Part shown: positions 1 to 23,929 of the stretch, one piece after another
Position numbering within the stretch: position 1 is the stretch's first letter
Layout: every line of letters begins with the position of its first letter
NCBI GenBank assembly: GCA_005191425.1
Contig: SUPR01000053.1
Location: forward strand, 1-23,929
DNA: 23,929 nt
Direction of reading: 5' to 3'
Source: Candidatus Helarchaeota ASGARD archaeon Hel_GB_B
GTDB taxonomy: Archaea > Asgardarchaeota > Lokiarchaeia > Helarchaeales > HEL-GB-B
The notes under the pieces: model-generated
The model's database searches: none
What the model was told of the DNA's origin: nothing
The model's input: the letters and a program-made list of their open reading frames with translations, nothing else
Position numbers and translations under genes: made by a program

Positions 1-73
1 ACGAACAACGAATTTTTAACAAAATTCATATCCAATCAAAATCTTTTATTTACATAGTAAAAAAGAATATAAA
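1..73 (+). repeat. Left copy of a 73-bp inverted repeat (partner at 22647-22719); may extend beyond the window edge
   Basis: Manual alignment: 1-73 equals the reverse complement of 22647-22719 at 72/73 positions (mismatch at window position 19). Confidence 0.95.
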
Positions 74-268
74 TAAACTAAGATCATTATATTATATAAA
101 AATGAAGGAAATAGAAGTAATATATTAAAAGTACAAAAAATTTAAAAAATATGGATAGAAATTTATTTCATCAAATGGCTTTTATTATTAAAAAAATTTA
201 TCTTTCCCTAGTTAAATTATGATAAAAATTATTTGTGTATATATAGATTTTAATTCTTGAATTAGAAT

Positions 269-835
269 TTAGAATAAAGTCATATTAATTACCTTTAAAA
301 TATTATCCGAGCTCCCTTTGTGGAGTAATTCCCATGCCAATATATTTTCAGCACTGTCCACAACCAGGATTACGTAATAAACTCGCTTGTTTATTTTAAT
401 AAAAATTTCGTTGACAAAAGTAAGTTTAGGGCAAATTTCGGAAGCCCATGCCATTTTTATCTGGATCAAATTATAAATTGAAGTTATTACCTTTTTCATT
501 AATAGTGGAATGGATAAATTACTGCACTTAAGCATAAATGAAATCCCGGTTAGGTCTAATCTACCGCCATTACATAGTTTTATGATAAATTTGTTAATTA
601 AAGCCAAAATTTTGTTATGAAAATAACTGGTATGTGCATAAAAAGAACGTCCACAATCTTTACGAAAGTATTTTTGGGACAGGGGTTTCATAGATATGTC
701 ATACCCATTTTTCTTAATATTCGATGTAGAGCAATTTTTATTGATATTTAGACAGAGGGTAAACATGCCAAGAACGCCATTTATACCACTAATACGACAA
801 AACAGTTTTCCATAGTACCCACAAACAGTAATCAC
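269..835 (-). pseudogene. Decayed IS6-like DDE transposase (Zn-ribbon + HTH + partial DDE domain), truncated
   Basis: Contains CLNINKNC...KKNG...YFRKDCGRSF (Zn ribbon with one Cys as CGT/Arg) and LTFVNEIFIKINKRVYYVILVVD (VDET motif with Asp as AAC/Asn). The frame stops before the remaining catalytic residues. It aligns by eye with the frame at 23639-23929. Confidence 0.75.
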
Positions 836-1034
836 TATCTAAACCACCCCAGATGTCTGCTAATCCACTATATATAATTAAATATATAAAAATCTTATCA
901 AAAAAATATTTCCTAAAAAATAGAATTAACATCTATAAATTTTTGTCGAAAAGTGGAATTTGAAAAATCTTAATCATTTTAAAATATAATTTAACCCAAA
1001 TAATTTAAGAATTAAATAAAAATTATGATAAGAG

Positions 1035-1711
1035 ATGAATCATTTGATTATATATAATGAATTGGAAGAACTTTTGAATTATATTGGTCAATACAATTTG
1101 CTTTATTTCCCGTTTACTATTATTTTACCCTTAATTTTAGTTGCTATTGCATTTATATTGGTAATACTATGTTATCATAGACCAAGTGATAAATTAAATA
1201 TCTATTTAAAAATTTTCATTATAACCATCTACATTATCGCCGGATTTGAAACTTTTAGTATCTGTTTATTTACCAGAATCAGTCTGTTCTATCTATCTGG
1301 ATCTATCATCATATGGACAATAGCAATATTATTTTTTACTGATTTGTTTATTAAAAAAATGGATTTTAATTTCTCAAAAATTCCTTCTAAAGATATTAAA
1401 ATAATCTCCCTGATTTTAATAATTTGGGGTACTATCCAATAGTTGAAATGCTATTTGGCTTCTATTGGCCAAAAATAGTATTTTTTTGTTCCGAGTGTCC
1501 TTCTACAATTTTTGTAATTGGAATATTAATTGGTGCAATTCCTAAAGTTAATAAAATTGTTTATATTTTTCTTAGTATTGGTGCAATAATAAGCGGAGGT
1601 ACGTTTGGATTTCAAGGAGCTTGGTTCGATATTGCATATTTTGCAAGTGGGATTATTGCAATAATAATATTTATTAAATATTGGAATAAAATTAAGGGGA
1701 AAAATCAATAA
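1035..1711 (+). pseudogene. DUF6064-like membrane protein split by a frameshift near 1424-1442
   Basis: Two overlapping hydrophobic ORFs join at IWG|YYP. They carry a YN..FP N-terminal motif and YYP.V...FG..WP...F...ECPSTIF..G.L, typical of DUF6064. Confidence 0.6.
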
Positions 1712-1724
1712 ACTAAGAATTTTT

Positions 1725-2978
1725 TTAGAAAAATTTTAAATTCGAGAGTTCACGGGCAATTTTTTCTTGGTAGACCCAACTACCATAAACTTTTCCTATT
1801 CTCGACCAAGTTCCCAAGAATTTTTTAATATTTTTTGACAGATTTCCTGGGGGCGCCTTTTCTAAAGCAGAACCTGGTAATGGCATAAATGTGTGCGCAT
1901 GAATGATAGCACCCTTTTTTATTATTCTTTTCATAAAGTTAATAGTTTTTTCTTCATCTTCTGGCTTTTCAAAATAGAAACCAAAAATCATGTCCACTTT
2001 TGGAGTGATCCCATAATTTAGGAGTATATCTACTGCATCTTCAATATCTTCCACGGTATGATTTCTTCTTAATATTTTTAAAATACGATTACTTCCACTT
2101 TGTCCCCCAATTATACAGCTATTATTCGATATATATGGTATAATTTCATTGACAATATCTTCATTAACACTATCCGGACGTACTTCACTTGGAAATGTAC
2201 CAAAAAATATTTTTTTTATTTCTTTAAATTGTTTTATACTTTTTAACAAATTGACTACTTTTGAAATATTTGGAGTTTTTCCATCAGCACTTCCATATGC
2301 AAATGAATTTGGTGAATTGAACCATACTTTATTATATCCCTTTTTTATTGCAAATTTTATAGTATTTATTATACACTCAATACTTCGATGTCTCATTTTA
2401 TTTCCATATATCCGCGGTACCATACAATATAAACAATTACCTGCACCACATCCTCTAGATATTTCAATGGGGGCAAAAATCCTATATTTTATAGAAAACG
2501 GCGGATATTTATTTAAATTGATAAAACTTTTCCTTTTAGTAAATACAATTTCTCCCCCGTCATTAAAACAAATCCCATCCAAGTCATCAGGAGATTTGTT
2601 ATTAAGTAGATGTACTAAAAGATCGGGAAAAATATCTTCTCCTTCCCCTACTATTAAATAATCAAATCCAAGCTTAATTGTAGATAACGGTTTAGCTGTA
2701 GCATGGACACCCCCTCCGATTATTATAACTCGATTTTGGAAATGATTTCTGACTTTTTTTAGTTCGTCTTTAATTGTATTTAGTTGCATAGACATGAATG
2801 AAAAAGCAATAAACACTTTATCATAATGATCAATATTTATCTCAAATAAATCATTTAATGTCCCGATTTTAATCTCAAGATTGGACAAACGTTCGTCTAC
2901 TTCAATAGAGCCGACTAATGCGGCTATTGAATATTTTGCAAATTTACTAAATGTAAAAAAAAGTAAACTATTTTTCAA
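1725..2978 (-). CDS. B12-binding domain/radical SAM protein, TIGR04013 (MJ1487-like) family
   Basis: Motifs GGGVHAT, GEGE, PIEISRGC, MRHRS, SPNSFAYGS, FGTFPSEVRP, GGQSGS and HTFMPLPG. TTG start. Confidence 0.88.
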   Translation of the reverse strand: MKNSLLFFTFSKFAKYSIAALVGSIEVDERLSNLEIKIGTLNDLFEINIDHYDKVFIAFSFMSMQLNTIKDELKKVRNHFQNRVIIIGGGVHATAKPLSTIKLGFDYLIVGEGEDIFPDLLVHLLNNKSPDDLDGICFNDGGEIVFTKRKSFINLNKYPPFSIKYRIFAPIEISRGCGAGNCLYCMVPRIYGNKMRHRSIECIINTIKFAIKKGYNKVWFNSPNSFAYGSADGKTPNISKVVNLLKSIKQFKEIKKIFFGTFPSEVRPDSVNEDIVNEIIPYISNNSCIIGGQSGSNRILKILRRNHTVEDIEDAVDILLNYGITPKVDMIFGFYFEKPEDEEKTINFMKRIIKKGAIIHAHTFMPLPGSALEKAPPGNLSKNIKKFLGTWSRIGKVYGSWVYQEKIARELSNLKFF

Positions 2979-3019
2979 TATAACCCTTTTAAATTAAGAG
3001 AATTAGAAAAATTATATCT

Positions 3020-3658
3020 TTATTTAATTTTTATGTGAAAATCTTCACTCTCGTCGCTTTTTAAAACTAAAATATCGATACCTTCGCCTGAAGTGGGGTC
3101 TCGTCTTACGGCTGCAGAAATGGCTTCTATCACAAGCTCTTTTCCTTCATTTATCGTCATATCCTTCCTATATTTATTTTCAATTACTCCAATACATACT
3201 TCTGCCCCAGATCCAACTGCTGCAAATTCATCTTCAATAACTGAGCCAATAGCGTCTAAGGCAAATAAATAAGTCCCAGATTCATCGGTACCTCCCAAGA
3301 TAGTACTTGTAAAATACGGGAAAAACTTATTCTTATAAAGTATATTTGATACAAATTTTGCTGCAGCTCTAGGACTAATATTTCGTCCCTCTTCCAAATT
3401 GAAGACTTTTAAATTTGCTTGTATTATGGACTGTAATTTCTGAAAATCGCTTACCAATCCCGCACAGGCAATCCCAATATTATCAGAAATTTTAAATACC
3501 TTTTTAACTGCCCTTGAAAGAATCATTTTTCCAAATGTTAGCCTATTTTCAGACGCTAATATTACACCGTCAATACATTTTATTCCTACTGTTGTTGCCC
3601 CAGGTAATAAAAAATTCTCAAATTGCATTTTTGTTATATCATCTTGCATTATTATCAA
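3020..3658 (-). CDS. psmB: 20S proteasome beta subunit with Ala at the catalytic Thr1 position
   Basis: Motifs GATTVGIKCIDGVILASE, KKVFKI, AGLVSD, AVGSG and RDPTSGEGID. Alternative ATG start at 3649. Confidence 0.95.
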   Translation of the reverse strand: MIIMQDDITKMQFENFLLPGATTVGIKCIDGVILASENRLTFGKMILSRAVKKVFKISDNIGIACAGLVSDFQKLQSIIQANLKVFNLEEGRNISPRAAAKFVSNILYKNKFFPYFTSTILGGTDESGTYLFALDAIGSVIEDEFAAVGSGAEVCIGVIENKYRKDMTINEGKELVIEAISAAVRRDPTSGEGIDILVLKSDESEDFHIKIK

Positions 3659-3804
3659 CCAAGTATAATAAAATAAATAGACAAATCCTATTTGTTTTAT
3701 TTAAAATTTTTATAATTTTAATACTATGGTTTTTATTTAAAGATTTTATTCAATTTCTTGAATTCATCTTTAAATTTGTTTTATCAAAAAATCGAGATAT
3801 TAAA

Positions 3805-4065
3805 ATGAAAGGAAAAATTAGAGAAATATTAAATAAAATTAAATGGTGCTCTCCAGATGAATATGAAGAATATTCAATCATATATACGCATAGAGGAGCA
3901 CTTAATGATAAAAAAGAAATTACATTCGATAGAATTATTATGATTACTCCTAAATTTTTTGTATATCGACCTAAAGGTTTAACTGAAGATGTATTTATCC
4001 CATTTCATCGCATTTTAAAAATAATTAGCCTAAAAGATAATAAAGTACTCTGGGAAAAAAAATAA
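3805..4065 (+). CDS. DUF504/UPF0248 (MJ1316-like RNA-end recognition) protein
   Basis: IREILNKIKW...IIYTHRGA...IPFHRILKI. The true start is the ATG at 3805; the longer ORF-track extension is antisense to psmB. Confidence 0.85.
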   Translation: MKGKIREILNKIKWCSPDEYEEYSIIYTHRGALNDKKEITFDRIIMITPKFFVYRPKGLTEDVFIPFHRILKIISLKDNKVLWEKK

Positions 4066-4072
4066 AAATTAG

Positions 4073-5092
4073 TTGACAAAAACTATGAATCCTTATAAGA
4101 ATTTAACTACTGTATTTAAAGCTCCCGAGTTGATGGATTTTGTATTTCATAGAGCATCAAAAGTTTCTGTTAAATTAAAAAAGGGACTTGAACCAGCTAA
4201 AAAAGCGCGTCTAAAAGAATCATATAGGATTAAGACTATTGAAAAAGAGTTAACTGGAAAATTAAATCTGTATATTAAGTCATACCCAAATTTTGATACT
4301 ATGTCTCCTTTTTATCTTGAACTTACAAATGTCTTAATTGATGGTGGAGTTGATAGAATCCGATTATTACTTGCTTCTTTAAGTGGTATCATCCAAATTA
4401 TAAAAAGATTATCTGCAAGCTCATTAAAAAAGATTCATTGGTCAAATAGTCCTAAGGAAATGGCACGGATTCGTTTAAGCTATTATGGGCGGATCTCTTC
4501 GATTATAAAAAAGATTACGCCAAAATTAAATGAATTAATTGAATTTAGGAATATTCTAAGAAAATTACCTTCTATAGACACCGATATCCCTACAATAGTC
4601 GTAGCAGGTTATCCAAATGTGGGTAAAAGTTCATTAGTAAAAGTTATATCTACAGCGCGTCCAGAAATTTCTTATTATCCCTTTACGACAAAAAAAATAA
4701 TTGTAGGAAAATTTAAAAAAGAAAACATTAACATCCAGATCATTGATTCACCCGGATTATTAGACCGCCCCCTTAGTAAAAGAAATAGAATAGAAATGCA
4801 AGCAATTTTAGCATTAAGATATTTAGCTAAATCTATCATTTTCATGATAGACCCATCCGAAACATGTGGATATCCTCTCACTGATCAAATTTCTTTGTTT
4901 AATAATTTAATTCAAACTTTTGTCGAAATTCCTTTTATCATAATTCAGAACAAAATTGACCTATATCAAGAAGACTTAAACTTAAATGAACAGATCAAAA
5001 ATAAATTTAAAGTATTCAAGACAAATCTTAAAGAACAAATAGGTATCCAAAAAGTTATCAATTATATCATTTCTAATTTTTCTGTAAAATAA
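4073..5092 (+). CDS. nog1: NOG1-family GTPase (large subunit biogenesis)
   Basis: Helical N-domain, G1 GYPNVGKSS, YPFTTK, G3 DSPGLLDRP and G4 NKID. Confidence 0.93.
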   Translation: MTKTMNPYKNLTTVFKAPELMDFVFHRASKVSVKLKKGLEPAKKARLKESYRIKTIEKELTGKLNLYIKSYPNFDTMSPFYLELTNVLIDGGVDRIRLLLASLSGIIQIIKRLSASSLKKIHWSNSPKEMARIRLSYYGRISSIIKKITPKLNELIEFRNILRKLPSIDTDIPTIVVAGYPNVGKSSLVKVISTARPEISYYPFTTKKIIVGKFKKENINIQIIDSPGLLDRPLSKRNRIEMQAILALRYLAKSIIFMIDPSETCGYPLTDQISLFNNLIQTFVEIPFIIIQNKIDLYQEDLNLNEQIKNKFKVFKTNLKEQIGIQKVINYIISNFSVK

Positions 5093-5290
5093 TATATAAA
5101 AAAATAATTGTTCTTTATAATTATTTGATAAATAAATTTTACAACATTTTTTATTAAAATTAACTAGTTTGTCCTAAATTATAAAATTCATTTATTAAAA
5201 AACTGTCTAAAACTTTGGAAATGAATTTTAAGTGTAGTTTTTTAATTAATTTATAAAATTAATATAAAAACAAAATAAATGTGAGAATTT

Positions 5291-5503
5291 ATGATTCTTA
5301 GATACCCATTACTAATTAATAATACTCCTGATATGAAAATAACGATGGTCGACTATAAAGTGTTATATCATTGTAATGGTCTGAATGATATTTCAGCAAT
5401 TAGAGAAAAGACTGGCCTTTCAGATTTAGAAATTTTGATGATAATACGAAAATTTGTTAAAAAAGGAAAAATTAGAATAAAATACTCCTTAAGTCCTAGT
5501 TAA
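5291..5503 (+). CDS. Small winged-helix protein, function unknown
   Basis: 70 aa. The pattern DYKVLYHCNG..DISAIREKTGLS..EI..IIRKFVKKGKI fits a wHTH. ATG start; convergent with amrS. Confidence 0.6.
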   Translation: MILRYPLLINNTPDMKITMVDYKVLYHCNGLNDISAIREKTGLSDLEILMIIRKFVKKGKIRIKYSLSPS

Positions 5504-5515
5504 TCTTTTTATTTT

Positions 5516-6544
5516 TTATATAACAATATCTACTTTTTCTCCACAATTTATGCATTTACCGTCTTTTATATTTATTTCATTAATTAAATAGCCATATCTT
5601 TTTATAAGTGGTTTTTTACAATTTGGACAAAATGTTGTTTCCCCATCTTCAAAATAAATATTTCCTACATAAACATAGTATAACCCGATGTCCATTGCAA
5701 TTTTTCTTGCTCTTTCAATAGTTTTTTTAGGTGTAGGTGGAATATTATTTAACTTATATTCTGGTCTAAACCGACTAAAATGTAATGGAACATCTGGTCC
5801 ACATTCATTTAATATCCATTCAGCCAATTTTCTAAAATTCTCGTCTGAATCATTTTTTCCGGGGATAATTAAGTTTGTGCATTCTACATGTTTATTATTT
5901 TCATATAATGTTTTTACTGTGCGTAAAACAGGTTTTACACTCTTAATTTTACATATTTCATTATAAAATTCGTCATAAATGCTTTTTATGTCTATGTTTG
6001 CTGCATCAATATAAGGTAAAATATAGTCTAAACCCTCTGGCGATACATAACCATTTGAAACTAAAACCGTCTTAATATTTTTCTCATGGGCTAATTTTGA
6101 AACATCATATATATATTCTAGCCAAATAAGTGGCTCATTATATGTAAAAGCAATTGATTTACAATGCTCTTGAATCGTTAAATCAACAATTTTTTCAGGA
6201 GTAGCTTCTTTTATATTGGGATATTTATCATAAGTAGTTTGCGAAATATGCCAGTTCTGACAGTTAAGGCACTTAAAATTACATCCCACCGAAGATATTG
6301 AAAAAATACTAGAGCCAGGATAATAATTAAATAATGGTTTTTTCTCTATTGGGTCTACTGCCATAGCAGAAACTAGCCCATATATATTTGAAAAACATTT
6401 TCCATCTTTATTTATTCTAGTCCCACAAAATCCTACTTTATTAGGCCTAATTATACAATAATGCGGGCAAATTCCGCACTTTACTTTTTGGTCTTCTAAT
6501 TTTTCATAAAAAATGGTCTCCTTTAGAATCTCTGACATCTCCAT
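5516..6544 (-). CDS. amrS: AmmeMemoRadiSam system radical SAM enzyme
   Basis: N-terminal CGICPHYC, then VDPIEKKPL, GCNFKCLNCQNWHISQ, AFTYNEP, HFSRFRP and a C-terminal CPNC...CINC. Confidence 0.92.
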   Translation of the reverse strand: MEMSEILKETIFYEKLEDQKVKCGICPHYCIIRPNKVGFCGTRINKDGKCFSNIYGLVSAMAVDPIEKKPLFNYYPGSSIFSISSVGCNFKCLNCQNWHISQTTYDKYPNIKEATPEKIVDLTIQEHCKSIAFTYNEPLIWLEYIYDVSKLAHEKNIKTVLVSNGYVSPEGLDYILPYIDAANIDIKSIYDEFYNEICKIKSVKPVLRTVKTLYENNKHVECTNLIIPGKNDSDENFRKLAEWILNECGPDVPLHFSRFRPEYKLNNIPPTPKKTIERARKIAMDIGLYYVYVGNIYFEDGETTFCPNCKKPLIKRYGYLINEINIKDGKCINCGEKVDIVI

Positions 6545-6667
6545 AATTGACTTTTATACAATTAAAAAATTTTAAAAGGTATCAATTAATATTAAAAAGT
6601 CTAACTTATTTAAAAAAATTTAAGAACATAATTTCAAATTATTAAAAAGCAATTTAATATCTTAGTA

Positions 6668-6937
6668 ATGATTAGAATGGATCCATATAATATTATAGTA
6701 AGGCCAGTAATGTCAGAAAGCGCATTTGAAATGATCGAGAACGAAAACAAGCTGACATTTATCGTATCTAGGCGTTCAAATAAACATCAGATAAGATATT
6801 CAGTAGAGAAGTTATATGACGTTAAAGTAGAAAAAGTAAATACAATGATCTTGAAAAATGGAAAGAAAAAGGCAATAATCAAGTTAGCTCCAGAGTATGA
6901 TGCTGCTGAAGTGGCGACTAAATTAGGAATTTATTAA
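6668..6937 (+). CDS. rpl23: 50S ribosomal protein uL23
   Basis: PVMSESAFEMIENENKLTFIV...KVNTMI..GKKKAIIKL. Confidence 0.97.
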   Translation: MIRMDPYNIIVRPVMSESAFEMIENENKLTFIVSRRSNKHQIRYSVEKLYDVKVEKVNTMILKNGKKKAIIKLAPEYDAAEVATKLGIY

Positions 6938-6948
6938 GGTGTAATTTT

Positions 6949-7680
6949 ATGGGTAAAAGAATTAGAGTTCAAAAAAGAGGACGTGGTCATTTCCCTTGGG
7001 TTGCTACTAAAAAGGGAAAAAAAGGACCTATAAAACACAAAAAAATATTATCTGATCAGAAGGACACTGTTGTTAAAGGTAAAATAATTGATATTCTTCA
7101 TGAAAGAGGTAGGACGGCACCAATTGGATATATAAAATATTCTGATAAGACCAAAGGATATCAAATCATGCCTGAAGGAATAATAATGGGCCAAACAATT
7201 GAAATAGGTAAGAACGCTGAAGTTAAACCAGGAAATACTTTACCACTATCAGATATCCCTGAAGGGACAATGGTCTATAACATAGAAGCAAGACCCGGTG
7301 ATGGCGGAAAATTTGTCCGAGCCAGTGGGACGTTTGGCTTGATTGTATCTCGAACAGAAGATAAAGTAATCATCCGACTTCCATCAAAAAAGCAGCGGTT
7401 ATTTAACCCGAACTGTTTGGCGACTGTTGGCGTAGTAGCCGGAGGTGGTAGGCCTGAAAAACCATTTCTTAAAGCTGGAAATAAATATCACCACTTAAAA
7501 GCAAGAGGGCATAAATATCCTATAGTCCGAGGAGTAGCAATGGCTGCAGTTCATCACCCATTTGGTGGTGGGGTACATCAACATATTAGTAAAAGTTCAA
7601 GCACAACTGCCAGAAATGCACCGCCCGGTCGAAAAGTAGGATTGATAGCAGCCAGACGGACTGGAAGGAAAAAGAAATAA
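6949..7680 (+). CDS. rpl2: 50S ribosomal protein uL2 (archaeal type)
   Basis: MGKRIRVQKRGRG, PGDGGKFVRASG, VRGVAM...HPFGGG and PPGRKVGLIAARRTG. An AGGTG Shine-Dalgarno lies upstream. Confidence 0.98.
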   Translation: MGKRIRVQKRGRGHFPWVATKKGKKGPIKHKKILSDQKDTVVKGKIIDILHERGRTAPIGYIKYSDKTKGYQIMPEGIIMGQTIEIGKNAEVKPGNTLPLSDIPEGTMVYNIEARPGDGGKFVRASGTFGLIVSRTEDKVIIRLPSKKQRLFNPNCLATVGVVAGGGRPEKPFLKAGNKYHHLKARGHKYPIVRGVAMAAVHHPFGGGVHQHISKSSSTTARNAPPGRKVGLIAARRTGRKKK

Positions 7681-7682
7681 TT

Positions 7683-8450
7683 TTATAAAAGGACGTAATC
7701 TGTATCTAATTTATAGTCATATTTTTTATTTAATAGGTTATTTTTGTTCCCGCTTATTTTTATGAGCTGGGGTAATTTTCCAGTCATCCCGGCATATTTT
7801 CCCCTTATTATTAAAGCTCCCCTAATTCGATCTAATGACTCGGCAGCTTCCAACCCATTTTGAATAGATTTTTCAACGTCTGTTCCTATTACGTGGTTTC
7901 CTACAAATGTAGCGGCAGCGTCCCCTATAGTGGCATTTTCAGCAATTACCGTAGCTGCATCGGCAAGTCCAAAACTAAAGCCTCTACCAAATGTCCCAGA
8001 ACTTGTACCTAGCCCAAATGGGAAATCCTTATTTGGTATAAGTTTAAACCCTATTTTCCCAGACAATTGCGCATTTCCCGCGTAGATACCCACACTAATA
8101 TTGACCTTAGAGATTGCACTTATTTCTCCACCATTTTCGACTATACTTGTTTTTGACCCATTTTTCAGCAATTTCTCAAGAATTAAATCCGCAATGGCAC
8201 CAGCAACCGCTGCCATCGGTCCAACTTCAATAAACTCAGTTACTGACTGCATTTTCTTTACGACTAATGGCGCATTATCATCGACCTTTAATGGTGTCAT
8301 TGAATTTAAAAATTCATTATGGTGTTGAATATACTTAATTAGGTCATTCCTAATTTTCAATGTATTTTCTAATGCAATTTCTAATGAATTGACTAAATCT
8401 GATTTAATAAAAATGTCCGATTCTTTAACGTGTAGATTATAAGTAAATAT
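7683..8450 (-). CDS. UPF0280/ApbE-like family protein; start extended to a putative ATA at 8450
   Basis: VGPMAAVAGAIAD, VENGGEI, GTSSGTFGRGFSFGLADAATV and GDAAAT. The frame stays open upstream of the ORF-track TTG (8360) through the family-like segment FTYNLHVKESDIFIKSD. Confidence 0.85.
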   Translation of the reverse strand: MFTYNLHVKESDIFIKSDLVNSLEIALENTLKIRNDLIKYIQHHNEFLNSMTPLKVDDNAPLVVKKMQSVTEFIEVGPMAAVAGAIADLILEKLLKNGSKTSIVENGGEISAISKVNISVGIYAGNAQLSGKIGFKLIPNKDFPFGLGTSSGTFGRGFSFGLADAATVIAENATIGDAAATFVGNHVIGTDVEKSIQNGLEAAESLDRIRGALIIRGKYAGMTGKLPQLIKISGNKNNLLNKKYDYKLDTDYVLL

Positions 8451-8458
8451 GATATACG

Positions 8459-8463
8459 ACCTC
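8459..8463 (-). promoter_or_regulatory. Shine-Dalgarno GAGGT, 8 nt before the putative ATA start of the UPF0280 gene
   Basis: Minus strand reads gaGAGGTcgtatatcATAttt. Confidence 0.55.
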
Positions 8464-8475
8464 TCTGAATTTATG

Positions 8476-9864
8476 TTATTTAATAAATGAATTTAAATTT
8501 TTCATTTTCTTCTTACTTTTTTCATTACTTAACCGTTTTTCGATTAATTTTTTAGTTTCATCATCAATATATATTTTGTTTATTTCAAAAATGTCTATGG
8601 TATCACCAATTTTTAATTCTCCATAAGCGCCGTCAAATCCCGGAGGATGGAACGAAAAATTTCCACTTTTAATAGTATTAATTGTTTCTATTAACCGGTC
8701 GTCTATTATTCCAGATAACTTTTTTTGTATCATATTTTGATCTGTAAACCATAGCTCGCATTCATTTCCAAATTGTTCTACTATATCTGAATATATTTTG
8801 AGAATTTTCTTAGATGTATATGTCTTAATTCCTAAATATGCCCCAATAATCTCAATAAGAGGGATCATGTGAACAAACTTTTTTCTACCAGGTGGTAAAT
8901 ATCCATACTCTCTATCTCCACCTTGTAGTTTATTTAATTCCATTGCTTGTTGTAGCACTCCAATCGTAAGTTTTTTTCCACAAATTGGGCATAATTTATC
9001 TTCAGGGACGAATTTTGGCGAATAAATACAATAAGATGTATTATGCCCTTGTTTTCCAGCTCTATGACCTGTTAGAAAATATTTACCTTCAGTTGGATTA
9101 AATTCACTGGTATAAATTACATTGTTTTCTCGTAATGCCTTTATTATACTTTCGAATTTCATATCCTTTATTTTTACCGTTGTAAATTCTCTGCCTAACC
9201 TATTTAATGCTGGAGAATGGGCATCGCTATTTGATATTAAAGTTTTGTCGTCAAGTTCCGGGATTAAACTTAGGATGTATGGGTCTGCACTTAATCCTGT
9301 CTCGAAAATTTTAATTCTATCAGCCGCCTCTCCAAAAAAATCTTTTAACCAAACTATTGGATTTTGAGACCCATAAATCCCGTTTGGTGTCATTACATGA
9401 GCTGGTATTACTTCTATAAATTCATCTTGGTCATAGATTTTTAAAATCCTGTCTCCTACTTCTTTATTATTTTTACATTTTACAAAAGGCCTTCCAATTG
9501 TATTTTTTACTTCCCATTTTTCAAATAATTTTAAAATTCTATCAATTACTTCATAACTTGGAAATAAAAAGACAATATGAACCGATTTTCGATTTTTTGA
9601 GTTATTAATATTACAAGTAAAAATTAATTCTGTTTGTAATATAAATTGTACACCCTCTTCATGTCCTTTTAAAGCAAAAATCCCATCTGAAACTTCTATT
9701 AATTTTTCTTTTAATGTTTGTAGCCACCCTTCATGTAAACAATCACCAGTACCTATAAGATTTATACCTTTCATAGGGCCTGTTTTAAGAAAATCCTCTA
9801 ATTTTATCTTGCCAGTTCCTCCACTGTGCCCTGAATGATAATGTAAGTCTAAATTTAATTTTAT
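8476..9864 (-). CDS. Endonuclease Q / TIGR00375-family PHP nuclease; start extended to a putative ATA at 9864
   Basis: The in-frame DLHYHSGHS lies upstream of the ORF-track ATG. Other motifs: KG...GTGD, H..TP, ETGLSAD, SNSDAHS, RLGRE, EGKY, CPICG and PGFDGAYG. Confidence 0.9.
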   Translation of the reverse strand: MKLNLDLHYHSGHSGGTGKIKLEDFLKTGPMKGINLIGTGDCLHEGWLQTLKEKLIEVSDGIFALKGHEEGVQFILQTELIFTCNINNSKNRKSVHIVFLFPSYEVIDRILKLFEKWEVKNTIGRPFVKCKNNKEVGDRILKIYDQDEFIEVIPAHVMTPNGIYGSQNPIVWLKDFFGEAADRIKIFETGLSADPYILSLIPELDDKTLISNSDAHSPALNRLGREFTTVKIKDMKFESIIKALRENNVIYTSEFNPTEGKYFLTGHRAGKQGHNTSYCIYSPKFVPEDKLCPICGKKLTIGVLQQAMELNKLQGGDREYGYLPPGRKKFVHMIPLIEIIGAYLGIKTYTSKKILKIYSDIVEQFGNECELWFTDQNMIQKKLSGIIDDRLIETINTIKSGNFSFHPPGFDGAYGELKIGDTIDIFEINKIYIDDETKKLIEKRLSNEKSKKKMKNLNSFIK

Positions 9865-9871
9865 TTTAAAG

Positions 9872-9876
9872 CCTCC
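9872..9876 (-). promoter_or_regulatory. Shine-Dalgarno GGAGG, 7 nt before the putative ATA start of endonuclease Q
   Basis: Minus strand reads ttGGAGGctttaaaATAaaattaaatttagacttacat. Confidence 0.6.
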
Positions 9877-19699: not shown

Positions 19700-20497
19700 T
19701 TATTTTTCTAAATATTTTTGAATCCGTCTTAAAAATAGAACTGCAGCAACAGCTGCTCCAAAACCATTTCCAATATTAACTACTACTAAACCCGGGGCAC
19801 ATGATTGTAACATGGTAATAAGCGCCCCAACACCTTTTTCACCAAGTCCATAACCTACCGGGGCTGGTACTCCAATAACCGGAACATCTACCAAACTAGC
19901 TACCACTGATGGCAATGTACCCTCCATCCCAGCTACTACTATAATTATTTCCACATCTGATTCTAACATTTCCTTTAATGGCACAAAAAGCCTGTGGATA
20001 CCTGAAATACCAACATCATAAGCTGTTAAAACTTTCCCCCCCATTACTTCTATGATCATTTTAGCTTCTTCAGCTATATATATGTCTGACGTCCCTGCAG
20101 TAATTATCCCAACTCTACCTAATAACTTATTTTTCTTAATATTTTCTGCCTTAAAATAAGCTAACTTTCCTTTTTCATTATAAATAAAATTAAATTCTTT
20201 ATTTAAATAATCTGCAACTTTCTCTTTAATTATTTCAAACTGCTCTCTTGAAACTCTACTTATTAATAGATGCCCCTTCTTACCAATTACCTGCCGCGAT
20301 ATTTTTATAATATCTTCAATTTCTTTGCCTTCAGCATATAATACTTCTGGAAATCCACTTCTAAATTCACGATAAAGATCAAAAGATGCTAATTCCTCAA
20401 TTTTTTCGATATGAAAACTCTTTATTTGTTTTTCTGCATCGTTAATTGATATTGTTCCTGACTTTAAATCTTCTAAAATTTTTCTAATCGAATCCAA
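19700..20497 (-). CDS. larB: Nickel pincer cofactor biosynthesis protein LarB (AIR-carboxylase-like)
   Basis: RSGFPEVLYAEGK, TAGTSD, DVGISGIHRL, VAGMEGTLPSVV, PVGYG and NIGNGFGAA. Confidence 0.95.
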   Translation of the reverse strand: MDSIRKILEDLKSGTISINDAEKQIKSFHIEKIEELASFDLYREFRSGFPEVLYAEGKEIEDIIKISRQVIGKKGHLLISRVSREQFEIIKEKVADYLNKEFNFIYNEKGKLAYFKAENIKKNKLLGRVGIITAGTSDIYIAEEAKMIIEVMGGKVLTAYDVGISGIHRLFVPLKEMLESDVEIIIVVAGMEGTLPSVVASLVDVPVIGVPAPVGYGLGEKGVGALITMLQSCAPGLVVVNIGNGFGAAVAAVLFLRRIQKYLEK

Positions 20498-20536
20498 ATT
20501 ACTTCATCCATATTTTTTATGTTATTTTCGTTATAT

Positions 20537-21019
20537 TTAATGTATATGTAAATCTTTTTCATTGCCATGATGATGGTGGTGAATATCTTCGCCCCTTGTC
20601 GAAAATTCCAGTAATATTTGCTTTACCTGTCTATATTCTGGCCTTGAATTTAAATCCTTAATCAATTGGTTGATCAAATTTGAATTGCCCTTAACTGCAA
20701 TTATTACCATACAGTTATTTTTATCTAAGTGTATATGAAGCGTAGCATCAATTATCTCATAATATTCATGCTGTAAGTCGTTTAAATCGTCCATCATCCC
20801 AATTTTCTGCGTATGGTCAAATATAATTGAAATTGTACCCGCTTTTAATGTCGCTTTATCTTTATATTTTGTCCAATTATATTCTGTAATAAAATTTCTC
20901 ATAGCTTTTCTTATCGCATCTGACCTACTCATCCCAATCTCTTCTCTTATCGAATCGAATTCTTCTAAAAGATCATGCGGTAAACTTACACTAAATCTCT
21001 GAAATTGTTCCTTCTCCAT
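20537..21019 (-). CDS. nikR: Nickel-responsive regulator NikR with a His-rich C-terminal tail
   Basis: Ribbon-helix-helix RFSVSLP...SRSDAIRKAMR; Ni site LQH...LHIHLDKNNC; tail HHHHHGNEKDLHIH. Confidence 0.93.
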   Translation of the reverse strand: MEKEQFQRFSVSLPHDLLEEFDSIREEIGMSRSDAIRKAMRNFITEYNWTKYKDKATLKAGTISIIFDHTQKIGMMDDLNDLQHEYYEIIDATLHIHLDKNNCMVIIAVKGNSNLINQLIKDLNSRPEYRQVKQILLEFSTRGEDIHHHHHGNEKDLHIH

Positions 21020-21043
21020 TTTATATCACAAAATTAAACTTCT

Positions 21044-21766
21044 TTATTTTCTACATATAATTGCAATTGGAAGACTGGCTTTTCTCCACTCGGCATACTT
21101 CCCTGTAAGATTCATTTCAATCGTTTTTTTTCCATGATTTCCTAATATTATAAACAAACTATTTTCACGTAATTGTTTAAACATTCCCAATAACCATTTA
21201 TCTGTCCTATAAATCAACCTCTGAATCAAATTATCTGGTGGGGATTTCTTATAAATTATCGAACGTTGATATAAACTCTCAAAATCTTGAAAATTTAACC
21301 AAATTAAATCTCTTTTATTCAAAATCTTTGACCCCTGTATCCAAGTAGTCATGTCTCCACTTGAATTTATCATCTCTGTACCTTCTGTAAATGTCTTTAC
21401 TTCATTCCCATTACCTATCACTATTGTACTTTTATTATGCAAATTTAAATATTTTAATAAATTAAATTCTTCTTTCTCTAAATCCCCATAGACTATCTGG
21501 TGTAATACAGGTATTGTATGCGGATTTGCCGTCTCTAAAAGTAATAATGACTCTAAATTATTAATTATAAATTCAGGTTTATGTACTACTATCTCAAATA
21601 ACCCAAAATTGTCTAGCACAATTAAAACTACTCTCTCCACTTTATTATTTTGAATTTCTAATACTGGACTTGGTAACCCTTCTGGAATTGGTAAATTAAA
21701 AATATATAATATCGTAGAGGGAATCTGAGTCATTTGTGCATTTATTGTGTGTAAATCTTCATCCAT
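21044..21766 (-). CDS. Alkaline phosphatase superfamily fold protein with degenerate metal motifs
   Basis: VVLIVLDNFG, LIWLNFQDFESLYQ, TDKWLLGMF and LFIILGNHG correspond to the three AlkP-superfamily core motifs. Confidence 0.6.
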   Translation of the reverse strand: MDEDLHTINAQMTQIPSTILYIFNLPIPEGLPSPVLEIQNNKVERVVLIVLDNFGLFEIVVHKPEFIINNLESLLLLETANPHTIPVLHQIVYGDLEKEEFNLLKYLNLHNKSTIVIGNGNEVKTFTEGTEMINSSGDMTTWIQGSKILNKRDLIWLNFQDFESLYQRSIIYKKSPPDNLIQRLIYRTDKWLLGMFKQLRENSLFIILGNHGKKTIEMNLTGKYAEWRKASLPIAIICRK

Positions 21767-21997
21767 TACATCAACCTTTTAATAATAAAAAATTTGACCT
21801 TGTCTTTTAATTATTCCAATATTGAACCTTTTTTAACTTTACAAAAATTTATTTTTAATAATTTCAAATTATTATTGTCATATCTTGAACTTTAAATTTA
21901 TCTTGTATTTTTTTTATATTTCGTCCATTTACATTTTTGAGAATTTCTGTCCCCAATAAACTACTTAAACTTTTAATTAAAATTAATAAAAAATAAA

Positions 21998-22087
21998 AGC
22001 CGGACCCGGGTTTATCGGTCTATTCGCATTCGATCCCGGGACCTTTGCATTACCAGTGCAACGCTCTTCCAACTGAGCTAGCCCGGC
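21998..22087 (-). tRNA. tRNA-Thr(GGT) with a 17-nt intron at 59/60 (22012-22028)
   Basis: Full cloverleaf: GCCGGGC/GTCCGGC, GCTC/GAGC, TTGCA-CTGGTAA-TGCAA, CCGGG/CCCGG and U73. Removing the intron gives 73 nt. Confidence 0.95.
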
Positions 22088-22108
22088 TGATTTTAAAATT
22101 ACGATAAA

Positions 22109-22281
22109 TGGTGCAGGGAGGGGGATTTTCAATATGCATCGTATTGGTGCACTATTTTGAACCCTCGTACTCCTACGAGACAGGATCTTAAGTCAGGACG
22201 CTCTATTCAAGCGCTGTCCTGCGCCGATAGGTTGATCTCATCCAAAAATGAGACCATTTAACCGGGCTTGGCTATCCCTGC
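22109..22281 (-). tRNA. tRNA-Leu(TAA) with encoded CCA and three introns: D-loop about 21/22 (about 22227-22257), 32/33 (22192-22215) and 59/60 (22126-22155)
   Basis: GCAGGGA/TCCCTGC-A-CCA, GCC/GGC, CAGGA-CTTAAGA-TCCTG and a long variable arm CTC-GTAG-GAG. Removing 31+24+30 nt gives an 88-nt class II tRNA. Confidence 0.92.
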
Positions 22282-22646
22282 CTTAATACACAGCGGTAGC
22301 TCATTTATCTTCTGCCTAGCTTCTGTCTAAAGAGCCTTACATCACCCTGCTTAACTTTCTTTATTCTATTCACTCATAACCTTCTTTTTCATTTGTTTTT
22401 TTATTTATTACTACTTCTTTTTTTATTTAATATCTATACATCTTTTCTTTTAATAAAATTTTGATTATTCATTATTTATAAATTTTTATGTTCTCTCCTT
22501 TTTTTATTTAATCCTTTTACCAAAATTAAACTGATTATTTTACTCCTTAAAATTTCTCAGTATTCTCTTTATTTAAATCTGGTTCTTGTTATTTTATTTT
22601 AAAATGTGTTGCGATATTTTTCTCTTTAATATCTATTTTTCTTTTT

Positions 22647-22719
22647 TTTATATTCTTTTTTACTATGTAAATAAAAGATTTTGATTGGATATGAATTTTG
22701 GTAAAAATTCGTTGTTCGT
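22647..22719 (-). repeat. Right copy of the 73-bp inverted repeat
   Basis: Reverse complement of 1-73, 72/73 identical. Bounded by the 16-bp direct repeat TTTATATTCTTTTTTA at 22647-22662 and 22719-22734. Confidence 0.93.
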
Positions 22720-22836
22720 TTATATTCTTTTTTATGCTATTTTCAAATTCTATAATTCTTGAAAATTTATTTAAACCTTTTTACATTTTTATCACTTCAT
22801 ATTATTTTTTCATTAAATTCAATGTCTTAAAAACCT

Positions 22837-23028
22837 CTAGACTGAATTTAACAATGTTTTTAGTAGATGATCTACATTATATTCCGCATTCGGAAACTCT
22901 TTTACTATTTCATCTCCTTCTCTGGATAATCTATTTAATACTTTCCTATAATTCATTGATTTTCTTTCAAATAATTTTACCTTATAGATGATGCCCCCTT
23001 CTAATGCCAACCTAATTTCATCACTCAT
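22837..23028 (-). CDS. Small hypothetical protein (63 aa) or gene remnant
   Basis: ATG at 23028 preceded by GGGGT, with protein-like composition (MSDEIRLALEGGIIYKVKLFERK...). No family recognised. Confidence 0.35.
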   Translation of the reverse strand: MSDEIRLALEGGIIYKVKLFERKSMNYRKVLNRLSREGDEIVKEFPNAEYNVDHLLKTLLNSV

Positions 23029-23162
23029 TTTAAATTTACCCCATGCCAATTTATTTTTCAATATCCATAAATAAGGAGGTGGATTCAAGATACTTCCAAA
23101 GAATGTCATGAGACCAAACAATAGGTTATTAAAAAAGAGGTTTATGAGTTTTCAAAATAGGT

Positions 23163-23656
23163 TCAGAGAAGTACATTGCCAGCCTTATCACAAATAAAGA
23201 CTTTGTTGTTATTCAAGGGAAATACGCTTACAATTTTATATTCGTTAACTAGTTGATGAGCTAATGATCCACTAAGTATGTCCCAGATTTCAATAGAGTC
23301 ATTATATCTAACCAACAGATACTTTTTATCGGGAGTGAGCTTGAAATCATTGATCATCAGGTCTTGGACGTGAATTGGTCGGACATTTTCAGGGATCATG
23401 TCATTTGTAATTTTTTTATAAATCCGCTTTAAGTATCGCTTATTTTTTTAAAATAATTTTGGTTAGTGGAAAATAATCGTTTATTAAGTTTACAATGTTC
23501 CATTAAATTTTTAATGAGTCGTTCGAAATTGGAGTCCCAGACTGTGGAGATAACAGGGTCGAAGATCAAGATAGTAAATTTATCATAAAGAGGGAATTTA
23601 CCTATCCGAGCTCCATAATCTGGCTTAAAATAATATAGTTTAATAATGTCAATCAA
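23163..23656 (-). pseudogene. WD40-like beta-propeller C-terminal remnant with a probable frameshift in the A-run near 23443-23449
   Basis: ISTVWDSNFERLIKNL, FKLTPDKKYLLVRYNDSIEIWDILSG and CDKAGNVLL. The 5' part is lost at the junction with the IS remnant. Confidence 0.55.
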
Positions 23657-23929
23657 ATTAAAGCAGAATTGAAATGTTCTAACTCAACAATATCACGCCT
23701 TTTATTACAGATAGTTGAAGCTATAAATAGTTCTTCATTAACACAACTACATTGGGCCCTGCCGACGCCTGCAAAAGTCCTTTTTGTCGATGAAACTTTT
23801 ATAAAAATCGACAGTTCCAAATATTGGTTAATAGTTGTTGTAAACGAAGAGGTGCATGTCTTGGCATTTGAACTTGTAGATAATAGGGAAAAGGATACAA
23901 TTATGAGGGTAATTAATCGAGCTATAGCA
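23639..23929 (+). mobile_element. IS6-like DDE transposase fragment running off the window (not in the ORF track)
   Basis: After the TAG at 23636 the frame reads FNNVNQIKAELKCSNSTISRLL (HTH)...KVLFVDETFIKIDSSKYWLIVVVNEEVHVLAFELVDNREKDTIMRVINRAIA. No start codon and no N-terminal Zn ribbon. Confidence 0.8.

What the first reader, a model, noticed from the sequence alone, without database searches (positions are those of the whole stretch)
21998..22087. Adjacent tRNA-Thr(GGU) also carries a T-loop (59/60) intron
A 17-nt insert TGCGAATAGACCGATAA forms the helix ATCG/CGAT with bulges AA|T and AA|A. It lies 21 nt downstream of tRNA-Leu on the same strand, probably in one transcript. Both tRNAs have an intron at the same unusual position, with unrelated sequences and helices matched to each host T-loop. 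Inference: 59/60 is a lineage-wide intron hotspot, consistent with intron gain or translocation among tRNAs. The dicistronic precursor would need four splicing events.
Basis: partly seen in the sequence, partly recalled or inferred. Interest (0 to 1): 0.65.

Follow-up and report, generated by a model that had tools for sequence, protein, structure and literature searches.

The report
T-loop intron in Asgard threonine tRNA
This is a real threonine tRNA gene of an Asgard (Helarchaeales) archaeon, interrupted in its T-loop by a 17-base intron of the protein-spliced archaeal kind. Such introns at this position are already published, so it is a sound annotation catch and not a new kind of thing.

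Summary
On the minus strand, 21998-22087 encodes tRNA-Thr(GGU) with the 17-nt insert TGCGAATAGACCGATAA (22012-22028) between nucleotides 59 and 60. ARAGORN and Rfam miss the gene. ARAGORN calls a clean 75-nt tRNA-Thr(ggt) once the 17 nt are removed.

The insert carries CGAU, which pairs in register with T-loop nucleotides 54-57 (AUCG) next to the T stem. This gives a relaxed bulge-helix-bulge motif.

In my partial census of this genome, 11 of 35 tRNA genes have an insert at 59/60, against 12 at the canonical 37/38. The intron's pairing strand covaries with the host T-loop: TTCG-CGAA, TTCA-TGAA, ATCG-CGAT.

- **Relatives:** a same-genus genome keeps a diverged 18-nt insert at the same site. A Helarchaeota relative has an intron-free gene. 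Five more distant genomes carry an unrelated 30-nt insert at 59/60 of the same tRNA.
- **Splicing machinery:** the genome encodes a two-subunit EndA with the crenarchaeal-type loop, and RtcB.

Position 59/60 introns and heavily interrupted Asgard tRNA genes with T-arm introns are published. This scan had already reported 59/60 introns elsewhere in this genome (tRNA-Glu, tRNA-Ala). Intron copying between tRNAs is not supported, and co-transcription with tRNA-Leu is plausible but untested. Interest is low.

The parts
21998..22087 (-). tRNA-Thr(GGU) gene: 73-nt mature sequence plus 17-nt intron; no encoded CCA
   Evidence: Sequence. ARAGORN calls tRNA-Thr(ggt) after the insert is removed. Rfam tRNA matches at 28 bits, skipping the T arm. 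It is the only Thr(GGU) match in the assembly.
22029..22087 (-). Exon 1, tRNA nucleotides 1-59 (acceptor 5' strand, D arm, anticodon arm with GGU, variable loop, T stem 5' strand, T-loop 54-59 AUCGAA)
   Evidence: My cloverleaf parse and the ARAGORN drawing.
22012..22028 (-). 17-nt intron UGCGAAUAGACCGAUAA at 59/60
   Evidence: Its removal restores the cloverleaf. A same-genus orthologue has an 18-nt insert at the same site, 56% identical, while the exons are about 94% identical. G003 lacks the insert.
21998..22011 (-). Exon 2, nucleotides 60-73 (A60, T stem 3' strand CCCGG, acceptor 3' strand GUCCGGC, discriminator U)
22031..22034 (-). Central BHB helix, exon strand: T-loop nucleotides 54-57, AUCG
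   Evidence: Minimum-energy fold and register table.
22014..22017 (-). Central BHB helix, intron strand: CGAU, followed by the 3' bulge A-A|A60 (22011-22013)
   Evidence: The final U pairs with A54, whereas 10 other 59/60 introns of this genome end this strand in A to pair with U54.
22006..22039 (-). T arm with intron. The T stem CCGGG/CCCGG (22035-22039 and 22006-22010) serves as the outer helix of the splicing motif.
   Evidence: Fold of -9.2 kcal/mol, z = -1.9. There is a compensatory C49-G65 to U49-A65 change in G001.
22088..22108 (-). 21-nt A/T-rich spacer between the CCA end of tRNA-Leu(UAA) and tRNA-Thr
   Evidence: Sequence. No TATA-like element lies at about -26 from Thr +1, and there is no T run longer than 4.
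22109..22281 (-). Upstream tRNA-Leu(UAA) with three inserts (D loop, anticodon loop near 32, T-loop 59/60)
   Evidence: My parse. The same Leu-Thr arrangement is present in G001.
21985..21997 (-). Oligo-T trailer UUUAUUUUUUAUU directly after the discriminator; a likely archaeal terminator
   Evidence: Sequence. Function is inferred.

Best explanation
The 17 nt are a protein-spliced archaeal tRNA intron at position 59/60 of the only tRNA-Thr(GGU) gene of a Helarchaeales (Asgard) archaeon.

In the precursor, T-loop nucleotides 54-57 (AUCG) pair with CGAU near the 3' end of the intron. This 4-bp helix stacks on the T stem. The two cleavage sites then lie two nucleotides 3' of the helix on each strand (AA|U and AA|A).

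This is the same geometry that the anticodon stem gives a 37/38 intron. Both arms have a 5-bp stem and a 7-nt loop, so 53+6 = 59 corresponds to 31+6 = 37. That equivalence is why 59/60 is the second preferred site.

[quoted passage not shown] RtcB then joins A59 to A60, giving the T-loop AUCGAAA. Only after that can the T-loop meet the D-loop.

- **Shown:** gene anatomy, motif, covariation, orthologue pattern, and the presence of the enzymes.
- **Inferred:** actual cleavage and ligation, the exact junction, and co-transcription with tRNA-Leu.
For: 1. The cloverleaf is restored only after the 17 nt are removed.
2. The minimum-energy fold is the T stem, then AUCG/CGAU, then a 3-nt bulge. In-register 4/4 pairing occurs in 1.1% of shuffles.
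3. Ten of 11 inserts at 59/60 in this genome have 4/4 central pairs, and the intron strand covaries with the host loop: TTCG-CGAA in 6 genes, TTCA-TGAA in 3, and ATCG-CGAT in Thr.
4. G001 (same genus) keeps an 18-nt insert at the same site. That insert is 56% identical to this one while the exons are about 94% identical, and one of the exon differences is a compensatory T-stem change. This is the pattern expected of a spliced spacer.
5. This is the only Thr(GGU) gene found. ACU plus ACC make up 52% of Thr codons in 1069 long ORFs, so the gene must work.
6. EndA alpha (192 aa) matches Aeropyrum pernix EndA chain 3p1z_B at E = 2.5e-42. The alignment runs through the loop segment (RKPK against EKPR), and the Tyr/His/Lys spacing of 8 and 31 residues is kept (residue numbers from PMC5829648). 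A second paralogue has Ala in place of the catalytic His. RtcB is present.
7. APE-type EndA cleaves a 59/60 hBH mini-helix in vitro (PMC5829648).
Against: - No RNA data exist, so splicing is not shown.
- The motif is relaxed: there is no inner helix, and the 5' site sits in a 13-nt loop.
- The G001 orthologue has only 3/4 central pairs (A54 opposite G), and its minimum-energy fold uses another register.
- The intron-free G003 orthologue has the T-loop AUCGAAU, which a 60/61 junction would reproduce here.
- My census picks the split with the best BHB score and requires nucleotides 54-58 to be intact. It therefore leans towards 59/60 and cannot see inserts earlier in the T-loop.
Confidence: 0.85

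Rival explanations
1. It is a genuine intron, but the junction is 60/61. The mature T-loop would then be AUCGAAU, as in the intron-free Helarchaeota orthologue, and not AUCGAAA.
For: The G003 orthologue has the T-loop ATCGAAT. The nucleotide after ATCGAA in the window is T. The 5' site lies in an open loop, so its position is less tightly fixed.
Against: - The BHB rule places both cuts two nucleotides 3' of the 4-bp helix, which gives 59/60.
- All 11 T-loop inserts of the genome fit that register.
- Under 59/60, G000 and G001 give the same loop, ATCGAAA. Under 60/61 they would differ, ATCGAAT against ATCGAAG.
- Nucleotide 60 varies among orthologues anyway: T, C, G, A.
Confidence: 0.07
2. The insert is not removed. 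The locus is a decaying pseudogene, or a tRNA with an enlarged T-loop.
For: No expression data exist. Standard tRNA finders reject the gene. The motif lacks an inner helix.
Against: - All four stems are intact and G+C-rich in a 28% G+C genome.
- It is the only Thr(GGU) gene found, and it reads 52% of Thr codons.
- The insert site and the Leu-Thr arrangement are kept in G001, with compensatory exon changes.
- A 24-nt T-loop with nucleotides 54-57 paired could not form the T-loop/D-loop contact (established tRNA structure).
Confidence: 0.05
3. [quoted passage not shown] On this reading the Thr and Leu introns are relatives.
For: Eleven tRNA genes of one genome share the site. The introns end in similar YGAA(A/U/C) tails.
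Against: - The shared tail is exactly the part that must pair with nucleotides 54-57.
- Outside the tail, no pair of T-loop introns scores above z = 3.6, and the Thr intron scores at most 1.6 (0.6 against Leu).
- The Thr tail differs, CGAU, in the way its own loop requires.
- The preprint 10.64898/2026.10.13.758758 finds 1.5% cross-isotype intron families in Asgard against 28.3% in Thermoproteales.
Confidence: 0.03

Closest known systems
hBH intron at 59/60 of pre-tRNA-Cys(GCA) of Candidatus Micrarchaeum acidiphilum ARMAN-2 (described in PMC5829648, citing Fujishima et al. 2011)
   Same: The position is the same, 59/60 in the T-loop. The motif is relaxed and uses the T stem as the outer helix. 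A mini-helix of it is cut by the broad-specificity Aeropyrum pernix (alpha-beta)2 EndA, but not by the Archaeoglobus fulgidus or Methanopyrus kandleri enzymes.
   Different: The phylum differs (DPANN), the enzyme type differs (epsilon2 with its own loop), and the tRNA differs. The intron sequences are not related.
[quoted passage not shown] 2024, PMC11291895; Goswami et al. 2026, bioRxiv 10.64898/2026.10.13.758758)
   Same: - It concerns an Asgard genome in which most tRNA genes are interrupted, many more than once.
- Annotated introns concentrate at 37/38 and in the T arm, and T-arm inserts show the clearest BHB motifs.
- Two EndA paralogues are present.
- The same positions are gained repeatedly.
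- There is no sign of copying between tRNAs.
   Different: Those papers centre on Atabeyarchaeia and Jordiarchaeia (Freyrarchaeaceae, Jordiarchaeaceae). The preprint's main text does not name Helarchaeales or Lokiarchaeia. This particular gene and intron are not described there. In the published Freyarchaeia genome Thr(GGT) has no intron, and in Atabeyarchaeia-2 it has two.
Non-canonical BHB tRNA introns of Crenarchaeota, especially Thermoproteales (Marck and Grosjean 2003; Sugahara et al. 2008; reviewed in PMC4090602)
   Same: These are protein-spliced introns outside 37/38, and 59/60 is listed among the known sites. They depend on an (alpha-beta)2 EndA with the crenarchaeal-specific loop. 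Up to three introns occur per gene.
   Different: Thermoproteales introns form sequence families shared between different tRNAs, which suggests transposition. Here no such similarity is seen.

Membership tests
Archaeal BHB (bulge-helix-bulge) tRNA intron | An insert interrupts an otherwise complete tRNA, and its removal restores a canonical cloverleaf | tested here: met
   ARAGORN finds nothing in the native sequence and calls tRNA-Thr(ggt), 75 nt, after the 17 nt are removed.
Archaeal BHB (bulge-helix-bulge) tRNA intron | A central 4-bp helix, with both splice sites two nucleotides 3' of it on opposite strands | tested here: met
   AUCG(54-57)/CGAU gives 4/4 Watson-Crick pairs, with sites AA|U and AA|A. 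1.1% of shuffles match in register.
Archaeal BHB (bulge-helix-bulge) tRNA intron | An outer helix (h) flanking the motif | tested here: met
   The T stem CCGGG/CCCGG stacks directly on the central helix.
Archaeal BHB (bulge-helix-bulge) tRNA intron | An inner helix (h') closing both 3-nt bulges (strict hBHBh' form) | tested here: not met
   Only one possible G-C pair exists. The minimum-energy fold leaves a 13-nt loop at the 5' site. The motif is therefore the relaxed hBH-loop form, which is a recognised class (PMC5829648).
Archaeal BHB (bulge-helix-bulge) tRNA intron | A cognate splicing endonuclease able to cut relaxed or non-canonical motifs: (alpha-beta)2 or epsilon2 type with the specific loop | tested here: met
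   There are two PF01974 paralogues. The alpha paralogue matches A. pernix 3p1z_B at E = 2.5e-42 with the loop segment aligned (RKPK against EKPR) and Tyr/His/Lys kept. The beta-like paralogue has Ala at the His position. The substrate range itself was not tested.
Archaeal BHB (bulge-helix-bulge) tRNA intron | An RtcB-type ligase for 2',3'-cyclic phosphate and 5'-OH ends | tested here: met
   PF01139 match of 568 bits, with a 483-aa open frame.
Archaeal BHB (bulge-helix-bulge) tRNA intron | The insert is absent from mature tRNA | not testable with these tools
   No transcriptome is available.
Heavily interrupted Asgard tRNA gene sets | The genome belongs to Asgard archaea | tested here: met
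   The nearest named EndA-alpha loci are all Asgard MAGs. The same-order genomes G003 and G005 coincide in their coordinates with records named Candidatus Helarchaeota archaeon Meg19_1012_Bin_504 and LW55_61.
Heavily interrupted Asgard tRNA gene sets | Most tRNA genes are interrupted, many more than once, with T-arm sites prominent | tested here: met
   Of 35 tRNA genes parsed, 29 have at least one insert: 12 at 37/38, 11 at 59/60 and 1 at 58/59. ARAGORN sees only 16 genes. The census is incomplete and biased (see the Against line).
Thermoproteales-type transposed intron families | Closely similar intron sequences in different tRNA species of one genome | tested here: not met
   Pairwise scores among the 11 T-loop introns were compared with shuffles. 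The best pair reaches z = 3.6 and the Thr intron at most 1.6.

The most novel reading that the evidence does not exclude
The same site of the same tRNA, 59/60 of tRNA-Thr(GGU), carries unrelated introns in two separate lineages of one class: 17-18 nt in this Helarchaeales genus and 30 nt in five genomes of another family. The lineages between them have intron-free genes or genes interrupted elsewhere.

The most novel reading is that 59/60 is an insertion hotspot and not merely a place where introns survive. For example, the splicing machinery might work in reverse on a T arm that mimics the anticodon arm. The near-palindromic T-loop TTCGAA would help, because an insert needs only YGAA to build the central helix. 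On this reading the Helarchaeales would be a further intron-rich Asgard lineage, not highlighted in the published censuses.
Probability: 0.12. Interest if true: 0.6.

Novelty: new member of a known kind. Interest (0 to 1): 0.2.

Why it matters
- **Annotation:** the only gene for the tRNA that reads about half of all threonine codons is invisible to ARAGORN and to Rfam at its gathering score. Automatic annotation of this genome would report the tRNA as missing. More than half of the tRNA set is hidden in the same way.
- **Biology:** the gene adds one clean example, with paralogue covariation and an orthologue series, to the published picture that Asgard tRNA introns sit where a splicing motif can form. 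It also shows that the T-loop site equivalent to 37/38 is used nearly as often as 37/38 itself.
- **Limits:** it does not open a new question. How such introns arrive is already stated as open in the 2026 preprint, and this locus alone does not make that question testable.

Tried and rejected
- **Standard finders on the native sequence.** ARAGORN and Rfam at gathering score found nothing in the window. Genome-wide, Rfam gave only 26 hits even at E <= 10, so I wrote my own scanner.
- **Limits of my scanner.** It requires U8, an acceptor stem with at least 4 G-C pairs, inserts only in loops, and (in the main pass) an intact 54-58 motif. It recovered 35 genes and gave wrong anticodons for a few class II tRNAs (C124, C36, C98). 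The counts are minimum figures and not a full census.
- **BLAST of the whole gene against 40 relatives.** This found only G001 and G003. A second search with the intron-free G003 gene across 120 genomes of the class mostly returned Ile(GAU) and other Thr isoacceptors.
- **A covariance model from the three Thr(GGU) genes.** I dropped this because MAFFT misplaced the 3' T-stem strand of the intron-free gene.
- **Origin of the intron by duplication of the T-loop.** Considered and not supported. The nucleotide before the YGAA strand varies among introns (T, C, G, A), and the Thr strand is CGAU, not a copy of CGAA.
- **ARAGORN's 'tRNA-Pyl(cta)' on C76.** This is a misparse of tRNA-Gln(CUG) with a 21-nt intron at 37/38.
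- **Literature.** Marck and Grosjean 2003 is not held in the library. A full-text search for '59 60' returned mostly noise.

Full report
**What is there**

The feature lies on the minus strand. Read 5' to 3' from 22087 to 21998, the sequence is a complete tRNA except for 24 nt where a 7-nt T-loop should be: acceptor GCCGGGC/GUCCGGC, D arm GCUC-AGUUGGAA-GAGC, anticodon arm UUGCA-CUGGUAA-UGCAA (anticodon GGU), variable loop AGGUC, and T stem CCGGG/CCCGG.

ARAGORN finds no tRNA anywhere in the window, and Rfam at its gathering score finds nothing. With permissive settings the Rfam tRNA model matches 22034-22087 at 28 bits, one bit below its cut-off, by skipping the T arm.

**Is it a splicing motif and more than chance?**

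ViennaRNA folds the T arm plus insert (22006-22039) into three elements: the 5-bp T stem, a directly stacked 4-bp helix between T-loop nucleotides 54-57 (AUCG) and intron nucleotides 12-15 (CGAU), and a 3-nt bulge AAA on the 3' strand. The energy is -9.2 kcal/mol, and the same fold appears in the full precursor.

This is the geometry of the archaeal bulge-helix-bulge motif, with both cuts two nucleotides 3' of the central helix. There is no inner helix (at most one G-C pair), so the 5' site lies in a 13-nt loop. The motif is the relaxed hBH-loop form, not the strict hBHBh' form. Shuffling the 17 nt gives four in-register pairs in 1.1% of trials.

Because A58, A59 and the last two intron bases are all A, cutting at 57/58, 58/59 or 59/60 gives the same product. 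The 59/60 label follows from the motif rule.

**The rest of the genome**

The window is contig C133 of a 3.54-Mb, 28% G+C assembly that is 93.7% complete. ARAGORN sees only 16 tRNA genes in it, some with absurd 'introns'. Rfam finds 26 hits even at E <= 10.

I wrote a cloverleaf scanner that allows long inserts in the four loops and places each insert by the best BHB register. It recovered 35 convincing tRNA genes, of which 29 are interrupted. The commonest sites are 37/38 (12 genes) and 59/60 (11 genes, plus one at 58/59). The scanner is incomplete, and it cannot see inserts before nucleotide 58 of the T-loop, so these are minimum counts with a lean towards 59/60.

The 11 inserts at 59/60 are 16-58 nt long, and 10 of them have 4/4 central pairs. 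The intron strand of the central helix tracks the host loop:
- TTCG with CGAA in six genes.
- TTCA with TGAA in three genes.
- ATCG with CGAT in tRNA-Thr, the only one of the 11 whose loop starts with A54.

That is covariation across paralogues, and it is the strongest internal evidence that the pairing matters. Outside that strand the introns are unrelated. The best pair reaches z = 3.6 against shuffles, and the Thr intron reaches at most 1.6 (0.6 against the neighbouring Leu intron).

The upstream tRNA-Leu(UAA) indeed has a 30-nt insert at 59/60 (UUCA/UGAA) besides inserts in the D loop and the anticodon loop. The pair therefore needs four excisions.

**Why 59/60?**

The T arm and the anticodon arm both have a 5-bp stem and a 7-nt loop. 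A motif built on the stem, with the first four loop bases as one strand of the central helix, puts the cut after the sixth loop base. That is 37/38 in one arm and 59/60 in the other. This is inference from geometry, and every 59/60 insert is consistent with it.

**Relatives**

- **G001 (same genus):** it has the same Leu-then-Thr arrangement. Its Thr(GGU) gene has an 18-nt insert at the same place. The exons differ at about 4 of 73 positions, two of which are a compensatory C49-G65 to U49-A65 change. The inserts agree at only 10 of 18 columns. Its central helix has 3/4 pairs.
- **G003:** its EndA locus coincides in coordinates with a record named Candidatus Helarchaeota archaeon Meg19_1012_Bin_504. 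It has an intron-free Thr(GGU) with T-loop ATCGAAT.
- **G006 (same order):** it has D-loop and variable-region inserts but none in the T-loop.
- **Another family of the class:** five genomes of one genus (G042, G046, G067, G075, G117) carry an unrelated 30-nt insert at 59/60 of Thr(GGU). G058 of that genus has an insert just after the acceptor strand instead. Three genomes of another genus have a 23-nt intron at 37/38. G083, G069, G031 and G088 have no intron.

The site is thus occupied in two separate lineages by unrelated sequences. That fits repeated gain, or many losses, and matches what the 2026 preprint reports for Asgard in general.

**Is the gene needed, and can the cell splice it?**

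Two DNA searches found no second Thr(GGU) gene in the assembly. ACU plus ACC are 52% of threonine codons in 1069 long ORFs.

The genome has two EndA paralogues:
- **192-aa protein:** it matches the catalytic chain of the Aeropyrum pernix (alpha-beta)2 enzyme (3p1z_B) at E = 2.5e-42. The alignment runs through the crenarchaeal-specific loop (RKPK against EKPR), and Tyr, His and Lys keep the spacing 8 and 31 that PMC5829648 gives for the catalytic triad.
- **198-aa protein:** it has Ala where the His should be, as expected of a structural beta subunit.

RtcB is present. PMC5829648 shows that this enzyme type, and not the alpha4 or alpha'2 types, cuts a 59/60 hBH mini-helix. It also states that the loop is conserved in Asgard.

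**One transcript?**

The spacer has no TATA-like element at about -26 from Thr +1, since that position lies inside Leu. Leu is followed by no T run longer than 4, whereas Thr is followed by UUUAUUUUUUAUU. Leu has an ATAAAT element around -25. Several other tRNA pairs of this genome sit 13-34 nt apart.

Co-transcription is therefore the simplest reading, but it is untested. In G001 the spacer contains a T6 run, which could terminate some transcripts.

**What is known**

- Position 59/60 is listed among the known non-canonical sites in the review PMC4090602.
- A 59/60 hBH intron of ARMAN-2 tRNA-Cys has been used as an enzyme substrate (PMC5829648).
- Valentin-Alvarado et al. (PMC11291895) found 92-95% of tRNA genes interrupted in Atabeyarchaeia and Freyarchaeia.
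- Goswami et al. (bioRxiv 10.64898/2026.10.13.758758) report four relevant results. Annotated Asgard introns concentrate at 37/38 and in the T arm. T-arm inserts have the clearest motifs. The same positions were gained repeatedly. Copying between tRNAs is not seen.

Earlier follow-ups of this scan had already confirmed 59/60 introns in tRNA-Glu(CUC) and tRNA-Ala(UGC) of this genome, and my census found both again. What may be new is only the member: this gene, and Helarchaeales as a heavily interrupted lineage that the preprint's main text does not name.

**Verdict**

The kind is known and the interest is low.

Noticed in passing
window 22006-22039 (-); L018, L019, L106, L109-L114: A54 instead of U54 in the T-loop is shared by tRNA-Thr(GGU) of G000, G001, G003, G083, G058 and five other genomes of G058's genus. 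In this genome it also occurs in tRNA-Ile(GAU) (C163) and tRNA-Leu(GAG) (C98). Nucleotide 60 varies among the Thr orthologues (A, T, C, G). The match of AUCGAAA to the eukaryotic initiator T-loop noted in another finding is therefore only partly conserved.
   Followed up: partly
G000 C165 (Val-Gly-next tRNA), C46 (Asp-Lys), C98 (Phe-Thr-Leu), C139 (Arg-Arg): Several tRNA genes of this genome lie in same-strand clusters with spacers of only 13-34 nt. This suggests that polycistronic, multiply interrupted precursors are usual here.
   Followed up: no
G000 C76:123-216, C1:8017-8890, C165:953-2662: ARAGORN misparses interrupted genes. Its 'tRNA-Pyl(cta)' is tRNA-Gln(CUG) with a 21-nt intron at 37/38. 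Its 783-nt and 1632-nt 'introns' are far longer than any of the 9-58-nt inserts in my parsed set and are probably artefacts.
   Followed up: partly
L110-L114 (G046, G042, G067, G117, G075): Five genomes of another family of the same class carry a nearly identical 30-nt insert at 59/60 of tRNA-Thr(GGU). It has 3/4 central pairs and is unrelated in sequence to the 17-nt insert of the window. A congener (G058, L109) instead has an insert right after acceptor position 7.
   Followed up: partly
L018 1592-1614 (G001 spacer between Leu and Thr): In the same-genus genome, tRNA-Leu ends in ATCA and not ACCA. The 23-nt spacer to tRNA-Thr contains a T6 run, which could act as a terminator between the two genes.
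   Followed up: no
T-loop inserts listed: The usual T-loop start TTCGAA is a palindrome, so an insert at 59/60 needs only YGAA to build the central helix. I saw no sign that the inserts arose by duplication of the loop.
   Followed up: partly
L137-L144 (G001, G003, G004, G005, G006): Four of the five same-order genomes searched (G001, G003, G005, G006) have both a strong EndA-alpha match (63-78% identity) and a weak second match (27-32%), consistent with a two-subunit enzyme across the order. In G004 (82% complete) only a weak match (33% identity) was found.
   Followed up: no

Follow-up and report, generated by a model that had tools for sequence, protein, structure and literature searches.

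A tRNA-Leu(UAA) gene with three non-canonical introns in an Asgard archaeon

Introns were found in 92-95% of the tRNA genes of Atabeyarchaeia and Freyarchaeia, with several introns in over half of the genes (Valentin-Alvarado et al. 2024, PMC11291895), and Supplementary Data 4 of that study lists, for Atabeyarchaeia-1 and -2, three-intron tRNA-Leu(TAA) genes with lengths of 182-184 nt. A survey of 90 Asgard genomes (Goswami et al. 2026, preprint, 10.64898/2026.10.13.758758) counted 2.2 inserts per gene in its focal families, against 0.9 in other Asgard archaea, and up to five in one gene; D-arm inserts were often missed by tRNAscan-SE, gains were repeated and lineage-specific, and an EndA with two paralogues was widespread. 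Up to four or five inserts in a single tRNA gene are on record for Asgard archaea (PMC11291895; 10.64898/2026.10.13.758758), and the statement in the original prediction for the DNA studied here, that triple-intron tRNAs are known mainly from Thermoproteales, is therefore out of date. For Thermoproteales, up to three BHB introns per gene are reported, for example in the D-loop, at 32/33 and at 59/60, which are cut by an (alpha-beta)2 EndA with a Crenarchaea-specific loop (Sugahara 2008; Fujishima 2010). Transposing intron families are described for this order as well. A loop lysine lets the EndA of Aeropyrum pernix cut relaxed motifs and D-loop motifs (PMC3241643), and Asgard archaea have an (alpha-beta)2 EndA with an L1 loop (Kaneta 2018, PMC5829648). 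Here, we describe a tRNA-Leu(UAA) gene in a window of 23,929 nucleotides (the whole stretch of DNA that was analysed). Its annotation as a tRNA-Leu(UAA) gene with three non-canonical introns is sound, and this kind of gene is already known.

Layout, copy number and neighbourhood of the gene

The gene is read on the minus strand from 22281 to 22109, with G1 at 22281 and the last A of the CCA at 22109; it starts with GCAGGGA-UA-GCC and ends with UCCCUGC-A-CCA. Excision of 22257-22228, 22215-22192 and 22155-22126 gave a sequence of 89 nt that was identified by ARAGORN as tRNA-Leu(taa); the exons have 24, 12, 36 and 17 nt, the variable arm is of class II, the anticodon loop reads CUUAAGA and the CCA is encoded. 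The features are, with the evidence in brackets:

22109..22281, minus strand: tRNA-Leu(UAA) gene, four exons and three introns, CCA encoded (in-silico splicing and a same-genus orthologue of the same layout)
22258..22281, minus strand: exon 1, 24 nt, acceptor 5' strand, D-stem 5' strand and D-loop to GGTTAA (splicing; mature positions 1-24 by BLAST)
22228..22257, minus strand: intron 1 in the D-loop (about 20b/21), 30 nt plus or minus 1, relaxed motif (motif, folding, motif-free alignment, relatives)
22216..22227, minus strand: exon 2, 12 nt, D-stem 3' strand, G26, anticodon stem 5' strand and C32 (splicing, BLAST; 12/12 identical to the same-genus genome G001)
22192..22215, minus strand: intron 2 at 32/33, 24 nt, HBh' without outer helix (motif, folding, compensatory change relative to G001)
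22156..22191, minus strand: exon 3, 36 nt, U33, anticodon UAA, anticodon stem 3' strand, variable arm, T-stem 5' strand and T-loop to A59 (splicing, BLAST; 35/36 identical to G001)
22126..22155, minus strand: intron 3 at 59/60, 30 nt, full hBHBh' (unconstrained MFE fold; present also in G001 and G005)
22109..22125, minus strand: exon 4, 17 nt, U60, T-stem 3' strand, acceptor 3' strand, A73 and CCA (splicing, BLAST)

None of the three introns is located at 37/38. This reading had been put forward in the original prediction, and it agrees with ARAGORN after splicing, with an alignment that is free of motifs (see below) and with G001. The mature length of 88 nt given there holds if the D-loop intron has 31 nt; with 30 nt, the mature form has 89 nt.

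ARAGORN found no tRNA in the whole unspliced window, and Rfam at gathering thresholds gave no match over the Leu(UAA) precursor or elsewhere in the window. The sole match of a permissive Rfam scan of 21900-22400 was a tRNA of 28 bits on the neighbouring Thr gene. Since the Leu(UAA) gene is missed by standard tRNA finders, an automatic annotation would lack the decoder for 5% of the codons, which could prompt a wrong inference of tRNA loss or of an altered code.

BHB-like motifs alone are weak evidence for introns, as they are common by chance: a loose candidate rule (central helix 4/4 and a flank of 2 bp) gave 54 candidates in this gene, taken as 169 nt. Automatic splicing, in which BHB candidates were enumerated, up to three were removed and, of the solutions accepted by ARAGORN, the one with the fewest introns was kept, gave spurious results and was not used for intron counts. 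A two-intron "tRNA-Pro" reading of the Leu(UAA) gene was a false product of this fewest-intron search, and a supposed second Leu(taa) at C46:2175-2295 is actually a tRNA-Lys(UUU) with two introns. As a check that makes no use of motifs, a compact reference was built from the 5' part of the gene of relative G002 and the 3' part of that of G003 and compared with the gene by gap-tolerant alignment. Exactly three inserts of 31, 24 and 32 nt were found, at gene positions 21-51, 64-87 and 127-158; they agree within 3 nt with the introns defined by motifs, and their removal restores the cloverleaf. Since the motif positions coincide with the inserts found without motifs and the cloverleaf is restored, the three introns are beyond what chance would give.

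A second tRNA-Leu(UAA) was not found in the 94% complete assembly, whether this was scanned for an anticodon-arm pattern or compared with the mature sequence by BLAST, which answers the question raised by the original prediction of whether an intron-less copy lies elsewhere in the genome. The weak BLAST matches at C96, C171, C142 and C122, which cover fragments of exons, do not represent tRNAs. In 1,232 long ORFs, TTA makes up 53% of the Leu codons and 5.1% of all codons and is the fifth commonest codon, so that the earlier impression of a dominant TTA was right. By the standard decoding rules, UUA is read by the UAA anticodon only. Because this is the only Leu(UAA) gene found, TTA dominates and UUA is read by UAA alone, the gene should be essential, and this argues against a pseudogene.

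A decaying locus whose function is supplied from an unassembled part of the genome would nevertheless have two observations on its side. The T-stem pair 50:64 (window positions 22164 and 22121) is an A.C mismatch, which is U-A in G001, and an assembly that is 94% complete and consists of 182 contigs could lack a second copy. The mismatch is probably not an assembly error, because the same bases are present in a contig of run X4, which comes from a different study. In G001, however, the gene has all three introns as well and is likewise followed by the tRNA-Thr, and 82 of the 86 exon positions compared (95%) but only 59 of 86 intron positions (69%) are identical; two of the four exon changes are at variable D-loop positions. 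The layout and the Leu-Thr tandem are kept in both congeners, the assembly gave no second copy by pattern or BLAST, and UUA accounts for 5% of all codons. We therefore regard decay of the locus as extremely improbable. At 50:64, both sides differ between this genome and G001 and pairing is not restored.

The same DNA is present in contigs of other public runs: X4 contains the whole gene, T-stem mismatch included, and X2 covers 22172-22400. No RNA run was listed for a 4.9-kb stretch or for a 501-base stretch with the tRNAs. In record 4 of run X2, both flanks match, and 22089-22154 is replaced by a diverged stretch of equal length (66 nt) that includes the spacer, all of exon 4 and the larger part of intron 3. 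The source of this contig is probably a relative, at strain or species level, that was present in the same vent samples.

The surroundings of the gene contain the following features:

22303..22308, minus strand: ATAAAT, possible TATA box 22-27 nt upstream of G1 (read from the sequence; a weak assignment)
22088..22108, minus strand: spacer between the two tRNA genes, 21 nt (read from the sequence)
21998..22087, minus strand: tRNA-Thr(GGU) with one 17-nt intron at 59/60, 22012-22028 (Rfam and ARAGORN after splicing)
21985..21997, minus strand: T-rich run after tRNA-Thr, likely an archaeal terminator (read from the sequence)

The ATAAAT at 22303..22308 is not conserved in G001. Unspliced, the tRNA-Thr(GGU) gene scored 28 bits with the Rfam tRNA model, just below the cut-off and with the T arm skipped; after splicing in silico, ARAGORN identified it as tRNA-Thr(ggt) of 73 nt. 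Its intron motif has the central helix AUCG/CGAU and the outer helix CCGGG/CCCGG, and its T-loop AUCGAAA has A, not U, at position 54. The Thr gene starts 21 nt after the CCA of the Leu gene, which leaves too little room for a promoter of its own, and an oligo-T run comes after it; the two genes therefore probably form one transcript. The Leu-Thr tandem is kept in G001. A nickel-related cluster adjoins the tRNAs (18438-21019, minus strand), encoding a LarC-type nickel insertion protein, an AIR-carboxylase (LarB-like) and a NikR regulator; it is located upstream of the gene for an ATP-dependent DNA ligase.

Splicing motifs, their folding and their conservation

Together with the flanking exon bases, each insert is predicted to form a BHB-type motif, canonical at 59/60, without outer helix at 32/33 and relaxed in the D-loop. 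The 59/60 motif comprises the outer helix GGG/CCC, the central helix TTCA/TGAA, the bulges AA|A and AA|T and an inner hairpin, and it was reproduced almost exactly by the unconstrained MFE fold of the whole 173-nt precursor. The 32/33 motif has the central helix CAGG/CCTG, the bulges AC|A and AC|T and an inner helix of 5 bp, and no outer helix. Both have a central helix of 4 bp, two opposite 3-nt bulges and at least one flanking helix. The D-loop motif consists of the central helix GGTT/AACC and the 8-bp inner stem GGTCTCAT/ATGAGATC, again with no outer helix, and its 5' bulge has 4 nt (AAAT) if the 8-bp stem forms. Because of this 4-nt bulge and the lacking outer helix, the motif is relaxed and its cut is uncertain by 1 nt, as had been expected; the coordinates and the named helices and bulges (CAGG/CCTG, TTCA/TGAA, GGTT/AACC and the 8-bp stem) of the original prediction were all correct. 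The predicted mature D-loop is one base longer than that of the relatives. That the precursor is spliced, and where exactly the D-loop is cut, is inferred.

In unconstrained folding, the central helix of the D-loop motif was populated to 1-3%, because CCGGU pairs with AUCGG instead. When only the acceptor stem and the 3-bp D stem were enforced, which gave a fold 2.4 kcal/mol above the global MFE, three of its four pairs reached probabilities of 0.96-0.97 and the fourth 0.23; in the same precursor, the central helix at 32/33 was at about 0.8 and that at 59/60 at 0.28-0.39. According to these models, the three motifs can be mutually compatible in one precursor, and as they may coexist, no fixed order of splicing would be required.

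A fixed order had been suggested on the grounds that the anticodon stem is sequestered in the helix of the 32/33 intron. The helix is indeed predicted to occupy this stem: in the modelled precursor, the CAGG of the anticodon stem pairs with CCUG of the intron and not with the 3' strand of the stem. This is, however, the normal geometry for any 32/33 intron, and the other two introns are not involved in it. Moreover, removal of the other introns in silico raised the probability of the 32/33 helix from 0.33-0.57 to 0.73-0.90, shifted the 59/60 helix by about 0.1 at most and left the D-loop helix at 0-3%, and the three motifs can share one cloverleaf-constrained fold. A fixed order thus appears unlikely to us; an obligatory order is not supported by the folding models, with which a kinetic order stays compatible.

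In comparison with G001, the interiors of the introns are largely rewritten, and the hairpin in every intron as well as the central helices are kept. In the inner helix at 32/33, U-A is changed to A-U and G.U to A-U. Leu(UAA) genes were also gathered from 28 further genomes of the class, in 24 of which the D-loop site could be scored by script. An intron just after GGUNAA was present in 22 of these 24, and the genes of G002 and G006 are compact there. The central helix of the D-loop motif is 4/4 with a 3-nt bulge in 18 of the 22 intron-bearing relatives, and it is likewise 4/4 in the gene of the window. Its fourth pair is C-G in 16 genes, A-U in one and U-A in one (the gene of the window), as counted over relatives that are not independent; its third pair is U-A or U.G, and C-G in G001. 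These changes are compensatory and support splicing of the relaxed D-loop motif. Since the site is kept across the class and the helix changes are compensatory, the D-loop intron seems to be old and held in place by its splicing motif. Towards its 3' end, the D-loop intron of many class relatives contains the element GGGUCAAGAC(C/U), which is conserved among them.

These data also bear on the alternative that the D-loop insert stays in the mature tRNA, where it would form a hairpin of 30 nt within the variable D-loop region, or is cut at other boundaries, so that only the inserts at 32/33 and 59/60 would be true introns. Such a reading would be in line with a relaxed motif that has a 4-nt bulge and no outer helix and with the low population of its central helix in unconstrained folds, and D-arm inserts were canonical in only 33% of the cases in the preprint (10.64898/2026.10.13.758758), where they are termed "intervening sequences". 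But the central helix covaries among the relatives (C-G, A-U and U-A at one pair), three of its four pairs are populated to 96-97% once the D stem is formed, and the compact D arms of the order relatives G002 and G006 demonstrate that the hairpin is dispensable for function. In addition, the EndA of A. pernix and a loop-grafted EndA of A. fulgidus cut a D-loop intron in vitro (PMC3241643). Retention of the insert, or a cut at other boundaries, is in our view quite improbable, and we keep to three introns.

Host genome, tRNA genes and splicing enzymes

The genome has 3.5 Mb in 182 contigs, a G+C content of 28% and a completeness of 94%. It encodes a full-length actin (PF00022, 446 bits, positions 5-408 of 410) and an ESCRT-II EAP30 protein (82.6 bits). 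A homologue of MCR_alpha is encoded at G000:C103:30835-31227 (plus strand), with 36 bits to PF02249 inside an open frame of 609 aa; it fits an alkane-oxidising Asgard archaeon of the Helarchaeales type. Because of the actin, the EAP30 protein, the MCR_alpha homologue and the G+C content of 28%, the genome is that of an Asgard archaeon and not of a member of the Thermoproteales, as had been surmised from the window alone. The relatives at class level look like Lokiarchaeia, and the order is probably Helarchaeales, as suggested by the MCR homologue and by the vent and sediment sources of the DNA.

ARAGORN found eight intron-less tRNAs, and ARAGORN or Rfam together identified 16 tRNAs in the 3.5 Mb. 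A search for a GC-rich acceptor combined with a T arm gave 30 candidates, 24 of which are longer than a compact tRNA, 12 of them by at least 45 nt; the heavily split tRNA system that had been proposed for this organism is borne out by these lengths. Judged by gene length, most of the tRNA genes are interrupted, many of them more than once and mostly at non-canonical sites.

Two EndA paralogues are encoded in the genome. The alpha subunit of 192 aa aligns end to end with the EndA alpha subunit of Aeropyrum pernix (E 2.5e-42). The alignment is gap-free in the specificity loop, where RKPK stands opposite EKPR and the loop lysine (K44 equivalent) is kept, and the Tyr, His and Lys of the active site are kept as well. 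The second paralogue of 198 aa has Ala at the position of the catalytic His. Furthermore, a match to RtcB was found with 568 bits. Two paralogues and a specificity loop are what would be expected for the broad-specificity endonuclease that the original prediction had called for; as deduced from the proteins, they fit an (alpha-beta)2 enzyme that may be able to cut relaxed motifs.

The following sequence of events can be proposed. The Leu(UAA) gene would probably be transcribed together with the downstream tRNA-Thr(GGU), and each of the three inserts would fold into its motif. A heterotetrameric (alpha-beta)2 EndA, whose catalytic subunit carries the specificity loop, would then cut both bulges of each motif, and RtcB would join the four exons to a class II tRNA of 88-89 nt. 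We consider it highly probable that the locus is a working, single-copy gene with inserts that fold as BHB-type motifs, are cut by an (alpha-beta)2 EndA and leave exons that are joined by RtcB.

Intron history and comparison with known systems

T-loop introns recur in several lineages of the class, and an intron at 59/60 is present in G001 and G005. Three introns are not the extreme, because the Leu(UAA) genes of some relatives reach 204-234 nt. Four loci of this size (L047-L050, from the class relatives G036, G008, G023 and G009; 204-234 nt) contain at least four inserts in Leu(UAA); two are in the D arm and one is in the T-loop, and L048 has one in the variable arm as well. The intron at 32/33 has a different distribution. 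The anticodon arm without interruption, GGACTTAAGATCC, occurs in each of the five other order members and in 92 of the 121 genomes of the class; the uninterrupted string GGACUUAAGAUCC was likewise found in 92 of the 121 class genomes, among them the five others of the order, compared to two matches for a reversed control. The uninterrupted anticodon-arm string was not found in either genome of this genus (g1), and among the class genomes searched, a 32/33 intron of Leu(UAA) was found only there.

The tRNA-Leu(CAA) of the same genome (G000:C36:25863-26014, minus strand; L056/L057) is interrupted at 32/33, 37/38 and 59/60 and shares the acceptor sequence GCAGGGA with Leu(UAA). Its 32/33 intron is present in G001 (L058) and absent in G003 (L060), G005 (L061) and G006 (L063), which represent three further genera of the order. 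A 32/33 intron in both of the UUR-reading Leu genes is thus confined to this genus. Leu(UAA) and Leu(CAA) are the only pair that was compared, and their 32/33 and 59/60 introns are unrelated beyond the bases required by the motif (UCCNGAC at 32/33). An origin of the 32/33 intron from a local duplication of the anticodon arm was rejected, since the shared UCCUGAC is required by the motif and hence is no evidence. It is a tentative idea, and we hold it to be rather doubtful, that the 32/33 intron was gained recently and in this genus alone and that its gain in Leu(UAA) is connected with that in Leu(CAA), for instance because an intron spread from one paralogous tRNA gene to the other and its sequence then turned over. 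A link between the two gains would make them a datable case for the still open question of how tRNA genes acquire their BHB introns. In the comparison across one class, the locus shows an old, positionally conserved D-loop intron beside an apparently young one at 32/33.

With respect to the EndA of A. pernix (PDB 3P1Z; PMC3241643), the enzyme of this organism has the loop lysine and the Tyr/His/Lys triad in common, together with a second paralogue that is devoid of the catalytic His; unlike in A. pernix, the second loop residue, R46, is a Lys, and the enzyme is known here from its sequence. Like the multi-intron tRNAs of Thermoproteales, the Leu(UAA) gene has three introns, located in the D-loop, at 32/33 and at 59/60. 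Unlike these, its host is an Asgard archaeon, and the introns of Leu(UAA) and Leu(CAA) are unrelated beyond the bases required by the motif, in contrast to the transposing intron families of Thermoproteales.

The closest resemblance is to the systems of Atabeyarchaeia and Freyarchaeia and other published Asgard archaea (PMC11291895; 10.64898/2026.10.13.758758), in that most tRNA genes are interrupted, many of them repeatedly and at non-canonical sites, and that D-arm inserts are missed by standard tools. Compared to the Leu(TAA) genes of Atabeyarchaeia, the intron sequences are unrelated, and the likeness is one of gene size and intron number. The lineage, which by its class relatives and MCR homologue would be Lokiarchaeia/Helarchaeales, differs as well, as neither of the two main texts names it as heavily interrupted. 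Only mildly new are the genus-specific 32/33 intron common to Leu(CAA) and the covariation that supports D-loop splicing, and the locus changes nothing that is known about how such introns work. In sum, the three-intron Leu gene fits the published Asgard picture point by point, the lineage is possibly new for the trait, and the locus extends the intron-riddled tRNA genes of these archaea by a well-supported case from another Asgard lineage.
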